Assembly: GCA_028289135.1 (NCBI GenBank)
Contig: JAQGGW010000003.1
Location: 2,015 to 66,014, forward strand
From: Candidatus Saccharimonadota bacterium
Lineage (GTDB): Bacteria > Patescibacteriota > Saccharimonadia > Saccharimonadales > JACDBH01
Reading direction: 5' to 3'
Length of the DNA stretch: 64,000 nt
The notes under the pieces are model-generated. The model was given only the letters and a program-made list of their open reading frames with translations. It made no database searches and was not told where the DNA came from. The position numbers and the translations under genes are program-made. Shown here in pieces: positions 1-64,000 of the stretch; positions within the stretch are counted from its first letter, which is position 1, and each line of letters opens with the position of its first letter.

Positions 1-79
1 TCTTGCCGGTTAGCTCTTTGACAGCAGGAATATAGGCCGCCAATGCTGCTTCAATATCAGAAAAAGTCTTGAGCTCCAT
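1..79 (-). CDS. hypothetical protein, N-terminal fragment (gene runs off left edge)
   Basis: ATG at 79-77 (minus) opens a frame reading MELKTFSDIEAALAAYIPAVKELTGK to the window edge with no stop. Too short to assign a family. Confidence 0.3.
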   Translation of the reverse strand, partial: MELKTFSDIEAALAAYIPAVKELTGK

Positions 80-130
80 CATAACTACTTATTGTACAGA
101 TAAAATGTTAAAATACAGAGGTCATTTTAT

Positions 131-207
131 GTACCCGTAGCTCAGCTGGATAGAGCGCTAGGCTTCGAACCTAGAGGCCGGGGATTCGAGTTCCTCCGGG
201 TACACCA
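131..207 (+). tRNA. tRNA-Arg (anticodon TCG)
   Basis: Cloverleaf read by eye: acceptor GTACCCG/CGGGTAC, anticodon loop CTTCGAA, T-loop TTCGAGT, encoded CCA. Confidence 0.9.
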
Positions 208-212
208 TACTT

Positions 213-413
213 ATGATAGAGATTAGCGCAGATAGAACCCTTGAAGCCATTCGCCGATGCCCCGGAGATTTACAGATCTGCGAAGTCTGGAGAGCTGCAG
301 CAATATTACAGGAAGCTACATTAGATAACCAAAAAGCGCAGGACATACGCGCTGGACTAGCTAAGGTAGCCTGCGGAGAATGCAAAGCAACTTACTTGCC
401 AGACTTCAGCTAA
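213..413 (+). CDS. hypothetical small Cys-containing protein
   Basis: 66-aa ATG ORF directly after the tRNA. It has a spaced Cys pair plus a CGEC motif. No obvious RBS and no recognisable family. Confidence 0.25.
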   Translation: MIEISADRTLEAIRRCPGDLQICEVWRAAAILQEATLDNQKAQDIRAGLAKVACGECKATYLPDFS

Positions 414-478
414 TTTAAAAATTTTAAAGATCAGCCACTCAGCCAGTTTCCAGCTTTAGCTGTTAATAATACCCCGAG

Positions 479-934
479 ATGCGGTATTATTATAAAAAGC
501 TTATGCATAGAACTCATCACAAATTACGAGCTAAAAAGTCAAATATCATTTCGCTGCAGATACCTTCGTGGGCGAGCCGATTATATATTGGTCTGGGCTT
601 AATTTTAGTACCATGGACGGTTTACCTTGGCTCCAGCCTGCCAAGACATTATCTCTTAACCCACTGGGATATAAGCTGGACAGGTTTTGATATAGGCTTG
701 GCTGTCGCTCTTATATGTACGGGCATTTTTGCCTACATTAAATCCGTCTGGCTTATTATTGCCGCTTCAACTGCCGGCAGCCTCCTATTAGTTGACGCAT
801 GGTTTGATGTAATGAGCGAAAAGTCCCCTTTTGTATTGCACCAATCAATTTTATTGGCGCTGGTATTTGAAATCCCCCTAGCGCTCATGAGTTATTATTT
901 AGCGTTTCACACAATCAAGACCAACAAAAAATAA
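479..934 (+). CDS. hypothetical membrane protein
   Basis: 151-aa ORF with 3-4 hydrophobic helices (LYIGLGLILVPWTVYL, IGLAVALICTGIFAY, LIIAASTAGSLLLV). Start uncertain, with an alternative ATG at 503. Confidence 0.55.
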   Translation: MRYYYKKLMHRTHHKLRAKKSNIISLQIPSWASRLYIGLGLILVPWTVYLGSSLPRHYLLTHWDISWTGFDIGLAVALICTGIFAYIKSVWLIIAASTAGSLLLVDAWFDVMSEKSPFVLHQSILLALVFEIPLALMSYYLAFHTIKTNKK

Positions 935-944
935 GAAAGGTGCC

Positions 945-1574
945 ATGCGTATAACTGTTTTGGGAGCGTCTGGGAATATTGGTCAGCGAGTAACTAAGCT
1001 GCTGTTGGAGCATGGACATGAAGTGGTGGCGATGGTGCACAGCAAGGATTTGCCAGGTTTAGATTCTGCCAAACTACACGTCATTAAGGGTGATGTTCAC
1101 AACCCAGGTGATATTAATAAGGCTATTTCAGGAAGCGACGCAGTCGTAAGTACGCTTGGATCGTGGGGCACAAAAACCAAAGATATAGTTGCCGCGGCTA
1201 CCAAAAATCTTATACCTGCCATGCAAAAAGCTGGCATTAATCGGTTTGTATCAATTACTGGCAGCGGTGCCTGTTTGCCGGGCGAGGCAAAGCCAATATC
1301 GCTCGCCTTAACACGTCTTTTGCTAAAAACTCTTCAAAAGCCAGTACTTACTGACGCCGAAAAGCATTTAAGGCTTTTGAATGAGAGCAATTTAGACTGG
1401 ACGGCACTGCGTTCACCCGTTATGACCAACAAAAGTTTGACAAGTTATGTTTTGAGATTAAAGCCATTTTCGCCGCTTGCGAACATTAGCCGCCAAGCAA
1501 TTACGATAGCGCTAGTTGAAGTAATTGAAAAAAATACTTTTAGCAAACAGGCTCCATTTATATCGGCCAAGTAA
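945..1574 (+). CDS. NAD(P)-binding (NmrA/atypical SDR-like) oxidoreductase
   Basis: N-terminal Rossmann motif MRITVLGASGNIGQRV. Length about 210 aa, weak RBS aaagg upstream. Confidence 0.75.
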   Translation: MRITVLGASGNIGQRVTKLLLEHGHEVVAMVHSKDLPGLDSAKLHVIKGDVHNPGDINKAISGSDAVVSTLGSWGTKTKDIVAAATKNLIPAMQKAGINRFVSITGSGACLPGEAKPISLALTRLLLKTLQKPVLTDAEKHLRLLNESNLDWTALRSPVMTNKSLTSYVLRLKPFSPLANISRQAITIALVEVIEKNTFSKQAPFISAK

Positions 1575-1602
1575 ACTTTTGTGTGCTAAACTTCTCCTTG
1601 CC

Positions 1603-1679
1603 GCTCCCGTAGTTCAGCTGGATAGAATGTTGGCTTCCGAAGCCAAAGATCGCTGGTTCGAATCCAGCCGGGGGCACCA
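1603..1679 (+). tRNA. tRNA-Arg (anticodon CCG)
   Basis: Acceptor GCTCCCG/CGGGGGC, anticodon loop TTCCGAA, T-loop TTCGAAT, encoded CCA. Confidence 0.9.
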
Positions 1680-1681
1680 AG

Positions 1682-1705
1682 CCCCAAAAAGCAGGCTTTT
1701 TGGGG
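1682..1705 (+). terminator. perfect 11-bp hairpin after tRNA-Arg (possible terminator)
   Basis: CCCCAAAAAGC-AG-GCTTTTTGGGG. There is no separate trailing T-run, so the terminator role is tentative. Confidence 0.4.
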
Positions 1706-1783
1706 ACCCCAGTTGAAAGTTCATATTATTTTTAAATAATTTACACTTGGTTACAGTCATTTTCACTTTAAGACAGTAAACCT

Positions 1784-2437
1784 ATGAAAAATTTTAAAGC
1801 GGTTGTATTTGATGTAGATGGGACGCTCACGGAAGATAATTCGTGGTATGCCTTTACGCGCAGCCTGGGGGCTTCGGAGGCCGAGCACCTGGCCATTTAT
1901 GAGGGCCAGAGCAGCGGGCAGATTGGGCACGACGAGGCCAAGACAAAAATTCTCGCGCTTTGGCTTGCAACCGGCAAAGCAAGTAAAAAATTTATTGAAG
2001 AAACTTTTAGCAATATCCCTGTGCGCGAAGATGCATATCCATTAATAAAATGGCTCCAAGAAAATAAGTATCCAGTTTGCTTAATCACCGGCTCTTCAAG
2101 AATATATGCGGCTACTATTGCCGAAAAGCTTGGTGTTGAAGAATATTATGCCAATGCCAACTTATTTTTTGACGGGACTGGAATGCTAAAAGGTTTCCAT
2201 TACGACGCTGACCAGGCAAAAATAAAGCTTGAACACCTGGCGGAATTTTGCAAAAAACACGGCATTGAACCCACCGACTGTATCGCGATCGGTGATGGCA
2301 ACAACGACATCGGGCTTTTTAGAATCACCGGAAACGGCATCTTTGTAAAAAACGACAAAGCTTCACCCGAAGTTGAAAAAGCAGCCTGGAAATTGGTCAG
2401 TTCTCTGAGCGAAGTACGTTATTTACTGGAAAGCTAG
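1784..2437 (+). CDS. HAD-superfamily hydrolase (phosphoserine-phosphatase-like subfamily)
   Basis: Motif I VVFDVDGTLT and motif IV GDGNND near the C-terminus. Length 217 aa. Confidence 0.8.
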   Translation: MKNFKAVVFDVDGTLTEDNSWYAFTRSLGASEAEHLAIYEGQSSGQIGHDEAKTKILALWLATGKASKKFIEETFSNIPVREDAYPLIKWLQENKYPVCLITGSSRIYAATIAEKLGVEEYYANANLFFDGTGMLKGFHYDADQAKIKLEHLAEFCKKHGIEPTDCIAIGDGNNDIGLFRITGNGIFVKNDKASPEVEKAAWKLVSSLSEVRYLLES

Positions 2438-2460
2438 AAGCGGAACTCAACTGACAATAA

Positions 2461-2850
2461 TTACATTACTGGAGCTGGCGGAGCGGGTGCAGCTGGCATC
2501 ACTGGTGTTGGGGCGCTCATAGCTGGAGCCTGGGGAGCTGGCATGTCGGCATAAGACGTGTGGCTCGCCATAAACTTATAAGACTTAATAGCAAACCAAA
2601 AGCTGTAAATTCCTAAAGTAACAATAACGAGCAGGATGTTAACAACCAAAAACTTTAATACTTCACCGTAAGTGGCGGTATATTTTACCTTGCGGCCGTT
2701 AATCAGCACGTTATCAGCCAACCACGTGTTCATATAGTTATACCCAATTGGCCAGCCAAATATAGGTATATAGGCAGTTACCAGGCTAATAATACTTGCC
2801 ACAAAATAACCGCCCGGTGTCCCGGTAAATTCGAATTGCTTTAGATCCAT
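2461..2850 (-). CDS. hypothetical membrane protein with Pro/Ala-rich C-terminal tail
   Basis: Two TM helices and a tail APQAPAMSAPTPVMPAAPAPPAPVM. Start moved to the ATG at 2850 (MDLKQ) because GAGGAG lies 4 nt upstream; the ORF track starts at 2862. Confidence 0.6.
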   Translation of the reverse strand: MDLKQFEFTGTPGGYFVASIISLVTAYIPIFGWPIGYNYMNTWLADNVLINGRKVKYTATYGEVLKFLVVNILLVIVTLGIYSFWFAIKSYKFMASHTSYADMPAPQAPAMSAPTPVMPAAPAPPAPVM

Positions 2851-2953
2851 AAAACTCCTCACATTATTGTTTATACTTATGGTTAGACTCTAACACACTT
2901 TAATACAGCCTGGATAGCGGCCGTTTTATTATTGCCTTTGACTGGTTAGCAAA

Positions 2954-3493
2954 CTATTTTTTGTCTTCGTCGGGTTTGGGAGCCGGCAGGTTTTTGGTGT
3001 GAGGAAATTCGGCGGCGGTTTTGATGGTCTGCTGCAGTGTCTCAACGACGCGCTTGGCGTGGTCCAGACTCATCCCAACCCGTGAAACAGCCAGAGGCTG
3101 CCCGTTTTGGCCGGCATTTTGCATAAAGTTCATAACAACCCCGTATTGGTTAATCATAACCTGGAAGGTGTCGCTGTAGACAATCCGCGCGTCCATTGGC
3201 AAAAGCATAATGGCTGGCTGCTGGCCCAGGATCTCTTCCGACGCGCCCTGCTTTTCGTCGTAGCCGGCAAGGTCCCAAAGCTGGTCGGACTCTTCGTCAC
3301 GGAGGTTAAAGTGCGTAATAAGCAGCTGCAAAATGTCTTCGCTAGGGCGGACTTCACCCTTTTCATAGGCCGTAAGGCGATCGTCTGTAATTTCTACAGC
3401 ACCAGACACTTCCGCCAGGCTTTCTTGCATACGCGTCCTAATACGAGCTAGCTCGTCACCAAGGGGTTTAAATGGGGTTTCTCCTCGTTTCAT
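2954..3493 (-). CDS. XRE-family helix-turn-helix transcriptional regulator
   Basis: N-terminal HTH-like segment (LARIRTRMQESLAEVSGAVEITDDRLTAYEKG). 179 aa, divergent from murB with only 23 nt between the start codons. Confidence 0.6.
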   Translation of the reverse strand: MKRGETPFKPLGDELARIRTRMQESLAEVSGAVEITDDRLTAYEKGEVRPSEDILQLLITHFNLRDEESDQLWDLAGYDEKQGASEEILGQQPAIMLLPMDARIVYSDTFQVMINQYGVVMNFMQNAGQNGQPLAVSRVGMSLDHAKRVVETLQQTIKTAAEFPHTKNLPAPKPDEDKK

Positions 3494-3516
3494 CGTATTG
3501 TCTATAATAGAATTTT

Positions 3517-4584
3517 ATGACTAAAAATGCAATCAAACGCGCTATACTAATGCTTATGGATATGCAGGAAAACGTCTCTCTAAGCGGTTATTCGACCATG
3601 CGTCTTGGTGGCAAATCTGACTATTTTGTTGAGGCTAGGACAAAAGAAGACCTTGTAGCTGCGGCGGAGTGGGCAGACGAGCATGCTGTGCCGCTTCGGG
3701 TAATTGGCGGCGGCAGTAACATCATCTGGCGCGACGAGGGCTTTAAAGGTCTTTTGGTGGCAAACAAAATCCCCGGCTTTGAGAAAATAAATGAAGACCA
3801 CATAAGCGTAACCTACACATTTGGAGCAGGCGAAAACTGGGATGAAACAGTCAGAAAAACAGCTGAAATGGGGCTTTATGGGATTGAATGTTTGTCGGCG
3901 ATCCCAGGAACCGTTGGTGCAACCCCCGTCCAGAACGTTGGAGCCTATGGCCAGGACATTTCGCAGACAATGGTGAGCCTTGAAGCTTATGATTGCGTTG
4001 AAAAAAAGTTTGTAACACTCCACGGCGGTGACTGTGATTTTGGATACCGGACTTCACGGTTTAAAGGCGCGGACAATGGCCGCTTTCTAATTAGCTCAGT
4101 CGCCCTAAAACTACAAAAAAATCCGCCGGCGGCATTGTGGTCGAATTCGCTTAAGGACTACCTTGAAACTCATAATATTACCGAGCGCGATCCAATGACT
4201 TTTCGTAATGCTATTATTGCCATCCGCGCCGCAAAGCTGCCCGACCCTGCAGTTGTTGCCAATACCGGATCATTTTTTGCGAACCCGATAATATCAGACG
4301 CTGAGCTTGCCAGGATCTGGGTTAATTTCCCCGACATGCCGGCCTGGGAAGTTGGCAAGGACAGTCAAAAACTATCGGCTGGCTGGATGATTGAAGCCGC
4401 TGGGTTTAAAGGATATAGCGATCCAGAAACTGGAATGGCCACCTGGAAAAACCATGCGCTCGTGATCGTGAACGAACATGCCGAAAGCACCGGAGACCTT
4501 ATGAAGTTCCAACAAAAAATCAAAGACAAAGTCGAAGAGCTGTTTGGGGTTAGGCTAGAACAAGAACCGGAGCTTTTGCCTTAG
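3517..4584 (+). CDS. murB: UDP-N-acetylenolpyruvoylglucosamine reductase
   Basis: YSTMRLGG and VIGGGSNI FAD-binding motifs and a MurB-like C-terminal domain. Start may be the internal MLMDMQ instead. Confidence 0.88.
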   Translation: MTKNAIKRAILMLMDMQENVSLSGYSTMRLGGKSDYFVEARTKEDLVAAAEWADEHAVPLRVIGGGSNIIWRDEGFKGLLVANKIPGFEKINEDHISVTYTFGAGENWDETVRKTAEMGLYGIECLSAIPGTVGATPVQNVGAYGQDISQTMVSLEAYDCVEKKFVTLHGGDCDFGYRTSRFKGADNGRFLISSVALKLQKNPPAALWSNSLKDYLETHNITERDPMTFRNAIIAIRAAKLPDPAVVANTGSFFANPIISDAELARIWVNFPDMPAWEVGKDSQKLSAGWMIEAAGFKGYSDPETGMATWKNHALVIVNEHAESTGDLMKFQQKIKDKVEELFGVRLEQEPELLP

Positions 4585-4620
4585 TTTTACAATTGTAATT
4601 TTTGTTATATAATATTTAAT

Positions 4621-5088
4621 ATGCCCCAACATTCACTTTTGTATTTAGATCCACATAATGCTGAACATACACCCCTTATTGTTAATGGCCTTAATATGGG
4701 CAACGACTGGGATTCCGCTGAACTTGCAGCTGACTACATCGAGCAGGGTGTTAGTAACTTATGCAGGTGGAATGCTGAAGTAATAGTACTACAAGAGGCG
4801 AATGAACCTTTGGCTATGACTGCTTGGTATGCCACAAGAGGCCCCGAGCTCATTGGCTTGGCTAGCATCAACTATGTGTATACTGCTAAACAACAAAGAA
4901 GACTAGGTTATGGCGCTTTAGTGATTCATGCCGCCGAAGACCGAGCACGAGAGCGAGGCTTTCAGCATATATGGTTGTCCTCGGTTAGGTCGGCTGTCCC
5001 GTTTTATGAAGCACTTACTTATAGAGTCCCAGATGGTGAGACTTTAGGAAAAATGCTTACACGAATGACAAAAGATCTCACAGACTAA
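4621..5088 (+). CDS. GNAT-family N-acetyltransferase
   Basis: Acetyl-CoA-binding style motif QQRRLGYGALVIHAAEDRARERG. 155 aa, visibly AT-richer than its neighbours. Confidence 0.65.
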   Translation: MPQHSLLYLDPHNAEHTPLIVNGLNMGNDWDSAELAADYIEQGVSNLCRWNAEVIVLQEANEPLAMTAWYATRGPELIGLASINYVYTAKQQRRLGYGALVIHAAEDRARERGFQHIWLSSVRSAVPFYEALTYRVPDGETLGKMLTRMTKDLTD

Positions 5089-6359
5089 CTAGGCAGCGGG
5101 AAGTCGGCCGCGAACTTAGTTATTTCGCTGTGCAGTCCGGCCAGCTTCTTATCGTCTTTATGGTTCTTGACTGCATCGTTGATCCAGTCGGCGACCATGA
5201 CCATGTGCTCTTCTTTCATGCCGCGGGTTGTCAGTGCTGGCGTGCCTAGACGAATGCCGCTTGGGTCAAATGGTGAGCGCGGGTCAAACGGCACAGTGTT
5301 TTTGTTGACGGTAATTCCAGCAAGGCCCAAAGCCTTTTCGCCCTCTTTGCCGCTGATGTTTTTGTTGTTAAGGTCAATTACCATCAAGTGGTTATCGGTG
5401 CCGCCAGTAACGATATTAAAGCCTCTCTGCAGCAGTTCGGCGGCCAGCTTTTTGGAATTTTTAACTATCTGTTTGCCATATTCTTTAAATTCTGGCTGGA
5501 GAGCTTCGCCAAGGGCAACGGCGATGGCAGCAGTCTGGTGGTTATGCGGCCCGCCCTGCAAACCCGGAATTACTGCACGGTCAATGAGTGAGGGAATGTT
5601 TTCGACAGTTCGCTCTGGTTTCTTTAAAGGGTTAGAAGGGTTCCCGTTGGCCAAAATCATCGCTCCCCGCGGACCACGCAGCGTCTTATGAGTTGTTGTC
5701 ATAATTACATCAACTATTCCTGCCGGACTTGGATGCTCCCCAGCAACAACCAATCCGCTAATGTGCGAAATGTCGGCCGCCAAAAAAGCACCTGATGCAT
5801 CGGCGATCTCGCGCATTTTTTTCCAATCAATAATGCGCGGGTAGGCCGTGGTGCCGCTCATAATTAGCTTTGGTTTGTGCTCCATTGCAAGCTGCATAAT
5901 TGCGTCGTAATCCATAAAGCCGTCTTTGTCGGTTGTATACTGCACAGAGTGGTAGTATGTGCCGCTAAAGTTCACTTTTAACCCATGCGTCATATGCCCG
6001 CCAAAATAAAGCGACATGCCCATGACAGTGTCGCCTGGGTCGACCAACGCAAAATATATGGCCTGGTTAGCCGGGCAGCCAGAGTGCGGCTGGACATTGG
6101 CAAAGCTTACGCCAAACAGTTCTTTGGCCAGGTCGCGCGCCAAATTTTCGACTTTGTCTACTACTTCACAGCCGCCATAGTAGCGCATACCAGGATAGCC
6201 TTCGGAATATTTGTCGGTTAAAATTGAGCCCGAGGCCTCACGGACCGCTACCGAAGAGTGGTTTTCGCTCGGAATCATTTCCAGCCCCTGGCTTTGGCGT
6301 GCCCGCTCTTCTTCGATAAGTTTCTTTATTTGTGCGGTAACATTTTTATCATTTGTCAT
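5085..6359 (-). CDS. glyA: serine hydroxymethyltransferase
   Basis: SENHSSVAVREASGS, YSEGYPGMRYYGG, and the PLP-lysine motif TTTHKTLRGPRG. 424 aa. Confidence 0.97.
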   Translation of the reverse strand: MTNDKNVTAQIKKLIEEERARQSQGLEMIPSENHSSVAVREASGSILTDKYSEGYPGMRYYGGCEVVDKVENLARDLAKELFGVSFANVQPHSGCPANQAIYFALVDPGDTVMGMSLYFGGHMTHGLKVNFSGTYYHSVQYTTDKDGFMDYDAIMQLAMEHKPKLIMSGTTAYPRIIDWKKMREIADASGAFLAADISHISGLVVAGEHPSPAGIVDVIMTTTHKTLRGPRGAMILANGNPSNPLKKPERTVENIPSLIDRAVIPGLQGGPHNHQTAAIAVALGEALQPEFKEYGKQIVKNSKKLAAELLQRGFNIVTGGTDNHLMVIDLNNKNISGKEGEKALGLAGITVNKNTVPFDPRSPFDPSGIRLGTPALTTRGMKEEHMVMVADWINDAVKNHKDDKKLAGLHSEITKFAADFPLPS

Positions 6360-6401
6360 ACTTTTACCCGCTCTTTCCTAGTTTAACGCCCAGTTATTGT
6401 A

Positions 6402-6523
6402 AGGGTTTCGTACTTTAGTGCAGTTTGGCCAAACAATCGAGCACCGGATTCGGAGTGTATACAGAAATACATGTAGAAACGGAGCGGAGATTTTTGGCCG
6501 AAATGTGCAAAGTACGGAAGCCT
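6402..6523. repeat. long imperfect hairpin element, copy 1 (homologous to 37884-38044)
   Basis: The arm at 6402-6430 pairs with 6496-6523, about 27 bp with bulges and G-U pairs. It shares TAGTGCAGTTTG, CGAG[C/T]ACC, AGCGGAGAT and AAATG[T/C]GCA with the second copy. Confidence 0.6.
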
Positions 6524-6641
6524 GCTCAGTTATGTTGCGTTTCATTAGATCATGGGTGTATTGTAGTTGATGTAACGCAAAAAATAAAAAAATCCGGCAA
6601 TATCGACAAAATATACCGTTCTTGATATAGTAAACAAGCTT

Positions 6642-8165
6642 ATGAATACAACCAGCGAGAAAATTGGTCACTTAATTTACCAAGTACGGCAAGAAAAAGG
6701 CCTAACCCAGGCTGAATTTGCCAAACGGCTGAACACATCGCAGTCGGCAGTTAACCGTATTGAACACGGGCACCAAAACCTTAGCATGGATATGCTAGGC
6801 CGGATTAGCGATGTTTTAAACAAGCAGATTATTAGCCTAAACACCAACGCCGTTTCACTCCGGATTGAAGGCGGCCACAAACTAAGCGGTGAGATTTCGG
6901 TTAAAACCAGCAAGAACGCTGCCGTTGGCCTGATCTGCGCTTCGCTACTTAACAAAGGCACGACCAAACTTAAGTCCGTTGCCCGCATCGAAGAAGTTAA
7001 CCGCCTGGTTGAAGTGCTTGAAAGCATTGGCGTAAAAGTCCGTTGGCTGCCCGGAAACGACCTGGAGATCAAACCGCCCGCCAAACTTAATCTTGAAAAT
7101 ATCAACGGTATAGCCGCACGCAAAACCCGCAGCGTTATCATGTTTGTCGGCGCGCTAATGCACGATTATAAAGAATTTAAGATCCCCTATGCCGGCGGCT
7201 GTGAACTTGGCAAACGAACGGTTTTGCCGCACATTTACGCGCTTGAAGAATTTGGAACGAACATCATCGCCAAAACCGGGCATTACAACATTACGTCCAA
7301 GCTCAAACTCCCAAAGCGCGATGTGGTTTTGTACGAATCCGGCGATACAACTACCGAAAACGCCTTGATGGCCGCGGCTGGATTTGAAGGCGAAACGGTT
7401 ATTAAAATGGCAAGCGCTAACTATGCAATCCAGGACATGTGTTTCTTCTTGCAAAAGCTCGGCGTCAAAATTGACGGCATCGGCACGACAACTTTGCGCG
7501 TCCGCGGCCAAAAGCGCATGAAGAAAAACATTAGCTACGCTCCAAGCGAAGACCCGGTTGAGGCCATGACTTTTATTGCGGCCGCGATTGCGACCGACTC
7601 AACGATTACTATCAAGCGCGCGCCGATTGACTTCTTAGAACTTGAACTTTTAAAGCTAGAAAAAATGGGACTGCGCTATGACACAAGCGAAAAATACAAG
7701 GCTGAAAATAATAAAACCGACCTGGTTGACCTAACTATCCACGAACACAATGGCAAGCTGATTGCGCCGGAAGACAAGCTCTATGGCCGCCCTTTCCCTG
7801 GCCTAAACATCGACAACTTACCGTATTTTGTGCCGATTGTAGCTGTTGCCAAAGGCCGCAGCATGATCCACGACTGGGTTTACGAAGACCGCGCGCTGAT
7901 GTTTACCGAAATGAAAAAGATTGGCGTTGACCTGGAGCTAGCCGACCCGCACCGGGTGTTTATTAACGGCCCAACCCGCTGGCGCGCCGCCGATTTAGTT
8001 TGCCCAAGCGGCATCCGCCCGGCAGTTATTATTTTAATCGGCATGCTGGCCGCAACCGGCACCTCCATGCTTCGCAATGTCTACACAATCAACCGCGGTT
8101 ATGAAGACCTGGCCGAGCGTTTGAATTCCCTTGGTGCGCACATCGGCATCGTTCACGAAGTATAA
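6642..8165 (+). CDS. murA: UDP-N-acetylglucosamine 1-carboxyvinyltransferase with N-terminal XRE-type HTH domain
   Basis: Residues 1-65 form an HTH (LTQAEFAKRLNTSQSAVNRIEHG). The rest is MurA/EPSP-synthase fold (GGHKLSGEISVKTSKNAA) with an active-site loop AGGCELGKRTVLPH that retains the Cys. Confidence 0.85.
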   Translation: MNTTSEKIGHLIYQVRQEKGLTQAEFAKRLNTSQSAVNRIEHGHQNLSMDMLGRISDVLNKQIISLNTNAVSLRIEGGHKLSGEISVKTSKNAAVGLICASLLNKGTTKLKSVARIEEVNRLVEVLESIGVKVRWLPGNDLEIKPPAKLNLENINGIAARKTRSVIMFVGALMHDYKEFKIPYAGGCELGKRTVLPHIYALEEFGTNIIAKTGHYNITSKLKLPKRDVVLYESGDTTTENALMAAAGFEGETVIKMASANYAIQDMCFFLQKLGVKIDGIGTTTLRVRGQKRMKKNISYAPSEDPVEAMTFIAAAIATDSTITIKRAPIDFLELELLKLEKMGLRYDTSEKYKAENNKTDLVDLTIHEHNGKLIAPEDKLYGRPFPGLNIDNLPYFVPIVAVAKGRSMIHDWVYEDRALMFTEMKKIGVDLELADPHRVFINGPTRWRAADLVCPSGIRPAVIILIGMLAATGTSMLRNVYTINRGYEDLAERLNSLGAHIGIVHEV

Positions 8166-8170
8166 ATGCT

Positions 8171-9829
8171 CTAGTGGGCGGCTGGAGGGCCGGCGACTGA
8201 TTCATTGTGCTCAATGTGCTTGCCGCCAGGCAGCTGGGTTGAAGCTACGAATGCTAACGCCATAAACACAACCGTATATAAAATTGCGGTTTGTGAAGCG
8301 GATGTTGTTGAAGTGTCGCTTAAAGATTTTATTTCCTGCTTTTCTGCCGGGTTAAGTGTCTGCACGGTTTGCAGCTTGCCGCCGAACTCAACTGCAGATG
8401 ATTGCGCGGACACTTCCTGGGCAATTGATGCCCGCTGCGAACTTGGAATTACCGGACTATTCGAGATGCCGCTTGTTAGATGACCAGAGAGCGTTGTTAG
8501 CAGTACCGCGCCGACGATCGCCGAACCAAGTGAAGACCCGATTTGACGCATTGTGTTGTTAACACCCGATGCTTCACCCGCTTCGTTTACCGAAACGGCT
8601 GACAAAGTCAGGTTGCTTATCTGCGCCATGCCAAGGCCCATGCCGATACCGTATAGTGCCAAGCCTGGCAAAAGGCTAAGCGCGGATGAATGAACAGACA
8701 TTGAAAAGCGGATCAAAATTAACGCGGCAACGTCTAGCACCAGCGCGACCTGGATAATACGCTTAGGCGTAAATTTCTTTGACAGCACAGCGCCCGAAAA
8801 AGGCGCGGCGACTAACAGGCCGACAGAAAGCGGCAGCAACCCGTAACCCGTATGCAGGGCGTCAAGGCCGTGTACGCTCTGAAGGAAAACTGGCACCGCA
8901 AACAACAAGCCAACCTGGCCAAGCGACATTATCATTGTGGTGACCGCGCCCGAAGTAAACTGTTTGTTTTTGAATAGTTTCATTGATACAAGCGGTGTTT
9001 TGTTTCGGCGTACCATGCTCTGTTCCCAGGCTACAAATAGGCTAAGCAGTACCACCGACAAGGCAAGCATTACTGGGACGATAGAAACCGAACCAAAGCT
9101 TATGGCGTGGCCGGCAACAGTAAAGATTTTTTGTGCGTGCAGCCAGCCGTACTGAGCGCCTTCAATAATGGCAAACACCCCGGCCAGCAGGCCGAATGAA
9201 GACAAGAGCACACCCACAAAGTCGATCGTTGGCTTTTCTTCAAGGTCGTGCGAGTCTTTGATAACAACAGAACCGATAAGCAGTAGTGCGGCCACAAAAA
9301 CGTTAATCCTAAAGCCCCAGCGCCAGCTATAGTGGCTGGTCAAAAAACCGCCCACAACTGGTCCAATTGCTGAACCAACCGCTGCCATTCCTCCCCAAAC
9401 ACCAAGCGCAGTCGCGCGGTCATGGCCTTTATAAGTTGCAACTAAAAGCGACGATGTTGCCGGCAGCATAAGCGCCGCGCCGATACCTTCGATGATAGAC
9501 TCGCCGATCAGCAACATACCGACAGAATGGCTAAGCGAAGCCAGCAATGAACCTGCAGCAAAAATAACCGCGCCTGCCATGAACAAGCGTTTACGGCCAA
9601 ACAAGTCTCCCAAACGCCCGCCCGTAATCGTCAGGGCGGCAAGTGTTAGGGCATAGGCGGTAATAACCCACTGGATGGCCTGGATGTTGGTGTGAAGCTC
9701 ACGGATGATTGTGCCAAGTGAAACGTTAAGCAGCGTCGTGTCGATAACGATAATCAAAACTGCCATGCCAAGTACAACCAGCGGCAGCCATTTTTTTAGT
9801 CCTGTTGGTGCGTGTGTTTCCGTGTTCAT
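8171..9829 (-). CDS. MFS transporter, DHA2 (14-TM drug:H+ antiporter) type
   Basis: MFS motif A GGRLGDLFGRKRLF and many TM helices over 552 aa. RBS GGAG lies inside the end of the upstream marR. Confidence 0.85.
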   Translation of the reverse strand: MNTETHAPTGLKKWLPLVVLGMAVLIIVIDTTLLNVSLGTIIRELHTNIQAIQWVITAYALTLAALTITGGRLGDLFGRKRLFMAGAVIFAAGSLLASLSHSVGMLLIGESIIEGIGAALMLPATSSLLVATYKGHDRATALGVWGGMAAVGSAIGPVVGGFLTSHYSWRWGFRINVFVAALLLIGSVVIKDSHDLEEKPTIDFVGVLLSSFGLLAGVFAIIEGAQYGWLHAQKIFTVAGHAISFGSVSIVPVMLALSVVLLSLFVAWEQSMVRRNKTPLVSMKLFKNKQFTSGAVTTMIMSLGQVGLLFAVPVFLQSVHGLDALHTGYGLLPLSVGLLVAAPFSGAVLSKKFTPKRIIQVALVLDVAALILIRFSMSVHSSALSLLPGLALYGIGMGLGMAQISNLTLSAVSVNEAGEASGVNNTMRQIGSSLGSAIVGAVLLTTLSGHLTSGISNSPVIPSSQRASIAQEVSAQSSAVEFGGKLQTVQTLNPAEKQEIKSLSDTSTTSASQTAILYTVVFMALAFVASTQLPGGKHIEHNESVAGPPAAH

Positions 9830-9830
9830 T

Positions 9831-10271
9831 TTATTTCTCCTTATTTTCTGCGATTGTGCTGTTTAGTTTTTTCAAAATACCCAAGAAAGTTTTAAGCTCT
9901 GTGTCATCAAGCGTGCCCATGGTCGACTCAAAACTGGCGAGGTAATTATGCCGCACCTGTTCCACCTGTTCTGTGCCTTTTTTAGACAGCAGAATGTGCA
10001 CAATGCGGCGGTCCTGGGTGTCCTGTTCTCGTTTTACCAGACCAAATGTTGCGAGGCCGTCAACCAGCTGCGTCACTGCACCGCTAGAGATTCTTAGTTC
10101 AGCCGCGATCTCCTTTACCGTTAAAGACTTATGCTTTGAGATTAAAAACAAAAGCTGGCCCTGCGCTGGAGGCACATTTGGCCCAAGCGGCGCCGACACG
10201 GAGTGAAAAATTATCCGCTTTAGTTCTGCGAATTCTCCGGCGACTTCTTCGATTAGTTTGTTCTTTGTCAT
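9831..10271 (-). CDS. MarR-family transcriptional regulator
   Basis: Winged-HTH LTVKEIAAELRISSGAVTQLVDGL...DRRIVHILLSKKG. 146 aa, immediately upstream of the MFS gene. Confidence 0.85.
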   Translation of the reverse strand: MTKNKLIEEVAGEFAELKRIIFHSVSAPLGPNVPPAQGQLLFLISKHKSLTVKEIAAELRISSGAVTQLVDGLATFGLVKREQDTQDRRIVHILLSKKGTEQVEQVRHNYLASFESTMGTLDDTELKTFLGILKKLNSTIAENKEK

Positions 10272-10297
10272 ATTTACTGCCTTAATACTTTAGCTAC

Positions 10298-10323
10298 TTA
10301 ACATATTAGCAGCTAACATATTA
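10298..10323. promoter_or_regulatory. candidate MarR operator (direct repeat TAACATATTA x2)
   Basis: TAACATATTA occurs at 10299-10308 and 10314-10323, 15 nt apart, inside the inverted repeat TTAGCT-N15-AGCTAA. It lies about 30 nt upstream of the marR start. Confidence 0.4.
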
Positions 10324-10413
10324 ATAGTCAACACGTTAAGTATTAATGGGGCAGGGAATTATGCCTCCCGAGTAGGATTTTGAGGACTTTTTCTATATAA
10401 TACCTCTGTTCAA

Positions 10414-10488
10414 GCGGGATTCGTATAGCGGCTAATATATAAGTTTTCCAAACTTAGGAGGAGAGTTCGATTCTCTCATCCCGCACCA
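10414..10488 (+). tRNA. tRNA-Gly (anticodon TCC)
   Basis: Acceptor GCGGGAT/ATCCCGC, anticodon loop TTTCCAA, T-loop TTCGATT, encoded CCA. Confidence 0.9.
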
Positions 10489-10494
10489 AGTCAC

Positions 10495-10571
10495 GCACCC
10501 GTAGCTCAGCTGGATAGAGCAATGGGCTTCTATCCCACAGGTCGGGGGTTCGAATCCCTCCGGGTGTACCA
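10495..10571 (+). tRNA. tRNA-Arg (anticodon TCT)
   Basis: Acceptor GCACCCG/CGGGTGT (G1-U72), anticodon loop CTTCTAT, T-arm GGGGG-TTCGAAT-CCCTC, encoded CCA. Confidence 0.88.
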
Positions 10572-10578
10572 ATAAAAA

Positions 10579-10606
10579 AGTCTCACCGCTAGGTGGGGCT
10601 TTTTTA
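10579..10606 (+). terminator. rho-independent terminator after the tRNA pair
   Basis: AGTCTCACC-GCTA-GGTGGGGCT (9 bp including 2 G-U pairs) followed by TTTTTT. Confidence 0.7.
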
Positions 10607-10610
10607 TTGG

Positions 10611-10824
10611 CCGCGAGGGATTCAAACGCCTTGGCCAAAAAGGTCGGGGTGAAAAATGCCAGTGGCATTTTGCAAGGAAATCTTCACTTGGCAACTTGTT
10701 GCCAAAGCAGAAGTTTCGGGCTCGCCAAAGGCGAGTTGAATCCCTGATTGTTAACCTAAGAAGTTTATAAAAACGAAGTTTCTGGCCTGCTGAAAGCAGG
10801 TCGAATCCCTACAATATGTTCTAA
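10611..10824 (+). repeat. array of short hairpins with two tandem 65-nt-spaced units ending in tRNA T-arm-like GAATCCCT
   Basis: The units at 10710 and 10775 share GAAGTTTC[G/T]GG-hairpin-T[T/C]GAATCCCT. The hairpin stems differ but stay complementary (CTCGCC/GGCGAG versus CCTGC/GCAGG). A third, inverted GAATCCCT lies at 10617-10624. Confidence 0.55.
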
Positions 10825-11261
10825 AGACGGATGGCATCACTAGGAAAGCCTTTTTTCATGGCCTTAACAATTGCTTCTTGGAGCTGAGGAGTCCGGAAAG
10901 CGATTTTGGCAAAGGCTTTTTTGTCTATCCATTGGGGTTTATGGATATTCACAGTTAGTTTGTTAAGCTGTGCTTCTTCGGATGCATCATCGAGCGCAAC
11001 ATCGGCGTGCGGCGCGACTTCGCATAGGTATATATACTGCTCGTTGTACGGCGGCTGGTGGTATTCAACAAAAACTAGCTGCGCCGTAGTGATGCTAAGG
11101 CCTGTTTCTTCCATGATTTCGCGGACCAATGCGTCTTCGGGTGTTTCGCCTTCGGCCACACGGCCGCCGACCAATGTGTAGTATTGGCTGCCTTGTTTGT
11201 TACGGTACATAACTAAAACTTTGTCGTTTTCGATAATAATTGCGCGGCTTGCTTGTCCCAT
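10821..11261 (-). CDS. NUDIX hydrolase
   Basis: Nudix box GGRVAEGETPEDALVREIMEETGL. 146 aa. Confidence 0.85.
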   Translation of the reverse strand: MGQASRAIIIENDKVLVMYRNKQGSQYYTLVGGRVAEGETPEDALVREIMEETGLSITTAQLVFVEYHQPPYNEQYIYLCEVAPHADVALDDASEEAQLNKLTVNIHKPQWIDKKAFAKIAFRTPQLQEAIVKAMKKGFPSDAIRL

Positions 11262-11306
11262 AGTGCCTGTATTATACGATGTTTTAGTATATCTTGGTGT
11301 ATTTAG

Positions 11307-12488
11307 TTATTGTCCTGGGTTTAAAATCCCTGCCTGATGGCCACTGCCCGTCTTTTCATTGGTCCTGTTAAAAATTACCGTAAAAGTAGAGCCTTTTTTG
11401 GGAGCGGAACTTACCTTAATCTCGGCACCGTGCAGCATGACTAATTTTTTAACCCAATAAAGCCCCAGCCCGCTGCCGCCGGCAGTTGTGGTGAGCGGGT
11501 TGTTAATACGCGAAAATTTATAAAATAGTTTTGGAATGTCGCGCTTGCTTATCCCCACGCCGGTGTCTTTGACTGAAACTTTAATTTTTGTTTTGGTCTG
11601 CGTTAGCTTTATGGCAATCTTGCCCTTGTCTGGCGTATATTTGTTGGCATTGCTTAGGAGGTTTTCTAACACCATTCTAAGGTGTACAGGGTCCGCCGAG
11701 TAGATAGCCGACTCAACGTTGTGTATGTAGGTGACTTGCTGCTGGGCGGCATTAAACTTATCATTAAAATCCTTTATTATTTCATCGACAAGCAGCACAA
11801 GATCAACGTCTTCTTTTATAATCTTAACGGCGTTTGCTTCTGCCCGCGCTACCCGCAGCAGGTCATTAATAATATTCAGCTGGCGCTCGTTGTTTTCAAA
11901 CGCAGTAGTTAGCATGACCAGCTGGTCTTCCGTTAGACTGCCGGCGTAGCCGCCCATGACCATACTTAAATATTGCTTCACGATTGTGGCGGGCGTTCTA
12001 AGCTCATGCGATGCAATCGAAATAAACTCATCCTTGGCATTTTCTAGCTCAACTTCACTGGTAATATCACGAAAAACTTCAATGGCGCCAATGGGGCTAT
12101 TATTTAAAAGAATCGGTGAAACCGTAACGGCAACCGACATTTTTGTGCCGTCTTTTCTTAAGTACTTAACTTTGTCAAAAACTGGTTTGCCAGTTAAAAA
12201 AACTTCCAGGTTTGGCCGTTCCATGTTGGGGATCAAGTTGCCGCTTTCATCTTCGGCAACAATGGCTTCGGGGTACCATTTGCCGACAAGTTCGCGGGTG
12301 CTGTAACCCAGAAGCTGCAAGGCGATGTTGTTAATGCGTGAAATATTGCCGTGGTTGTCCGTTACAATCGCGCCTTCGCCGATGCTTAAAAACAGCGCTT
12401 CGGCTTCGGCCCGGCCGCGGCGTAACAGCGCAAGGCTAGCATCTTCGGTTAGCGTATCAATGCTCAGATGATTAGCGGGTTTTCTCAT
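11307..12488 (-). CDS. soluble PAS-domain sensor histidine kinase
   Basis: PAS segment (GAIVTDNHGNISRINN), H-box SHELRTPAT, N-box LLSNANKYT, G-boxes DTGVGI and GGSGLGL. No TM helix. Confidence 0.88.
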   Translation of the reverse strand: MRKPANHLSIDTLTEDASLALLRRGRAEAEALFLSIGEGAIVTDNHGNISRINNIALQLLGYSTRELVGKWYPEAIVAEDESGNLIPNMERPNLEVFLTGKPVFDKVKYLRKDGTKMSVAVTVSPILLNNSPIGAIEVFRDITSEVELENAKDEFISIASHELRTPATIVKQYLSMVMGGYAGSLTEDQLVMLTTAFENNERQLNIINDLLRVARAEANAVKIIKEDVDLVLLVDEIIKDFNDKFNAAQQQVTYIHNVESAIYSADPVHLRMVLENLLSNANKYTPDKGKIAIKLTQTKTKIKVSVKDTGVGISKRDIPKLFYKFSRINNPLTTTAGGSGLGLYWVKKLVMLHGAEIKVSSAPKKGSTFTVIFNRTNEKTGSGHQAGILNPGQ

Positions 12489-12741
12489 CAGACACCGGTT
12501 TACTTACGCCCAGTGACAGTAGATTACTGGTATAAGAAGACACCTCGTGATAGTCGTTAGTCAGCAGCGCGAAGGCAAGTTCGGTCCATTTGGTGAGCTT
12601 TGGCAGATGATTCTTTTTCAAAGATTCAGGGACGATGCCAAGATGCGTGTCAATCTGGCGGCGCAAAAACCGCTCGCCCGCTGGTCCTAAATATTCTTCA
12701 CTAATCTCGACCGCTTGTGTATATATTGAATCTTGGGCCAT
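12472..12741 (-). CDS. hypothetical protein
   Basis: 89-aa ORF whose end overlaps the kinase start by 17 nt. It begins 3 nt after the stop of the upstream membrane-protein gene. No recognisable motif. Confidence 0.45.
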   Translation of the reverse strand: MAQDSIYTQAVEISEEYLGPAGERFLRRQIDTHLGIVPESLKKNHLPKLTKWTELAFALLTNDYHEVSSYTSNLLSLGVSKPVSDEKTR

Positions 12742-12744
12742 AAA

Positions 12745-13653
12745 CTAAACTTCTTCTATGAGTTTTAGTTTTTTAGCGCCGCGGGCAACAAGTCCGAATC
12801 CAAGGGCGTTTAGCGCCACCAAAACGTATACCAATATTAAAATTGGCGTTAGGTTTAAGCGGTTCAGCCGGGCGCTAAGCGTTATAAGAATCTGCGACGC
12901 GACTGACAGAATAATAATTGTCGCAATGCCGGTCGCCAACAGCCCCAGAGACTTTTTGTAGATGACACCGCGGATGTTTTGCTTGTATACAAAGAACTTA
13001 ACGGCGGCCAAGATCCCCCGGCACCATATATACAAATACGGTATAGACAGCGTCGCGAGAATTATCCAGTTTGGCAAATAGTATCCTGTATCCCCTGCCG
13101 CGCTAAATGGTCGCGTGGTGATTAGCCAGGTATAAACGCTTGAAGCGATAATAATCCCCGGCAGCGTTAGTGGCGGCCAAGTTACCGGGCGGATTTTTCT
13201 AAGCGTGCTAATTAGCGCCGATGCGCCTTTGTTAATTGTCAGTAGGCCGGCAGCCGGTAAAATAATGTTAAAATAATTTCTTAAAATAGTTGCCGTACTC
13301 TGAAAATTAGGGTTTTTTACGGTAAAATAACTAAGAACCGCTCCAAATACCGCATTGGCTGGCAAACTAAAGGCAATAAATAAAAGCCCTCTTGAGACAA
13401 GCTTGAATGCAATACCTTCTTTGGTGTCTTTAATTACTTTTGAGTAGTCATGAATCCTGACAGAGCCATATAAAGCTGTCAGCCATATAACAACCAAAGG
13501 CACGACGATGGTTAGGGTAAGAAGACGGATTTGAGATTGGTCAATGTGATATTTTGCCGTCGCGCTTGGGTCAGCCGGCGAAAACATTACTATTGCTACG
13601 TACAGCAGCGTTAAAGCTAGGAAGAAATAGATAGTAAGTTTGTTGCGCTTCAT
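12745..13653 (-). CDS. hypothetical polytopic membrane protein
   Basis: 302 aa with about 8 hydrophobic helices. RBS AAGGA before the ATG. Confidence 0.6.
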   Translation of the reverse strand: MKRNKLTIYFFLALTLLYVAIVMFSPADPSATAKYHIDQSQIRLLTLTIVVPLVVIWLTALYGSVRIHDYSKVIKDTKEGIAFKLVSRGLLFIAFSLPANAVFGAVLSYFTVKNPNFQSTATILRNYFNIILPAAGLLTINKGASALISTLRKIRPVTWPPLTLPGIIIASSVYTWLITTRPFSAAGDTGYYLPNWIILATLSIPYLYIWCRGILAAVKFFVYKQNIRGVIYKKSLGLLATGIATIIILSVASQILITLSARLNRLNLTPILILVYVLVALNALGFGLVARGAKKLKLIEEV

Positions 13654-13848
13654 CTCTTGTCCTTTTTACGGAGTATGCAGGCATTATTATAACCCATGTG
13701 TAAATAGTGCCCAGCATAATCTGCCTAAACTTAGGTTTATAACCATATTTTAGGCGTCGGTATACAGCCCGTTAGTTAGAGAGATGGTTTGTGTTATTTC
13801 ACAGACGCTCTCATTGACATATCCTGTCTATTTTTTAATACTAGACTC

Positions 13849-14343
13849 ATGCCAATAAACAGCTGCCAATTCTGTAAAGCAAACTTCTATGCAAAACCAA
13901 GTCATATAAAAAAGGGCTGGGGCAAATATTGCTCTAAATTGTGCCAGTCTTCGTCAAAAAAGACAGGAAATATGATAGACTGTTTTATTTGCAAAAAGCC
14001 GACATATAAAAATCTAAGAGATCAGCAAAGGTCAGTTAGCAGCAAATTTTTCTGTTCAAAATCTTGCCAAACCATTTGGAGAAACACTCAGTATTCTGGA
14101 GATAAACACAGTAACTGGACGGGAGGTAAGTCTTCGTATAGAGTTGCACTACTACGCAGCAGCTTAAAACAAGCTTGCGGCAAGTGCACGATTACTGACA
14201 AGCGCGTTCTCGCTGTTCATCATAAAGATAAAAATAGATGGAATAATGACCTTTCTAATCTGATGTGGTTATGTCATAATTGTCACTATCTTGTTCACCA
14301 CGATAAGAGAGAGGCTGAAGGCTTTTTGGTGCCTGTAGCTTAG
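13849..14343 (+). CDS. HNH endonuclease with duplicated CxxC zinc-ribbon modules
   Basis: Motifs HHKDKNRWNN...NLMWLCHNCHYLVHH (HNH) plus CQFC...CSKLC and CFIC...CSKSC. ATG chosen at 13849, whereas the track ORF starts at a GTG at 13789. Visibly AT-rich. Confidence 0.75.
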   Translation: MPINSCQFCKANFYAKPSHIKKGWGKYCSKLCQSSSKKTGNMIDCFICKKPTYKNLRDQQRSVSSKFFCSKSCQTIWRNTQYSGDKHSNWTGGKSSYRVALLRSSLKQACGKCTITDKRVLAVHHKDKNRWNNDLSNLMWLCHNCHYLVHHDKREAEGFLVPVA

Positions 14344-14405
14344 CGGTTTAAAGCGTCGGTTTGTGGTACCGAAGATCGAGGGTTCAAATCCCTTTAGGCA
14401 CCCCA
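14328..14405 (+). tRNA. tRNA-His (anticodon GTG) with encoded G-1
   Basis: An extra 5' G opposite discriminator C73, acceptor GTGCCTG/TAGGCAC, anticodon loop TTGTGGT, encoded CCA. The 5' end overlaps the last 16 nt of the HNH ORF. Confidence 0.88.
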
Positions 14406-14412
14406 TATAAAG

Positions 14413-14438
14413 AGTCGGTCACAATGACCGGCTTTTTT
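14413..14438 (+). terminator. rho-independent terminator after tRNA-His
   Basis: AGTCGGTCA-CAA-TGACCGGCT followed by TTTTT. Confidence 0.75.
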
Positions 14439-14452
14439 GTTATCATAACTTC

Positions 14453-14989
14453 ATGCCCCACATCCACACAAAACCTGGCCAGCACGACCTAACAGCAAGC
14501 GCCTACATCGTCAGACTCGACAACGTGGATCCGTCGATCATGCTCCACATGCATAAAAAACTCAAAAAATATATGCAGTTTGGCGGGCATGTTGAGCTGC
14601 ATGAAACTCCTTGGCAGACGATCATCCACGAAATAAAAGAAGAGGCTGGCTACAATATTTCACAGCTTAGTTTGCTTCAGCCCGCAAATTCGCTAGCCAA
14701 AGTTAGTAATTCGGTTATTCACCCATATCCGCTTGCCTTAGCGACTTTCAAGTATGGAGACTTGGACCATTATCATACCGATACTGCCTTTGCTTTTGTT
14801 ACCAAGGAGGCGCCGCACCATAAAATTGAAGACGACGAGTCCAAGGACATCCGGCTATTCACCAAAAGAGAATTACTGAATGCGAAAAACGATCTTGTCC
14901 CGGAAAATGTGAAGGAAGTAGCCCTATATGTTTTGGACCACATATTAAAAAATTGGCAAAAAACTGATGCCAATGACTTTGCCAGTTAA
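14453..14989 (+). CDS. NUDIX hydrolase
   Basis: Nudix box GGHVELHETPWQTIIHEIKEEAGY. 178 aa. Confidence 0.8.
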   Translation: MPHIHTKPGQHDLTASAYIVRLDNVDPSIMLHMHKKLKKYMQFGGHVELHETPWQTIIHEIKEEAGYNISQLSLLQPANSLAKVSNSVIHPYPLALATFKYGDLDHYHTDTAFAFVTKEAPHHKIEDDESKDIRLFTKRELLNAKNDLVPENVKEVALYVLDHILKNWQKTDANDFAS

Positions 14990-14992
14990 AGC

Positions 14993-15553
14993 CTAGTCTA
15001 CAAAACCGAGCTTGCTATAAACAGCGCTAAAAGTTTCATGGTCATAAAAACTGCTGCTGTATGAAGCCAGCAAGATTTTGCTGCTATGACCAGACACCAA
15101 GAACATGGCCGGGACTAAAAATAAATCGCCGTCGATTGTAGTTTGGTTGTAACCGTGTTCACGAACGGCCTGTAACCAGTAAGGTATCTTCGTAATGCTC
15201 CGGGCAGCCGCAATGACCGAATTTTCCACGCCGTATTTTTTATAAGTCACTTTTTGTTGGTCGGCAATAATCGAAAAAGGCGGTTTGCGGGCATGCCGTT
15301 TATAAATATTTTCTTTGACGTTTTCTGGAGTGGACTGGATAAATGCAATGACTTCGCAGTTATTCTTCTTCAAAAGCGGATACTCCATGGTCAGCCGGTG
15401 CAATGCCAGGTTGCACCATGGGCAGCCTGAGTAGCGCAGGAAAACGATCAGCGTGGATTTTGGACGCTGTTTACTGAGTGTGAACTTTTTGCCCATAACA
15501 TCCTGCACGGTAAAGTCGGGTGCAGCCTGCCCGACCTTAAGAAGATGTTTCAT
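14993..15553 (-). CDS. peroxiredoxin-like (AhpC/TSA, thioredoxin-fold) protein
   Basis: APDFTVQD...LIVFLRYSGCPWCNLAL, a CxxC in a redoxin context. 186 aa. Confidence 0.7.
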   Translation of the reverse strand: MKHLLKVGQAAPDFTVQDVMGKKFTLSKQRPKSTLIVFLRYSGCPWCNLALHRLTMEYPLLKKNNCEVIAFIQSTPENVKENIYKRHARKPPFSIIADQQKVTYKKYGVENSVIAAARSITKIPYWLQAVREHGYNQTTIDGDLFLVPAMFLVSGHSSKILLASYSSSFYDHETFSAVYSKLGFVD

Positions 15554-15626
15554 ATGCTTTTAGTATACTTGGCAAAAGAAGTTAACCCTATTTTCTGCTA
15601 TAATATAGTTAAGAAAGAGGTTAAAA

Positions 15627-17477
15627 ATGTTAAAAAAAGTGGCTCGTTTTTTCCGTGATTACAAGCAGTTTGGTTTCGTATTAATTGCAGTTTTAATTAG
15701 CTTGGGGCTCGACCTTGGTGGCAAAGACGTTATTGCGCACTGGATCCTAGCCATTACGGCCGCAATTAGCACTGTGCCGCTTTTATATGGCATGGTCCAA
15801 GACCTCCGCGACGGCAAATATGGGATTGATATTTTGGCGGCCACTGCCATTATCACCTCTGTTATTTTGCACGAATTCTGGACGGGCATTATTATTGTAT
15901 TTATGTTAACCGGCGGCGAATCATTAGAAGATTACGCCGAAAAACGGGCTCGCATTGAGTTGGATTCGCTCCTAAGCCGGGCTCCGAAAGAAGCCCACGT
16001 GCTTCGCGGCCGTAAAGTAATCGACATCGCCATTTCGCAAGTCCATGTTGGCGACAAAGTTATTATCAAGCCCGGCGAGATCGTGCCGGTGGATGGCGTT
16101 ATTTTAGAGGGCGAAAGCTCTTTGGACGAGTCAAGTTTAACAGGCGAAAGTTTGCCTGTCAGCAAAGCCGTTGGTGACCAGCTGCTGAGCGGCGCGCTAA
16201 ACATTGAAGGTGCCATCACCATCCGCGCCAGCCATACCGCCGAAGACAGCCAGTACGAGCAGATTATTAAGCTCGTTAAAAGCGCTTCCAGCACCCAGTC
16301 GCCTTTTGTCCGTCTGACGGACCGCTACGCAATTCCCTTTACCGTCATCTCTTTCGCGATTGCCGGGACAGCTTGGGCCCTAAGCGGCCACGCCCTAAGA
16401 TTCCTGGAAGTTATAGTTGTCGCCACTCCTTGCCCGCTGCTTTTGGCAGCGCCAATCGCACTTATTAGCGGCATGAGCCGGGCCGCAAAACACGGGATTA
16501 TCATCAAGACCGGTTCGGCACTGGAACGCCTTGCCGAAGTAAAAACCATGGCATTCGACAAGACAGGTACGCTTACGCACGGTACCCCAGTTGTTGGTGA
16601 AGTTACAGCCCTCAAGCCGTTTTCTAAGGATGAAGTTTTAAGCAGCGCCGCTTCACTGGAGCAGTCATCCACGCACATTTTAGCCCAGGCAATCGTTGCT
16701 GCTGCGGAGAAAAAACGCTTGCACGTTGTGAAAGCAAAACAAATCCATGAGCATCATGGGCACGGGCTAAACGGCAAAGTCGGCAAACAGGATGTTATCG
16801 TCGGCAAGCTCCAGCACCTCAAAGAACATAAAGTAGAATTTCCTAAAGATTTTTCAAGCGACCTTAAAACCACTGTTACTTTTGTGGCTATTAGCGGCAA
16901 GCTGGCCGGCTACATAAGCTTTAGCGACGAAATCCGTGCCGAGAGCAAACCAATGCTAGACCGCCTGCGCCAGCTTGGTATCAAAAAGTTTTTGATGGTA
17001 ACCGGCGACAACAAGTCCGCTGCGGTTAGCGTCGCTAAACAACTTTCGATTACTGACGTCATTAGCGAGGCATTGCCGGCCGACAAAGTCCGTGCGCTTG
17101 AAGAAGTTTCACCGCGCCCGGTCGCCTTTGTTGGAGACGGCGTTAATGACGCGCCCGTGCTGACTGCATCCGATGTTGGCATCGCGCTTGGCGCCCGTGG
17201 TTCTACAGCAGCTAGCGAATCGGCCGACGTGGTGATTATGCTCGACGATATTGGTAAGGTAACCAAGGCTGTAGAGATTGCCAAAAACACTTTCAGCATT
17301 GCCAAGCAGGCCATTTTGATTGGCATCGGGCTCAGCATTGTGCTCCAGCTGATTTTCTTTACCGGCAAATTTAAGCCAGTTATGGGCGCAATCTTGCAAG
17401 AAGGTGTTGATGTCTCGGTAATATTCATTGCCCTACGCGCCCACGGCAGCTTCAAAAAATCTAAAAGCGGAAAATAG
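15627..17477 (+). CDS. heavy-metal translocating P-type ATPase (P1B) without an N-terminal metal-binding domain
   Basis: Motifs TGES, CPC (ATPCPLLLAAP), DKTGTLT and GDGVNDAP. 616 aa, RBS AGAGG. Confidence 0.9.
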   Translation: MLKKVARFFRDYKQFGFVLIAVLISLGLDLGGKDVIAHWILAITAAISTVPLLYGMVQDLRDGKYGIDILAATAIITSVILHEFWTGIIIVFMLTGGESLEDYAEKRARIELDSLLSRAPKEAHVLRGRKVIDIAISQVHVGDKVIIKPGEIVPVDGVILEGESSLDESSLTGESLPVSKAVGDQLLSGALNIEGAITIRASHTAEDSQYEQIIKLVKSASSTQSPFVRLTDRYAIPFTVISFAIAGTAWALSGHALRFLEVIVVATPCPLLLAAPIALISGMSRAAKHGIIIKTGSALERLAEVKTMAFDKTGTLTHGTPVVGEVTALKPFSKDEVLSSAASLEQSSTHILAQAIVAAAEKKRLHVVKAKQIHEHHGHGLNGKVGKQDVIVGKLQHLKEHKVEFPKDFSSDLKTTVTFVAISGKLAGYISFSDEIRAESKPMLDRLRQLGIKKFLMVTGDNKSAAVSVAKQLSITDVISEALPADKVRALEEVSPRPVAFVGDGVNDAPVLTASDVGIALGARGSTAASESADVVIMLDDIGKVTKAVEIAKNTFSIAKQAILIGIGLSIVLQLIFFTGKFKPVMGAILQEGVDVSVIFIALRAHGSFKKSKSGK

Positions 17478-18102
17478 CCAACATCCCCAACACAGAAAGC
17501 GGCACGGTAATATTGTCGGTTCCTAAGCCGCTGACGTTTTCTAATGCTGCAGTAACTAGCGGTATGGTGATGAGTGCCGGCAAAAGACGGTAAGTACTGC
17601 CAACGTTGTTTAGATCAATAGCAGCTAGCAGGATTATTAGTGAGATTAAGGCAAACGTAGCAGTTCCTAAAACTGACTTATTGTGCCCCAGAACTTTGTA
17701 AAACTTTTTGCTAAAACGCAGGCCAATTAAAGCCGCCAATCCATCACACAATGAAACGTGTAAAATGGCGATAGTAAACAGCCAAGGCGCAGGATGAATT
17801 AGCGCGCAGATGAGTATGCCGCCAGCAAACAGAAAATCGCCGTATGTCTTACGCTTGATGCTCAGGCCGGCTTTAAAAAAATGATAATGGCTGTTGATTA
17901 GACTCAGACAGATGACGCCAACGCTGCAAAATGCAATCCAGTTGTAACTTAGCCAAAACGGTAACGCGGCCGCGATGCTGCCAGCAAGAATATGTATGAA
18001 TTTCCGGGCGGTTTCGCCTTCCAAGCGTTTTGTACGCCATAAATATTCAGAACTGAATAAAATCAGCAGAACGACTACAGTAGCTAAAATCGCATTAATC
18101 AC
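17461..18102 (-). CDS. polyprenol/dolichol/phytol-kinase-like (CTP-transferase 1 superfamily) membrane protein
   Basis: 213 aa with about 6 TM helices and RKFIHILAGS near the N-terminus. GTG start. The 3' end overlaps the ATPase gene convergently by 17 nt. Family assignment is tentative. Confidence 0.45.
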   Translation of the reverse strand: MINAILATVVVLLILFSSEYLWRTKRLEGETARKFIHILAGSIAAALPFWLSYNWIAFCSVGVICLSLINSHYHFFKAGLSIKRKTYGDFLFAGGILICALIHPAPWLFTIAILHVSLCDGLAALIGLRFSKKFYKVLGHNKSVLGTATFALISLIILLAAIDLNNVGSTYRLLPALITIPLVTAALENVSGLGTDNITVPLSVLGMLAIFRF

Positions 18103-18181
18103 TGAATGGCATTATACGCCCAGTTCAAGGTTTGAATATTATAAATTACACACGCTATACGCCGCGTGTTATAATTACTCT

Positions 18182-18622
18182 ATGAATTTAACTTCACGAG
18201 AAATAGTTGCAATAATACTCTGGTGGGGAGAAGGATCTAAATCCCGAAGGGATATAAGATGGAAAAATACATGGAGTTATCCCGTAGAAATCACAAATAC
18301 TAACCCGCTTATAATAAAAATATTTCTAGACTTTCTGCGCTATGATCTTAAAGTTGACGAAGATCGTATTCGCCTTCAACTACAAATCCACCTAGGAGAT
18401 GACCAGGTTATATTGGAAGAGTTTTGGTCCGAACTTACCAATATTTCGTTGGATAAGTTCCAAAAAACAATTGTAAGACCTACCGGCAAGAAGATAGGCA
18501 AAAGTAAAGGAACATGCAAGATTAGGTTTGTAGATAAGGCCGTATATCAGAAATTAGATTTATTGCTTAAACAAGTGCTTATTGAAGTGCAACAGGATCC
18601 TAATCTACTTACAAGCTTATAA
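18182..18622 (+). CDS. hypothetical protein, possibly a LAGLIDADG-like homing-endonuclease fold
   Basis: ATG at 18182 is used because the track extension overlaps the opposite-strand gene. Motifs ILWWGEGSKS, EITNTNPLIIKIFLDFL and GTCKIRF resemble single-motif LAGLIDADG proteins. AT-rich, 50 nt upstream of tRNA-Pro. Confidence 0.4.
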   Translation: MNLTSREIVAIILWWGEGSKSRRDIRWKNTWSYPVEITNTNPLIIKIFLDFLRYDLKVDEDRIRLQLQIHLGDDQVILEEFWSELTNISLDKFQKTIVRPTGKKIGKSKGTCKIRFVDKAVYQKLDLLLKQVLIEVQQDPNLLTSL

Positions 18623-18671
18623 GAATAATCTACTGTTAATTCGCTGTTTAATCTGTTAATATACCGTGGAT

Positions 18672-18748
18672 CGGGGTGTGGCGCAGCTGGCTAGCGCGGG
18701 CGGTTTGGGACCGTCAGGTCGTAGGTTCGAATCCTATCACCCCGACCA
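18672..18748 (+). tRNA. tRNA-Pro (anticodon TGG)
   Basis: Acceptor CGGGGTG/CACCCCG (C1-G72), anticodon loop TTTGGGA, T-loop TTCGAAT, encoded CCA. Confidence 0.9.
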
Positions 18749-18755
18749 TTTAAAA

Positions 18756-18777
18756 AGTCCATCATAAAAGATGGACT
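18756..18777 (+). terminator. hairpin terminator after tRNA-Pro
   Basis: AGTCCATC-ATAAAA-GATGGACT followed by an A/T-rich tail. Confidence 0.5.
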
Positions 18778-18905
18778 ATTTAAATTGCAGGCAAGAATTG
18801 ATAAACCCAGAATCAGAGAGTTAGCTAAGCTTGGGATGATGTAAATAGGCCGTTTTTTACAGAGACCGCTGGATAATTAACACCGGAAATTGTATAATTA
18901 TAGGG

Positions 18906-19064
18906 ATGAAATATATCTCTATCTTCTTTACGATTCTCTTCATCTGGATAGCAGTCATATTTATGGCTTTTACCCGCAACAACACCAACGAGATTTTTGA
19001 CCTGTATCTTGCCGTGATGGCCAGCACCCTAACTTTGTTTTTAATTGGCTTTGCCAAGAAGTAG
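18906..19064 (+). CDS. small membrane protein (52 aa, below the ORF-track cutoff)
   Basis: Reads MKYISIFFTILFIWIAVIFMAFTRNNTNEIFDLYLAVMASTLTLFLIGFAKK with two TM helices. The stop lies 3 nt before the kinase ATG at 19068. Preferred over the antisense 95-aa ORF. Confidence 0.45.
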   Translation: MKYISIFFTILFIWIAVIFMAFTRNNTNEIFDLYLAVMASTLTLFLIGFAKK

Positions 19065-19067
19065 CAT

Positions 19068-20651
19068 ATGAGTACTAAAGCTAAAAAATCTACAACGCGG
19101 TCAACGCACGCTAAAACCATCGCCGCCATCAAGCGCAACCGCACGCGGCGCCTGGCTTCTTTGATTACCCGGTCGTATTATCTCCATAAGAAAAAACAAG
19201 ACGAACAGCTTTATGGCCTGATATGTGAAGAGTTTATGTCCCTTGGCGGCGTCTATGTAAAGTTTCTCCAGGGCGTCCTGCTCCGCTCGCAAATTATGCG
19301 CAAATGGCACAATCCAGAAAAGCTGAATATTTTTGAAAACCTCGACAGCGAACCGATCGACATTATGAAGTTTTTGCAAAACGAACTGCCAAAAGATAAG
19401 CTTTCACAAATTGCCATGATCCAGCCTATGCCTTTTGCCGCCGGAAGTTTTGGCCAGGTTTATTACGGCCAGCTGCGGACCGGCGAACCAATTATCGTAA
19501 AGGTGCTTAGGCCAATGGTTCGCGAGCTGCTTAAATATGACCTAAAGCTGCTCACAACGTTTTCAAAAACCTTTATGGTTAAGCTTAATAAAAACATGAA
19601 CATGCAGATTGGTGACGCGCTTAAAGACTTTAGTGCTGCGACCCTGCGCGAGACCGACTACAAACACGAAGCCGAGTTTGCTAACGAGCTGCATGAAGCC
19701 TACAAAGGCCACAACACGATTGTTATCCCAAAGACTTATCTAGATTTATGCACAAACAATATTATCGTCCAGGATTATGTTGATGGCATTTCGGTGGCGC
19801 AAATTATACGCATGCACGAACAAGGTGTTGACCCGGCCGTATACGTCAAAGAACAGCTTGGCTCCGACCTGATCACGCAGCTGCAAAATTTGGGGTATGA
19901 ATCAGTAATGTCAGTATTTAGGCTTCGCCGCATCCAGGGCGACCCGCATCCTGGCAACATACGCTTGATGCGCAACAACAAAGTCGGCATGATTGATTTT
20001 GGCATTAGCGCCCAGGCGCCAGAGGACAAAAGCGGATTGTTCGGCCTGTTCGAAAGTTATGACAAAGTCTTTAAAGGGTCTCAAACAGCAATTGGCCTGT
20101 TCGAACACAGCATGCGGTTTTTTGTGAGCGACCTATACCGTTCATTAAAACGCCTCGGCGACTACATCGGCAAAAACGACGACCGTGATTATGTAAAAGA
20201 CGTAAGTAAAATTGCCGGTGACGTTTTCCAGCAGGCAACCGGCAGCGACATTATTAATGCCGATTTTAAAAACGACTCAAGCGTGCTGGTGATTATTAAC
20301 AAAATGGTCAACAAGGGCAACCGTTTTGGCCTGGTCATGAAGCTTGAGGCCACTGAAATTTTGCGTGCCACCCAGACGTTTACGTCTATGCTCGGCAGCC
20401 TAGGCCTCTACGCAAAAGTTATGCCTTCGGTAATAGATCATTCCGTCAAAGACATCCGCCGGCTATACCCCGAAGTTATCCAAGACAGCAAAGAAACCGT
20501 TAGTATTGGCGACGCGATCGAAACTGTGGCCAACTGGCTAGAGCGTGTTGCCGCCCGCGACCCGATGCTTTTTAGGCAGCTTTCTGATAAAATTCGTTTT
20601 AATAAGGTTGTCCCCGCAGTGGAACCAGAAGAGGAAGTTCAAACATCATGA
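19068..20651 (+). CDS. ABC1/UbiB/AarF-family atypical protein kinase
   Basis: AAGSFGQVYYG...IIVKVLRP (nucleotide-binding loop plus Lys) and GDPHPGNIRL (catalytic loop). 527 aa. Confidence 0.85.
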   Translation: MSTKAKKSTTRSTHAKTIAAIKRNRTRRLASLITRSYYLHKKKQDEQLYGLICEEFMSLGGVYVKFLQGVLLRSQIMRKWHNPEKLNIFENLDSEPIDIMKFLQNELPKDKLSQIAMIQPMPFAAGSFGQVYYGQLRTGEPIIVKVLRPMVRELLKYDLKLLTTFSKTFMVKLNKNMNMQIGDALKDFSAATLRETDYKHEAEFANELHEAYKGHNTIVIPKTYLDLCTNNIIVQDYVDGISVAQIIRMHEQGVDPAVYVKEQLGSDLITQLQNLGYESVMSVFRLRRIQGDPHPGNIRLMRNNKVGMIDFGISAQAPEDKSGLFGLFESYDKVFKGSQTAIGLFEHSMRFFVSDLYRSLKRLGDYIGKNDDRDYVKDVSKIAGDVFQQATGSDIINADFKNDSSVLVIINKMVNKGNRFGLVMKLEATEILRATQTFTSMLGSLGLYAKVMPSVIDHSVKDIRRLYPEVIQDSKETVSIGDAIETVANWLERVAARDPMLFRQLSDKIRFNKVVPAVEPEEEVQTS

Positions 20652-20833
20652 AAGACTTTTTACTATTTATTAAATACCCGTACACCGCAGGAGTCATTGG
20701 CATTATTTGGCTTGGCAGCGCCGGTCTACTAGCCATAGATAGCCACCTGCCGCTGGTGCGCGTGGTGATTATAAATATGTTTATGAGCGTTATTATTGCT
20801 GGCTTTGGTTTCCGCGGCAAAAGCGAACTATAG
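20648..20833 (+). CDS. small membrane protein
   Basis: 61 aa with two TM helices. The ATG overlaps the kinase stop (ATGA). Confidence 0.5.
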   Translation: MKDFLLFIKYPYTAGVIGIIWLGSAGLLAIDSHLPLVRVVIINMFMSVIIAGFGFRGKSEL

Positions 20834-20844
20834 ACACTTCTTGG

Positions 20845-20963
20845 GCCGACCTAAGCATATTCCATCTGAATGACACTCTCTACGGGGAGCCTAAGGGCTC
20901 GCCCGTGGCGTTTGGCTGGCCGAAGCGGCCACAGTCACCCAGACGAAATATGCTTAGGTCGGC
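20845..20963. other. 119-nt rod-like hairpin in a convergent intergenic region
   Basis: A perfect 17-bp closing stem GCCGACCTAAGCATATT / AATATGCTTAGGTCGGC. Inner pairings are CTG..TGAC/GTCA..CAG, GAGCC-TAAG-GGCTC and GGCCG-AAG-CGGCC. Confidence 0.6.
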
Positions 20964-21012
20964 GCGAACGTGTTTTTTAAGCCAACGTGACTCGCCTGCA
21001 TCTAAGTTTTAG

Positions 21013-21810
21013 CTAAATAATAATTCGGATTTGTTCGATTGATTTTGCGCGGTTTGTTTCGGGGTTGGTTTCGACTAAAACGGCATTAAACTGCATGGCG
21101 CCTTCTGTTTCCAGCACGTTACGGGTTTGGATCCCGTCGCGCCAGCGGGGAAGTACGCTTTCAAACTTTACTCCCAAGGAACTGTCCAAAGAGCCTACCA
21201 TGCCGACATCGGTTATGTGAGCCGTGCCGCCTTTTAACACCCGCGCATCGGCCGTTGGCACATGCCAATGATCGCCAATAACGGCCGTAACGCGGCCGTC
21301 CAGATAGTGGCCAATTACCACTTTTTCGCTGCTAAAATCACCATGAAAATTAACAATAACAGTGGTAAAGTCGCTTATGCTTAACATGTTAAGTATGCCG
21401 TCAACAGAGGCAAGGGGATTGTCGGTTGGCTTGTCAGCGTCTTTGCCTACAATACTGCCCAGCAGGCTGATGAGCAACACTTTGCCCTGGCTAGTTTCGG
21501 CAATCTTGTAGCGCTTCCCTGCTGTGCCGTCTGGATAGTTTGCCGGTCGTGTTACGGCGTGTTCCTCGCCCTCAAGCAGCTCATGGGTTTCGTCCAAGTG
21601 CATTGTCCAGTTGCCGCCGGTGAAGGCCTGCACCCCTGCCCTTTTGAGCCTTTCGTAATCAGCAACAGTTAGGCCTTTGCCTTCCGAAACATTCTCGGCC
21701 TGGGCAATAACAAAATCTACATCTTTTTCATTAACAAGTCCGGGCAAAACTTTTTCAACTGTTTCGATCCCTGCTTCGCCCATTACGTCGCCAATATATA
21801 AAATTCTCAT
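21013..21810 (-). CDS. ymdB: YmdB-type metallophosphoesterase (2',3'-cyclic-nucleotide phosphodiesterase family)
   Basis: MRILYIGDVMG...VIAQAENVSEGKGLT, GGNWTMH and NFHGD motifs. 265 aa. Confidence 0.85.
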   Translation of the reverse strand: MRILYIGDVMGEAGIETVEKVLPGLVNEKDVDFVIAQAENVSEGKGLTVADYERLKRAGVQAFTGGNWTMHLDETHELLEGEEHAVTRPANYPDGTAGKRYKIAETSQGKVLLISLLGSIVGKDADKPTDNPLASVDGILNMLSISDFTTVIVNFHGDFSSEKVVIGHYLDGRVTAVIGDHWHVPTADARVLKGGTAHITDVGMVGSLDSSLGVKFESVLPRWRDGIQTRNVLETEGAMQFNAVLVETNPETNRAKSIEQIRIII

Positions 21811-22409
21811 GCATTCAACCTATCTTTAAAATATTTTGGCAGCGGTATATCAAACTTCACTTCCGGCAGATCACCAACGGAATCACTGTCTTTCATGCCC
21901 TTATACTGGTCCATATATACTATATCTACACTGCCAAACTTTGCATCAACCCAATCAAGTCCAAGTATTTTTGCAACTGCTTGGATCGATGCTTCATCCG
22001 CGCCTTCGATTTCCATATACGGGTTTAGCCATGGCCACTCATCTAATACAACTTCGACATTATTTATTATCCAAGTTTCCCGTTTTGACTCCTGATAACT
22101 AAAATCAATAAGCCCAATAGCTTTAAAGATTGCGATCATATTGTCATAAGAGCCAACGGTCGTTTCTATTTCGCCCACGTAATTAGTTTTGTTTTTTGCT
22201 TTGAAAGTAACCGTAAATTTGTCGCCCTCATCGCGTACACGTAACCGTTTAGGATGGCCATTATTTTGAAAACGCCCATCGGGAAAATCAAAATGCACCC
22301 GGCGCATTATACGCATTGGATGTTCGCAAATAGCGCCAGCTTCTTTAAGCATGGCTCGCATTGCCTCGTGATTTGTATTTAAAAATTTGGCTTCAATTTC
22401 TTGCTGCAT
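21807..22409 (-). CDS. CYTH-domain (triphosphate tunnel metalloenzyme) protein
   Basis: Begins MQQEIEAKF, which carries the ExExK signature. ATG at 22409 lies 1 nt after the upstream stop, so the track extension to 22502 is rejected. The 3' end overlaps the ymdB start by 4 nt. Confidence 0.75.
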   Translation of the reverse strand: MQQEIEAKFLNTNHEAMRAMLKEAGAICEHPMRIMRRVHFDFPDGRFQNNGHPKRLRVRDEGDKFTVTFKAKNKTNYVGEIETTVGSYDNMIAIFKAIGLIDFSYQESKRETWIINNVEVVLDEWPWLNPYMEIEGADEASIQAVAKILGLDWVDAKFGSVDIVYMDQYKGMKDSDSVGDLPEVKFDIPLPKYFKDRLNA

Positions 22410-22410
22410 A

Positions 22411-22941
22411 TTAAAACTCGTACTTCCAGCCCGGTTGGTGGGTAAAGTGTTTTGAGACGCAGTCAATAAGCGGCTCTTTGTTAATAATATGATCCAGCCC
22501 AAAGTGTGTTGCCCGGTGGCCGATTATCATAACCGTTTTGCCGTCAAAGTTTGCCTTTAAGTAATCTAAAAACGAGGCCATACGTTTCATACATTGGTTA
22601 TAACTCTCGCCACTCGGGAAAGGTTCGCTTAGGCGCTTTGAGCGCTCTGTCTCAACCAATTCTTTATCCTTAAGCGTAAAGTCGCCGTAATCGCATTCGC
22701 GCAGCCTATTGTCTGGATAGACTGGTAAATTATGTTGGCTAGCGGCAGGAATAGCAGTCTTAACGGCTCGCTGCAAATCAGACGTAAAGATTATCTCTAT
22801 GCCTCGGCTCTTGCAGCGCTCGACTATCTCAAGCGCATCTCTGTAACCCTTTTCCGACAGGTCAACATCATTCCAACCGCTCGCCCGTTTAGCTTCATTA
22901 TCGGCGGTCGTGGCATGCGGCTCAAACCAAATAGTTATCAT
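22411..22941 (-). CDS. histidine phosphatase (phosphoglycerate-mutase-like) family protein
   Basis: N-terminal IWFEPHATT (catalytic His context), TSDLQRA and IIGHRATH. 176 aa. Confidence 0.7.
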   Translation of the reverse strand: MITIWFEPHATTADNEAKRASGWNDVDLSEKGYRDALEIVERCKSRGIEIIFTSDLQRAVKTAIPAASQHNLPVYPDNRLRECDYGDFTLKDKELVETERSKRLSEPFPSGESYNQCMKRMASFLDYLKANFDGKTVMIIGHRATHFGLDHIINKEPLIDCVSKHFTHQPGWKYEF

Positions 22942-22952
22942 TAAGCTACTTT

Positions 22953-24467
22953 CTACTTCGCGAATTCGATGGCGCGGGTTTCGCGGATGACGTTTACCTT
23001 GATGGTGCCAGGGTACTGCATAGTACTTTCGATCTTGTTGGCAATGTCACGTGCCAGCTTGATGGCGCTAAGATCATCGATGTCTTGCGGACGGACGAAT
23101 ACTCGCACTTCACGGCCGGCAGAAATTGCGTAGGCCTTTTCGATACCCGGGAAAGCTAAGGCGACGTTTTCTAGATCACGCATGCGTTCGCCAAAGTTTT
23201 CGGCCGAGATGTTGCGGGCACCTGGGCGGGACGCGCTGATTGCGTCAACAACACGGACAATCAAGGCTTCTACTGAAGTTGCTTCAACATCATCGTGGTG
23301 CTGCTCGGCGGCCAAAGCGACTTCTTCTGGAGCGCCGTATTTGCGCAACATTTCACCAGAGATGTGGTGATGCTTGCCTTCCATCTTGTGTGTCAGAGCC
23401 TTGCCAAGGTCATGTACTAATGCGGCGTATTTAGCGGTCTTAACATTCGCGCCAAGCTGCTCGGCAATGACGCCGGCGATGTGAGCCATTTCGGTGGAAT
23501 GCTTAAGCACGTTCTGACCGTAGCTGGTGCGGTATTTTAGCTCGCCAAGCAGCTGCAAAATTTCTTTCGGGATTCCAACCACGCCCACCTCACGGGCAGC
23601 GTCTTCAGCTGCGTGTAAAACTTCTTTTTGGACCTGGACTTGGGCTTTTTCAACAACTTCTTCGATTCGTCCTGGGTGAACACGGCCGTCCTTCAAAAGC
23701 ATTTCAAGTGCGATCCGGGCGGTTTCGCGGCGGATTGGGTCAAAGCTGCTTAAGATAATCATGCCCGGCGTATCGTCTACCATAATGTCGACGCCTGTCG
23801 CACGCTGGAGCGCCTGGATGTTGCGGCCTTCTTTGCCGATAATGCGTCCTTTCATTTCTTCGTCTTCAAGCTTCACGGCCGTTACGGTGCGCTCAGAAGT
23901 TACCTCGCTAGCCATGCGTTCCATAGCTTCGGTGATGATGACAGCAGCTTGGTCTTCGGCAGTTTCTTTGGCTTCGTTTTGAAGCTTGTTAATCAATCCC
24001 AGCAAGTCGCCACGGATGTCGCGCTCGGTCATTTTCATAAGTTTGTCAGCGGCTTCTTCTTTTGTCAGCTTGGCGATCTTTTCTAGCTTGTCTTGCTGTT
24101 TTGTCCGGATGGCACGGATTTCGTCTTTAAGTTCCTCGGCTTCTGCTTCAGCCTTGCGCATATTTTCGGCGCGCTTGTCGAGAGTGTCCAGCTTTTTGTC
24201 GATAGATTCTTCTCGGCCCAGTAAACGGGCTTCAATTTCTTTAACTTCGCGGCGGCGGGTTTGTTCGTCTTTGCGTGCCTGTTCCGAAATTTCGGCTGCT
24301 TCGGCGCGGGCCTTACTTAAGCGTTCTTCGGCTTCTTTTTTGGCCTTTTTTAACTCTTTTTCCGCGGCCTCTTCAACAGAGCCCATCTTCTTTTTTGTAT
24401 AAACTGTACTTCCACCAAAACCAGCACCGAGCCCGACCAATGTTAAAACAATGGTTAATGGCAACAT
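22953..24467 (-). CDS. rny: ribonuclease Y
   Basis: N-terminal TM helix, K/E-rich coiled coil, KH domain (GKEGRNIQALQRATGVD) and HD domain (LVHDLGKAL). Start set at 24467, with GGAGG 6 nt upstream. Confidence 0.95.
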   Translation of the reverse strand: MLPLTIVLTLVGLGAGFGGSTVYTKKKMGSVEEAAEKELKKAKKEAEERLSKARAEAAEISEQARKDEQTRRREVKEIEARLLGREESIDKKLDTLDKRAENMRKAEAEAEELKDEIRAIRTKQQDKLEKIAKLTKEEAADKLMKMTERDIRGDLLGLINKLQNEAKETAEDQAAVIITEAMERMASEVTSERTVTAVKLEDEEMKGRIIGKEGRNIQALQRATGVDIMVDDTPGMIILSSFDPIRRETARIALEMLLKDGRVHPGRIEEVVEKAQVQVQKEVLHAAEDAAREVGVVGIPKEILQLLGELKYRTSYGQNVLKHSTEMAHIAGVIAEQLGANVKTAKYAALVHDLGKALTHKMEGKHHHISGEMLRKYGAPEEVALAAEQHHDDVEATSVEALIVRVVDAISASRPGARNISAENFGERMRDLENVALAFPGIEKAYAISAGREVRVFVRPQDIDDLSAIKLARDIANKIESTMQYPGTIKVNVIRETRAIEFAK

Positions 24468-24662
24468 ATAACACCTCCCTACCGGCCCCAAGGTCCTGAT
24501 ATCAGGCGATCACTATCACTTCTTTAGCCTGAAAAATTTCGTCAGTAACCGATATAAAAAATTACGTTTAAGTTAGGATTTTTCCTTTTGTCTCACACAA
24601 TCCTGTATTAAATATATCACAAAACACATACAAAAATAACTTATTGAAAATATATAAAAGCT

Positions 24663-25055
24663 TTATTTTCTAGGCGTTGTAATGTTTGCATCAGCTCCAT
24701 AAAATGGCAAAACAGGAAGATGATTGTTTTTAGCCATGACTAGCTCCAGCCCATCTTTAACCCAGTGGTCGCCTTGGCTGCCAATGATAGGTATTTTTAA
24801 GCTATAACTTAGCGCGTTGGCAACGCTTATCCCAATCCTGAGGCCGGTAAAGGAACCGGGGCCTTCATAGACGACCACGCCCTCGATGTCCTGCCAGCTT
24901 TTGCCATGCTGTTTAAGCAGCGCTTGGATTTTTTTATGCAAAGTCTCTGCCAGCTGGCGGTGCGCCTCCCATTTTTCGTAGGCAATCTGTTTCTCGTCAC
25001 TGTAAATGCCAATTTCAGACTCTGGCTTGTCGGTACGGATGGTTAAGATAATCAT
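24663..25055 (-). CDS. tsaB: tRNA t6A37 biosynthesis protein TsaB (short, N-terminal-domain-only form)
   Basis: VVYEGPGSFTGLRIGISVANAL. 130 aa versus the usual 230 or so. The ATG overlaps the tsaE stop. Confidence 0.8.
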   Translation of the reverse strand: MIILTIRTDKPESEIGIYSDEKQIAYEKWEAHRQLAETLHKKIQALLKQHGKSWQDIEGVVVYEGPGSFTGLRIGISVANALSYSLKIPIIGSQGDHWVKDGLELVMAKNNHLPVLPFYGADANITTPRK

Positions 25056-25537
25056 GAGATATCCTTAAACAAATAATTAAACTTTTCCGGATAGTTAACA
25101 GTTATGGCTCGCGCATCTTCACTATCTGCTTTGCGCTCAATAGTTACTTCAATATGTTCGATTGGCAAAACGCCACTTACAATGTCGCCCCATTCAACCG
25201 CAATTACGGCCTTGTTGTCATTAATTACTTCACTGAGTTCGCGCGCGAGTATCCCGGCCTCTTGCAGACGATAAAAATCATAGTGATGCAATAACAACCC
25301 GTTTCGGCATGCGTATACGCGCTCAACCATAAAGGTCGGGCTGTTTACGACATCCTTTGACCCCAGGCCTTTAGCTAGGCCTTTTACAAAAGTCGTCTTG
25401 CCCCCGCCAATATCGCTTTTTAGCAAAAATATTTCACCGCCCTTACACTTCTGCCCGAGCCGCTCGGCGGCCGCGAAGGTATCGGCGGAGTTGGAAGAAT
25501 CGGTTTGCCACGTCACGTCGGTATTCATATATGGCAT
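25052..25537 (-). CDS. tsaE: tRNA t6A37 biosynthesis ATPase TsaE
   Basis: P-loop SDIGGGKTTFVKGL followed by VNSPTF. 161 aa. The 5' region overlaps the upstream gene. Confidence 0.85.
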   Translation of the reverse strand: MPYMNTDVTWQTDSSNSADTFAAAERLGQKCKGGEIFLLKSDIGGGKTTFVKGLAKGLGSKDVVNSPTFMVERVYACRNGLLLHHYDFYRLQEAGILARELSEVINDNKAVIAVEWGDIVSGVLPIEHIEVTIERKADSEDARAITVNYPEKFNYLFKDIS

Positions 25538-26837
25538 ATGCTACCGCGGCAGCACCCACCCCGGCAAGCACAAGCGGATGTAAAGGTGCCGCGTCATTAA
25601 GATTCGCAGCATCTGCAGACGGTGTAGTGGTGCTAGCTCCGGCAACTTTGCCTGTCGTTTTCTTGGCAGCGGCCGTCTTTTTAGCAGTTGTTGTTTTGGC
25701 GGCAGTGCTGGTTGCAGCCGGGTCAGCCGGTACAATAGCGCTTGGCAAGTTCGCCGCGTTTGGGGTTGGCGTATCGGTCCATTGCCAGCTGTCACCAATA
25801 ATGCTCCAGCTTTGGCCTTCGGGCGCGCTTTCATAGCCGGGTGTTTCACTGATGGTTGTGCCGTCCGGGCTTTGCAGCCGCGCTTGGCCTTCGGTATTTG
25901 AAAGCTGCAAGTTGGTGTCGACAATTGTAAAAGCGGTGTAGGATTTTGGCTGCAGGGTTTCTGACTTAAAGATATAGCCGCGGGAATATGACGTCCCGAC
26001 CTGGACTTGGTAGCCGGACAAGCTAAAAACGGAATCGTTTGGGTTATACAGCTCAATAAATTCATCAGTGTCGTCGCTTTGCGGTGCGGCCGGGTTTGGC
26101 AGTAGCTCAGTTATTTCTGGCGCAACTAGCCCAAGGTTGTTTGCGGCCGTGGTGTCTGGAGTTGGAGCAACGGTCGTAACTTTTTGCGGCGCGTCGGTGG
26201 CAACGGGCGCACTCGGCGTACTGCTGGCGGCAATCTGGGTTTGGAGATCACAAGCATCAGTTGCCGACGGCGTAACACTAATCCATGGGTCGTTGGTGGT
26301 TTTGCTGACACCAGCTACCCACGCTCTTTGCAAAAAGCCGCTGGTTGATGTTGGCAGTGTCTGCACTCCTGTTGGGGTCGTGACGGCGGTTTTTGACCAA
26401 GCTACGCTGTCCAATATGTTTGACGGGCCGTTTTGCGTTACCTGGACCGTCCCGGCGGTTGAGCTAAAACCAAGCGACATCGCGTTAACCATCATTTTGT
26501 AACAAATCGTCATCGCCCCGTCGCTGACCATATAGTAGTTGTGTGATGCCAGCTTGCCGCTGAGCGGGATGTAGCGGCTACTGGTCAACTTTGTACTGTT
26601 CAGGTCGTAGTAGTTATAGTAGGCCAGCTGTACGGTGCTCATGTCGATGTCGGCGCCCGTGTTGTTATAAAGCGAAACAAACTGGCCGTTGCTACTAGTG
26701 ATCTTAATTTGGCCAATCAAAATCGCCGCGCTTGGTGTGCTTTGGCTTAAAGCCCGCACGTGGCCAAACGAAAACAGTCCATAAGTGGCAATAATTGCAA
26801 CAGCTGCAAGCGATAAAACCCTTCTTAGAAATCTCAT
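25443..26837 (-). CDS. membrane-anchored surface protein with lamin-tail (LTD) domains
   Basis: N-terminal signal/TM segment, LTD signature ITELLPNPAAPQSDDTDEFIELYNP, an Ala/Thr/Lys-rich stalk, a C-terminal TM helix and an Arg-rich tail. Confidence 0.7.
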   Translation of the reverse strand: MRFLRRVLSLAAVAIIATYGLFSFGHVRALSQSTPSAAILIGQIKITSSNGQFVSLYNNTGADIDMSTVQLAYYNYYDLNSTKLTSSRYIPLSGKLASHNYYMVSDGAMTICYKMMVNAMSLGFSSTAGTVQVTQNGPSNILDSVAWSKTAVTTPTGVQTLPTSTSGFLQRAWVAGVSKTTNDPWISVTPSATDACDLQTQIAASSTPSAPVATDAPQKVTTVAPTPDTTAANNLGLVAPEITELLPNPAAPQSDDTDEFIELYNPNDSVFSLSGYQVQVGTSYSRGYIFKSETLQPKSYTAFTIVDTNLQLSNTEGQARLQSPDGTTISETPGYESAPEGQSWSIIGDSWQWTDTPTPNAANLPSAIVPADPAATSTAAKTTTAKKTAAAKKTTGKVAGASTTTPSADAANLNDAAPLHPLVLAGVGAAAVAYAIYEYRRDVANRFFQLRRYLRGRRAARAEV

Positions 26838-26964
26838 TGATTTTTACTATACTGAGAGATTTTACAGATGCAATATTTTTGGATACTTTTTTGTTGTAGT
26901 TTTGTAAAATATATTATTTAGCATAAACGTATTGGCCGAGCTTTGTGCCGCCAAATATCGTATA

Positions 26965-27498
26965 ATGCATAGCATGTTACAGCTTGCGAATGCACTGGAT
27001 GGATTAGCGGTCATGAGCCTGCGCACTGGCGGAATGGTAGCGCGCGCCGAGCGGCCGATTATTAACCCCAATAACCTTAAGATTGAGGGCTGGTACTGCC
27101 GCGACCATTTTAGTAAAGAAGAATTGATACTGCTTATCAAAGATTTGCGCGACATTGTTCCGCAAGGTTTGGCGATAGACGACTATGAGGTCCTGAGCAA
27201 ACCGGACGAGCTAATCCGGCTTAAAGACATCTTAGATCTTGATTTCCAGCTCATCGGCAAACCAACGATGACCAACAACGGCCGCAAACTTGGCAAAGTA
27301 AGCGACTTCGCCACCGACATGACATCGTTTTTTATAAAAAAACTCTACGTAAACCAGCCGGTGTACCGCACAATCAGCGGCGGCCAGCTAAACATTGACC
27401 GGACGCAAATTGTCGAGATTACCCCCAAGCAAATTGTGGTGCGCGATGTTGACCAAAAGGTGGGTTCGCCCGTAGCCGCTTTCTTAGGCGTCAGCTAA
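26965..27498 (+). CDS. PRC-barrel domain protein
   Basis: GLAVMSLRTGGMVARAERPIINPNNLKIEGWYC and LIGKPTMTNNGRKLGKVSDF resemble two PRC barrels. Start ambiguous among TTG 26932, ATG 26965 and ATG 26974; no RBS is visible, and a TATAAT at 26961-26966 could give a leaderless mRNA. Confidence 0.55.
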   Translation: MHSMLQLANALDGLAVMSLRTGGMVARAERPIINPNNLKIEGWYCRDHFSKEELILLIKDLRDIVPQGLAIDDYEVLSKPDELIRLKDILDLDFQLIGKPTMTNNGRKLGKVSDFATDMTSFFIKKLYVNQPVYRTISGGQLNIDRTQIVEITPKQIVVRDVDQKVGSPVAAFLGVS

Positions 27499-27513
27499 AA
27501 CTTATAATCCGGG

Positions 27514-28113
27514 CTACTCTTCTGATAGCACTATTTTAATGTCGTCATAACCAAAACCTTGGCGCAACAGGTATTGTTTAAGTTTCATTTCGTCATTTTT
27601 ATAGCGGCTTAGTTTACGCTTTTTCTCGATTACTTCGCGGAGCAAGGCTTGTTCTTGCTCGCTGTCTTTTGTAAGAGTCTCTGCAATGTCCTCGCGGCTA
27701 ACGCCTTTTTTCATAAGTTCATTCTGAATAGCCCGGTCGCTTTTGCCGCCGCGACGGCGCATATCAATCAGCCACTTGGCGAATGTAATGTCGCTTAAAT
27801 AGCCTCTGGCTTGGAAGTCCTCCACTAGGCCAATAATTTGTTCGGGTTCGGCTTTTTTACGGTATAAATAATCTTTTAGCTCGCGGGCTGAACGCGGCCG
27901 GTTGAGGATCCATTCCAGCGCCCTTCCCTTTAGCTTCCCATCGATGGACAATTGCTTTAAACGCTTAAGATCGGCATCATTAATTTCTTGGTTTATTTTA
28001 AGCTTTTCCGTCACAAGTTCGTTTAAACTTAAAGAAAACGAATATTTGCCGTCCACAAACAGGCTGGCCCGCTCTGGGTTTTTGACTTGTTGTTTTATGC
28101 TGGTGATCTTCAT
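27514..28113 (-). CDS. recX: recombination regulator RecX
   Basis: ASLFVDGKYSFSLS...ALEWILNRPRSARELKDYL and three-repeat helical architecture. 199 aa, RBS GAGG. Confidence 0.85.
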   Translation of the reverse strand: MKITSIKQQVKNPERASLFVDGKYSFSLSLNELVTEKLKINQEINDADLKRLKQLSIDGKLKGRALEWILNRPRSARELKDYLYRKKAEPEQIIGLVEDFQARGYLSDITFAKWLIDMRRRGGKSDRAIQNELMKKGVSREDIAETLTKDSEQEQALLREVIEKKRKLSRYKNDEMKLKQYLLRQGFGYDDIKIVLSEE

Positions 28114-28117
28114 ATAT

Positions 28118-28576
28118 CTACCTCTGAGCTAAAATAATTGCGCCCATCGCTACGAACCACGCCCCTTCCACAAACAAACCCTTCGGTGTCTCAGACCACT
28201 GTATCCATTTATGAAAACGTCCGAATGTTCCATAAACTGGCTTTTGCGCTTTAATTTTTTCGAGATATAGATGATAGTAGGCCCACATTAAGTCCGGGAT
28301 GGCTGCGGCGATCATACAGCCCCAAATTAGCCAGCGATGAGACGGAAATAAGATTCCTAAAACAATCATTATGACCACCGCAAAAATAAAGTCGCAAATG
28401 AGCATTGTCGTGAACCTTTTTCCAAATAACTTTTCGCCCGGTTTAAGGCTCCAGCCCCAATGCGGGACTGCGTCGCAAGCAAAATGGCTTAAAAAGCTTA
28501 GTGGGACGGCGAGTGCCGGCTCTTTTACAAGCAGCGCGATTACCGCCCCCGTCATGCCATGGTTTGTTCCGGTCAT
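28118..28576 (-). CDS. membrane protein, possibly YdjM/DUF457-like metal-dependent hydrolase
   Basis: MTGTNHGMTGA...SHFACDAVPHWG with 4 TM helices. Overlaps the upstream NUDIX stop by 4 nt. Family call is tentative. Confidence 0.4.
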   Translation of the reverse strand: MTGTNHGMTGAVIALLVKEPALAVPLSFLSHFACDAVPHWGWSLKPGEKLFGKRFTTMLICDFIFAVVIMIVLGILFPSHRWLIWGCMIAAAIPDLMWAYYHLYLEKIKAQKPVYGTFGRFHKWIQWSETPKGLFVEGAWFVAMGAIILAQR

Positions 28577-29142
28577 AATTTTTGTTTTAAGTAGCTTATG
28601 AGTTGACTATAGTAGCTATCTCCGTGCGGTACAAGTTTGTTTACATGGGTTAATTTGCCTTGCGTAGCCTTTTCTAGGTCATCAAGCGAAATCCATTTGA
28701 CCTCAGCGACTTCACCATCGGCAAACTTGAACAGTTTATTCAAAACTAAGTTGAGCTCATAAGTAAACTGCCATTCATTTTCTATCGCGCCAGAGCCTTC
28801 ATCTGTATAGTCAGCATGAAACACAAACATAGGCGACAGGTCATTTTCTTTAACACTAAGGCCAATCTCTTCAAAAGTTTCGCGTACTGCAGCTTGTCTG
28901 GGCGTTTCGTTAAGGTCAATATGCCCAGCTGCTGAAATATCCCAGTGGCTTGGCCAGGTCCTTTTGTCGCTTGCCCTCAGCTGCAACAAAACCTCTATCG
29001 TATTGTCCTTGTGACGCCAAAGCCAGACCTGTGATGCGGCGTGCAATTTGCCTCCATACGCCTCGGCTCTTGTGAGCCCAACGCCGGCGACAGGCTTACA
29101 ATTTTCATCGTAAGCCTGCCACAGTTCTGCCGGTCCAGACAT
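28573..29142 (-). CDS. NUDIX hydrolase (IDI-like subfamily, lacking the isomerase Cys)
   Basis: LHAASQVWLW...LLQLRASDKRTWPSHWDISAAGHIDLNETPRQAAVRETFEEIG. 189 aa. Confidence 0.75.
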   Translation of the reverse strand: MSGPAELWQAYDENCKPVAGVGLTRAEAYGGKLHAASQVWLWRHKDNTIEVLLQLRASDKRTWPSHWDISAAGHIDLNETPRQAAVRETFEEIGLSVKENDLSPMFVFHADYTDEGSGAIENEWQFTYELNLVLNKLFKFADGEVAEVKWISLDDLEKATQGKLTHVNKLVPHGDSYYSQLISYLKQKL

Positions 29143-29147
29143 TTGTT

Positions 29148-30206
29148 TTAGGCCTTTTTAACTTCAACCGGCTTGTTCGCCTCAATGACCTTTTTAGCGA
29201 TCTCTTCCATGACTTTTGGATTGTCGCGGAGGTACTGCTTTGATGCTTCACGGCCCTGGCCGATTTTTGCGTCATTGTAAGCAAACCAGGCGCCGCTTTT
29301 TTCAACGATTTCTTTAGCAACGGCCAAATCAAGCACGTCGCCTTCTTTTGAAATGCCTTCGTTATACATAATGTCGAACTCAGCTTCTCTAAAAGGCGGC
29401 GCAACCTTGTTTTTTACAACCTTAACGCGGGTACGGTTGCCAATGACGGCATCCCCCGCTTTAATTTGTGAAATCCGTCGGATATCCATACGGAGGCTGG
29501 CATAGAACTTAAGCGCGTTACCACCAGTGGTTGTCTCCGGGTTGCCAAACATAACACCAATCTTCATACGAAGCTGGTTAATGAAAATAACGGTGCTTTT
29601 GCTTTTAGAAATAATAGCGGTGAGCTTACGAAGCGCCTGGCTCATCAGACGTGCCTGGAGACCCATGTGGCTGTCGCCCATGTCGCCTTCGATTTCGGCC
29701 TGTGGAACAAGCGCCGCAACAGAGTCAACCACAATCAGGTCAACGGCGTTTGAACGGACTAAAGTTTCAACAATTTCAAGTGCTTGTTCGCCGTTGTCTG
29801 GCTGTGAAACAAGCAAGTTGTCTAGGTTAACACCAATTTTTTGAGCGTATACAGGATCAAGTGCGTGTTCGGCGTCAATGAATGCCGCTACACCACCGCG
29901 TTTTTGAACTTCGGCAATTGCGTGCAGTGTTAGAGTTGTCTTACCAGAAGATTCAGGTCCGTAGACCTCAATGATACGGCCTTTTGGAATGCCGCCGCCA
30001 AGAGCAAGGTCTAGGCTTAGTGCGCCAGTTGGAAAGGTTTCGACATTAGCGTGGGATGTTTCGCCCAGGCGCATAATTGTACCTTTACCAAATTGCTTCT
30101 CGATAGTTTCTACAGCCAGGCCAAGTGCCTTGCCTTTACCGTCGAGCTTAGCTTCTGGCTCGTCGTGATTTGATGTTGTTGATGCGTCAGCTTGTGCTTT
30201 TACCAT
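29148..30206 (-). CDS. recA: recombinase RecA
   Basis: Walker [20 protein letters not shown] and the L1/L2 loop regions. 352 aa, RBS AAGGGG. Confidence 0.97.
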
Positions 30207-30451
30207 CGCGATACCCCTTTATATATAAGTTATTTGTAGTACAGGATCTTTATAATCTTTTGGATAATAAAATTCCTGTGCAAGTAGTTATATTATACCG
30301 CGCCGTGCAAATGCAAGGCCATTCCAAAAAATTATTGTTGTAGTTTTTAAAATAGATGTCTTAGCATAAGCGTCATTACCGGATATCACATTTCAGTATC
30401 CTTAAGCATATGCATTAAAGATAATTTACTTTATAATCAAGTGTAAGTACT

Positions 30452-32266
30452 ATGCGTATTTCTGATGCACTTGTGAAGGAGTTGTTGCTCGAGGGTAAAA
30501 AAATTACTGCTGAGCAAATTAAAGCCGCCCACGATACGGCTGGTAACGAAAAGCTATCCCTGCAAGAAGCGGTTTTAAAAGCAAATCTGATCAGTGAAAA
30601 AGACTTGACCAAGCTTTACGCCGCCAAAATCGATGTTCCTTATATAGAACTCAATTCCAAAGAAATTAAGCGCGAGCTTCTAAAGCTTATCCCCGAACGT
30701 ATTGCCCGGCAGTATAATGTGGTGCTCTACGGTGTTGAGGCCGACGGCTCCAAGCTACTAGCCATGGATGACCCGGATGATATCCAAGCAGTTAACTTTT
30801 TGAAAAAAGAGCTCGGCAACGAGATCAAAGTCTCGATGGCCACCAAACAGGCTATTTTGCAGTCGCTTGACCAGTACCGAGGCAATATAAGTAGTGAGCT
30901 TACCAAAGTTATTTCGCCAGATGAAATTACCGACGAAGAAGACGAAGAAGTCAGCGAAGAAGACGTTGCCGAGGATTCACCGATTGCCCAAACCGTTAAT
31001 TTGCTTATTGAATACGCCGTAAAAGCTGGGGCATCGGACGTTCATATTGAACCGCGCGAAGGCCACGTTTTGGTGCGCTACCGGGTGGACGGCATTTTAA
31101 AAGAAGCCAACAAGCTGCCCAAAAAAGTCATGAATGCCCTGGTGAGCCGTATCAAAATCTTGAGCAACCTCAAAATTGACGAAAAGCGCGCGCCCCAGGA
31201 CGGCCGTTTTAAGATTGCCGCCAATGGCCAGGTCTATGCGCTGCGTGTCTCAACGCTGCCGATTGTAGACGGCGAAAAGGTGGTTATGCGTATTTTGAAC
31301 GAATCCAGCAAAGCTTTAACGCTTGAGGAGCTGGGATACTGGGGCTATTCGCTAAATGTCGTTAATAAAGCCATCGTCCAGCCGCACGGTATGATCCTGG
31401 TCACGGGGCCGACCGGTTCTGGCAAATCAACTAGCCTGTTTAGCGTGCTGTCGCTGCTAAATAACCCGAGCGTTAACATCTCAACAGTCGAAGACCCGGT
31501 TGAATACCGCATCCCGGGAACCAACCAAACCCAGGTTAACCCTGTAGCTGGCATGACGTTCGTAAACGGCCTAAGAGCCCTCCTCCGCCAAGACCCGAAC
31601 GTCATCATGGTTGGGGAAATCCGTGACGGCGAAACGGCTGACCTTGCTGTCCAGGCTGCCTTAACAGGACACCTTGTGTTTAGCACGCTTCACACCAACA
31701 ATGCCGCCACATGTCTGCCGCGTTTGCTCGACATGGGCATTGAAGCGTTTTTGATTGCCAGCACTGTCCGCTGTGTAGTGGGCCAGCGCCTTGTCCGGCG
31801 CCTCTGTGTGGACTGCCGCGAGAGTATCCAGCCTGATGCCGTTATATTGAAGCGGCTTCAAGAAGCATTCCACCTAGACGAAGCTGGCGGTATGGGGCAA
31901 ATCCATGAGCTTGAGAAGCAAGCGCTGGAAGGCGGGATTGGTAAAACAAACACCTCCACCGTTAGTAAAGCCAGCACGGCCGAGCTAAGTACCACCGAAA
32001 ACAGCATTAACCGGATCTGGAAAGCCCATGATGGAGGCTGCGACGCCTGCAGCCACACCGGCTACAGAGGCCGGATGGGCATTTATGAAGTGCTCGGCAA
32101 CACCCAGACTATCCAAAAACTGATTGTCGGCAACGCAACCAGCGATGTTATACAGGACGAATCCATAAAAGAAGGCATGATTACCATGCAGGTCGATGGG
32201 TTTATTAAGGCTTTGCGCGGGCAGACTTCGATTGAAGAAATTTTAAGAGTAACGAGTGAACGCTAA
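30452..32266 (+). CDS. pilB: type IV pilus assembly ATPase PilB (GspE family)
   Basis: N-terminal T2SSE_N-like repeats, Walker A GPTGSGKST, VGEIRD, and a tetracysteine CVDC...CDAC. 604 aa. Confidence 0.92.
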   Translation: MRISDALVKELLLEGKKITAEQIKAAHDTAGNEKLSLQEAVLKANLISEKDLTKLYAAKIDVPYIELNSKEIKRELLKLIPERIARQYNVVLYGVEADGSKLLAMDDPDDIQAVNFLKKELGNEIKVSMATKQAILQSLDQYRGNISSELTKVISPDEITDEEDEEVSEEDVAEDSPIAQTVNLLIEYAVKAGASDVHIEPREGHVLVRYRVDGILKEANKLPKKVMNALVSRIKILSNLKIDEKRAPQDGRFKIAANGQVYALRVSTLPIVDGEKVVMRILNESSKALTLEELGYWGYSLNVVNKAIVQPHGMILVTGPTGSGKSTSLFSVLSLLNNPSVNISTVEDPVEYRIPGTNQTQVNPVAGMTFVNGLRALLRQDPNVIMVGEIRDGETADLAVQAALTGHLVFSTLHTNNAATCLPRLLDMGIEAFLIASTVRCVVGQRLVRRLCVDCRESIQPDAVILKRLQEAFHLDEAGGMGQIHELEKQALEGGIGKTNTSTVSKASTAELSTTENSINRIWKAHDGGCDACSHTGYRGRMGIYEVLGNTQTIQKLIVGNATSDVIQDESIKEGMITMQVDGFIKALRGQTSIEEILRVTSER

Positions 32267-32456
32267 TTATGACCTATTATTTTTGCCCATTTCTTTGTTG
32301 CCAGCTCCAGTCCGAGATCGTGGCTTTTTCGCAGTGTAGCGGGCTTAGCCCGCTAGCAGGCGAAAAAGAGACCATGTCAGTCGTCGTATTATCAGATACG
32401 CCTCCTTTGCGGGCTTCGCAGGCACCTCGAACTGGACTAAAAATAATAAGTCATAA
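32267..32456. repeat. 190-nt structured element with 18-bp terminal inverted repeats between pilB and pilC
   Basis: TTATGACCTATTATTTTT (32267-32284) versus AAAAATAATAAGTCATAA (32439-32456), 17 of 18 complementary. Nested pairs are CCAGTCCGAG/CTCGAACTGG and TGGCTTTTTCGC/GCGAAAAAGAGACCA, with an apical palindrome TAGCGGGCTTAGCCCGCTA. Confidence 0.6.
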
Positions 32457-32475
32457 AAAGGCTAGGTCATTTTAA

Positions 32476-33702
32476 ATGCCTAAATTTACATATGCTGCAG
32501 TTAATAAAGCCGGTAAATCGATAACCGGAGCTGGCGAGTCTACCAGCCGCGACACCATGGCCGACACGCTTATCAAGCAAGGCCTGCGCCCGGTTACTAT
32601 AAAAGTTGCAAGTGAAAAAAAGGGTTTTAGCTCAAAATTAAAAAACTTTGGAAACAAAGTAAAACTTAAGGACTTGGTTATCTTTAGCCGCCAGATGTCC
32701 ACCATGATCTCGGCTGGCGTGCCGCTGACACGTGCGCTGTCGACCATGCAAACCCAGAGCACCAACAAATACTTCCAGACTGTCATTGCCGGCATCTCCC
32801 ACGACGTCGAAGGCGGTATGTCGCTCGGGGAAGCTTTTGGCAAATATCCCACCGTTTTTTCTGAGATTTATATCAACATGATCAAAGCCGGTGAAGCCGG
32901 CGGTATTTTGGATGACATTATGAAACGTCTGGCCACCCAGGTGGAACAAGACTCAAGCATGCGCAAAAAAGTTAAAGGCGCCATGACCTACCCGATCGTC
33001 ATCCTTACCGTCACTGTGATCGCATTCTTTGGAATCACGATGTTTGTCCTACCAAAAATCGGCAAAATTATCCTAGACCTCGGCGGCCCGAACGCCAAAC
33101 TGCCAATCTACACTGTCGCGATGCTTAACATTAGTGCTTTTATGCAGAAAAAAGGCGTCTTTATTTTTGTATTTTTGGTCATTTTTGTTTTCTTTGGGAT
33201 GAAATATATCAAAACGCCAAAGGGCAAATATAAGTTCCACTATGTTTTGCTAAAGATCCCTGTTCTTAAAGACATTATTATCAAAATTGCGGTTGCCCGT
33301 TTTGCCCGCACTTTTGCTTCGCTCATGACAGCTGGCGTTACAGTACTCGATGCGCTGGAAGTTACTGGCGGCGCCGTGGGCAATAAAGTCATCCAAAAAG
33401 AGCTGATTGAAGCCGCCAAAGAGGTAAAAAACGGTAAGCAGTTAAGTGAGCCGCTGAGCAAAAGCAAGAACTTCCCGCCGATTGTTTCACAGATGCTTGC
33501 CATCGGTGAAGAGACGGGACAGACCGATACAATTCTTGTGCGCGTCGCCGACTTCTACGAAGAAGAGGTTGCAACCGTCATCGACAGCCTGGCGTCTATT
33601 ATTGAACCGATCATGATTATCATTTTGGGCGCCGGCGTCGGGCTGATTGCTGCCAGCGTTATGGGCCCAATCGCCTCCCTGTCTAAAAACATTGGTGGAT
33701 AA
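32476..33702 (+). CDS. pilC: type IV pilus platform protein PilC (GspF family)
   Basis: Two T2SSF repeats (FSRQMSTMISAGVPL... and FARTFASLMTAGVTVL...) and 3 TM segments. 408 aa. Confidence 0.92.
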   Translation: MPKFTYAAVNKAGKSITGAGESTSRDTMADTLIKQGLRPVTIKVASEKKGFSSKLKNFGNKVKLKDLVIFSRQMSTMISAGVPLTRALSTMQTQSTNKYFQTVIAGISHDVEGGMSLGEAFGKYPTVFSEIYINMIKAGEAGGILDDIMKRLATQVEQDSSMRKKVKGAMTYPIVILTVTVIAFFGITMFVLPKIGKIILDLGGPNAKLPIYTVAMLNISAFMQKKGVFIFVFLVIFVFFGMKYIKTPKGKYKFHYVLLKIPVLKDIIIKIAVARFARTFASLMTAGVTVLDALEVTGGAVGNKVIQKELIEAAKEVKNGKQLSEPLSKSKNFPPIVSQMLAIGEETGQTDTILVRVADFYEEEVATVIDSLASIIEPIMIIILGAGVGLIAASVMGPIASLSKNIGG

Positions 33703-33729
33703 ATCTCACCGCTTTTTATCTTTCAAAAA

Positions 33730-33755
33730 GATCCGGGTTTATCCCGGTCTTTTTG
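33730..33755 (+). terminator. putative terminator after pilC
   Basis: CCGGG-TTTAT-CCCGG followed by TCTTTTT. Confidence 0.5.
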
Positions 33756-33850
33756 CCGAAACGATAGAGACTGTAACTCAGTCAAAAAAGATATAGAATT
33801 AAGAAGTACTTGACCCTGGGGTCCCCATGAAACCTGTTTCATGGGGTATG

Positions 33851-33895
33851 GTTATGGGTCCGATCGCCTCCCTCTCCAAGAACATTGGTGGATAA
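33851..33895 (+). pseudogene. orphan second copy of the pilC 3' end (last 14 codons plus stop)
   Basis: 40 of 45 nt are identical to 33658-33702, and all 5 differences fall in codon third positions. Both copies encode VMGPIASLSKNIGG*. Confidence 0.7.
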
Positions 33896-33920
33896 AAAAA
33901 GGCTTTCCCAGAGAAAACTG

Positions 33921-33948
33921 TTGACTAGTGTGAGCTTATGCTTATAAT
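33921..33948 (+). promoter_or_regulatory. sigma70-type promoter for the pilin genes
   Basis: TTGACT-N16-TATAAT lies about 90 nt upstream of the pilin ATG. RBS GGAGG at 34021-34025. Confidence 0.6.
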
Positions 33949-34036
33949 CATGTGCAGATACTTACTGTCTACCCGGATAGTAGGTGGTCAAAGAAAATAA
34001 TTAAAACTCAACCAAATCAAGGAGGGTGGGCCCTAG

Positions 34037-34504
34037 ATGATTTCACTAAAAAATAAGCAATCTGGTTTTACAATCGTAGAACTCTTGATCGTAATTGTCG
34101 TTATCGGTATTTTGGCCGGTCTTGTCATTACGACCTTCAGCGGTATTCAACAAAAAGCTCGCGACACTGAACGCGAAACAGATATTAAGGCGCTACACGG
34201 CCAAATTGAAGCTTTCTGGGCACAGAAGGGTTATTACCCATCTTTGACAGACATGAACACGGCTTCATTCGTATCGACTAACCTCAAGGGCTTGGACGCA
34301 GGTGCGTTTAAGGATCCTAAAGGAAGCGTAAGCACTCTAGCAACTACGGCTGCTGCAAGCGTTTACTCATACGCCGTTACAAACACAGCTGGTACCACCT
34401 GCGAAGCAGATGACACCACTTGTTCCAAGTACGTTTTGACTGCTACCCTGGAAGGTACACTCAACGGTTCTGGCACGTTCGTCAAGAACAGCTTGAACAG
34501 CTAA
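34037..34504 (+). CDS. type IV (major) pilin, copy 1
   Basis: Class III signal MISLKNKQSG|FTIVELLIVIVVIGILAGLV with Glu+5. C-terminal Cys pair CEADDTTC. Has its own terminator. Confidence 0.9.
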   Translation: MISLKNKQSGFTIVELLIVIVVIGILAGLVITTFSGIQQKARDTERETDIKALHGQIEAFWAQKGYYPSLTDMNTASFVSTNLKGLDAGAFKDPKGSVSTLATTAAASVYSYAVTNTAGTTCEADDTTCSKYVLTATLEGTLNGSGTFVKNSLNS

Positions 34505-34517
34505 GTTTAATACTATT

Positions 34518-34565
34518 CCCCAAGCGTGAACCCCTAAAAAGGTATTCACGCTTGGGGGTTTTTAA
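34518..34565 (+). terminator. rho-independent terminator between the pilin genes
   Basis: A 13-bp stem CCCCAAGCGTGAA / TTCACGCTTGGGG followed by GTTTTT. Confidence 0.8.
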
Positions 34566-34584
34566 AATGTAAAAGGCATTATAA

Positions 34585-35058
34585 ATGATTAATCTCAACA
34601 AAAAGCAAAGCGGTTTCACGATTGTGGAACTTTTGATCGTCATCGTTGTTATCGGTATTTTGGCAGGACTTGTCATCACAACCTTTAGCGGCATCCAGCA
34701 AAAAGCTCGCGACACTGAACGCGAAACAGATATTAAGGCATTGCATGGTCAAATTGAAGCATTCTGGGCACAGAAGGGTTATTACCCATCTTTGACAGAC
34801 ATGAACAGCCAGGCTGCTGGCGGGTTCGTAGCTACAAACCTCAAGGGCTTGGACGCGGACTCATTTAAAGATCCTAAGGGCTCTTCGAACGCATTAGTCA
34901 CAGCACCGGCTGCAAATGCATACGCATATGCTGTTACTAACGCTGCTGGTACCACCTGCGAAGCAGATGACACCACATGCGCAAAGTACGTTTTGACTGC
35001 TACCTTGGAAGGTACGCTCAACGGATCTAGCACATTTGTTAAAAACAGCTTAAACTAA
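34585..35058 (+). CDS. type IV pilin, copy 2
   Basis: MINLNKKQSG|FTIVELLIV. Residues 7-74 are identical to copy 1, the middle is variable, and the C-terminus is conserved. Confidence 0.88.
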   Translation: MINLNKKQSGFTIVELLIVIVVIGILAGLVITTFSGIQQKARDTERETDIKALHGQIEAFWAQKGYYPSLTDMNSQAAGGFVATNLKGLDADSFKDPKGSSNALVTAPAANAYAYAVTNAAGTTCEADDTTCAKYVLTATLEGTLNGSSTFVKNSLN

Positions 35059-35077
35059 AGCGCGTTTTTCTTTAGTA

Positions 35078-35110
35078 AACGGGACTTCTTGATGGGGTCC
35101 CGTTTTAAAT
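35078..35110 (+). terminator. putative terminator after pilin 2
   Basis: AACGGGAC-loop-GTCCCGTT followed by TTAAATTTT. Confidence 0.55.
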
Positions 35111-35195
35111 TTTATATACCCCTAACATAAGCAATTTGTTATACTAATAGCAATACTTTACGTGTGGTTACAGAAGGGCACCCTGAACCGATTAG

Positions 35196-36266
35196 ATGAA
35201 CACTCAGAAACTGTTATATAAGGATAAACCACTCTTTGGTTTGGACATTGGTGCCAACAGTATTAAAGTCATGCAATTAACCCATGAGGGCAAGCAAATA
35301 AGCGTTAGCGGCTATGGGGTTATCCGCTTTGAAGAGACTGCTACCGAAAACGGAGCCATAACCGACTACGAAGGTCTTGCCAAAGCGATGCTGGAGCTTT
35401 TTGATAAACATATCAACGGCAAGATTACTACCCGCCGTGTAGCTGCCACCATTCCAGCTTCGAACGCCTATTCACGTGTTATGACCCTGCCCGCTTCGCT
35501 TTCCCGTAAAGAGCTGGATGAGGCTGTAAAGTTTGAAGCCGAGCAATATATTCCTATCCCGCTTGACGATCTTTATATCGACTATTCCTTGGGCACCACG
35601 ACGACAGACACGCGCGATGTCCTGGTGGTGGCCGTGCCTAAAAAAATTATTGATTCCTATACACGCTTCTTTGAACTTGTCGGCCTGGAAGTCTGTTCAA
35701 TAGAAACTACAATTTCCGCCTCCAGCCGCTTGATTGCAGCTACCGACCGTACCGCTCAAACGCCTAGCATTTTGATAGACCTGGGCTCGGTCTCTGTGGA
35801 TCTTAGTATTTATGACAAAATTTTGGTAGTAAACGGAACGGTTCCTGGCGGCGGCGATAACTTTTCGGAACAGATTAGAGACCGCCTGCAAGTCACATTG
35901 CCTGAAGCTAATACCATTAAGATTAACTACGGCCTCGGTAGAAGTAAAAAACAGGATGAGATCCGAGAAGCCCTGCGCGACCAGCTCGACCAGCTTGTCA
36001 AAGAAATCCGCCGGGTCGTGCGTTACTACGAAGAGCGTACCGAAGGAAAAAGTAGGATCGGCCAGATAATAACTATGGGCGGCGGCGCCAATATGCCAGG
36101 TTTGACAGACTTTTTAACCGATACTTTGCGCCTCCCAACCCGTATGTGTAACTTTTGGGGTAATTTTGACCTGCATAAGCTGCCTGTTCCAGATGAAGGC
36201 GACCGCTCAATATACGTAAGTGTGGCCGGCGCGGCGCTGCTTAATCCAAAGGAAATTTGGAAATGA
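35196..36266 (+). CDS. pilM: type IV pilus assembly protein PilM (actin-like ATPase fold)
   Basis: FGLDIGANSIKVMQL... and GGGANMPGL. 356 aa, directly upstream of pilN and pilO. Confidence 0.88.
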   Translation: MNTQKLLYKDKPLFGLDIGANSIKVMQLTHEGKQISVSGYGVIRFEETATENGAITDYEGLAKAMLELFDKHINGKITTRRVAATIPASNAYSRVMTLPASLSRKELDEAVKFEAEQYIPIPLDDLYIDYSLGTTTTDTRDVLVVAVPKKIIDSYTRFFELVGLEVCSIETTISASSRLIAATDRTAQTPSILIDLGSVSVDLSIYDKILVVNGTVPGGGDNFSEQIRDRLQVTLPEANTIKINYGLGRSKKQDEIREALRDQLDQLVKEIRRVVRYYEERTEGKSRIGQIITMGGGANMPGLTDFLTDTLRLPTRMCNFWGNFDLHKLPVPDEGDRSIYVSVAGAALLNPKEIWK

Positions 36267-36892
36267 GCACCCTAAACCTTATGCCGCCCGAGGCCAAGTC
36301 CTCAATTGCCTACGCCCGCCGCAACACACGCCTGGTACATTGGACCATTGGCTGTCTAGTCATAATTGTCGCTATGGCAGCAACTGTCGTCGTAGGCGGC
36401 TTTTATATCGACAACTCCAAGCAAAACCTTGCTTCTTCTATTAGTGCCACCCAAGACACCATCAAATCCCAAAAACTTGATAAGATCCAAGCTGAAGCAC
36501 AAAACCTTTCAGGCGGGGTCAAGCTTATCGTGCAAGTATTGTCTAAAGAAATCCAATTTTCAAAACTCCTCCAGCAGCTCGGCGGCCTGATGCCAACTGG
36601 AGCAACACTGGGGAGCGTACAGCTTTCCAACAAAATTAACGGCGCGCTTGACCTGACAGCAAACGCAGTCGACTACGAATCCGCTACCCAGGTGCAAGTA
36701 AACCTTCAGGATCCAAAAAATAACCTGTTTGATAAGGTCGACACCATCAGCGTTACCTGTAACGACGCTAATGCCGCCGCAAGCACAAGCTCCGTGGATT
36801 CACGCTACAAATGCCAGATAATTATCCGTGCCCTGTTTAAAGCCGACGCGGCTGTTACATTGCTAGCTAGCCCGGCAGGAGCTGCAAAATGA
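36263..36892 (+). CDS. pilN: type IV pilus assembly protein PilN
   Basis: ATG at 36263 overlaps the pilM stop (ATGA), with AAGGA 9 nt upstream. Single N-terminal TM helix and the LNLMPPE motif. The track start at 36257 is a TTG. Confidence 0.75.
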   Translation: MSTLNLMPPEAKSSIAYARRNTRLVHWTIGCLVIIVAMAATVVVGGFYIDNSKQNLASSISATQDTIKSQKLDKIQAEAQNLSGGVKLIVQVLSKEIQFSKLLQQLGGLMPTGATLGSVQLSNKINGALDLTANAVDYESATQVQVNLQDPKNNLFDKVDTISVTCNDANAAASTSSVDSRYKCQIIIRALFKADAAVTLLASPAGAAK

Positions 36893-37542
36893 GTCCAAAG
36901 CGCTTTTTCTTCGTAATGGTCGGCGTGTTTTCACTTAGTATTGTTGGTGGCGGGGCAATGCTTTATTTTGCTAATACAATGCTGCAAAAACGCTCAAGCA
37001 GTGTCGTCGACCTCAAACTGCAAAGCTCAGAAGTCGAGGCCCAGTTAACCGCATATCAAGCGGCCAAAAAAGACGTTCAGCAGTATTCGTATCTTAACGA
37101 CATTATTGCCAGCGCTTTACCGCAGGACAAAGACCAAGCCCGCACCGTACGTGAAATTTTCTTGTTAGCCAACCAGTCTGGCATTGCCATAAAATCCGTC
37201 CAGTTCCCAAGCTCATCACTAGGGGCGGTTGTTGCGCCTGTTGCCGGAGCTACACCTGCGGCCACTCCCGCAACCCCCGTAGCTGCTCCAACACCAGCCA
37301 TCACCCAGGCCAAGCCAGTTACCGGCTTAAACGGCGTATACTCGATAGAGACAATCGTAACGCCGTTTGCCGACGACAAGAACAACAAGGTTACCTATGC
37401 CCAGCTGATCAGCTTCCTGCAAAAGATCGAATCCAACCGCCGCGCCATGCAAGTAGCCAGCATCCAGCTTAACCCGCTCGGTCAAAACACTTCCGATTCC
37501 ATATCTTTCACGCTAACCCTTAATATTTTTATAAGGCCATAA
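36889..37542 (+). CDS. pilO: type IV pilus assembly protein PilO-like
   Basis: N-terminal TM helix, coiled coil, and an Ala/Pro/Thr linker. Assigned from its position after pilM and pilN, with a 4-nt overlap. Confidence 0.6.
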   Translation: MSPKRFFFVMVGVFSLSIVGGGAMLYFANTMLQKRSSSVVDLKLQSSEVEAQLTAYQAAKKDVQQYSYLNDIIASALPQDKDQARTVREIFLLANQSGIAIKSVQFPSSSLGAVVAPVAGATPAATPATPVAAPTPAITQAKPVTGLNGVYSIETIVTPFADDKNNKVTYAQLISFLQKIESNRRAMQVASIQLNPLGQNTSDSISFTLTLNIFIRP

Positions 37543-37554
37543 GGAGGGATAAAT

Positions 37555-37851
37555 ATGAAACTAGAACTTAAACCCCTACTCAAAAAACTCCAGCCATTTC
37601 TTAACTTTTTAAAGAAAGACTCGGTGGCAATATTTTTGGTTATTGTAGCGATTGTATTTGGCTTCTTAATCTGGCGGATCGGCAGCCTGGCCGGAGCCGA
37701 ACCAAGCCAGGACGCACTAGACGAAAGTTTGCTTAAAGTTGTCCGGCCTAAAATCGACCAAGACAGCATTGCCAAAATCAAAGCCCTGCAGGCGCAAAAC
37801 GTCGACATCCAGTCATATTTTGTTGACCGCAACAACCCATTCCAGGAATAA
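37555..37851 (+). CDS. hypothetical single-pass membrane protein, last gene of the pilus operon
   Basis: 98 aa with TM helix VAIFLVIVAIVFGFLIW. Begins 12 nt after pilO. No recognisable family. Confidence 0.5.
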   Translation: MKLELKPLLKKLQPFLNFLKKDSVAIFLVIVAIVFGFLIWRIGSLAGAEPSQDALDESLLKVVRPKIDQDSIAKIKALQAQNVDIQSYFVDRNNPFQE

Positions 37852-37883
37852 ATTCTATCTCCCGCATTAATGCATTGGTGAGC

Positions 37884-38044
37884 TAGGGATTACTTACAGT
37901 AGTGCAGTTTGTTCGAAAAGCGAGTACCGAAGCGGAGATGTACGGAATGGTATATTGAGCATCGGAACACACTCTACCCCACAAAGCAGGCTTTGCGGGG
38001 ACCCTTAGCTTTTCGGACAAAATGCGCACTGTATGTAAGCCCTA
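37884..38044. repeat. long imperfect hairpin element, copy 2 (homologous to 6402-6523)
   Basis: The arm starting at 37884 (TAGGGATTACTTACAGTAGTGCAGTTTGTTCGAAAAG) pairs with CTTTTCGGACAAAATGCGCACTGTATGTAAGCCCTA ending at 38044. Inner hairpin CCCCACAAAG-CAGG-CTTTGCGGGG. Fills a convergent intergenic gap. Confidence 0.6.
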
Positions 38045-38047
38045 CTT

Positions 38048-38680
38048 CTAAAAACCGCCGTGGGCAAGTTCTACGCGCTGCGCAGAACCAAGCCGGCCAA
38101 TCCGCTCAATTGCCCGCTCGTGGCAGTTTATAACCGTCCGGCGGTAAAAATCTGGGTTTGGCGTGTTTGGGAAGGTAAAGTTTTCTTCCTCGCCGGCCGT
38201 TTCAATCGTCATGGTGCCGTAGTTGAAAAATGTCTGCAAAATTCCTTTTTTTGTCACCGATACATCTTCGACGTTGATCATATTCAAATGCCCGACTTTA
38301 TGTGAAAACAAACCAAGCTGGCGCACTTCAATCACATTTTGATCTGTAATTAAAATCCGGCTTTGGTTGTAGATCCAGAGCGTAATAAAGGTGCCAACGG
38401 CAATTAGTCCGGCCATCAGAATAAATCCAAGCGTTACCATGACCTTTAGTTGCGAAGTAAAGCTAACATGTATACCTCTGGTAAGCGAAGGCAAAAACAG
38501 CGCAAAACCAAGCATCAGCAAAATAAGTATGGCACCTGTTAGAATAATAATCGCCCGCCCAAGCCAGTGGCGGCGGACATCGGCATAAAGTTGTTCTTTT
38601 TCGTCATCGGCCACCTCTGGATAAGCTTCCACTAATGGCCTCATTGGTTGTTGTTCAGGTTCCATGTATGTTTTTACCAT
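38048..38680 (-). CDS. membrane protein with bacterial PH (YdbS/YdbT, DUF304-like) domain
   Basis: Two TM helices followed by ITDQNVIEVRQLGLFSHKV...GTMTIETAG. 210 aa. Confidence 0.6.
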   Translation of the reverse strand: MVKTYMEPEQQPMRPLVEAYPEVADDEKEQLYADVRRHWLGRAIIILTGAILILLMLGFALFLPSLTRGIHVSFTSQLKVMVTLGFILMAGLIAVGTFITLWIYNQSRILITDQNVIEVRQLGLFSHKVGHLNMINVEDVSVTKKGILQTFFNYGTMTIETAGEEENFTFPNTPNPDFYRRTVINCHERAIERIGRLGSAQRVELAHGGF

Positions 38681-38691
38681 TTATACGATTA

Positions 38692-39720
38692 TTATATCAG
38701 ACTAGCTTGGCCATTAGACGGCTTTTTACCAAGGTGTTTGTAGGCCTTTTTTGTGGCTTTGCGGCCCCGGGGCGTGCGTTCGATCAGGCCAATTTGCATC
38801 AAATATGGCTCATAAAAATCTTCGATCGTTGTGGCTTCATCACCTGTTAATGCCGCCAAGGTGTTAAGCCCCACCGGGTTTTCCCCATAATTATCAATCA
38901 TATGGGTCAAAAGCTGCCTGTCGGCCGGATCCAGGCCAAGTTCATCAATATCCAACAGCTCCAGCGCCAGATGGGTTGTAGCAACGTCAATAATTCCATC
39001 GCCATTCACGTCGGCATAGTCACGCACCCGTTTTAGCAGGCGGTTGGCAATCCGGGGTGTCAGGCGGGCGCGGGTCGAAAGCAGCTGGGCGGCTTCTGGG
39101 GCAATTTTATTGTCCAGGATGTTGGCAGAACGCATTATAATCTGGCTAATCTCGTCCGGCGTATAAAACTCATGCCGGTGCATCATGCCAAAACGGTCTC
39201 TAAGCGGAGCGGCCAATGCGCCAGTGCGTGTAGTGGCGCCAATTAAAGTAAATTTCGGCACATCCAAACGCATACTGCGCGCACTAGGGCCTTTGCCGAG
39301 CATAATATCAATCTTGTAGTCTTCCATGGCGCTGTAGAGCACTTCCTCTACGCTACGGTGCAAACGGTGGATCTCGTCAATAAACAAAATGTCGCCGTCC
39401 TGGAGGTTGGTGAGCAAACTGGCCAGATCCCCTGCCTTTTCAATTGCGGGGCCTGATGTTATGCGGATCTGGGCGCCCATTTCGTTGGCAATCACGCTGG
39501 CCATGGTCGTCTTGCCTAGCCCGGGCGGGCCATAAAGCAAGATGTGATCAAGCTGTTCACCGCGCTTTTTAGCGGCATCAATCGCCAGTTTTAAGTTTTT
39601 CTTAAGGTGTTCCTGCCCAATATAGCTAGCAAAATCGCGCGGCCGCAGCGTAACTTCAAACTCAACCTCTTCGGGGTCTTCATTGTCTGTTGTTGTGGTG
39701 ATAATTCGCTCAACCGCCAT
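38692..39720 (-). CDS. ruvB: Holliday junction branch-migration helicase RuvB
   Basis: [20 protein letters not shown] and a winged-helix C-terminal domain. 342 aa. Confidence 0.97.
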
Positions 39721-40605
39721 TTATGCCTCCATGCTCGCCGGATAATCAAGCGGCACTCTGTTTGAAACCACTTTTTGGTTTGGAAATTCTTTGGTCAATT
39801 TATCTATATCGTCCGGATCCATTTCCCAGCCAATAGAACCTAAGTTTTCTTTGAGGTGTTCTAAGCTAGTCGTTTTTGGGATGGTGATAACATTTTTCTG
39901 AGCCAGCACCCAGTTAAGTGCAACTTGGTAAGGCGTTTTATGATACTTTTCGGCCATTTTATGCAAGATTTCCGCATCTTCAAGCGCGCCTTTGGAAAGC
40001 GGGCCCCAAGCTACTATAAAAATATCATTTTCCTGGCAATATTCTAAAACGCCCTTTTCGACAATTTCGCGGTACTCAAGACTGTAATGCACTTGGTTGC
40101 AAACAATTTTATTCGTTGTGCATTCCTGTGCAGCCTTAAGGCGCGGTACGGTAAAGTTAGAAACGCCAATATGTTTTACTTTGCCATCGGCAACCAGTTT
40201 GTCCATGGCACGCATTGTTTCTTTTATATCAAGGCCTGGATCAGGAAAACGATGCAGAAGATAGAGGTCAAGGTATTCAGTGCCGAGTCGTTTAAGACTT
40301 TCCTCGCAAGAGTGGAGAACATTTTCATAACTTTGGTTAAAGCCTATTACCTTTGACGTAATAAAAAGTTTTGAACGATCATAGACCTTAATTGCTTCGG
40401 CAATTAGCTCTTCAGCGTGCCCTGCGCCGTACATTTCGGCGGTATCAATATGGGTTATCCCATGCTCAATAGCATTTTTTATTGCTTGGATTTGAGCCTC
40501 ATCTTTGCTATAGTCAGGCTCCATCCGCCCACCCATTTCCCAAGTTCCAAGGCCATATACCGGCAAACTAAAACCACTTTTAAGTGTCTTCAAAGGTATT
40601 TTCAT
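39721..40605 (-). CDS. aldo/keto reductase
   Basis: GLGTWEMGG, IDTAEMYG and LLHRFPD motifs. 294 aa. The stop abuts the ruvB ATG and the start overlaps the ruvA stop by 4 nt. Confidence 0.88.
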   Translation of the reverse strand: MKIPLKTLKSGFSLPVYGLGTWEMGGRMEPDYSKDEAQIQAIKNAIEHGITHIDTAEMYGAGHAEELIAEAIKVYDRSKLFITSKVIGFNQSYENVLHSCEESLKRLGTEYLDLYLLHRFPDPGLDIKETMRAMDKLVADGKVKHIGVSNFTVPRLKAAQECTTNKIVCNQVHYSLEYREIVEKGVLEYCQENDIFIVAWGPLSKGALEDAEILHKMAEKYHKTPYQVALNWVLAQKNVITIPKTTSLEHLKENLGSIGWEMDPDDIDKLTKEFPNQKVVSNRVPLDYPASMEA

Positions 40606-41183
40606 ATGCCGCCCTTTAGCGCTTGTTTGACACGGTTTTCGGTACTTTGGCTTGGGTCAATATTTTTAAGCGCCAGCATGGCGTCAAGTTCGCTGTAGCC
40701 AAGACTCATCAGCGCCTGTGCGGCTTCGTCTTGGGTATCAATGCCGCCGCGCGTCACAATGTCTTCGGCAGAATCTGTCGAGATTAGTCCGACTTTGTCA
40801 CGCAGCTCCACCACAATCTGTTCTGCCGCCCGCTTGCCAACGCCTTTTGCAGTTTGCAGCCGCTTTACGTCGCCGCTGGCAATAGCCGCCCGGACGTCAT
40901 TGGCGCTGCCAATGTCGAGTACACTCATGGCAACTTTCGGGCCCACATTCTTTACACTTAACAGCTGCTCAAAAAGCTTTTTGTCGTCGAGTAGCAAAAA
41001 GCCAAACAAATCGTGCGCTTCTTCTTTAATATTTTCGTGTATATAAAACTTGGTCTTTTCGCCGGTTGTGACTCGGTCGAGGTTATTTAACGTTGTTAAA
41101 ACGCCATAACCAACGCCGGCAATAAGCACCACGGCCTGCTGGCCGATTTTTTCTGAAACAATACCCTCTAAAGTCGCAATCAT
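40602..41183 (-). CDS. ruvA: Holliday junction DNA-binding protein RuvA
   Basis: MIATLEGIV, an OB domain, HhH motifs (VKNVGPKVAMSVL, LQTAKGVGKRAAEQI) and C-terminal domain III. Confidence 0.92.
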   Translation of the reverse strand: MIATLEGIVSEKIGQQAVVLIAGVGYGVLTTLNNLDRVTTGEKTKFYIHENIKEEAHDLFGFLLLDDKKLFEQLLSVKNVGPKVAMSVLDIGSANDVRAAIASGDVKRLQTAKGVGKRAAEQIVVELRDKVGLISTDSAEDIVTRGGIDTQDEAAQALMSLGYSELDAMLALKNIDPSQSTENRVKQALKGGI

Positions 41184-41261
41184 GTACGCTTATTATCCCA
41201 TACTTCTTACCTTGAGAGAAATTGCCTGCTCAAGCTAAAAGATTTTGTAATATTTCCAGTG

Positions 41262-41735
41262 CTACACTGATAGCGTCATCGAATGAGTGATCGCAGTAGC
41301 CAATGCATCCGCCGCATCATCTGGCTGCGGTACTACTTTTAGCTTTAAAATTACGCGCACCATTTCCTGGATCTGCTTTTTTTCGGCCTTGCCGTAGCCT
41401 GTTAAGGCCTGTTTGATTTGCCCAGGTGTATATTCAGAAATCTTAAGCTTGGCCTGCATTGCGGTCAAAAGCACAACTCCCCTCGCTTGGCTGACAGTCA
41501 TAGCTGTCGTGACGTTTTGGCTAAAAAAAAGTTTTTCAACAGCCATTTCACTCGGTTTCGTCTGAGCAATTATATCTGTTAATTCTTCATAAATTGTCAA
41601 AAGCCGCACAGCGTCATCTTCTTTAACTGGAGTACGTATGACACCGGCATCAACCAAGCTAATCTTGCCCTTAACCACGTCCACAATTCCAAACCCTAAT
41701 ATTCCTGTGCCCGGGTCAATGCCAATAATTCTCAT
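41262..41735 (-). CDS. ruvC: crossover junction endodeoxyribonuclease RuvC
   Basis: Starts MRIIGIDPGTGILGFG. ATG at 41735 overlaps the upstream stop (ATGA), so the track extension to 41804 is rejected. Confidence 0.92.
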   Translation of the reverse strand: MRIIGIDPGTGILGFGIVDVVKGKISLVDAGVIRTPVKEDDAVRLLTIYEELTDIIAQTKPSEMAVEKLFFSQNVTTAMTVSQARGVVLLTAMQAKLKISEYTPGQIKQALTGYGKAEKKQIQEMVRVILKLKVVPQPDDAADALATAITHSMTLSV

Positions 41736-42133
41736 AGTCGTTTTTGAATATTCTTTTTCAGCACTGTAAGTACGTAGCCAAGGATAACGGAAGCAACCGA
41801 CCAAATTAACCAGTCCACATAAAACTGCCAGGTTTTAACTGCGCTTTTAAAAATGTTTAGTGCACCTGGGTCTGGTTGTATTGCCAAACAATCAACATTA
41901 CCGATACTATTGCTTACCAGATGAGCCTTTATCGGCAGACCGGCATCCACACGAACGACATCGCTAGTATATTGTTGAGTATTTAAATTTATACCCAAAC
42001 ATATACCTCCCGATATACCGAGGCCATTATCTGGCGCGACGGGTTGAATTGGAGAAAAGTCATTAGAAAAGTTAAAAAAGAAGAGAGTAATCCCTAGCCC
42101 CAAAATAACAGATATTATTACTAATTTACGCAT
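41732..42133 (-). CDS. hypothetical secreted/membrane-anchored protein
   Basis: 133 aa with an N-terminal TM/signal segment (VIISVILGLGITLFFF) and a C-terminal hydrophobic helix. Sits between yebC and ruvC. Confidence 0.5.
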   Translation of the reverse strand: MRKLVIISVILGLGITLFFFNFSNDFSPIQPVAPDNGLGISGGICLGINLNTQQYTSDVVRVDAGLPIKAHLVSNSIGNVDCLAIQPDPGALNIFKSAVKTWQFYVDWLIWSVASVILGYVLTVLKKNIQKRL

Positions 42134-42164
42134 GACTTCACTATAACAGTTTCTACTTTGGAAA

Positions 42165-42878
42165 TTATACAGCGATGTCGAAGTTGGTGTGGGTTGCTGT
42201 AACGTCTTGGAGTTCGTCTAATGAGTCCATTAAACGTTCAATTTTGCCAGCAGTTTCAGTGTCGGTGATTTCAATCGTGTTGGTTGGTTCATAAGACAGT
42301 TCGGCATCGATTACTTCCAGCCCGGCTGCTTTTAACGCGTCGCGGACTTTCGCCAGTTCTTTTTGGTCAGTGTAGATAATAGACTCTTCGCCTGCTTCCT
42401 GGACGTCCTCAGCCCCTGCGTCCAGTGCGCTAAGCATTAAGTCATCACCAGTGCCTTTTACACGGATAATTCCACGGTGGGCAAACTGGAAGGCCACGGC
42501 GCCTTTTTCGGCGATGCTGCCGCCGTGTTTTGAAAACGCAAACTTAACTTCTGGATAGGTTCGGTTTAGGTTGTCGGTTGCGCACTCCACCAAAATCGCC
42601 ACGCCGCCCGGGCCGTAGCCTTCATACATGACTTCCATAAGCTGGGCAGCGCCTTTGTCGGACACGCGCTTTATGGCGCGCTCGATGTTTGCCAGCGGCA
42701 TGTTGGCAGCCTTAGCCTTTTCGATTGCCATGGCAAGGCTCGCGTTCATGGTTGGGTCGGTGCCGCCGCGGGCTGCAACCGCGATTTGATTGCCGATGCG
42801 TGTAAATACCGCGCCGCGTTTTGCGTCCGTTAAGCCTTTGGCTCTTTTAATCGTTGACCACTTGGAGTGTCCGCTCAT
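42165..42878 (-). CDS. yebC: YebC/PmpR-family DNA-binding regulator
   Basis: Starts MSGHSKWSTIKRAKG, with RBS AAGGAG upstream of the ATG at 42878. The track extension is rejected. Confidence 0.92.
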   Translation of the reverse strand: MSGHSKWSTIKRAKGLTDAKRGAVFTRIGNQIAVAARGGTDPTMNASLAMAIEKAKAANMPLANIERAIKRVSDKGAAQLMEVMYEGYGPGGVAILVECATDNLNRTYPEVKFAFSKHGGSIAEKGAVAFQFAHRGIIRVKGTGDDLMLSALDAGAEDVQEAGEESIIYTDQKELAKVRDALKAAGLEVIDAELSYEPTNTIEITDTETAGKIERLMDSLDELQDVTATHTNFDIAV

Positions 42879-43023
42879 AATTCTCCTTATGTGCGCGCCT
42901 TTGTATGCGGCATATTTTGGGCGGATAGCTCCGGGCTTGGCTGCTACGTACTTTCCTGTACGTTTCCGCCGAAGTCCTCGCTCTCCATCCCAAACTATGC
43001 TCGCCCACAAAACCGCTTAACAT

Positions 43024-44484
43024 CTAATTCTGTAGGATCGTTTCAGGATTTACATCTGTTATAGTATCACTTTTGCGATTTTTACGCCAGAGCACGATCA
43101 GAACCAATACCATTGCCGCGTACATAATAATCATACCCATAAGGCTCACTGTGACAGAGATTTTCATATGCGGAACCCTAGCAAACATCGTCGCCATTTC
43201 TAGCAGATAAGTCAGCACCCAACGCGCCGGGAACGCCAGCCAGCCGGCAATTGGCGCAATAAACATCCCGGCCAGCCCGGCGATAAAGCTCAGCAGCATT
43301 GCCAGCGGAATTAGCGGCACGACCAAAATGTTGGCCGGCAGCGCGATAAAGCTGGAAGTCTTAAAAATATATAAAATAATCGGCACCGTCATAATCTGTG
43401 CCGAAAGTGTTTCCATAATAAGCTCACCAATAATCCCTCGCGGCTCCCCGCTAAACAAGCGGTGGCGGACAAGCGGCCCCAAAATTAAAACGCCAAAGAA
43501 TGCGAGGAATGACAAATACCAGCCGATGTCCGACCATATATAAAGCGGATTCCACAGCGCTGTTAAAGCAGCCGCAAACAGAATTAACAGCAGCGGTTTT
43601 ATTGTCCGGCCATAATACCAAGCGCCCAAACTTAAAGAGCTAATTATTGCCGCGCGGACGATCGACGCGCTTAGGCCTGTTACTAATAAAAATCCAAGGA
43701 TTAATGCTTGCGATCCGACAAAAGTTTGGAACTTTGACCAACGTCCAAAAATTTTCTTGCCAGCGCGCATCATAATTGTCAGGTTATAGCCCGACACCGC
43801 GATGATATGACTCAGCCCAACGGCGGCCAAGATTGTCGTAATGGTCGCTGGCAGTGTGTTGCGCTGCCCAATCAAAAGCCCGAGCGCAAAGGATGCCAAA
43901 GGTTCCGGTAAAGTGTTTTGCAACCCCACCGTAAAGTGCCGCGTGATGCTATAGGCAACCGAATGCGACTGCCCGGTTATATTAAAATTTGAGTAGCTTA
44001 AATACGCCACAACCGAGCCGCGCGCCGGATAAAACTTGCCCGTAACCGTAATGTGATCACCTCTAAAGACCATGTTTTCGCCAAAACCAGACACGCCAAT
44101 TTTGCCAACAATATTTTTCTGATACGGCTCCTCCAAATGCAGGTTGCCAACATCAAAACTCAGCTGCGAGTTTTTGCCATACACCCCGTCTGTTAAAACC
44201 GTCCCTGTTACTGTCACGCTACGTTTGCTAAGGCCCGCAAGCTCACGAACATGTGCCATATACACCCCGCCGCGACACCAACCAAGCGTAAATCCAAAAA
44301 TTATAACTGCGTACAAAGAAAACAGCCGGGCCCTGCGGAAGCTTAGCAGTACCAAAGCCGCTAAGATCCATATGTAAACAAAAGAAAGCGCTGGCGCAAA
44401 CCGCGCCCAGCCAAGCCCCAACAAAACCGTGCCAAACAATACTGTTAATCTGGTCGTGCGCCGGTATGTTCTCTGAGCTTTCAT
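43024..44484 (-). CDS. comEC: ComEC/Rec2 DNA-internalisation channel protein (no C-terminal metallo-beta-lactamase domain)
   Basis: Polytopic, with a competence-domain motif AAVGLSHIIAVSGYNLTIM. 486 aa. Confidence 0.8.
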   Translation of the reverse strand: MKAQRTYRRTTRLTVLFGTVLLGLGWARFAPALSFVYIWILAALVLLSFRRARLFSLYAVIIFGFTLGWCRGGVYMAHVRELAGLSKRSVTVTGTVLTDGVYGKNSQLSFDVGNLHLEEPYQKNIVGKIGVSGFGENMVFRGDHITVTGKFYPARGSVVAYLSYSNFNITGQSHSVAYSITRHFTVGLQNTLPEPLASFALGLLIGQRNTLPATITTILAAVGLSHIIAVSGYNLTIMMRAGKKIFGRWSKFQTFVGSQALILGFLLVTGLSASIVRAAIISSLSLGAWYYGRTIKPLLLILFAAALTALWNPLYIWSDIGWYLSFLAFFGVLILGPLVRHRLFSGEPRGIIGELIMETLSAQIMTVPIILYIFKTSSFIALPANILVVPLIPLAMLLSFIAGLAGMFIAPIAGWLAFPARWVLTYLLEMATMFARVPHMKISVTVSLMGMIIMYAAMVLVLIVLWRKNRKSDTITDVNPETILQN

Positions 44485-44553
44485 TACAGAGATAATAAAA
44501 CCTTGAGGCTATAATCCAAAGCATGAGCAAAACAAATTATTTATAACTTCGAA

Positions 44554-45741
44554 CTAATAAGACCAGACAGCAGCCCAATCAACTTCCAGATGTCCGTCTT
44601 GCGTGCACGTCGAAGGCGTCACTTGGTCGCACGTTGTCTTGGTTTCAGTCTGCAACTGCCAGCGTTCAGGCCCTGCCCATACAAAGCTTGTCGAACTGCC
44701 CACCTGTACGCCATCAAGATAATATTTTCTTTGGCCCGGCGACCATTCCTGGGTGTATGTATGCCACTGGGTGCGGTTCGCGCCGATTCCACTAATGGCT
44801 GTTTGATGCGAAGCACCGCCGCCGTCACAATAATGCGCAAAAGCACTAACTGTCGTATTGCCAAGAGCTCCTTCAGGATAGTCACTTTCGGCGCATGAGC
44901 CATTGGAGTTACTGCTCGGCCAAAGCAACCAGGCCTGGTAAAACTCACTTAGGTTTGAGGTTGTAGTCCTAAAGCGGATTTCATAACGGCCATATGTCTG
45001 GTATTCACTGCCGCCAGGCAAAACTGGAGAAGGGCTAGCTCCGGCAGGTACACCATCAACGTTATGCAGCCAAAAATCCAATACCCCATTATGAACACTT
45101 AGCACCTGGTCTGAACGATACTTCCGGCTTTGGTAGGTATCTTTATAGCAAGAAGGGTACGACTTCCACGGTGTCCCGCTTGCCCCCGTATAGTTAATAG
45201 TTGTTGTGCAGGTGGAGTTTCCCCAGGATCCTAATGCAGCATCTTTCGTGAAATTCTCATTAACTATTTGGTGCCACGTATGTCCACTGCTTGAAACATC
45301 ACCCGACGGTGCGCATTGCCCACTTGGGCAGGTCACGGTTGGGGCTGGAGTGGGTACCGGCGTTGGAATTGGGGCTGGAGTGGGTGTAGGAGTTGGGGTA
45401 GGCGTAGTTGAAGGCGCGGGCGTAGTCGTCGTGCCTCCCGGCTGTGAACCAGATCCAGTTGCCGGAGTTGGCGTAGTCGTAGTTTCTTTTTTCTCTGCAA
45501 CCGAACCAGTTGAAGGTTTTGGAGGCGTATTTGCCGTATCTGCCGGTATACCATTTATACCCGATTGCTGCTGTGTAATAACCGACATTACACTTCCGGT
45601 GACACCGCTCATTGATGAAATTAAATGTTTACCAAATAGCGGATATACCAGAGCTGAGGTAATTACTATTAATACAAGAGCCGTGGCCCCTAATGAGAAT
45701 AACCTCAGATGATTACTAACTATTTTTAAATACTTTTTCAT
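44554..45741 (-). CDS. secreted protein with Thr/Pro-rich linker and GH16/ConA-like glucanase domain
   Basis: Signal/TM segment, linker TPTPTPTPTPAPIPTPVPTPAPT, catalytic-type motif AESDYPE (ExDxxE), and YGRYEIRFR. Confidence 0.55.
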   Translation of the reverse strand: MKKYLKIVSNHLRLFSLGATALVLIVITSALVYPLFGKHLISSMSGVTGSVMSVITQQQSGINGIPADTANTPPKPSTGSVAEKKETTTTPTPATGSGSQPGGTTTTPAPSTTPTPTPTPTPAPIPTPVPTPAPTVTCPSGQCAPSGDVSSSGHTWHQIVNENFTKDAALGSWGNSTCTTTINYTGASGTPWKSYPSCYKDTYQSRKYRSDQVLSVHNGVLDFWLHNVDGVPAGASPSPVLPGGSEYQTYGRYEIRFRTTTSNLSEFYQAWLLWPSSNSNGSCAESDYPEGALGNTTVSAFAHYCDGGGASHQTAISGIGANRTQWHTYTQEWSPGQRKYYLDGVQVGSSTSFVWAGPERWQLQTETKTTCDQVTPSTCTQDGHLEVDWAAVWSY

Positions 45742-45822
45742 TTTTATTTTTGTTGTTACAACATATATTATACATTATAATTGCAAGACTTTAAATATCG
45801 CGCATAACTAAAAAGCTTAAGA

Positions 45823-45851
45823 TTGACTTTTTTATCAAAAAAACAGATAAT
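45823..45851 (+). promoter_or_regulatory. sigma70-type promoter upstream of the tRNA-Lys locus
   Basis: TTGACT (45823-45828)-N16/17-GATAAT/ATAATA. It lies about 35 nt upstream of the truncated tRNA copy. Confidence 0.5.
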
Positions 45852-45885
45852 AACCCCTGTATTTCGTATATGGCTAGTCCATTTG

Positions 45886-46008
45886 CGGGCCCGTAGCTCA
45901 GCTGGTTAGAGTGAGAACTGCCAGCGGCAGTTCGGAAACGAATCTTCCGATGAAAACTTGTTTTCAATCGCGAAGTTCGGGGGTCGCGGAACGTGACCCT
46001 GCCTTTTA
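45886..46008 (+). pseudogene. 5' half of tRNA-Lys(TTT) interrupted by an 86-nt structured insertion
   Basis: 45886-45910 matches the first 25 nt of the intact tRNA-Lys, and 45997-46008 (CCTGCCTTTTAA) matches its anticodon stem 5' strand plus loop. Between them lie 4 hairpins. No 3' half follows. Confidence 0.7.
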
Positions 46009-46047
46009 ACGAAATACAATGTACTTTTCCATTAAATCCACTATATG

Positions 46048-46124
46048 TGGGCCCGTAGCTCAGCTGGTTAGAGCACCTGCCTTTTAAGCAGGGTGTCGTG
46101 AGTTCAAGTCTCACCGGGCCCTCC
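46048..46124 (+). tRNA. tRNA-Lys (anticodon TTT)
   Basis: Acceptor GGGCCCG/CGGGCCC, anticodon loop CTTTTAA, T-loop TTCAAGT, encoded CCA. Confidence 0.92.
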
Positions 46125-46160
46125 ACGAAAAAAGACTTATAGCAAGATAGGTCTTTTTTC
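46125..46160 (+). terminator. hairpin terminator after tRNA-Lys
   Basis: CGAAAAAAGAC-loop14-GTCTTTTTTCG, an 11-bp stem with a T-run inside its 3' arm. Confidence 0.6.
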
Positions 46161-46226
46161 GTGAGTAAGAACCGCAAATTACAAATATATATCGGGCAGC
46201 TGCTCTACTTTTGATATACTTATGCC

Positions 46227-46817
46227 ATGCTTTTAAAAATCTATCAAACTGGACAGCCAGTCCTTAGAAATAATTCAAATAAAGTTAGTATAGATAAGCT
46301 TAATAAAAAGGAAACTCAGCAGCTTATTGATTTAATGATTGAAACGCTAAGAGACTCACCGGGTGTAGGTCTAGCTGCTCCGCAAGTTGGAGAACCATTA
46401 AGAATATTAATCGTCGAAGACTTGGCCAAATATCATGAGCAAATACCCATTGATGTTCTTAAGTCCCAAGAGCGTAAACCTGTGAAGCTAAAAGTATTTG
46501 TTAACCCTGAATTAGAAGTTATTGAGCAGGAAGAAGCATTATTTTTTGAAGGCTGCTTAAGCGTAGACGGCTATGTTGCAGCTGTGCCTAGAGCTAAAAC
46601 AGTAAAAATAGATGCCGTCGACCGGTACGGTAAACCTATTAGCTATACTGCAAAGGGTTGGTTTGCGAGGATCTTACAGCATGAATACGATCACTTAAAT
46701 GGCACTCTGATGATTGATCGAATGAAAACTAATAGCTTTATGAACCAAAAGAATTTCAATAGTTTATGGCGTAAGGCTCTGCCAAGTAAAATAAAGAAAG
46801 AATTTGGCAACCAGTAG
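46227..46817 (+). CDS. def: peptide deformylase
   Basis: All three PDF motifs are present: GVGLAAPQVG, EGCLSV and HEYDHLNG. 196 aa. Confidence 0.93.
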   Translation: MLLKIYQTGQPVLRNNSNKVSIDKLNKKETQQLIDLMIETLRDSPGVGLAAPQVGEPLRILIVEDLAKYHEQIPIDVLKSQERKPVKLKVFVNPELEVIEQEEALFFEGCLSVDGYVAAVPRAKTVKIDAVDRYGKPISYTAKGWFARILQHEYDHLNGTLMIDRMKTNSFMNQKNFNSLWRKALPSKIKKEFGNQ

Positions 46818-46887
46818 CTTTTTACTATTATGTATCTGTTAAATTTTACTACTAACACTGAGATGATTTTTGTTTATTAAGATTAAA

Positions 46888-47862
46888 CTACCGGTTAACG
46901 GTCGACATGTCAGGATAGCGCTGGCCAATTGCAAAACCTTTGGGCGCTACTTCATCAATTGCACCCAGCTCATCTTCGGTTAACGAAATTTCGGTAGCGG
47001 CAATGTTATCTTCTAAATAATTTATATGTTTGGTGCCAGGAATAGGCACAATATCTTCGCCCTGGGCCAACACCCATGCCAAAGCCAACTGTGCCGCCGT
47101 TACGCCTTTTTCGTGGGCAATTTCTTGAATTTTGGCCACCACGTCTAAATTCTTGTGAAAGTTTTCGCCCAAGAAACGCGGCCAGCGCCGGCGGCTGTCG
47201 TCTGGTTCCAGGTCATCAATAGTTTTAATCTGCCCAGTTAAAAACCCACGGCCCAGCGGGCTGTAGGCCACAAAGCCAATTCCAAGCTCACGCACCAGCT
47301 CCAGCAATTCGTCTTCCGGCTCTCGTGACCACAAACTGTATTCGGTTTGCAGGGCTGTAATAGTATGGACTTTTGCTGCCCGGCGGATTGTCTCGGGAGC
47401 AGCCTCGCTCATGCCGATATATCGTACCTTTCCTTCTTTAACCAAATCCGCCATAGCCTGGATTGTTTCCTCGATCGGTACGTTTGGATCAACCCGGTGT
47501 TGGTAATACAGGTCAATATGGTCAACTCCCAAACGCTTCAGACTATCTTCGCATGATTTCTTTACGTATTCCGGTTTTCCGTTAACCCCCAAAAATGACC
47601 CATCTTGCCCGCGTTCGTTCCCAAACTTAGTCGCCAACACAACCTCATTACGCCGGTCTTTAATTGCCTTGCCGACCAACATTTCATTTGTAAACGGCCC
47701 GTACATATCGGCAGTGTCCAAGAAGTTAATACCGTGATCCAGCGCGTAAGCAATGGTTTCGAGCGCCGACTTTTCGTCCCGCCCACCATAAAACTCACTC
47801 ATGCCCATACAGCCAAGCCCTATTTCTGATACCAATAGATCGCCCAGTTTTCGTTGCTTCAT
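46888..47862 (-). CDS. aldo/keto reductase (Tas/YghZ-like)
   Basis: [20 protein letters not shown] and YYQHRVDP. 324 aa, RBS AAGGGG. Confidence 0.9.
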
Positions 47863-47947
47863 TCTAAATTCCCCTTACCCTTATATAATACCTTTTCCTT
47901 GTTTTTAAGGAGGCACGATATCGTACACGGACTGCTACAATAGGACC

Positions 47948-48691
47948 ATGAACATCTCTGTTTTGCAGTGGAATATTTGGTACAAAGAAGACGTTAGAAA
48001 AATTGTCGAATTTTTAAAAGAAAATCCAGCGGATATTATCTGTTTGCAAGAACTTCCAATAAACTATGCGACATCGGTAGTTAAAGATAGCCCAGAATAT
48101 ATAGCCCGCGAACTTGGTTATAACTTTTTTTATAAAGATCTGCCTATAGAAGACACTGACGGTCTACACAGAACTCTAGCAAATGGTATTTTTAGTAAGT
48201 TTCCAATAAAAAGTTCACGGTTTGCATGGACGAAGGAGTCAACCGGAAAGCTAGGGTATGATGATGAGTCCAGGGCATATGTAGAAGTCGTGCTGGATAT
48301 TAATGGCAATGACATTACAGTGGGCACAACGCACATGTCATACACGCACGATTTTGCACCAAACGAGAGCAAAAAGAAAGAAACCGACATGCTGCTTAAA
48401 GAACTTAAACAAAAATCAGAAGCATACATATTCGCCGCCGACCTAAACGCCCTGCCCGGTTCCTACACCATAGATTCCATTTCTAACCTCATGCAAAACG
48501 CTAGCCCAAGCCTTGACCAAAAAACCTGGACCACCAAACCATTCAGCTACAACGGCTTTGAAGCAAACTCGCTCGGTTGGCGGCTTGATTATATTTTTAC
48601 GACCAAAGATATTAAGCTCATCGAGAGTAAAATCTTGCATACTGAATACTCCGACCACTTGCCTGTTTTTGCTTACTTAGAAGTAAACTGA
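47948..48691 (+). CDS. endonuclease/exonuclease/phosphatase (EEP) family protein
   Basis: VLQWNIW...ICLQE near the N-terminus and SDHLPV near the C-terminus. 247 aa, AT-rich. Confidence 0.8.
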   Translation: MNISVLQWNIWYKEDVRKIVEFLKENPADIICLQELPINYATSVVKDSPEYIARELGYNFFYKDLPIEDTDGLHRTLANGIFSKFPIKSSRFAWTKESTGKLGYDDESRAYVEVVLDINGNDITVGTTHMSYTHDFAPNESKKKETDMLLKELKQKSEAYIFAADLNALPGSYTIDSISNLMQNASPSLDQKTWTTKPFSYNGFEANSLGWRLDYIFTTKDIKLIESKILHTEYSDHLPVFAYLEVN

Positions 48692-48732
48692 ATTTATTGA
48701 CAGGTACGCACCAAGTGCTAAGCTTACAACAA

Positions 48733-49194
48733 ATGAAACAACCAAAATCCTCAGCAAACTACGTCGTTGGGCCAAATCTTCAAAAATTATTTATCTGGCT
48801 CGCCATCGCAAGCTTTTTATCCGCGATCGCAGTGAATGTTTATATTATTGCGCAGCAGTTGCATTACTTTAATCACCTTAGCAACCTGATTCTTCAAACC
48901 AGTTTCTATACCGTCGGTCCTGCTGTGATGTTTTTTATCGCCTATTTAACCTCAGGCAAAGATCGAAACACCCGTGCATCTATGTTTGAAAATTTTTTAC
49001 TTGTAAGCATAGGTGGCTTTATTTTTGGAGTTTTGAGTGTGTTGCATACATTTACAATACAAAGTTGGCTGAATCATAATAATACAAGCTATGCGATTTC
49101 TGCCCGGTATAGTCTTATCCCTACCTTTTTGACATTATTTTTCTATACTTTAATCATTATAAAATTTAGATCCAGCCCTAAAAAATCAGTCTAA
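48733..49194 (+). CDS. hypothetical membrane protein
   Basis: 4 TM helices. ATG at 48733 is preferred over the TTG at 48697. The stop overlaps the convergent gene by 4 nt. Confidence 0.5.
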   Translation: MKQPKSSANYVVGPNLQKLFIWLAIASFLSAIAVNVYIIAQQLHYFNHLSNLILQTSFYTVGPAVMFFIAYLTSGKDRNTRASMFENFLLVSIGGFIFGVLSVLHTFTIQSWLNHNNTSYAISARYSLIPTFLTLFFYTLIIIKFRSSPKKSV

Positions 49195-49682
49195 TGTTTG
49201 CCCTTTTTGTGATGGTCATCTTTGTGGTGCTTTGGAATAGTCAGCGCCAGAACTAAAAGGCTTGAGACAATCCCAACGACAACAATCAGCTCATAATACT
49301 GGGCAATCAGCGGCCAGCCTGTGCTTGCGGTCAGGGTGTTTTGGAAGGAGCCGCTTAAAAACGGATATACAATTGTCAGGCCAACAAGTGCCGAGCAAAG
49401 CGCCGGAACTACGGCCATAATAAGCAATGGTTTTTTGATGCGTTTACGAAGTAATATGGCGCTAATAATAGCCGGAAACAGCATCACAGCCGCCTGGGCA
49501 ACATTGGTAGAAACCTGCAGCTTGCCTCCCAAAGAGTGCGCCAAAAGGTCGGTGTCCTTACCTGCGGCCGCTACCAAGACACTCCCCGCGCAGACAGCAA
49601 AGAAAACAACCGCCGTGTTGGTACGAAGCAGCAGCTGAAGAGCAACTACAATGGCAATAATGACAATAAGCGCGTAGATCAT
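49191..49682 (-). CDS. hypothetical polytopic membrane protein (last gene of the ATP-grasp operon)
   Basis: 163 aa with about 5 TM helices and a His/Lys-rich C-terminus HHKDDHHKKGKH. Begins 27 nt after the DUF192 gene. Confidence 0.55.
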   Translation of the reverse strand: MIYALIVIIAIVVALQLLLRTNTAVVFFAVCAGSVLVAAAGKDTDLLAHSLGGKLQVSTNVAQAAVMLFPAIISAILLRKRIKKPLLIMAVVPALCSALVGLTIVYPFLSGSFQNTLTASTGWPLIAQYYELIVVVGIVSSLLVLALTIPKHHKDDHHKKGKH

Positions 49683-49709
49683 ACTAACCCTATTCTAGCA
49701 TGAGCGGGA

Positions 49710-50264
49710 TCAGAGATTTATGTGTGAACCCACCGAAAGCCCAGCGCTCTTGGCGACATGGGCATTTACCTCGATTACAAAAAATGTATTATCGGCGCAA
49801 TATTCATTTGGATACGTCTCGGGTTTTAAGCCTTCTTCTAGCTTAACTACATTGCCACGTACATCAAGCCAAGCAATGTCCAGGTCAAAATGCATGTTCT
49901 TCATCCATATGCATTGACGGCCAATATTATCAAAAACAAACAGCATTCCGTGGCTGGACGGCATTGAAGGCCGGTCCGACAAACCATGTTCGCGCGCCGC
50001 CTCGGTATCAACTTTTTCCAAGCTCAAAACGCATTGTTTTTTGCCGATCGGCGTCGATTTGCCACCGTTGGTAACTGTCTCATACTTAATACAAACATCC
50101 GTGCTGGCATTTTTATCAAACACCAGCTGGCGGGCGATTAAAATAACGCCCGCACCCAGCATTAGTATCAAAATCAACGCGGAGGTATTTCGCGGCTTCA
50201 TTTCACCCAGGCCGTTCCACAGCTTTCGTATCATTGCCTTAGTATAGCGCAGCAAGAACTGCAT
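49710..50264 (-). CDS. DUF192-family protein with N-terminal membrane anchor
   Basis: HGMLFVF...IWMKNMHFDLDIAWLD matches the DUF192 pattern as I recall it. TM helix ALILILMLGAGVILIA. The start may be an internal Met. Confidence 0.55.
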   Translation of the reverse strand: MQFLLRYTKAMIRKLWNGLGEMKPRNTSALILILMLGAGVILIARQLVFDKNASTDVCIKYETVTNGGKSTPIGKKQCVLSLEKVDTEAAREHGLSDRPSMPSSHGMLFVFDNIGRQCIWMKNMHFDLDIAWLDVRGNVVKLEEGLKPETYPNEYCADNTFFVIEVNAHVAKSAGLSVGSHINL

Positions 50265-50272
50265 AAAACGCT

Positions 50273-51124
50273 TTAGCCGTGAAAGCTATGTTCAACAAAC
50301 TCAACAATTTTGGCGGCCACATCAATGCCGGTTGCACTCTCCAAAGCTTTGAAACCTGGCGACGAATTAACTTCAATCACCAGCGGCCCGCGCTTGGACC
50401 GTAAAATATCCACACCGCCAATCTTAAGCCCCATGGCGTCGCATGCTTTTACCGCCAATTCTTCTTCTTTGGCTGTGGCTTCAATTGCGTCTGCGTTGCC
50501 TCCAAGATAAACGTTTGAACGGAATTCCCCTTCTTTTGCCTGGCGCTTTATCGCTCCCGCCACCTCTCCATCAATCACAAAAATCCTGATGTCGCTTCCT
50601 GCCGACTCTTCTATAAATTCTTGGGCATAAAACGCTCTTTTTAAACTTTTTAATTCACCCACCAAGCTGTCCAGCTCGGCCATATTTTTTACAAGCCAAA
50701 CGCCATCCCCCTGAGTGCCCGTGAGCGCTTTAATCACGAATGGGAAAGCCAGATCATCTTTATTATTCAAATCCAGCGTCTGCGGAATCGGAACACCTGC
50801 GCTCTGAAGTTTATGCGATGCGGCGGCTTTATCGTGCGAAAGTTCTATGCCATTGGACGAAGTCGTCGAAAAAGTTCCGATTGCCTCAAAAGCTTTTAAC
50901 GTTGTTACGCCGTCTATCGGGGAGCCGGACATTACGCGCGGGATAATTGCGTCAAAATCTGCAAGCGAACGGCCGTGGTATATAACATCCGGCTTTTCAT
51001 TTACAGAAGAGGGCTGGCACTCAGTATAAACAATCAGTTCGGCCGAATGCCCACGCTTAATGGCGGTATCAATAATTCTTTGATTACTATAGCTAGTCGT
51101 TCTAGCAAGCAGCGCAATTTTCAT
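50273..51124 (-). CDS. rimK: RimK-type ATP-grasp alpha-L-glutamate ligase
   Basis: MKIALLAR..., GSDIRIFVIDGEVAGAIKRQAKEGEFRSNVYLGG and GGVDILRSKRGPLVIEVNSSPG. 283 aa. Confidence 0.8.
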   Translation of the reverse strand: MKIALLARTTSYSNQRIIDTAIKRGHSAELIVYTECQPSSVNEKPDVIYHGRSLADFDAIIPRVMSGSPIDGVTTLKAFEAIGTFSTTSSNGIELSHDKAAASHKLQSAGVPIPQTLDLNNKDDLAFPFVIKALTGTQGDGVWLVKNMAELDSLVGELKSLKRAFYAQEFIEESAGSDIRIFVIDGEVAGAIKRQAKEGEFRSNVYLGGNADAIEATAKEEELAVKACDAMGLKIGGVDILRSKRGPLVIEVNSSPGFKALESATGIDVAAKIVEFVEHSFHG

Positions 51125-51153
51125 TTTATTTTCCGTTTGATTCTTTAGAAATA

Positions 51154-52530
51154 TTATTTGGGCAGATTGAATGACTTTTTTATGTCACTGACTAAAAGTT
51201 GGGTTTTAATGCTTAAGTCGTCGTCTTTGGCCATAATTTTGCCAAACTTTGTAACTTTGATAATACGCCTGCCTGTACCAATCAGATCGCCTTTTTTGTA
51301 CCTGCACAAAACCAGTACCATATCTTCGCCTTTTAGATCACTTACAGAGTAGGCGGGCTTTACAAATTCGAGCTTGCCGTCTTTGTAGAGGTAAATACCC
51401 GGATGGATTGTTTCTTTTAGTTCAAAGTCCACTTCAAGCGGGTTGTTAAAAATCATAAACGACACCGGCTTTTTATAGCGGCCGGCACTTGGAAGTTTGT
51501 CAGTGTCTGTTACTTCGTAATCAAAGTTACCCAGCTCCAAAGCGTGCAACAGCAAGAACGGGATCTTGCCTTCGTTCAGCTGCATATCACTAATAAGGTG
51601 CGAATAACCGGTGTGGCGGGCGTTGATTTCAATGGCATAGACTTCGTTTTCTGGTGTTACGATCAGGTCAATCCCAAAGATGCCCTTATAGCCGTGGCTG
51701 GCAAGCTCCGAACCGACTACCGAAGCGATCTCGCGCGACTGGTGCTGCACAATGTCTGGATATTCCACGCCAACTTCACCGCCGCACCACTTTGTCGTGC
51801 CTTCGAGCTTTGGATTGCAAAGATATTTGCTGGTCACGAGCTGGCGCTGGATGCCGCCACTAAAAATACCGTACTTGGTAATGCAAACCTGGATGCTTGA
51901 TGTCTGTCCGGCAACGTAGCGCGAGACAACGACCGAGCGGCCCTGGGAGAATTTCTTAAGCAGCTTAACGGCGTCTACAAATTCATCATAATTGTGGACG
52001 ATGTAAGTCCCGCGTGAACCAAATGATTCTTCGTCCTGAAGCACCATCGAAGTGCCAAGCTCTTCGCGGAGTTCGCGGTAGGATGCAGCCTTGTCGAGTT
52101 CGGAAATATACTTAATTTCGTATTCTGGCATTCGGATCAGGTCGGCAAATTCGTCGCGGAAATAACGCTTGTTTTCGTAGGCGTGCGCGATGGTTGGCGA
52201 GTTCATGAGCAGCGCCAGCGGGTTTACTTTATAAGGCGGATCAACTGGCGAATACAGCAAATACTTGCGCTTTGGCTCGCTTTTAGTTAGTTCAACAAAC
52301 TTCTTTAGCTTAACCAGGCGGGACACACCTTCAATGGCATTAGTTTCCATGCCAAGATCACTAATGCTGCCTTTGAGCGGCAGTTCGTAGAGCCATTCCT
52401 GGCGCTCGCCAGTTACAATTTTAAAATCATCAAAAAACTGGTCGTGCAGCAAGAAAGTAAAGGGGTCGTCGTGAATTGCCCCGACCTGTGTCGAGCGGTT
52501 GTACTGGATCGCGTTTGAGAGTTTATGCAT
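51154..52530 (-). CDS. ATP-grasp domain protein with N- and C-terminal extensions, unknown substrate
   Basis: Central ATP-grasp motifs are SRGTYIVHNYDEF, SRYVAGQTSSIQV and GIFGIDLIVTPENEVYAIEINARHTG. 458 aa. Confidence 0.7.
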   Translation of the reverse strand: MHKLSNAIQYNRSTQVGAIHDDPFTFLLHDQFFDDFKIVTGERQEWLYELPLKGSISDLGMETNAIEGVSRLVKLKKFVELTKSEPKRKYLLYSPVDPPYKVNPLALLMNSPTIAHAYENKRYFRDEFADLIRMPEYEIKYISELDKAASYRELREELGTSMVLQDEESFGSRGTYIVHNYDEFVDAVKLLKKFSQGRSVVVSRYVAGQTSSIQVCITKYGIFSGGIQRQLVTSKYLCNPKLEGTTKWCGGEVGVEYPDIVQHQSREIASVVGSELASHGYKGIFGIDLIVTPENEVYAIEINARHTGYSHLISDMQLNEGKIPFLLLHALELGNFDYEVTDTDKLPSAGRYKKPVSFMIFNNPLEVDFELKETIHPGIYLYKDGKLEFVKPAYSVSDLKGEDMVLVLCRYKKGDLIGTGRRIIKVTKFGKIMAKDDDLSIKTQLLVSDIKKSFNLPK

Positions 52531-52573
52531 TGGTTTACCAGTCTTTCCGTTACGTTACAGAGCCTATCATTTA

Positions 52574-52602
52574 ATTATACCACATTATGTGTTATAAAGC
52601 AA
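52574..52602 (-). promoter_or_regulatory. candidate promoter of the ATP-grasp operon
   Basis: The minus strand reads TTGCTT-N17-TGGTATAAT (extended -10), about 45 nt upstream of the ATG at 52530. One GTGTTATAA motif overlaps the spacer. Confidence 0.45.
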
Positions 52603-52743
52603 TAGTTTTTAGGTGTTATATCAAGAGTTTCAGGCAGGGTCAAAGGTCAAGTTTTTGGTTATCAAACAACTGATAACTCTTCCTTTATAACACCTGTGAG
52701 CAGTTATGTACACTGTTTAATTAACTGTGGCCGTTAGGGTTGT

Positions 52744-52890
52744 TTATTTCTGGGCTTTTAGGACTCTTAGGTAAACTAGCGCCAGCACAGCCGCAAGAAC
52801 CAATATTAGGCATATTACTAGGGTAATAAAGCCTTGCTGGCTAGCCTGTACATCTGATTTTGAGCCCAGTTTTGAGCGAAGCTTACGCAT
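52744..52890 (-). CDS. small membrane protein (48 aa, below the ORF-track cutoff)
   Basis: Reads MRKLRSKLGSKSDVQASQQGFITLVICLILVLAAVLALVYLRVLKAQK. Begins 65 nt downstream of dnaJ on the same strand. Confidence 0.35.
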   Translation of the reverse strand: MRKLRSKLGSKSDVQASQQGFITLVICLILVLAAVLALVYLRVLKAQK

Positions 52891-52955
52891 AATTAGCCCT
52901 AACTATCACGCATATGCTTAGCTTTGTAAAGCGTGAAAAGTGCTGTGCCAAAGGA

Positions 52956-54059
52956 TTATTTGCGGCCAAAAAGGCCGTGCTTGTGTTCGGAGGCGATTTC
53001 AAACTGTTCGAGGAGCTCTCTTTGGGTCTTATTAATGTCGCGCGGGGTTTCAACATTAATGGTCAGGATATGCGCGCCTCTTGTACCGGTGCGAAGGTGC
53101 GGAACGCCGTGGTTAGACAGCTTAAAGTCAGTGCCGCTCTGCGTCCCCGCTGGGATTTTCATTTTAATGTCGCCATCCACTGTAGCTACGTCGATTTCGT
53201 CGCCCAGTGTGGCTTGGACCATAGAGATAGTCTGCTCGGATAAAATCAGGTCGCCTTCGCGCGTAAAGTGCTTGTGCGGCTTGACCTTGATGTTTACGTA
53301 TAAATCACCGCGCGGACCGTTGGCAATTGCTTCTCCGTGCTCACGCAGGCGGATGGTAGCGCCGTCGTCAATGCCAGCTGGGACTTTGAGCGTTACTTCC
53401 TGGTTTTTGTGCTCGGTGCCTTTGCCTTTGCAGACGCTACAGACCATTTCCGGGACTTTGCCGGTGCCGTGGCAGGTTGGGCAGACGCTGGCTTGCTGGA
53501 TATTGCCAAAAATAGTCCGGGTAACGCTCATCACCTGGCCGGAACCTTTACAGGTGCCGCAAGCTTTTAGCTCATGGCCTGGCTCGGCCGTGGTGCCTTT
53601 GCAGTGTTCGCATGGGATGTCCATGACCATGTTCAGCTCGGTTTCGGTGCCAAAAACAGCGTCTTCGAACGTAATAACCATCTCGGTCTCAACGTCACGG
53701 CCTCTGCGGGCACGTGTGCCGCGCTGCTGGCCGCCAAAAAAGCTGCTAAAGATGTCGCCAAATCCAAGGTCGCCAAAGTCAAAGTTAACGTTTTGGCCGC
53801 CCTGGCCTCCAAAGCCAGCAAACGGATCACCGCCGCCGCCACTGCCGCCGACACCGGCATGGCCAAACTGGTCGTAGCGCTGGCGTTTTTTGTCGTCTTT
53901 TAGGACTTCGTAGGCCTCATTAATTTCTTTAAATTTGGTCTCGTCGCCGCCGCGATCGGGGTGGTGTTCGATAGCCGCTTTGCGGTAAGCTTTTTTAAGC
54001 TCATCGGCACTTGCCGACTTATTAACACCGAGTACTTCGTAATAATCACGCTTATCCAT
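52956..54059 (-). CDS. dnaJ: molecular chaperone DnaJ
   Basis: J-domain with HPD, a Gly-rich region, and four CxxCxGxG zinc motifs ([32 protein letters not shown]). Confidence 0.97.
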
Positions 54060-54069
54060 TATGTCTATT

Positions 54070-54096
54070 TTAGCACTTTCGGCCCATGAGTGCCAA
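54070..54096. promoter_or_regulatory. CIRCE operator upstream of dnaJ
   Basis: TTAGCACTT-N9-GAGTGCCAA versus the consensus TTAGCACTC-N9-GAGTGCTAA. It lies 10 nt upstream of the dnaJ ATG. Confidence 0.8.
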
Positions 54097-54171
54097 CATG
54101 AGCGTTATACTTTTTCATAAAAACGCGCCCTGGTTATAGGACGCGTTTTTGCCCGCATGCTAGCTTTTAAC

Positions 54172-54441
54172 TTAGATAGCTGAATTGTGACCACGGCCGC
54201 TAACAGCGCGGTAGATGCCAAGCGCGATGCAAGCGCCAACGACTGCTACGACAACGCTGTAGAGGTTAAATCCTGTGACGCCGTTTTTACCAAACAAGCC
54301 CATAATCATGCCGCCGATAAAAGCGCCGATGATACCCACGATAATGTTCCCGAGTGCGCCCTGGTTTGCGTCGGTTCCCATAATCATTGAACCAATCCAA
54401 CCTGCTAAAGCACCTAGCACGATCCAAGCGATAATTCCCAT
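54172..54441 (-). CDS. GlsB/YeaQ/YmgE-family stress membrane protein
   Basis: Starts MGIIAWIVLGALAGWIGSMIMG with Gly-zipper TM helices. ATG at 54441 with AAGGAG upstream, so the track extension is rejected. Confidence 0.8.
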   Translation of the reverse strand: MGIIAWIVLGALAGWIGSMIMGTDANQGALGNIIVGIIGAFIGGMIMGLFGKNGVTGFNLYSVVVAVVGACIALGIYRAVSGRGHNSAI

Positions 54442-54602
54442 TGTGTTATTCTCCTTACTTTTTACTACTTCACAAGTATCGCAATTGGCGGCTTTTTCAG
54501 ATATGAGATATCTCACGCGCTAGGTGTAGAATTTCTCGGTTGGCCGTTTCGACCCCTGTAAAATTTAATGTTATAAAAAGGTGTTATACTGGATTGTACG
54601 AT

Positions 54603-56060
54603 ATGAAGTTTACGCGCCGCGACTCCGCAACCTTCTTCACTTCTTCTCTCCTGATTGGAATTCTGACCGACATGTTAATCCGCCAACGCATCTTTGGCCT
54701 GAACTTTTTTGTATGGACTGTTGCCTGGACCGGCATTATGCTGCTGGCTGCAATTATGAAGCGGCACATTTCGCGGCGGTTTCTTTTGTTTAGCGGTTTT
54801 GCGCTTTTAAATTCATTTTTGGTTTATGTCCGGATTGAGCCGGTGGTGCAGGCCTGGTCGGTCGTTATTACTTTAGTTTCGCTGACTCTTATGACAGGCG
54901 CATTGTTTGCCGAAAACTTTTTAAATCTTGGGATTACTAACCGGGCTATCGAATTTATTTCGAGCATACCTGGTGTTATAAAGTCTGACGCAAAGCTTAT
55001 GTATAGGCTGCTCAACAACCGGTCTGAGAGCCATAAAAAGACTAGGATAAATGTTGGCATTATTGTGGCCGTAATTCTTGGGCTAATTTTTATCGGTTTG
55101 TTTTCTGGGTCGGACGCAGTTTTTAGGCATCAGTTTAGTTTTATCGGTACGTTTTTTAGTAGCATCGGCAACTGGCTTTCGCACTACAACCTCGCCCGGG
55201 TTTTCTCGATTATTTTCTGGTCTGGGGTTGCTGGCGCTGGTCTTTTGACCTTAGCCGGCAAAGACTCGCCCGCCAAAGAGCTTGTTATGCCTGCCAAAAA
55301 GTACTTCTCGCGTAATGATACCGTCATAATTTTGAGCACGCTGACCGCAGTTTTTGGCTTCTTTATTCTTATCCAGATCAAATATTTGTTTGCCGGCGGG
55401 ACACTGCCAGACGGTTTGACCTATGCCAACTACGCCCGCCGCGGTTACGGTGAACTGCTGCTGGCTACGATGTTGGCATCAGCCGTTATCTACGCCGCCA
55501 TCGCTTTTACCCGCGAAAAAGCCCACACCTTGACCGCCCGCATTTTGTCGAATGTGCTGGTTGTTTTAAACGGCATCGTGGTGCTATCGGCCTGGAAACG
55601 GCTGAGTTTATATGAAAGCGCCTACGGCTGGACGATGACACGCTTTATTGCCCGTCTTGGCCTGATCTGCATTTTGCTTGGTTCGATTTTGCTACTGTTT
55701 TGGGTTAACAAAAAGATTTCTGCCCGGCGTTTGTTTGGTTTTAGCTGGTACGCGGTTGCTGGGGTCTTGATGATTGCAGCGCTATTGAATCCGGTTGGCA
55801 TTATCACCCAGAAAAACATATCCGAGCGCCCGCAGCGCGAAACTAAGCTAGATACTGAATTTATCAGGGGTCTTTCTGCAGACAGCTATCCCGCCCTATG
55901 TAAGTACGCGGCCACACTTAAAAACAAATACCCCGGCGAATATAATTCACTTCAAAACCTTGCGCCAAATGTTAACCAATTTGTTGTCAGCAAAGGCCTG
56001 TCCGCCCACCGTACAACCGCCAAAGCTTACATAGACAAATACAGTAACTGCCTAGAATAA
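54603..56060 (+). CDS. polytopic membrane protein (DUF4153/DUF4173-like)
   Basis: About 12 TM helices. ATG at 54603 (MKFTRRDSATFF) is preferred over the track start. Family call is from memory and tentative. Confidence 0.5.
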   Translation: MKFTRRDSATFFTSSLLIGILTDMLIRQRIFGLNFFVWTVAWTGIMLLAAIMKRHISRRFLLFSGFALLNSFLVYVRIEPVVQAWSVVITLVSLTLMTGALFAENFLNLGITNRAIEFISSIPGVIKSDAKLMYRLLNNRSESHKKTRINVGIIVAVILGLIFIGLFSGSDAVFRHQFSFIGTFFSSIGNWLSHYNLARVFSIIFWSGVAGAGLLTLAGKDSPAKELVMPAKKYFSRNDTVIILSTLTAVFGFFILIQIKYLFAGGTLPDGLTYANYARRGYGELLLATMLASAVIYAAIAFTREKAHTLTARILSNVLVVLNGIVVLSAWKRLSLYESAYGWTMTRFIARLGLICILLGSILLLFWVNKKISARRLFGFSWYAVAGVLMIAALLNPVGIITQKNISERPQRETKLDTEFIRGLSADSYPALCKYAATLKNKYPGEYNSLQNLAPNVNQFVVSKGLSAHRTTAKAYIDKYSNCLE

Positions 56061-56076
56061 TTTGAAAATTATTATT

Positions 56077-56466
56077 TTAGATGATTTCGGTAACTGCAGC
56101 TAACCCTGCTAATATTTTAACTCTAGCTTTTTCAATATCTTCTTTATTATTATCTGCTATCAAAATGCCTTCCTCGAGTTCGACTTCAAATTCATCCCCA
56201 TTGTCCCAGAAAAGAACGATTCTATGATCTGGTATTACTTGGTCATCCAAACTAATAAGCCCAATAAAATCAATAACGTGTACTACTGAATCGACTGCAG
56301 GATCGTATGAATATTTTAAGCGTGATGAGCCCGATACTATTTCTAGGTCAGCTGCATCTTCAGGCGATTCCGGTATATAGTCTGCCCCATCAAAAGCTAT
56401 ATCGACAACATCGCGTATTGCCTCCATCGCTTGGGGGGGAATAGGTATGCAGTATCCGTCTGACAT
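56077..56466 (-). CDS. hypothetical acidic protein downstream of dnaK
   Basis: 129 aa, rich in Asp and Glu. The ATG lies 2 nt after the dnaK stop. Visibly AT-richer than dnaK. No recognisable motif. Confidence 0.55.
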   Translation of the reverse strand: MSDGYCIPIPPQAMEAIRDVVDIAFDGADYIPESPEDAADLEIVSGSSRLKYSYDPAVDSVVHVIDFIGLISLDDQVIPDHRIVLFWDNGDEFEVELEEGILIADNNKEDIEKARVKILAGLAAVTEII

Positions 56467-56468
56467 TA

Positions 56469-58406
56469 CTACTTTTCTTTATCGTCTTTTTCGTTGACAA
56501 CTTCACCTTCTACTGGCTCTTCTTTATCGTCCTTCTTTTCGCTTTCTCCGTCATCGGTTTCAACAGATGCTTCGGCGCTAGCAGACGCGCTCGATGAATT
56601 TTCGTACATCTTGGCGCCAATCGGCATGATCTTTTCGCTGAGTTCTTTGCTGGCGGCTTCCAAAGCTTCTTTGTCGGCAGATTCGTCGGCAGTTATTTTT
56701 TTAGCGGCTTCAATTGCTTCGTCCAAAGTTTTAGCGTCTTCTTCCGAAATTTTGTCCTTATTGTCGGACTTCATTTTCTCGGCTTGGTAGACTGCGCTGT
56801 CAAGAGTGTTGCGCGCATCAACAGATTCACGCTTTTTCTTGTCTTCTTCGGCATGCGCTTCAGCATCTTTTGCCATTTTTTCAACTTCGTCTTTGCTAAG
56901 GCCAGAACTTCCCTGGATGGTAATGCTCTGCTCTTTGCCGGAACCCTTGTCCTTGGCGGTTACATTTAGGATTCCGTTGGCGTCGAGGTTAAAGGTCACT
57001 TCAATCTGCGGCACACCGCGCGGTGCGGCTGGAATGCCATCTAATACAAAGCGGCCTAATGATTTGTTGTCAGTGGCAAATTCGCGCTCGCCCTGCAAAA
57101 CATGGATTTCCACCTGGTTTTGGTTGTCAGCTGCGGTCGAGAAAGTCTCACTCTTAGAAGTAGGGATGGTCGTGTTTCGCTCAATTAGCTTGGTGCTGAC
57201 GGAACCCATAGTTTCGATTCCGAGAGAAAGTGGGGTTACATCAAGAAGCAAAACATCCTTAACATCGCCCTGCAAAACACCGCCCTGGATAGCTGCGCCA
57301 ACGGCGACAACTTCGTCTGGGTTCACGCCCTTCATCGGGTCTTTGCCAAAAATTTTCTTAACCTGGTCTTGGACGGCTGGCATACGTGTCATACCGCCAA
57401 CCAAAACTACGGCGTCAATGTCGCTTGCCTTTAGGCCTGCGTCCTTCAAAGCTTTTTCGCATGGGCCTGCTGTTTTTGTAATCAAATCACCAACCAGGCT
57501 TTCGAGCTTGGCGCGGGTAAGCTTGTGCTCGAAGTGCTTTGGACCATCGGCGTCCGCAGTCAAGAATGGCAGGTTGATGTTAATTTCATTCGCTGTCGAA
57601 AGCTCAATCTTGGCCTTTTCTGCTTCGTCGCGGAGGCGCTGCATAGCTGGCTTGTCTTCGGTAATATCGATGCCGTGCTCTTTTTTAAATTCGTCAGCAA
57701 AATAGTTAACTAAAACACGGTCAAAGTCGGCACCGCCAAGGTGTGTATCGCCGTTGGTGCTCTTTACTTCAAAGACCCCGTCGCCAAGTTCCAAAATTGA
57801 AACGTCAAAGGTTCCACCTCCAAGGTCGTAAACAGCAATCTTTTCGTCTTTGCTACTACCTTTATCCAAACCGTAAGCCAAAGCAGCTGCGGTTGGTTCG
57901 TTGATAATACGCTTTACTTCCAAGCCCGCGATTTTACCAGCGTCTTTGGTTGCCTGGCGCTGTGAGTCGTCAAAGTACGCAGGAACAGTAATTACCGCTT
58001 CGGTAACTGGCTGGCCCAAGAAACCCTCGGCGTCTGCCTTGAGCTTGCTTAAGATCATGGCAGAAACTTCTTCGGGGCTGTATTCTTTGTCGCCCATCTT
58101 AACTTTTACAGAGTTGCCGCTCTTAATAATCTCGTAGCCCATCAGCTTAAGGTCGCGCTGGACTTCTTTGTCGCTAAAGTTGCGGCCAATCAGGCGCTTT
58201 ACTTCATAAATCGTGTTTTTGCTGTTAGTAACTTGCTGGCGGCGGGCAAGCTGCCCGACCAAACGTTCGCCGTTTTTGTTAACAGCTACAACGCTCGGCG
58301 TTGTGCGTGCGCCTTCTGAGTTTGTGATAATTTCAGCTTTACCAGACTGCATAACAGCCATAGCCGAGTTAGTTGTTCCAAGGTCGATTCCGATAATTTT
58401 ACCCAT
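56469..58406 (-). CDS. dnaK: molecular chaperone DnaK (Hsp70)
   Basis: [17 protein letters not shown] and [10 protein letters not shown] motifs. 645 aa, RBS AAGGAG. Confidence 0.98.
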
Positions 58407-58472
58407 TTTTTAATTCTCCTTTTGTCTCCGGGCGGTGCCGGAGTTTTTTATAACTGGTTAAGAGTCGTATTG

Positions 58473-58499
58473 TTAGCACTGCTAGCAATAGAGTGCTAA
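58473..58499. promoter_or_regulatory. CIRCE operator (dnaK-proximal)
   Basis: TTAGCACTG-N9-GAGTGCTAA. Confidence 0.85.
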
Positions 58500-58521
58500 A
58501 ACAATGATACCACAAATAAAA

Positions 58522-58548
58522 TTGGCACTCAAGTACCTAGAGTGCCAA
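58522..58548. promoter_or_regulatory. second, CIRCE-like operator upstream of dnaK
   Basis: TTGGCACTC-N9-GAGTGCCAA is a perfect inverted repeat. On the minus strand a candidate promoter TTGAGT-N17-TATCAT lies between the two operators. Confidence 0.7.
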
Positions 58549-58554
58549 TTTATT

Positions 58555-58812
58555 TTATTCACATATTATTGTTTCTATAAAACCTATAAATTTTCTAAAT
58601 TGTGAGGCTACGTCCTGTTTTGTTCCTTCTGCGGCAACAGCTAAATACTCAGGCTCATTTATAATAATTCCAATATGGAATAAGTCTCCTCTTAAGATAT
58701 CCTCACCATCCTTAACTTCATCTGCCTCAAAAAGATCCAGTAGTCTGTGCATAGATGTAACCCACGTTAAATCTATAGTTCGCAAGAATAACTCTGGTTC
58801 CATTTCTGCCAT
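58555..58812 (-). CDS. hypothetical acidic protein between grpE and dnaK
   Basis: 85 aa, begins 12 nt after the grpE stop. Strongly AT-rich compared with its neighbours. No RBS and no motif. Confidence 0.45.
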   Translation of the reverse strand: MAEMEPELFLRTIDLTWVTSMHRLLDLFEADEVKDGEDILRGDLFHIGIIINEPEYLAVAAEGTKQDVASQFRKFIGFIETIICE

Positions 58813-58824
58813 AAAAATTTGCTA

Positions 58825-59307
58825 TCAGGTCGTTACCTTGACCATCGCGTGGCGCAAAACTTCGTCACCTAGGGTGTAGCCGGATTGTAGTTCTTCGCTC
58901 ACTACTTCTTGGTCGCCTTCGCCTTCTTCCATTGCGACGGCTTCGTGGAGGTTTGGGTCAAATAGTTCACCAACAGTTTTAATCCGCTGGACACCAATTT
59001 TGGCAAGAGCATCTTCAAACTGCTTAACAACTCCTTGGATTCCCTTAATATAGTCGTTTTTCTCAAGGTCCTTTGGCACGTGCTTGAGCGCTCGTTCAAA
59101 GTTGTCGATGGTCGGCAAAAGTTCACGCACAACAGCAGATTTATAAAAACCAGACATTTTGGCTTTTTCTTCTTCTGAGCGTCTTCGGACATTCATAGCA
59201 TCAGCACGTTCACGCTGCAAAGCATCTGTTAAATCAGCAATTTGCTGCTCCAAAACCTGCACTTCTTCGCTTTTTTGACTGATGTCACCTGGCTGTTTTT
59301 TACTCAT
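58825..59307 (-). CDS. grpE: nucleotide exchange factor GrpE
   Basis: Coiled-coil N-terminus, LLPTIDNFERAL, and a C-terminal beta domain ending RHAMVKV. 160 aa. Confidence 0.93.
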   Translation of the reverse strand: MSKKQPGDISQKSEEVQVLEQQIADLTDALQRERADAMNVRRRSEEEKAKMSGFYKSAVVRELLPTIDNFERALKHVPKDLEKNDYIKGIQGVVKQFEDALAKIGVQRIKTVGELFDPNLHEAVAMEEGEGDQEVVSEELQSGYTLGDEVLRHAMVKVTT

Positions 59308-59555
59308 TACAGCGCCTCCCCTATTTCTCTATCCATATCGCGTAGTGCCCATGCTTCAGAGTCTAATTGTGCCCTGCGTGCCTCACCCCGAGCCAATATA
59401 ATTTCAACCATGCTTGCATTAATTCCTAGTTCGGCGGCTCTAATCATAAATTGTTCCGGCGTTATATACTTTTTAGTACCTTCTAATAAGTCTGATGCCA
59501 CACCAACAAGTAAAGCATGTTCAGGGTGTACTACCGGACCATTTTCATTACTCAT
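59307..59555 (-). CDS. hypothetical protein translationally coupled between hrcA and grpE
   Basis: 82 aa from the ATG at 59555 (MSNENGP), with GAGGAGG 6 nt upstream. It overlaps the hrcA end by 8 nt, and its stop overlaps the grpE ATG (TAATG). Confidence 0.55.
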   Translation of the reverse strand: MSNENGPVVHPEHALLVGVASDLLEGTKKYITPEQFMIRAAELGINASMVEIILARGEARRAQLDSEAWALRDMDREIGEAL

Positions 59556-60252
59556 ATAGAGCCTCCTCAAGAGATTTGCCAGCATGCGTTACAAGGCTCA
59601 TAACGTCGCGGTAGCTTTGGCGCGTTGGGCCAAGAATGCCAATGTAGCTGCGGTCGCTGTAGGGGCTGCGGAATTTGGAAATAATAAGCGTACAGCCACT
59701 GTTGCGGCCAATCGGGTTCTCGCGTCCAATATAAACGCTCAGTGGGTCGTTTGGAGCGGCTTCGCGGAGCCATGGCTCAAGGTTGTCGAGCAGCTGGGCA
59801 ACTTCTTGGACTTGGCCGGGGTGCATAAATTCTGGCTGGCCAAATAGGTTAGAAAGCCCCGACATATAGAGCTGGTTGCCAAGAGTAGCCAAACCCAGGT
59901 TGCCCGTTAGGTTTACAAGCGTATCAACGGCGTTCCGGATGGTGCGTTCTGGCAAACCGCCATCAGCCACACGGGTAGCTAGCGCGCGTTCTGCACGGCG
60001 CTCGTCTGGAACTTCCGTAGCTTCGGCAAGGTGGTTAACATAATAGCGGTAGCCTTTGTCGGTGGGGACGCGGCCAGCGCTGGTGTGCGGCTGGCTAATA
60101 AAGCCGTGGCGCTCAAGCTCGGCCATTTCGGCACGAATGGTGGCACTAGAGACATGAAACAGCTTCGCGAGCAGGCTGGACCCCACAGGGCTAGCAACTT
60201 CGGCGTATTCTTCGACAATTGCCAGCAGCAAACTTTTTTGGCGTTCGGTCAT
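59548..60252 (-). CDS. hrcA: heat-inducible transcription repressor HrcA (short form)
   Basis: The N-terminal wHTH is LLLAIVEEYAEVASPVGSSLLAK...SATIRAEMAELE. The C-terminal motif IGILGPTRQSY is present. 234 aa versus the usual 340 or so. Confidence 0.88.
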   Translation of the reverse strand: MTERQKSLLLAIVEEYAEVASPVGSSLLAKLFHVSSATIRAEMAELERHGFISQPHTSAGRVPTDKGYRYYVNHLAEATEVPDERRAERALATRVADGGLPERTIRNAVDTLVNLTGNLGLATLGNQLYMSGLSNLFGQPEFMHPGQVQEVAQLLDNLEPWLREAAPNDPLSVYIGRENPIGRNSGCTLIISKFRSPYSDRSYIGILGPTRQSYRDVMSLVTHAGKSLEEALYE

Positions 60253-60262
60253 GATAATGGTT

Positions 60263-60300
60263 ATTATAGACTTTTAGCACTCGAGAATCAAGAGTGCCAG
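60263..60300 (-). promoter_or_regulatory. hrcA promoter embedded in a CIRCE operator
   Basis: CIRCE TTAGCACTC-N9-GAGTGCCAG at 60274-60300. On the minus strand TTGATT, inside the CIRCE spacer, is followed by N17 and TATAAT (60268-60263). Only 10 nt separate the -10 box from the ATG, so the transcript would be near-leaderless. Confidence 0.7.
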
Positions 60301-60301
60301 T

Positions 60302-60622
60302 TTAATTTCCGAATTCTATATAGCCGTCACCACCTGCCGCTGTATCGCCCTTAACAATCGTCACATGCGCCGGGTTGGTGATTTTACCATTTTCAGCTTC
60401 CACAATAATCCGCTGGCTATCAGCGGTAGACTGGTAAACTGCTGCAGGAATAAAGGCCGCTACAGCTAGCAGCCCTGTTAAAACAAAGGCGATAATAATA
60501 AACCGGTTCCGCTGCACAACATCTTCGTAATGCATTTCAAAATTTCCAGTAATAACAGCCGGCCGGTCAACATGGGCCTGATATTTGTCGGTGCGCTTAC
60601 GTAAGCGTCTTAATGTAGCCAT
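60302..60622 (-). CDS. hypothetical single-pass membrane protein
   Basis: 106 aa with TM helix FIIIAFVLTGLLAVAAFIPAAVY and a short extracytoplasmic tail ending GGDGYIEFGN. Confidence 0.5.
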   Translation of the reverse strand: MATLRRLRKRTDKYQAHVDRPAVITGNFEMHYEDVVQRNRFIIIAFVLTGLLAVAAFIPAAVYQSTADSQRIIVEAENGKITNPAHVTIVKGDTAAGGDGYIEFGN

Positions 60623-60655
60623 AAGCTGTATTATCCCACATTAGTACTATAACGA

Positions 60656-61408
60656 CTATGCTGCAGCTAAGAAGAGCTGTACATCGACCAAAAGCTGTTC
60701 GGCATGATCGCGGCCGAGCTGCTGTTTTTCGCCGTCAAGCTCGCGGCCATTGGCAATTTCGTCAACCGCTTGGGCGGCTTCGTGGATTTCGTGGTTAATA
60801 ACAAACTGGTAATAATCCTTTTTAAGCGCATCACTAATTTCGAGTACCGCGCTTTCTAGACGGCGCCTTAGCTCGGCCGTATCCACATCACCGCGGCGGC
60901 GGATTCTTTGCATCCATTTTTCAAAGCTAGGTGGGAGTAAAAATACACAGAGTGTATCCGGCTTATACATGTGATAGGTGGCAACTCCTTTATTCTCAAT
61001 TTCGCTAATTGCAATCTTGCCGGTTTTCATGGTGTCTTCGAGCCGGGTTATGTTTACGCCAGAAACCTGCTGTTGGTGAATGATAGCGGCTTCAAGGTAT
61101 TTGCCTTCTTTGAGCCCTGTTAAAAATTCTTCTTCATTAATAAACCAGTACTCCGCGCCGTCGCGCTCCATGACATTGTCATTCTTGCGTTTTTTGCGGG
61201 TAGTATCGGATACGACATAGTGGTAGCGGTCAGTCTGGGTAAGCAGCTTAATAAGCGTATTGCGACCGGCTGCAGTTGGACCAGCCAGGATCACAAGGTG
61301 AAGGTTGGCAAGCAGCTCAAGCGTTTTTTCACTTGGGCGATAGTCCTTTAATATATCCTCAAAATCACTCAAATAATGCAATAAAGGTTTTTGTGTTGAA
61401 GTTTCCAT
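60656..61408 (-). CDS. guanylate-kinase-like P-loop protein with atypical Walker A
   Basis: GPTAAGRNT (Arg where the Walker Lys is expected), SDTTRKKR and EYWFINEEEF. N- and C-terminal extensions, 250 aa. Confidence 0.65.
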   Translation of the reverse strand: METSTQKPLLHYLSDFEDILKDYRPSEKTLELLANLHLVILAGPTAAGRNTLIKLLTQTDRYHYVVSDTTRKKRKNDNVMERDGAEYWFINEEEFLTGLKEGKYLEAAIIHQQQVSGVNITRLEDTMKTGKIAISEIENKGVATYHMYKPDTLCVFLLPPSFEKWMQRIRRRGDVDTAELRRRLESAVLEISDALKKDYYQFVINHEIHEAAQAVDEIANGRELDGEKQQLGRDHAEQLLVDVQLFLAAA

Positions 61409-61470
61409 ATTAACCCTTATTTATAACAGATTTACTCCTGTAATACTAGTGTTTATGCTATTCTGGGAAT

Positions 61471-61932
61471 ATGAAACAAGCACCAGACTTTTCTTTGCCT
61501 GACCAAGACGGCGCTATGCACAGCCTAAAAGATTACACCGGGAAATGGCTGGTGGTGTATTTTTACCCCAAAGACGATACGCCTGGATGTACCAAAGAAG
61601 CCTGCAATTTCCGTGACGCGCGTGATGCCATTGCCGAGTATGGCAACGCCGAAGTTGTGGGGATTAGCAAAGACAATGTCCGCTCACACAAAAAATTTGC
61701 CGACAAACACAAGCTAAACTTTACGCTTTTAAGCGACCAAGACCACACCACCATCCAAGCATTTGGCGCATGGCAGCCAAAGAAGTTTATGGGCCGCGAA
61801 TTTATGGGCATAATGCGCAACACCTACCTTATTAATCCAGAAGGCAAAATCGCAAAGTCATACGAAAGTGTCACTCCAGAAAGCCATGCCGGCGAAATAA
61901 TCAGCGATCTTAAAGAGTTGCAAGCAGCCTAA
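61471..61932 (+). CDS. bcp: thioredoxin-dependent peroxiredoxin Bcp
   Basis: APDFSLPDQDG...VVYFYPKDDTPGCTKEAC. 153 aa. Confidence 0.92.
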   Translation: MKQAPDFSLPDQDGAMHSLKDYTGKWLVVYFYPKDDTPGCTKEACNFRDARDAIAEYGNAEVVGISKDNVRSHKKFADKHKLNFTLLSDQDHTTIQAFGAWQPKKFMGREFMGIMRNTYLINPEGKIAKSYESVTPESHAGEIISDLKELQAA

Positions 61933-62609
61933 AGCTCGATTTTGGTCAGCAGGTCAATAGCCACTTCGCGCGCACGTTCTTGGTAAGCAGGATCTTTTTC
62001 TTTGCCGTAGGCAATATTTTGGAACTCTTTGATCGCCATATTTAGGTCGTCATTAACTAAAAAGTTATAGCTCGGTTCACTCAACGCCAATTCTATCGAT
62101 TCTTTGGCTTCAATCAGGCGTTTTTTTACTTCGCCGTCATAGTTATTCTCTGCGCGGCGCATCCACTCGGTGTAGTTGGGCGGCAGGATATATATTGGCA
62201 CGATGCTATGAAATCCAAGGTTATTAAAAAGATTAAGCAAACTTGCAATTAAAGCCAGCGTGCAAAAACCCTCTTTAGGATAAGCGGTGGCTTTTGTGCC
62301 ATAAAACTCAAATGTTTGGCTAACATAATATTGGACAAATTCGCCGTTTTCCAGCTCTGCCCAAAGCTTGTCGTAGTCGGTCCGGAAGTTGTAGTCGACA
62401 CCGTCTTTTTCTTGCCTGCGCGGCTCACGCGTCACATCGCTCAGCACATATGGGATACCGCTGCTTTCCATGAGAGTTGTTTTGCCGGCACCAGTCGCGC
62501 CAACGGTCGCAATCAACTCCAGCTGCGCCAAATGCGCCTTTACCTCCGGGCTACAAGTGTAACGCGCGCTAAGCTCCCAAGCTTTTTGTATAAATGTTTG
62601 TTTATCCAT
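61929..62609 (-). CDS. guanylate-kinase-like P-loop protein (paralog of 60656-61408)
   Basis: GATGAGKTT, SDVTREPRRQEKDGVDYNF and FYGT. It shares the LPPxxxxWMxR and FLVND/FVINH C-terminal blocks with the paralog. The stop overlaps bcp convergently by 4 nt. Confidence 0.65.
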   Translation of the reverse strand: MDKQTFIQKAWELSARYTCSPEVKAHLAQLELIATVGATGAGKTTLMESSGIPYVLSDVTREPRRQEKDGVDYNFRTDYDKLWAELENGEFVQYYVSQTFEFYGTKATAYPKEGFCTLALIASLLNLFNNLGFHSIVPIYILPPNYTEWMRRAENNYDGEVKKRLIEAKESIELALSEPSYNFLVNDDLNMAIKEFQNIAYGKEKDPAYQERAREVAIDLLTKIEL

Positions 62610-62627
62610 TACCCTAATTATACCAAT

Positions 62628-64000
62628 TTAGTCGCGTTTTAGCATGACAGTAAATGCATCCGCAGGTATATCTACCTTCCCAAACCTCTTCATCCGCTCC
62701 TTACCCTTCTTCTGCTTGGCCAAAACTTTTTTCTTTCGTGAGACGTCTCCACCGTAAAGCCCAGTCGTAACGTCTTTTCTAAAGGCAGAAATGTCCGCGC
62801 GGGCAATAAATCTGCCGCCAATGCCGGCCTGTAGCGCCACCTGGAAGTTTTGGCGCGGAATGACTTCTTTTAGCTTTTCAACAGTTTCGCGGCCCAAGCG
62901 GTCGGCTTCGGTTTTGTGCGCCATAACGCTCAGCGCGTCCACCCGGTCACCGGCCACATAAAAGTCGACCCGCACTAACTGTTCGGCGCGGTAATCGTCC
63001 AGCTCATAGTTAAATGAACCGTAGCCGCTAGTGATGCTCTTAAGCTGGTCATAAAAATCGGTCAATAGGTTGGCCAGCGGCGCTTCAAAGCTCACCAGCG
63101 CCAACTGCGCGTCGACATAGCTAACGTTTTTCTGGAAGCCGCGGCTGTTAATAATCAGCTGGATCACCGCACCAACATAATCTTTTGGCGCGACGATTTC
63201 GCCTTTGATCCACGGCTCACGTATCTCGGCGATGCGGGCAACGTCTGGCAGATCGGCGGCGGATTTGATAATTGTTTCTTCGCCGTTTAACAGATGGATA
63301 TGATAATCGGTCGACGGGTTGGTAATGATAATATCGAGTGAATATTCACGTTCCAAACGCTCCTTAACGATGTCCATGTGGAGGAGGCCCAAAAAGCCAA
63401 CGCGGAAGCCAAAACCCAAAACTGGTGAACTTTCGGGTTCGTACACCAAAGCCGAATCGCTAAGCGATAGCTTTTCGATTGCGTCTTTTAGGACGTTGTA
63501 GTTTTCGTTGCTGTCCGGGAACAGGCCTGCGTACACAAATGGCCGGACGTCTTTGTAGCCTGGCAAGGCCTGGGTTGCAGGAGATTTGGAAAGCGTGACA
63601 GTGTCGCCGACTTTTGCTTCGCGGGTGCTTTTGAGGTTGGTTACAACGTAGCCAATTTCGCCGGCGTGGAGTTCTTTGGACGGTGACAAGTTAGGATTTA
63701 GGCTGCCGACTTCAAGCGCCAAGCCGTTCGAGTCAGCCGAGATCATATGGATATGGTCGCCCTTTGCAATCGTGCCGTCAAAAACACGGACATACAAAAT
63801 AACCCCGCGGTAATCGTCATAGTAGCTGTCAAAAATTAGCGCCCTGGTTGAAGCGTCGAGGGTGCCCCGCGGTGACGGCACCAGCTTAACAACCGACTCC
63901 AGCACCGTATCGACGCCCATGCCGGTTTTGGCACTAATGAGTAAAATATCTTCTTTTTTGCAGCCCAGCAGGCTGATTACTTCGGCACTGACCCGCTCCA
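62628..64000 (-). CDS. lepA: elongation factor 4 (LepA), C-terminal two thirds; N-terminus beyond the right edge
   Basis: The LepA-specific C-terminal domain is present (LDDYRAEQLVRVDFYVAGDRVDALS... KKKVLAKQKKGKERMKRFGKVDIP). The frame stays open to position 64000. Confidence 0.93.
   Translation of the reverse strand, partial: ERVSAEVISLLGCKKEDILLISAKTGMGVDTVLESVVKLVPSPRGTLDASTRALIFDSYYDDYRGVILYVRVFDGTIAKGDHIHMISADSNGLALEVGSLNPNLSPSKELHAGEIGYVVTNLKSTREAKVGDTVTLSKSPATQALPGYKDVRPFVYAGLFPDSNENYNVLKDAIEKLSLSDSALVYEPESSPVLGFGFRVGFLGLLHMDIVKERLEREYSLDIIITNPSTDYHIHLLNGEETIIKSAADLPDVARIAEIREPWIKGEIVAPKDYVGAVIQLIINSRGFQKNVSYVDAQLALVSFEAPLANLLTDFYDQLKSITSGYGSFNYELDDYRAEQLVRVDFYVAGDRVDALSVMAHKTEADRLGRETVEKLKEVIPRQNFQVALQAGIGGRFIARADISAFRKDVTTGLYGGDVSRKKKVLAKQKKGKERMKRFGKVDIPADAFTVMLKRD

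Follow-up and report, generated by a model that had tools for sequence, protein, structure and literature searches.

Genes flanking the element and the orthologous junctions

The stretch of DNA analysed here (64 kb, called the window in the following) carries, between two converging strings of genes, a 161-nt element which had been listed in the first-pass annotation as copy 2 of a family of long hairpins, a numbering that we keep. On its left lies the end of a pilus operon, whose last gene, coding for 98 aa, occupies positions 37555-37851 of the plus strand and closes with a TAA at 37849-37851, about 33 nt before copy 2 begins. On its right, only three nucleotides (CTT) separate the 3' end of copy 2 at 38044 from the stop codon of a minus-strand gene at 38048-38680 for a bPH_2-domain protein, which has 99% identity to one encoded by a soil Candidatus Saccharibacteria MAG. 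The location between two convergent stop codons, 3 nt from the minus-strand stop, was thus as first described, and the accompanying claims that copy 2 fills the convergent gap after the pilM-N-O operon and has no 5'-UTR role also held. The coordinates of the genes, of the copies found in the window and of the parts of copy 2 are presented in Table 1.

Table 1. Genes, hairpin copies and parts of copy 2 in the 64-kb window
Feature	Position	Strand	Basis and remarks
Hairpin copy 1	6401-6524	+	CM 104.7 bits; divergent gap glyA (SHMT)/HTH-MurA gene; near family consensus
Hairpin copy 4, diverged, 76-nt apical insertion	32269-32454	-	CM 53 bits; fills pilB-pilC gap, antisense
pilM, pilN-like, 217-aa and 98-aa genes (end of pilus operon)	35196-37851	+	Pfam PilM_2, PilN; synteny in L001, L003, L005
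Spacer between stop of 98-aa gene and copy 2, 32 nt	37852-37883		Contains palindrome GCATTAATGC; missing in relatives with 3-6 nt gaps
Hairpin copy 2, whole element	37884-38044	+	161-nt rod; CM R2 79.5 bits at 37885-38043
Copy 2, outer stem P1, 5' arm (left terminal inverted repeat) TAGGGATTACTTACAG	37884-37899	+	Pairs with 38029-38044
Copy 2, conserved box A TAGTGCAGTTTG	37900-37911	+	Almost invariant in family alignment; pairs with box B
Copy 2, stem P3, 5' arm GTTCGAAAAGC	37911-37921	+	Sequence variable, covarying
Copy 2, core, 5' copy of 16-nt motif GAGCAYCGRAGCGSAG, here CGAGTACCGAAGCGGAG	37921-37937	+	Family alignment
Copy 2, apical hairpin P5, ATGTAC-GGAATG-GTATAT (family consensus CGUAC-loop-GUACG)	37938-37955	+	Fold, family alignment
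Copy 2, core, 3' motif copy, truncated TGAGCATCGGAAC	37956-37968	+	Family alignment, CM
Copy 2, extra hairpin CCCCACAAAGCAGGCTTTGCGGGG, copy-specific insertion relative to family consensus	37977-38000	+	CM alignment
Copy 2, stem P3, 3' arm GCTTTTCGGAC	38008-38018	+	Fold, covariation
Copy 2, conserved box B CAAAATGCGCA	38018-38028	+	Family alignment
Copy 2, outer stem P1, 3' arm (right terminal inverted repeat) CTGTATGTAAGCCCTA	38029-38044	+	Fold
bPH_2-domain membrane protein gene	38048-38680	-	Last gene of comEC-yebC-ruvC-ruvA-(AKR)-ruvB-bPH string
Hairpin copy 3	42894-43017	-	CM 83.2 bits; sense orientation, comEC-yebC gap

Five relatives in which the convergent arrangement of the pilus and bPH-ruvB genes is preserved were used for comparison, with bPH protein identities of 79, 77, 74, 69 and 65%. 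The gap at the orthologous junction was 6 nt in L038, 3 nt in L039, 6 nt in L001, 37 nt in L003 and 83 nt in L005, and the element was missing there in all five, which answers in the negative the earlier question of whether orthologous pilus operons end with the same element. No hairpin copy at all was found in about 25 kb of the closest relatives, L001, L038 and L039. Since the junction is only 3 to 6 nt wide in these closest relatives, the comparison showed copy 2 to be a lineage-specific insertion of about 190 nt into the convergent junction in the source lineage, and, since five relatives do without it at this place, it would be dispensable to the pilus operon. Against the empty sites of L001, L038 and L039, no target duplication was recognisable for copy 2.

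Fold and parts of copy 2

The predicted RNA fold of the plus strand of copy 2 reached -74.7 kcal/mol (z -8.9, with none of 200 shuffles as good) in comparison to -63.2 kcal/mol for the minus strand, so that the plus strand is the better-folding one. The two arms, 37884-37921 on the 5' side and 38008-38044 on the 3' side, of about 37 to 38 nt each, pair with few bulges as had been seen by eye, and the terminal inverted repeats at their ends are imperfect. The internal hairpin that had been pointed out, CCCCACAAAG-CAGG-CTTTGCGGGG, was located at 37977-38000; in the covariance model (CM) alignment it belongs to a 56-nt insert where the consensus has 21 positions, and some other copies of the family have extra hairpins of their own in the core, before or after the apical one. 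Ordered sequence blocks had been said to be in common with an element at 6402-6523; the blocks TAGTGCAGTTTG, CGAG.ACCG and AAATG.GCA do occur in both, and a single CM scores copy 1 and copy 2 at 104.7 and 79.5 bits, respectively, which confirms the assignment of the two to one family. A chance origin of the rod of copy 2 is excluded because the identical architecture recurs, strongly covarying, in 104 distinct copies.

Census of the hairpin family

The CM search detected at least four copies of the family in the window. The fold of copy 1 has -56.6 kcal/mol in comparison to -36.9 for its complement. At the syntenic spot of copy 3, a copy is present in L003 (2228-2352), while L005 has a weak match of 27.6 bits only (5272-5427); copy 4 has an orthologue in L003 (11413-11535). 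Box A was not found outside of the elements in the window, and a reading as DNA uptake sequence was rejected on the ground of this confinement.

The pattern TAGTGCAGTTTG-N6-14-CGAGNACCG, scanned against the GTDB species genomes, gave 32 loci, 27 of which were titled Saccharibacteria, Saccharimonadales or Patescibacteria group, and several genomes were matched two to five times. A true copy was present in 29 of these loci and the remaining three were chance matches in unrelated phyla; all 29 true matches were rods of about 120 nt with the better fold on the pattern strand. A scan of JGI metagenomes added 66 loci, from samples presumed to be mostly soil and rhizosphere. Covariance models were built from 22 and then from 42 copies, by which extra diverged copies were recovered, and the CM searches gave a total of 104 distinct copies, nearly all of them from Candidatus Saccharibacteria MAGs and soil metagenomes. 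The length of these 104 copies ranged from 86 to 207 nt with a median of 123, and they are without coding capacity, only spurious overlapping ORFs being present. In the unbiased stretches (the window, L001, L003 and L005) the density was about one copy per 13 kb. The pattern scan of viral contigs gave 0 matches and BLAST against plasmid and phage collections gave none, by which a phage or plasmid origin was rejected. The family appears to be specific to Candidatus Saccharibacteria. Searches of the full-text literature returned no description of dispersed repeats in Saccharibacteria or other CPR bacteria and no relevant paper on repeats or ncRNA, and the family is apparently so far undescribed.

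Architecture and covariation of the family

Going inward, the family members consist of an outer stem of variable sequence, boxes A and B, a variable stem and the core. The outer stem is formed by terminal inverted repeats with the consensus AGGACTTTCGCA...TGCGAAAGTCCT; these termini are moderately conserved between genomes, and the outer stems are more variable between genomes than the interior. The sub-terminal box A (TAGTGCAGTTTG) and box B (CAAAATGTGCA) are conserved, UAGUGCAGUUUG in the RNA form pairing with CAAAAUGUGCA, and their pairing includes an almost invariant tandem U.G/G.U together with a G.A mismatch. The core has the 16-nt GAGCAYCGRAGCGSAG to the left and to the right of an apical CGUAC-loop-GUACG hairpin, and the two core repeats pair antiparallel into a two-fold pseudo-symmetric duplex, which contains two A.A mismatches and a pair of identical asymmetric loops. 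The two repeats differ (C..A in comparison to U..G) exactly where their mutual pairing requires it.

The 42-copy alignment showed standard pairs in 94.6% of the cells and double-sided changes at 33 of 35 pairs, including all nine modelled pairs of stem P1. The covariation score was 0.564, in comparison to at most 0.124 for controls with slid partners, and none of 500 shuffles was as good. The model strand folded better in 103 of the 104 copies (mean -60.3 in comparison to -45.4 kcal/mol), and G.U pairs numbered 179 in comparison to 33 A.C pairs in the family alignment. The asymmetry of the fold between the strands is not a set of independent events because many of the wobble pairs are inherited by descent, and for the same reason the excess of G.U is weakened as proof of selection at the RNA level. 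A k-turn reading of the GSAG/YGA loops fits some copies only and was not retained.

Evidence for mobility

Traces of movement came from the genome JTS-RE396, in which copies on separate contigs are 93-98% identical to each other up to the base of the hairpin, beyond which the homology stops and the flanks are unrelated. The terminal repeats of these copies, CAGGTATTACGCGTTT/AAACGCGTAATACCTG, match perfectly over 16 bp in L011 and at 15 of 16 bp in L022 and L017, and direct repeats adjoin them: CACTT in L011, GTTCA in L017, GAACAT in L022 and TTTACA in L033. In another genome a copy (L031) is adjoined by the direct repeat TCAAC. Target duplications are visible in only about five young copies, where they vary in length from 5 to 7 bp and have no common sequence; an automated test of the flanks of 44 copies gave three matches of 5 bp or more, with a null expectation of about 0.4% per copy, so that the direct repeats exceed what chance would give. 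A possible duplication AGGTAT at L051/L044 was set aside, because it resembles the terminus of the element and may be left over from another copy. One family member is nested in the end of another in L020, and L049 has a tandem pair. The first-pass annotation had named many mobile copies with target duplications as an observation that would refute its own reading, and such copies are what was found at the level of the family, with no duplication visible for copy 2.

Copies common to several lineages score lower (27-83 bits) than the typical 95-120 bits, and the low scores of the copies in the comEC-yebC and pilB-pilC gaps may be explained in that old insertions are expected to decay. The copies were shown to be dispersed and polymorphic between relatives. 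As non-coding units of less than 300 bp with terminal inverted repeats, target duplications and dispersed copies that are polymorphic for presence and absence, they have these characters in common with MITEs.

A related autonomous insertion sequence with the same termini, a further character of MITEs, was found neither in the window nor in the fetched loci. No transposase, reverse transcriptase or integrase was detected by Pfam in the window (about 65 ORFs out of the 76 with 60 aa or more), nor among the ORFs flanking the young JTS-RE396 copies, and about 750 kb of fetched loci held neither orphan termini or boxes nor repeated segments of IS size. The sole Y1_Tnp gene seen was in the relative L005, where it is not flanked by copies, and a link to RAYT/IS200 was rejected since this gene adjoins no copy.

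Orientation and neighbouring genes

The counts of orientation, which rest on rough ORF calls, showed a strong bias: between co-directional genes, 43 copies were antisense and 12 sense (p 3e-5), with 33 antisense and six sense when both neighbours were within 300 nt, and 27 antisense and seven sense sites after collapsing the orthologous ones. The 3' end of the element lies -3 to +7 nt from the stop codon of the opposite-strand gene in 27 of the 33 antisense and eight of the 12 convergent copies, and copy 2, too, adjoins the opposite-strand (bPH) stop. Such closeness to stop codons is expected, because tolerated insertions in very short spacers must spare the ribosome-binding site of the next gene. 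The bias in orientation, on the other hand, cannot stem from the near-palindromic arms, and it therefore points to an effect of the single strand. The simplest reading is that the stabler, purine-looped strand is putatively harmful inside a co-transcribed unit, and that sense copies are so rare between genes transcribed together suggests such harm of the stable strand in operons.

The genes adjoined by copies include atpE, rpsO, rpsR, rpsA, infB, pnp, dnaN, pyrH and pilB. The site after atpE is occupied in at least seven loci and always in the same orientation, and the sites after infB, in the pilB-pilC gap and in the comEC-yebC gap are likewise occupied in several genomes. Compensatory changes separate copies that occupy the same site, and the occupation of sites across genomes with such changes points to a retention beyond selfish spread.

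An intrinsic (Rho-independent) terminator is a short GC-rich hairpin directly followed by a U-tract. Across the family, no U-tract or T-run was found after the hairpin on either strand, the terminator scan gave no site at copy 2, and no promoter was found at a fixed distance from the copies; with nothing at a fixed position and no U-tract, an own promoter and an intrinsic terminator were both rejected.

Comparison with known structured RNAs and repeats

The size of copy 2 and its rod shape with an interior bubble had led to the cautious suggestion of a likeness to 6S RNA. The 6S RNA has a large central bubble between long irregular helices which mimics an open promoter; it binds the RNA polymerase holoenzyme and templates a product RNA, and it is encoded once or twice per genome, at a stable locus. 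Copy 2 and 6S RNA (RF00013) resemble each other in overall length and in ends paired into a rod, and size and rod shape are all that favours 6S RNA or another known housekeeping RNA. The consensus of the family is one uninterrupted rod whose internal loops are small and symmetric, with no large central bubble, so that the bubble of the original description did not stand. The 6S covariance models gave no match at the gathering score in the window, models of 6S and of other families gave none even at E<=10 with copies 1 and 2, and for copy 2, copy 1 and high-scoring relatives no Rfam family matched at any threshold. With four copies in 64 kb and the orthologous site empty in five relatives, the family is also multi-copy and insertion-polymorphic, unlike 6S RNA. 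The reading is already refuted by these covariance-model and copy-number tests and retains practically no probability. A further candidate, the integron attC site, is known by RYYYAAC/GTTRRRY core sites, cassette arrays and an integrase nearby; it was rejected, since the elements have termini of the form AGGAC.../...GTCCT without core sites, and lie among housekeeping neighbours with no cassette context and no integrase.

The closest known analogues, as judged by likeness of description, would be bcr1 of the Bacillus cereus group and then the ERIC and Correia elements. The bcr1 repeat is about 155 bp long, does not code for protein and is scattered over sites that differ between relatives; it is flanked by 5-bp direct repeats and transcribed, keeps its RNA structure by compensatory changes and has no obvious cognate transposase (PMC3184786). 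[quoted passage not shown] ERIC of the Enterobacteriaceae and Correia/NEMIS of Neisseria are imperfect palindromes of 100-160 bp which form long hairpins, have terminal inverted repeats and target duplications, and occur in many intergenic copies that can be co-transcribed with their neighbours (PMC3184786). The likeness to them lies in size, long hairpin, terminal inverted repeats, target duplications and many intergenic copies; in contrast, they duplicate a TA dinucleotide where the present family has 5-6 bp without a common sequence, in the present family it is the interior that is conserved and the termini differ widely from one genome to another, and the IHF sites and promoters of Correia have no counterpart identified here. 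With REP, BIME and REPIN sequences the family has in common that intergenic palindromic repeats stand after stop codons in operons, are long-lived and may affect the 3' ends of mRNA. REPs are GC-rich palindromic units of 20-40 nt, often in inverted doublets on the flanks of a single-copy Y1 transposase gene, which RAYT Y1 transposases move without duplicating the target, and the present unit differs from them with its about 120 nt, its target duplications and the lack of an associated RAYT.

Interpretation of copy 2 and of the family

From these results, the family to which copy 2 belongs is probably one of small non-coding, MITE-like mobile hairpin repeats of Saccharibacteria. The copies would be moved in trans by an enzyme that is not encoded nearby, the target duplications suggest staggered cuts, and, to judge from the strict strand asymmetry of the pairing, one of the strands would be of importance to the element in single-stranded form. 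At its present site, copy 2 would probably be read through from both convergent operons, and it would then probably be a passive, very stable 3'-end hairpin, that is, a barrier to exonucleases or read-through, or a substrate of RNase III.

In typical MITEs, the terminal repeats are the conserved part, the reverse of what is seen in this family. The higher conservation of the interior than of the termini and the retention of some sites across genomes are at odds with a plain MITE and leave room for a recruitment by the host in the manner of REP elements or for a more unusual mechanism.

A host-domesticated RNA element of the REP/BIME type is the alternative to which these observations lead, with hairpins kept after stop codons for mRNA protection, differential expression within operons, processing or termination, and with copy 2 serving both of the convergent operons, pilus and comEC-ruv-bPH, as a two-way 3'-end structure. 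It would account for the abutment on stop codons (27/33 antisense and 8/12 convergent copies), for the many highly expressed housekeeping genes among the neighbours (atpE, rpsO, rpsR, rpsA, infB, pnp and dnaN), for the filling of the atpE site in at least seven loci in one orientation and of other sites in several genomes, and for the compensatory changes between same-site copies. However, any tolerated insertion in very short spacers is expected to lie close to a stop, the mRNA of the neighbouring gene mostly carries the less stable complement with its C.A mismatches, no U-tract follows the hairpin on either strand, and five relatives manage with 3-83 nt at the pilus/bPH junction, L001, L038 and L039 being free of copies in about 25 kb, so that we hold this role to be unlikely. 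That the copies are paralogous stand-alone genes of a structured small RNA, with the well-pairing strand transcribed and a dimeric protein bound to the two-fold symmetric, purine-rich core, is quite improbable in our estimate, as they have no promoter at a fixed distance, leave spacers on the 5' side of down to 5-21 nt before the start codon of the neighbour and are mostly antisense to the only obvious local transcription; target duplications, nesting, near-identical copies in unrelated flanks and the differences in presence and absence all argue for transposition. What such RNA genes would explain well are the strong covariation, the invariant tandem wobble, the purine-rich loops (GAGCA, GSAG) on one strand only and the differences between the core repeats (C..A in comparison to U..G) that exactly permit pairing.

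A derivative of a single-stranded DNA transposon of the REPIN/RAYT or IS200/IS605 type, whose folded ssDNA is recognised by a Y1 (HUH) transposase, would be in agreement with the strict strand asymmetry with its G.T-compatible pairs on one strand, with an outer stem more conserved in structure than in sequence, and with the Y1_Tnp gene in the relative L005. Still, this gene is not flanked by copies and no Y1 transposase is present in the window; elements of the class make no target duplications, yet duplications of 5-6 bp were seen, copies within 10 kb of each other alternate in orientation, unlike what the lagging-strand rule predicts, and the elements do not have the short GC-rich REP form, which together make such a derivative very doubtful. 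A small chance may be given to the idea that the family is a structured RNA or ssDNA element with a two-fold symmetric, purine-rich core bound by a dimeric protein, which spreads via a single-stranded form and some copies of which may have been recruited as orientation-specific signals after stop codons, for example at the atpE site. The variable duplications of 5-7 bp, the lack of a nearby transposase and the variable termini with a fixed interior would fit a single-stranded element of this kind.

Implications for Saccharibacteria genomes

Genomes of Saccharibacteria and other CPR bacteria are very small and tightly packed. Into such genomes the hairpin repeats of this probably mobile family bring units that fill whole intergenic spacers; among the core genes whose stop codons they follow are atpE, infB, pnp, genes of ribosomal proteins and pil genes. 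The repeat makes for genome plasticity and for contig breaks in MAGs. Its covariation, which is like that of a true RNA, also makes it a trap for ncRNA gene finders, and the covariance model may be used to annotate or to mask the family. The repeat is a likely modifier of the mRNA ends of operons, and the bias in its orientation offers a testable handle on the interplay between such elements and transcription in minimal genomes.

Further copies and hairpins in the window

Two more copies of the mobile hairpin family were found in the window, along with two other hairpins, and they are listed with the tRNA genes in the table below; besides these seven tRNA genes, no Rfam matches were found in the 64-kb window.

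Additional RNA and hairpin features of the window
Feature	Position	Strand	Remarks
Seven tRNA genes	131-204, 1603-1676, 10414-10568, 14329-14402, 18672-18745, 46049-46122	all +	Rfam
Very stable long hairpin	20836-20972	-	-79.3 kcal/mol, z -8.9
Copy 4 of the hairpin family	32269-32454	-	diverged, 53 bits
Short AT-rich hairpin	41189-41257	-	ruvA-ruvC spacer; weak family-model match, 15 bits
Copy 3 of the hairpin family	42894-43017	-	83 bits (covariance model)

Copy 3 occupies the comEC-yebC spacer in sense orientation. Among the relatives fetched for comparison, L003 carries a syntenic family copy (2228-2352) and L005 a syntenic but weak family-model match (5272-5427, 27.6 bits), and in L001 and L039 the two genes overlap and no family copy is present. 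Copy 4, which carries an apical insertion of 76 nt, takes up the entire pilB-pilC gap in antisense orientation, and its orthologue was identified in L003 (11413-11535). The very stable long hairpin sits between the genes at 19068-20651 and 21013-21810. Its stem measures about 30 bp, it includes two small hairpins in its interior, and it is given only 14 bits by the family model; it may be a distant relative of the family or may represent a second hairpin family.

Surroundings of copies 1 and 2 and the ruv genes

The spacer on the left side of copy 2 (37852-37883, 32 nt) holds the palindrome GCATTAATGC and has no counterpart in the relatives with gaps of 3-6 nt, and it may have come in with copy 2 or be left over from an earlier event. 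Copy 1 probably lies outside the leader of murA, since a promoter-like site (6603-6631) is located downstream of it. The MurA (EPSP_synthase fold) protein encoded by this gene (6642-8165, +) has an HTH_3 domain at its N-terminus.

In the window, ruvA and ruvB are separated by an aldo/keto reductase gene (39721-40605, -), ruvB comes immediately after ruvA in L001, L003 and L039, and a different ORF of 207 aa lies between them in L005; with content differing in this way, the junction seems to accept insertions. An IS200-type Y1_Tnp gene was also found between ruvC and ruvA in L005 (7066-7566, -), with no family copies flanking it.

Family copies at other loci

Scans for the family revealed nested and tandem arrangements, namely a copy whose end holds an inserted long-armed relative (L020, 601-917) and a tandem pair with 5 nt between its members (L049, 3041-3287). 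Two copies in a Saccharibacteria-like gene context were observed on contig DATHNF010000001.1 (L023), the assignment of which to Verrucomicrobiia is probably a binning error.

At no fewer than seven loci (L021, L029, L036, L043, L071, L074 and L098), a family copy directly follows the stop codon of atpE, which encodes the ATP synthase c-subunit, and is antisense in every case. These copies form two or more subgroups that differ from each other along the whole of their stems, which means that either one site received insertions repeatedly or the copies were retained for a long time while undergoing compensatory changes.

Follow-up and report, generated by a model that had tools for sequence, protein, structure and literature searches.

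A family of small structured elements associated with partial tRNA gene copies in Saccharibacteria

The 86-nt insert that splits a half tRNA-Lys in the window (the whole 64,000-nt stretch of DNA analysed here) is, as judged from sequence comparison, one copy of a widespread Saccharibacteria family of small, folded elements lacking open reading frames (ORFs). The family is apparently undescribed so far: the literature search returned no description of such an element, the sole related work found being that on group I introns within Patescibacteria tRNA genes. The compensatory changes among its copies indicate that the element is a conserved structured RNA in the sense of an Rfam family, i.e., that the copies share one secondary structure on one strand, and they show that strand-specific purifying selection acts on this fold.

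The tRNA-Lys locus and the second copy of the window

The features of the tRNA-Lys locus described below are all on the + strand. The locus begins with a putative sigma-70-like promoter (TTGACT-17-GATAAT, 45823..45851, 10/12 matches), with a predicted start at ~45858, upstream of the partial tRNA-Lys copy. This is the best-scoring promoter-like site of the region. It had been taken for the only one when the locus was read from its letters alone (hereafter, the sequence-only reading), but the scan lists two more, at 45753-45781 and at 45993-46020, the latter just before the intact tRNA.

The partial copy opens with nt 1-25 of tRNA-Lys (acceptor 5′ strand and D arm) at 45887..45911, identical to 46049-46073. 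The 25-nt sequence GGGCCCGTAGCTCAGCTGGTTAGAG is thus present twice, at 45887-45911 and 46049-46073, and such matches occurred in no shuffle; the duplication of the first 25 nt of tRNA-Lys(TTT) had been recognised by the sequence-only reading, with a start off by one. The structured element, running from UGAGAAC to CGUGAC and supported by the covariance model and covariation, follows at 45912..45997, and the 86-nt insert between the two tRNA fragments is as had been reported. Then comes a short 3′ flank (45998..46009) corresponding to tRNA-Lys nt 27-38, the anticodon stem 5′ strand and loop. Its 12-nt sequence, CCTGCCTTTTAA, is found at both 45998-46009 and 46076-46087, which bears out the earlier observation that the tRNA sequence resumes for 12 nt.

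The following 39-nt spacer (46010..46048) contains a −10-like TACAAT (46015-46020), and a GTGACC lies 16 nt upstream of this box, within hairpin C of the element. The intact tRNA-Lys(UUU) is at 46049..46125 (ARAGORN and Rfam, 72.4 bits), i.e., 39 nt past the 12-mer, as previously described, and a terminator hairpin (46124..46163, an inverted repeat with 17-nt arms) overlaps its CCA end. Neither ARAGORN nor Rfam, which were used for the tRNA detection suggested earlier, called a tRNA in the upstream copy, and 46049-46125 was the only call. Considering that the promoter and terminator scan found no terminator between the partial and the intact tRNA-Lys copies, and that a strong promoter lies upstream of both, co-transcription of the partial copy with the intact tRNA-Lys is plausible.

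A perfect 10-bp inverted repeat surrounds the partial tRNA and the element, with its 5′ arm, TGTATTTCGT, at 45858..45867 and its 3′ arm, ACGAAATACA, at 46009..46018. The repeat is modestly significant (43/1000 and 1/300 shuffles in two tests); when 45855-46021 is folded (z = −5.7), it makes up the outer helix. The half-tRNA unit of the window is closed on itself by helices.

Downstream of tRNA-Lys, a peptide deformylase is encoded at 46227, with 100% identity to a protein attributed to a Candidatus Saccharibacteria bacterium. The homologues of this gene lie in other neighbourhoods, without tRNA-Lys, and a BLAST search of the window flanks against all the tRNA-Lys loci found no syntenic locus.

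A second copy of the element, of the downstream type, is located at 10642..10745 on the + strand (95.7 bits), after tRNA-Arg(UCU) (10495-10571, +). The profile of the insert also matched the window here, at 10647-10731, 3′ of tRNA-Arg(tct). A terminator lies between the tRNA and this copy, and the unit includes an inverted copy of the T-arm at about 10615-10627. The core of the copy (10650-10736, +) is bordered by GGUCGGGG (10642-10649, +), derived from the variable loop and the T-stem 5′ strand, and by UGAAUCCCU (10737-10745, +), derived from the T-loop and the 3′ part of the T-stem. Searching the insert against the genome and Rfam, as the sequence-only reading had proposed, thus returned a second copy within the window and no Rfam family.

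Extent of the family and conservation of its fold

Species-representative genomes were scanned with the tRNA-Lys sequence, independently of the insert, yielding 121 genes in 120 loci. A matching arrangement was found at locus L065, where the half-tRNA bears that genome's own acceptor variant. The profile of the insert found about ten of these tRNA-Lys loci positive, mostly downstream of the tRNA. The covariance model R1 identified 10 copies in 100 Saccharibacteria tRNA-Lys loci, all adjoining the tRNA, and the distribution of the element at tRNA-Lys is patchy across species (~10% of loci). On a larger scale, a degenerate pattern scan showed that at least 120 metagenome loci carry the element, and R1 confirms 122 copies in 99 metagenome loci plus the window. 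Among the matches listed, the hosts are tRNAs of about 20 specificities, almost always on the same strand, and up to three copies per contig are present; two are found in the 64-kb window.

With R1, the window copies reached 106 bits (Lys) and 96 bits (Arg) on the + strand and about 12 bits on the − strand; the hit to the Lys copy (45904-46007) had 106 bits and E = 8e-28 on the plus strand, against 12.6 bits on the minus strand. Beyond these two copies, no other R1 match in the 64-kb window scored well. Rfam 15 has no model for the element: searches at the gathering score, and at E up to 10 over 45700-46200, returned nothing for the insert, and Rfam was likewise silent on further core-bearing hosts and on the inserts of unrelated sequence found at the same position in L075 and L024.

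To obtain the fold, RNAalifold was applied to 10 copies that had been collected without reference to the core sequence and aligned with MAFFT. It consists of four helices forming a four-way junction, namely P1, which is built from the flanks, and the hairpins A, B, and C. Hairpin A (45915-45933 in the window element) has 8 bp, a triloop, and a GCC-NGY-GGC top. A 5-nt linker, GCAAG or GGAAA (the latter in the window, 45934-45938), separates it from hairpin B (45939-45979), which is long and has two single-base bulges and a CUUG-type loop. Hairpin C (45982-45998) has 7 bp, an RAA triloop, and a conserved G•U pair. In the window copy, the basal helix P1 pairs the GAG of the D stem (45909-45911) with the CUU of the anticodon loop (46003-46005), the 3′ strand being supplied by the short flank at 45998-46009.

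In the 10-copy alignment, compensatory changes occur in 23/36 pairs. We then considered a 122-sequence alignment, which was fitted to model R1. Over 119 distinct sequences among the matches listed, all the pairs (36/36) change on both sides, and the level of pairing is 94.6%, compared to 70.9% in shuffled sequences and 30-52% when the partners are slid. Furthermore, one G•U pair is kept in 104/112 sequences (among the matches listed). The metagenome pattern fixed about 21 bases, the hairpin A top and a number of unpaired positions included, so that the conservation seen at unpaired bases and at the hairpin A top is partly built in; P1, hairpin B, and most of hairpin C were free of pattern constraint.

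The four hairpins that had been read from the sequence were only in part those of the conserved fold. Covariation supports 45915-45933, the tip of 45939-45979, and 45982-45998, but not the GGAA/TTCC hairpin, for which double changes numbered 0 and the level of pairing (74%) was that of the shuffles; this pairing would also compete with the lower stem of hairpin B, where covariation is strong. A GNRA mini-hairpin, UUCG-GAAA-CGAA, was considered and found unsupported, its bases belonging to hairpin A, the linker, and hairpin B.

The cores of the window and of L065 are 95% identical, and their three substitutions and one indel all fall in loops or in a bulge or correspond to an A-U to G•U change. 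Between the same two loci, tRNA-Lys is identical at 70/77 positions (91%) and the spacer at about 45%. Given the difference between the 95% of the core and the about 45% of the spacer, the element is maintained rather than decaying, either by selection on its own propagation or by an activity of the RNA in place. The comparison with relatives suggested by the sequence-only reading clearly returned conserved insert hairpins, and not the random decay of unconserved ones.

Insertion sites and the duplication of tRNA sequence

Among the matches listed, 94/97 of the tRNAs within 260 nt are on the same strand as the element, and the tRNA starts ~150-165 nt before or ~125-165 nt after the core. The upstream and downstream arrangements are about equally common in this set, with some tRNAs flanked on both sides. 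An intact tRNA gene lies ~40-80 nt from the partial copy in nearly all the units among the matches listed, and the flanks that touch the core are pieces of the adjacent tRNA.

Upstream units have the order promoter, leader, nt 1-X, core, 8-12 nt more, spacer with a −10-like box, and intact tRNA; as in the window, the spacers of other upstream-type copies contain a TATAAT/TACAAT box. The value of X is 53-54 (T-loop) in most upstream units among the matches listed, 24-25 in the Lys-UUU, Lys-CUU, Gly-GCC, Phe, and Gln-UUG copies, and 17 (D-loop) or 37-39 (anticodon loop) in other upstream units. Downstream units have the order tRNA, terminator, inverted nt ~45-62, nt 43-54, core, nt 57-76 plus CCA, and second terminator.

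At base resolution, the junctions follow one rule: the 85-88-nt UGAGAA...GUGAC comes after a G and replaces 1-2 nt of the target. In tRNA copies, insertion is seen in the T-loop (54/55), at the 25/26 hinge, and in the D-loop and anticodon loop. The window Lys copy belongs to the 25/26 subtype, and its layout is also found in L065, in L142 (a Lys CUU copy, where the short flank follows the CUU anticodon), and in the Gly-GCC, Phe, and Gln copies. The flank on the truncated side is regularly 8-12 nt long, just sufficient for P1.

tRNA copies are not the only hosts: some cores lie in the loops of non-tRNA hairpins, beside an intact copy of the same hairpin. Antisense copies are rare, and they too come after a G, at a different point. 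In other genomes, unrelated inserts of similar size are present at the same T-loop position of partial tRNA-Lys copies.

The identity to the tRNA often ends exactly at the mature termini of the tRNA. A copying of the flanks from mature tRNA via an RNA intermediate was evaluated and set aside, since some copies (L142, L157, L166, L186, and L191) also duplicate the −10 box and the leader, or the terminator; for the same reason, the duplication is an event at the DNA level. Within the window, the similarity between the two leaders of the tRNA-Lys locus is not significant.

In 38/46 downstream units among the matches listed, the segment that begins at tRNA nt 43 and extends to the short flank forms a long, imperfect palindrome (z of at least 8), whose centre is the terminator loop. 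For the Arg-linked copy of the window, the palindrome has z = 10.2. The downstream examples that were folded contain a direct, an inverted, and a direct copy, with the core in the last copy only. This pattern indicates that the downstream-type duplications are palindromic triplications with a direct-inverted-direct layout, and their junctions fall in the terminator hairpin loop and in a short loop near nt 43-44. Among the upstream-type copies listed, an inverted remnant after the short flank was found in 1/34, namely the window copy alone; we would suggest, weakly, that its 10-bp closing repeat could be this remnant.

The tRNA 3′ part of the downstream units has the same layout as the inverted triplications generated by template switching. 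The tandem inversion duplications of Salmonella are template-switch rearrangements of like layout. The ODIRA model explains inverted triplications by template switching at short inverted repeats (PMC4689423). Unlike triplications of the ODIRA type, those linked to the element have a repeat unit of just ~75 nt, recur at many tRNA genes, and always carry the inserted element in the third copy.

Probable mobility and possible nature of the element

The presence of near-identical cores at different tRNAs, the nesting of one copy in another, and the patchy distribution suggest that the element probably is, or was, mobile. The cores of a His downstream copy and a Leu upstream copy are 94% identical, and in a triple tandem array one core sits inside hairpin C of another. 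The nearest-neighbour core shares the isotype in 19/88 cases (among the matches listed), which rules out a long-term co-inheritance of the core with one tRNA isotype. We also evaluated the terminator and the spacer as parts of the mobile unit and discarded them: closely related cores at different tRNAs do not have them in common, which argues that what moves is the core alone.

No transposase, integrase, reverse transcriptase, or homing endonuclease adjoins any of the copies examined, and the neighbouring ORFs of the units are housekeeping genes. The element has no terminal inverted repeats, its ends (UGAGAA... and ...GUGAC) not being inverted repeats of each other, and it does not produce the usual short target-site duplication: 1-2 nt of the target are lost instead, and the short flank of 8-12 nt is part of a far longer duplication.

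On balance, we favour as probable the reading of a selfish, ORF-less, structured insertion element, which colonises tRNA-shaped loops and survives only in redundant partial copies. The element would insert 3′ of a G in the single-stranded loop of a tRNA-shaped sequence, replacing 1-2 nt. As tRNA genes are essential, its copies would be visible only in a redundant partial duplicate beside the intact gene. In the window, this duplicate retains nt 1-25 and nt 27-38 of tRNA-Lys, together with the leader and the putative promoter. The element may be transcribed from 45823-45851 as the 5′ portion of the precursor of tRNA-Lys and freed once RNase P cleaves the 5′ end of the real tRNA at 46049; the closing helices could keep the tRNA-derived flanks from disturbing the folding of the real tRNA. 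The partial duplications themselves may arise when replication or repair switches template at the hairpins of the tRNA and of the terminator; the direct-inverted-direct triplications so formed would later collapse. The sequence-only reading had considered that the locus could be what is left of a mobile or intron-like insertion into an earlier second copy of tRNA-Lys. The comparative data largely bear this out, as a discrete conserved element does occur in partial copies of many tRNAs. Two corrections apply: the fold is under purifying selection and is not that of a decaying relic, and the exons are incomplete in nearly all copies, which does not fit an intron of a functional gene.

A bolder proposal, which we consider possible but hold tentatively, is that the family represents a new class of small, ORF-less mobile RNA, maybe a ribozyme or the substrate of an enzyme, that targets exposed tRNA-shaped loops after a G, and whose insertion is coupled to a fold-back, direct-inverted-direct duplication of the target that regenerates the essential tRNA gene beside the interrupted copy.

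Among the known systems, the closest category would be that of small non-autonomous insertions in stable-RNA genes, with a real chance that the element has a more unusual nature. MITEs (e.g., the Correia elements), REP/BIME sequences, and the Rickettsia palindromic elements are short, ORF-less, hairpin-rich, multi-copy, and co-transcribed with adjacent genes. Like the element described here, such repeats are found in reduced genomes and are tolerated inside the sequence of other genes. With respect to these repeats as we know them, the element differs in having neither terminal inverted repeats nor a short target duplication, in diverging in sequence while its pairs covary instead of forming near-identical bursts, and in its strict preference for the loops of tRNA-shaped targets. 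The intervening sequences of rRNA genes, including those of the candidate phyla radiation, are folded insertions at helix tips that interrupt a functional gene and are excised from the rRNA. They share with the element the condition of extra folded segments in stable-RNA genes, but the element avoids the functional copy. Other candidates were dropped: the guide RNAs of TnpB/IscB and the bridge RNAs of IS110, as no nuclease or recombinase gene is adjacent; attC sites, as the R-box is absent; Y RNAs, as the Ro-binding stems are absent; tmRNA, as the tag ORF is absent; and box C/D guides, as the conserved C and D boxes are absent.

It is rather unlikely, in our judgement, that the element serves the host as a cis-acting RNA module within tRNA transcription units. 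In such a module, a constant folded scaffold would carry the tRNA-derived flanks, and it might recruit a factor for processing or modification, insulate the precursor or make it more stable, or titrate a protein that binds tRNA. The strand-specific purifying selection acting on the fold and the conserved G•U pair are coherent with this reading, as are the core being better conserved than the adjacent tRNA between the window and L065, the 8-12 nt of the truncated side that just keep P1, and the location near a tRNA gene, almost always in the same orientation. Conversely, a module of this kind is hardly expected at only ~10% of the tRNA-Lys loci and at different tRNAs in different genomes, nor in non-tRNA hairpins, nested in itself, or occasionally antisense, and unrelated inserts take the same position in other genomes. 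Moreover, as the flanks are 5′ pieces in some copies and 3′ pieces in others, and four different loops are involved, no single pairing or mimicry scheme fits. One version of this reading is the decoy of the sequence-only reading, in which the 5′ half would pair with the 3′ half of the real tRNA. We found no specific support for it: the flanks vary with the host tRNA and the loop, many copies carry 3′ pieces of the tRNA instead of 5′ ones, and the unit of the window is closed on itself by helices.

Integration at tRNA genes classically leaves an intact tRNA accompanied by a partial copy close by, a trait that the element shares with the att duplications of integrases (prophages and integrative elements), in which the partial copy ends exactly at the tRNA terminus. 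The locus could thus be read as the remnant of a site-specific integrative element, the partial copy being an att-type duplication and the fold an arm near the crossover, with the island lost. The 5′-half duplications of the proviruses L008, L010, and L014, which end in the anticodon loop, and the downstream-type copies, which finish at the exact 3′ end of the tRNA, go in the same direction. We nonetheless regard this origin as very unlikely. The element splits the partial copy rather than adjoining it, and the copy is not a continuous stretch up to the terminus, being interrupted for 86 nt with 1-2 nt lost. The islands are uniformly tiny (~140-190 nt), have an inverted middle copy, carry no cargo, and never come with an integrase; near-identical cores are found at different tRNAs with flanks that are locally derived, and covariation of the RNA type is unexpected for protein-binding arm sites. 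In 2.9 million viral contigs, the pattern of the architecture gave 0 hits, and that of the core gave one chance match only, in a GC-rich coding region. The sequence-only reading had stated that this is not the usual 3′-end att duplication, which is right for the window Lys copy but not for the family, often located in 3′-end duplications, including that of the second window copy at tRNA-Arg.

There is very little left for the possibility that a functional tRNA, split or interrupted, contains the element as an intron or intervening sequence that is taken out of the RNA. The insertion points of the element are in loops, like those of archaeal non-canonical tRNA introns. Patescibacteria are rich in group I tRNA introns, which are ~200 nt or more in length, self-splicing, and located in the anticodon loop of complete genes (PMC13011429). 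As ORF-less structured insertions in tRNA loops of the same phylum, missed by standard annotation, the group I introns do resemble the element. The element is, however, 86 nt long, far below the size of a group I intron, and in most cases occupies the T-loop or the 25/26 hinge of gene copies that are incomplete; the exons are incomplete in almost every copy, with an intact tRNA gene alongside. No intron or ribozyme model of Rfam matches it: the group I intron model (P3-P8 core) gave no match at E up to 10, nor did the self-cleaving ribozymes hammerhead, twister, twister-sister, pistol, hatchet, HDV-like, and hairpin over 45700-46200, at E up to 10. In addition, removing the core in silico (36,069 splicing variants of 127 units, among the matches listed) restores a tRNA in ~2-4 units, and the splicing of the window copies gave no tRNA across the junction. 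As core removal almost never restores a tRNA, the element does not appear to be the intron of a working gene.

Lastly, a decayed duplicate of tRNA-Lys with fortuitous hairpins, which would account for the partial tRNA identity and nothing further, is refuted by more than 130 homologous copies with full covariation.

Saccharibacteria have tiny genomes in which tRNA genes are mostly single-copy. They are also naturally competent (PMC10633639). Here, we describe a folded family that has repeatedly colonised tRNA loci while sparing the tRNA, and that is missed by the annotation of tRNAs and RNA families. With the element, a phylum that is poorly known gains a structured-RNA family, a new one, and odd "half tRNAs" in Saccharibacteria genomes are accounted for. 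The many independent and very small inverted triplications could also reveal how duplications form at hairpins. If the fold is active, either as a catalyst or as the handle of a mobilising enzyme, the family would be a new kind of mobile element and possibly a tool directed to tRNA loops. If the tRNA gene is indeed regenerated upon insertion, this would be a route for a parasite into the single-copy essential genes of a minimal genome. If instead the element is used by the host, it would represent a new layer of control of tRNA gene expression in bacteria of the candidate phyla radiation.

A second copy of the element at tRNA-Arg(UCU)

The window carries a second copy of the element, located in the tRNA-Arg(UCU) locus (10495-10760). 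Its core, the ~86-nt structured unit with hairpins A, B and C, lies at 10650-10736, 3' of tRNA-Arg(UCU) and its terminator. The host is a partial 3' copy of this tRNA, which carries the core in its T-loop, and an inverted copy of the T-arm lies ahead of the core. Furthermore, the locus contains a long palindrome, centered on the terminator loop, that extends from nt 43 of tRNA-Arg to a short flank.

Hosts and insertion points of the core in other loci

Among the loci compared with the window, L235 (540-1250) showed three partial tRNA-Gln(UUG) copies arranged in tandem 5' of the intact gene, each with a core inserted after the D arm. In the third copy, one core is nested within hairpin C of another. 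In the cores of this locus, the hairpin C loop contains an additional hairpin, a feature shared with L032. In two tRNA-Gln(CUG) loci, L212 and L214, the leader and trailer that enclose the intact tRNA are complementary to each other (CACUACCUGG / CCAGGUAGCG), and 11 nt of T-loop/T-stem sequence are present on both sides of it as a direct repeat. It therefore looks as if the segment with the intact tRNA had split the upstream interrupted copy.

At tRNA-Phe, the core was found in a rare orientation: in L144 and L227 it lies antisense to the tRNA, on the opposite strand. Its insertion point follows CTGG and falls where the variable loop of a partial tRNA-Phe copy meets the T stem. The hosts also include a hairpin that is not a tRNA (AAAAGAGCCUACGGAGG^GGGU^GGGCACC...), which had no match in Rfam. 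In L145, L152, and L184 the cores are located in the loop of this hairpin and form short arrays, followed by an intact copy of the hairpin.

Other inserts and partial tRNA copies

At tRNA-Lys, five loci (L024 ~1300-1480, L075 ~7150-7370, L079, L088, and L061 ~800-950) harbor inserts of ~90-110 nt at the position used by the element, with a sequence that is unrelated to it or very divergent and without matches in Rfam. The terminator is followed by a partial 3' copy of tRNA-Lys, whose T-loop holds the insert, and an inverted T-arm piece is present 5' of the insert. Two other tRNA-Lys arrangements were observed: in L020, degenerate tRNA-Lys-like copies whose D and anticodon regions are altered follow one another in tandem, and in L121 a ~300-nt islet separates tRNA-Lys from a 35-nt 3' duplicate that has no insert in its T-loop.

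The proviral contigs L008, L010, and L014 (the first two being one IMG/VR contig) carry 5'-half copies of a tRNA-Met terminating in the anticodon loop, which shows that att-type duplication does affect the 5' side of tRNAs. In L008/L010, the intact tRNA-Met is present elsewhere on the same contig.

Surroundings of the tRNA-Lys locus in the window

The sequence GGCAGCTGCTCTA (46195-46207), ~30 nt 3' of the tRNA-Lys terminator and shortly ahead of the deformylase start (46227), matches the reverse complement of tRNA-Lys nt 21-33 (46069-46081) at 12 of 13 positions. The matched stretch includes the point (25/26) where the core is inserted in the partial tRNA-Lys copy. This sequence could be the remnant of an inverted copy, or a chance match.

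Two genes upstream of the locus, the minus strand encodes a ComEC-type competence protein (43024-44484). Its sole interest here is that natural transformation is a conceivable route for the spread of elements with conserved tRNA flanks.
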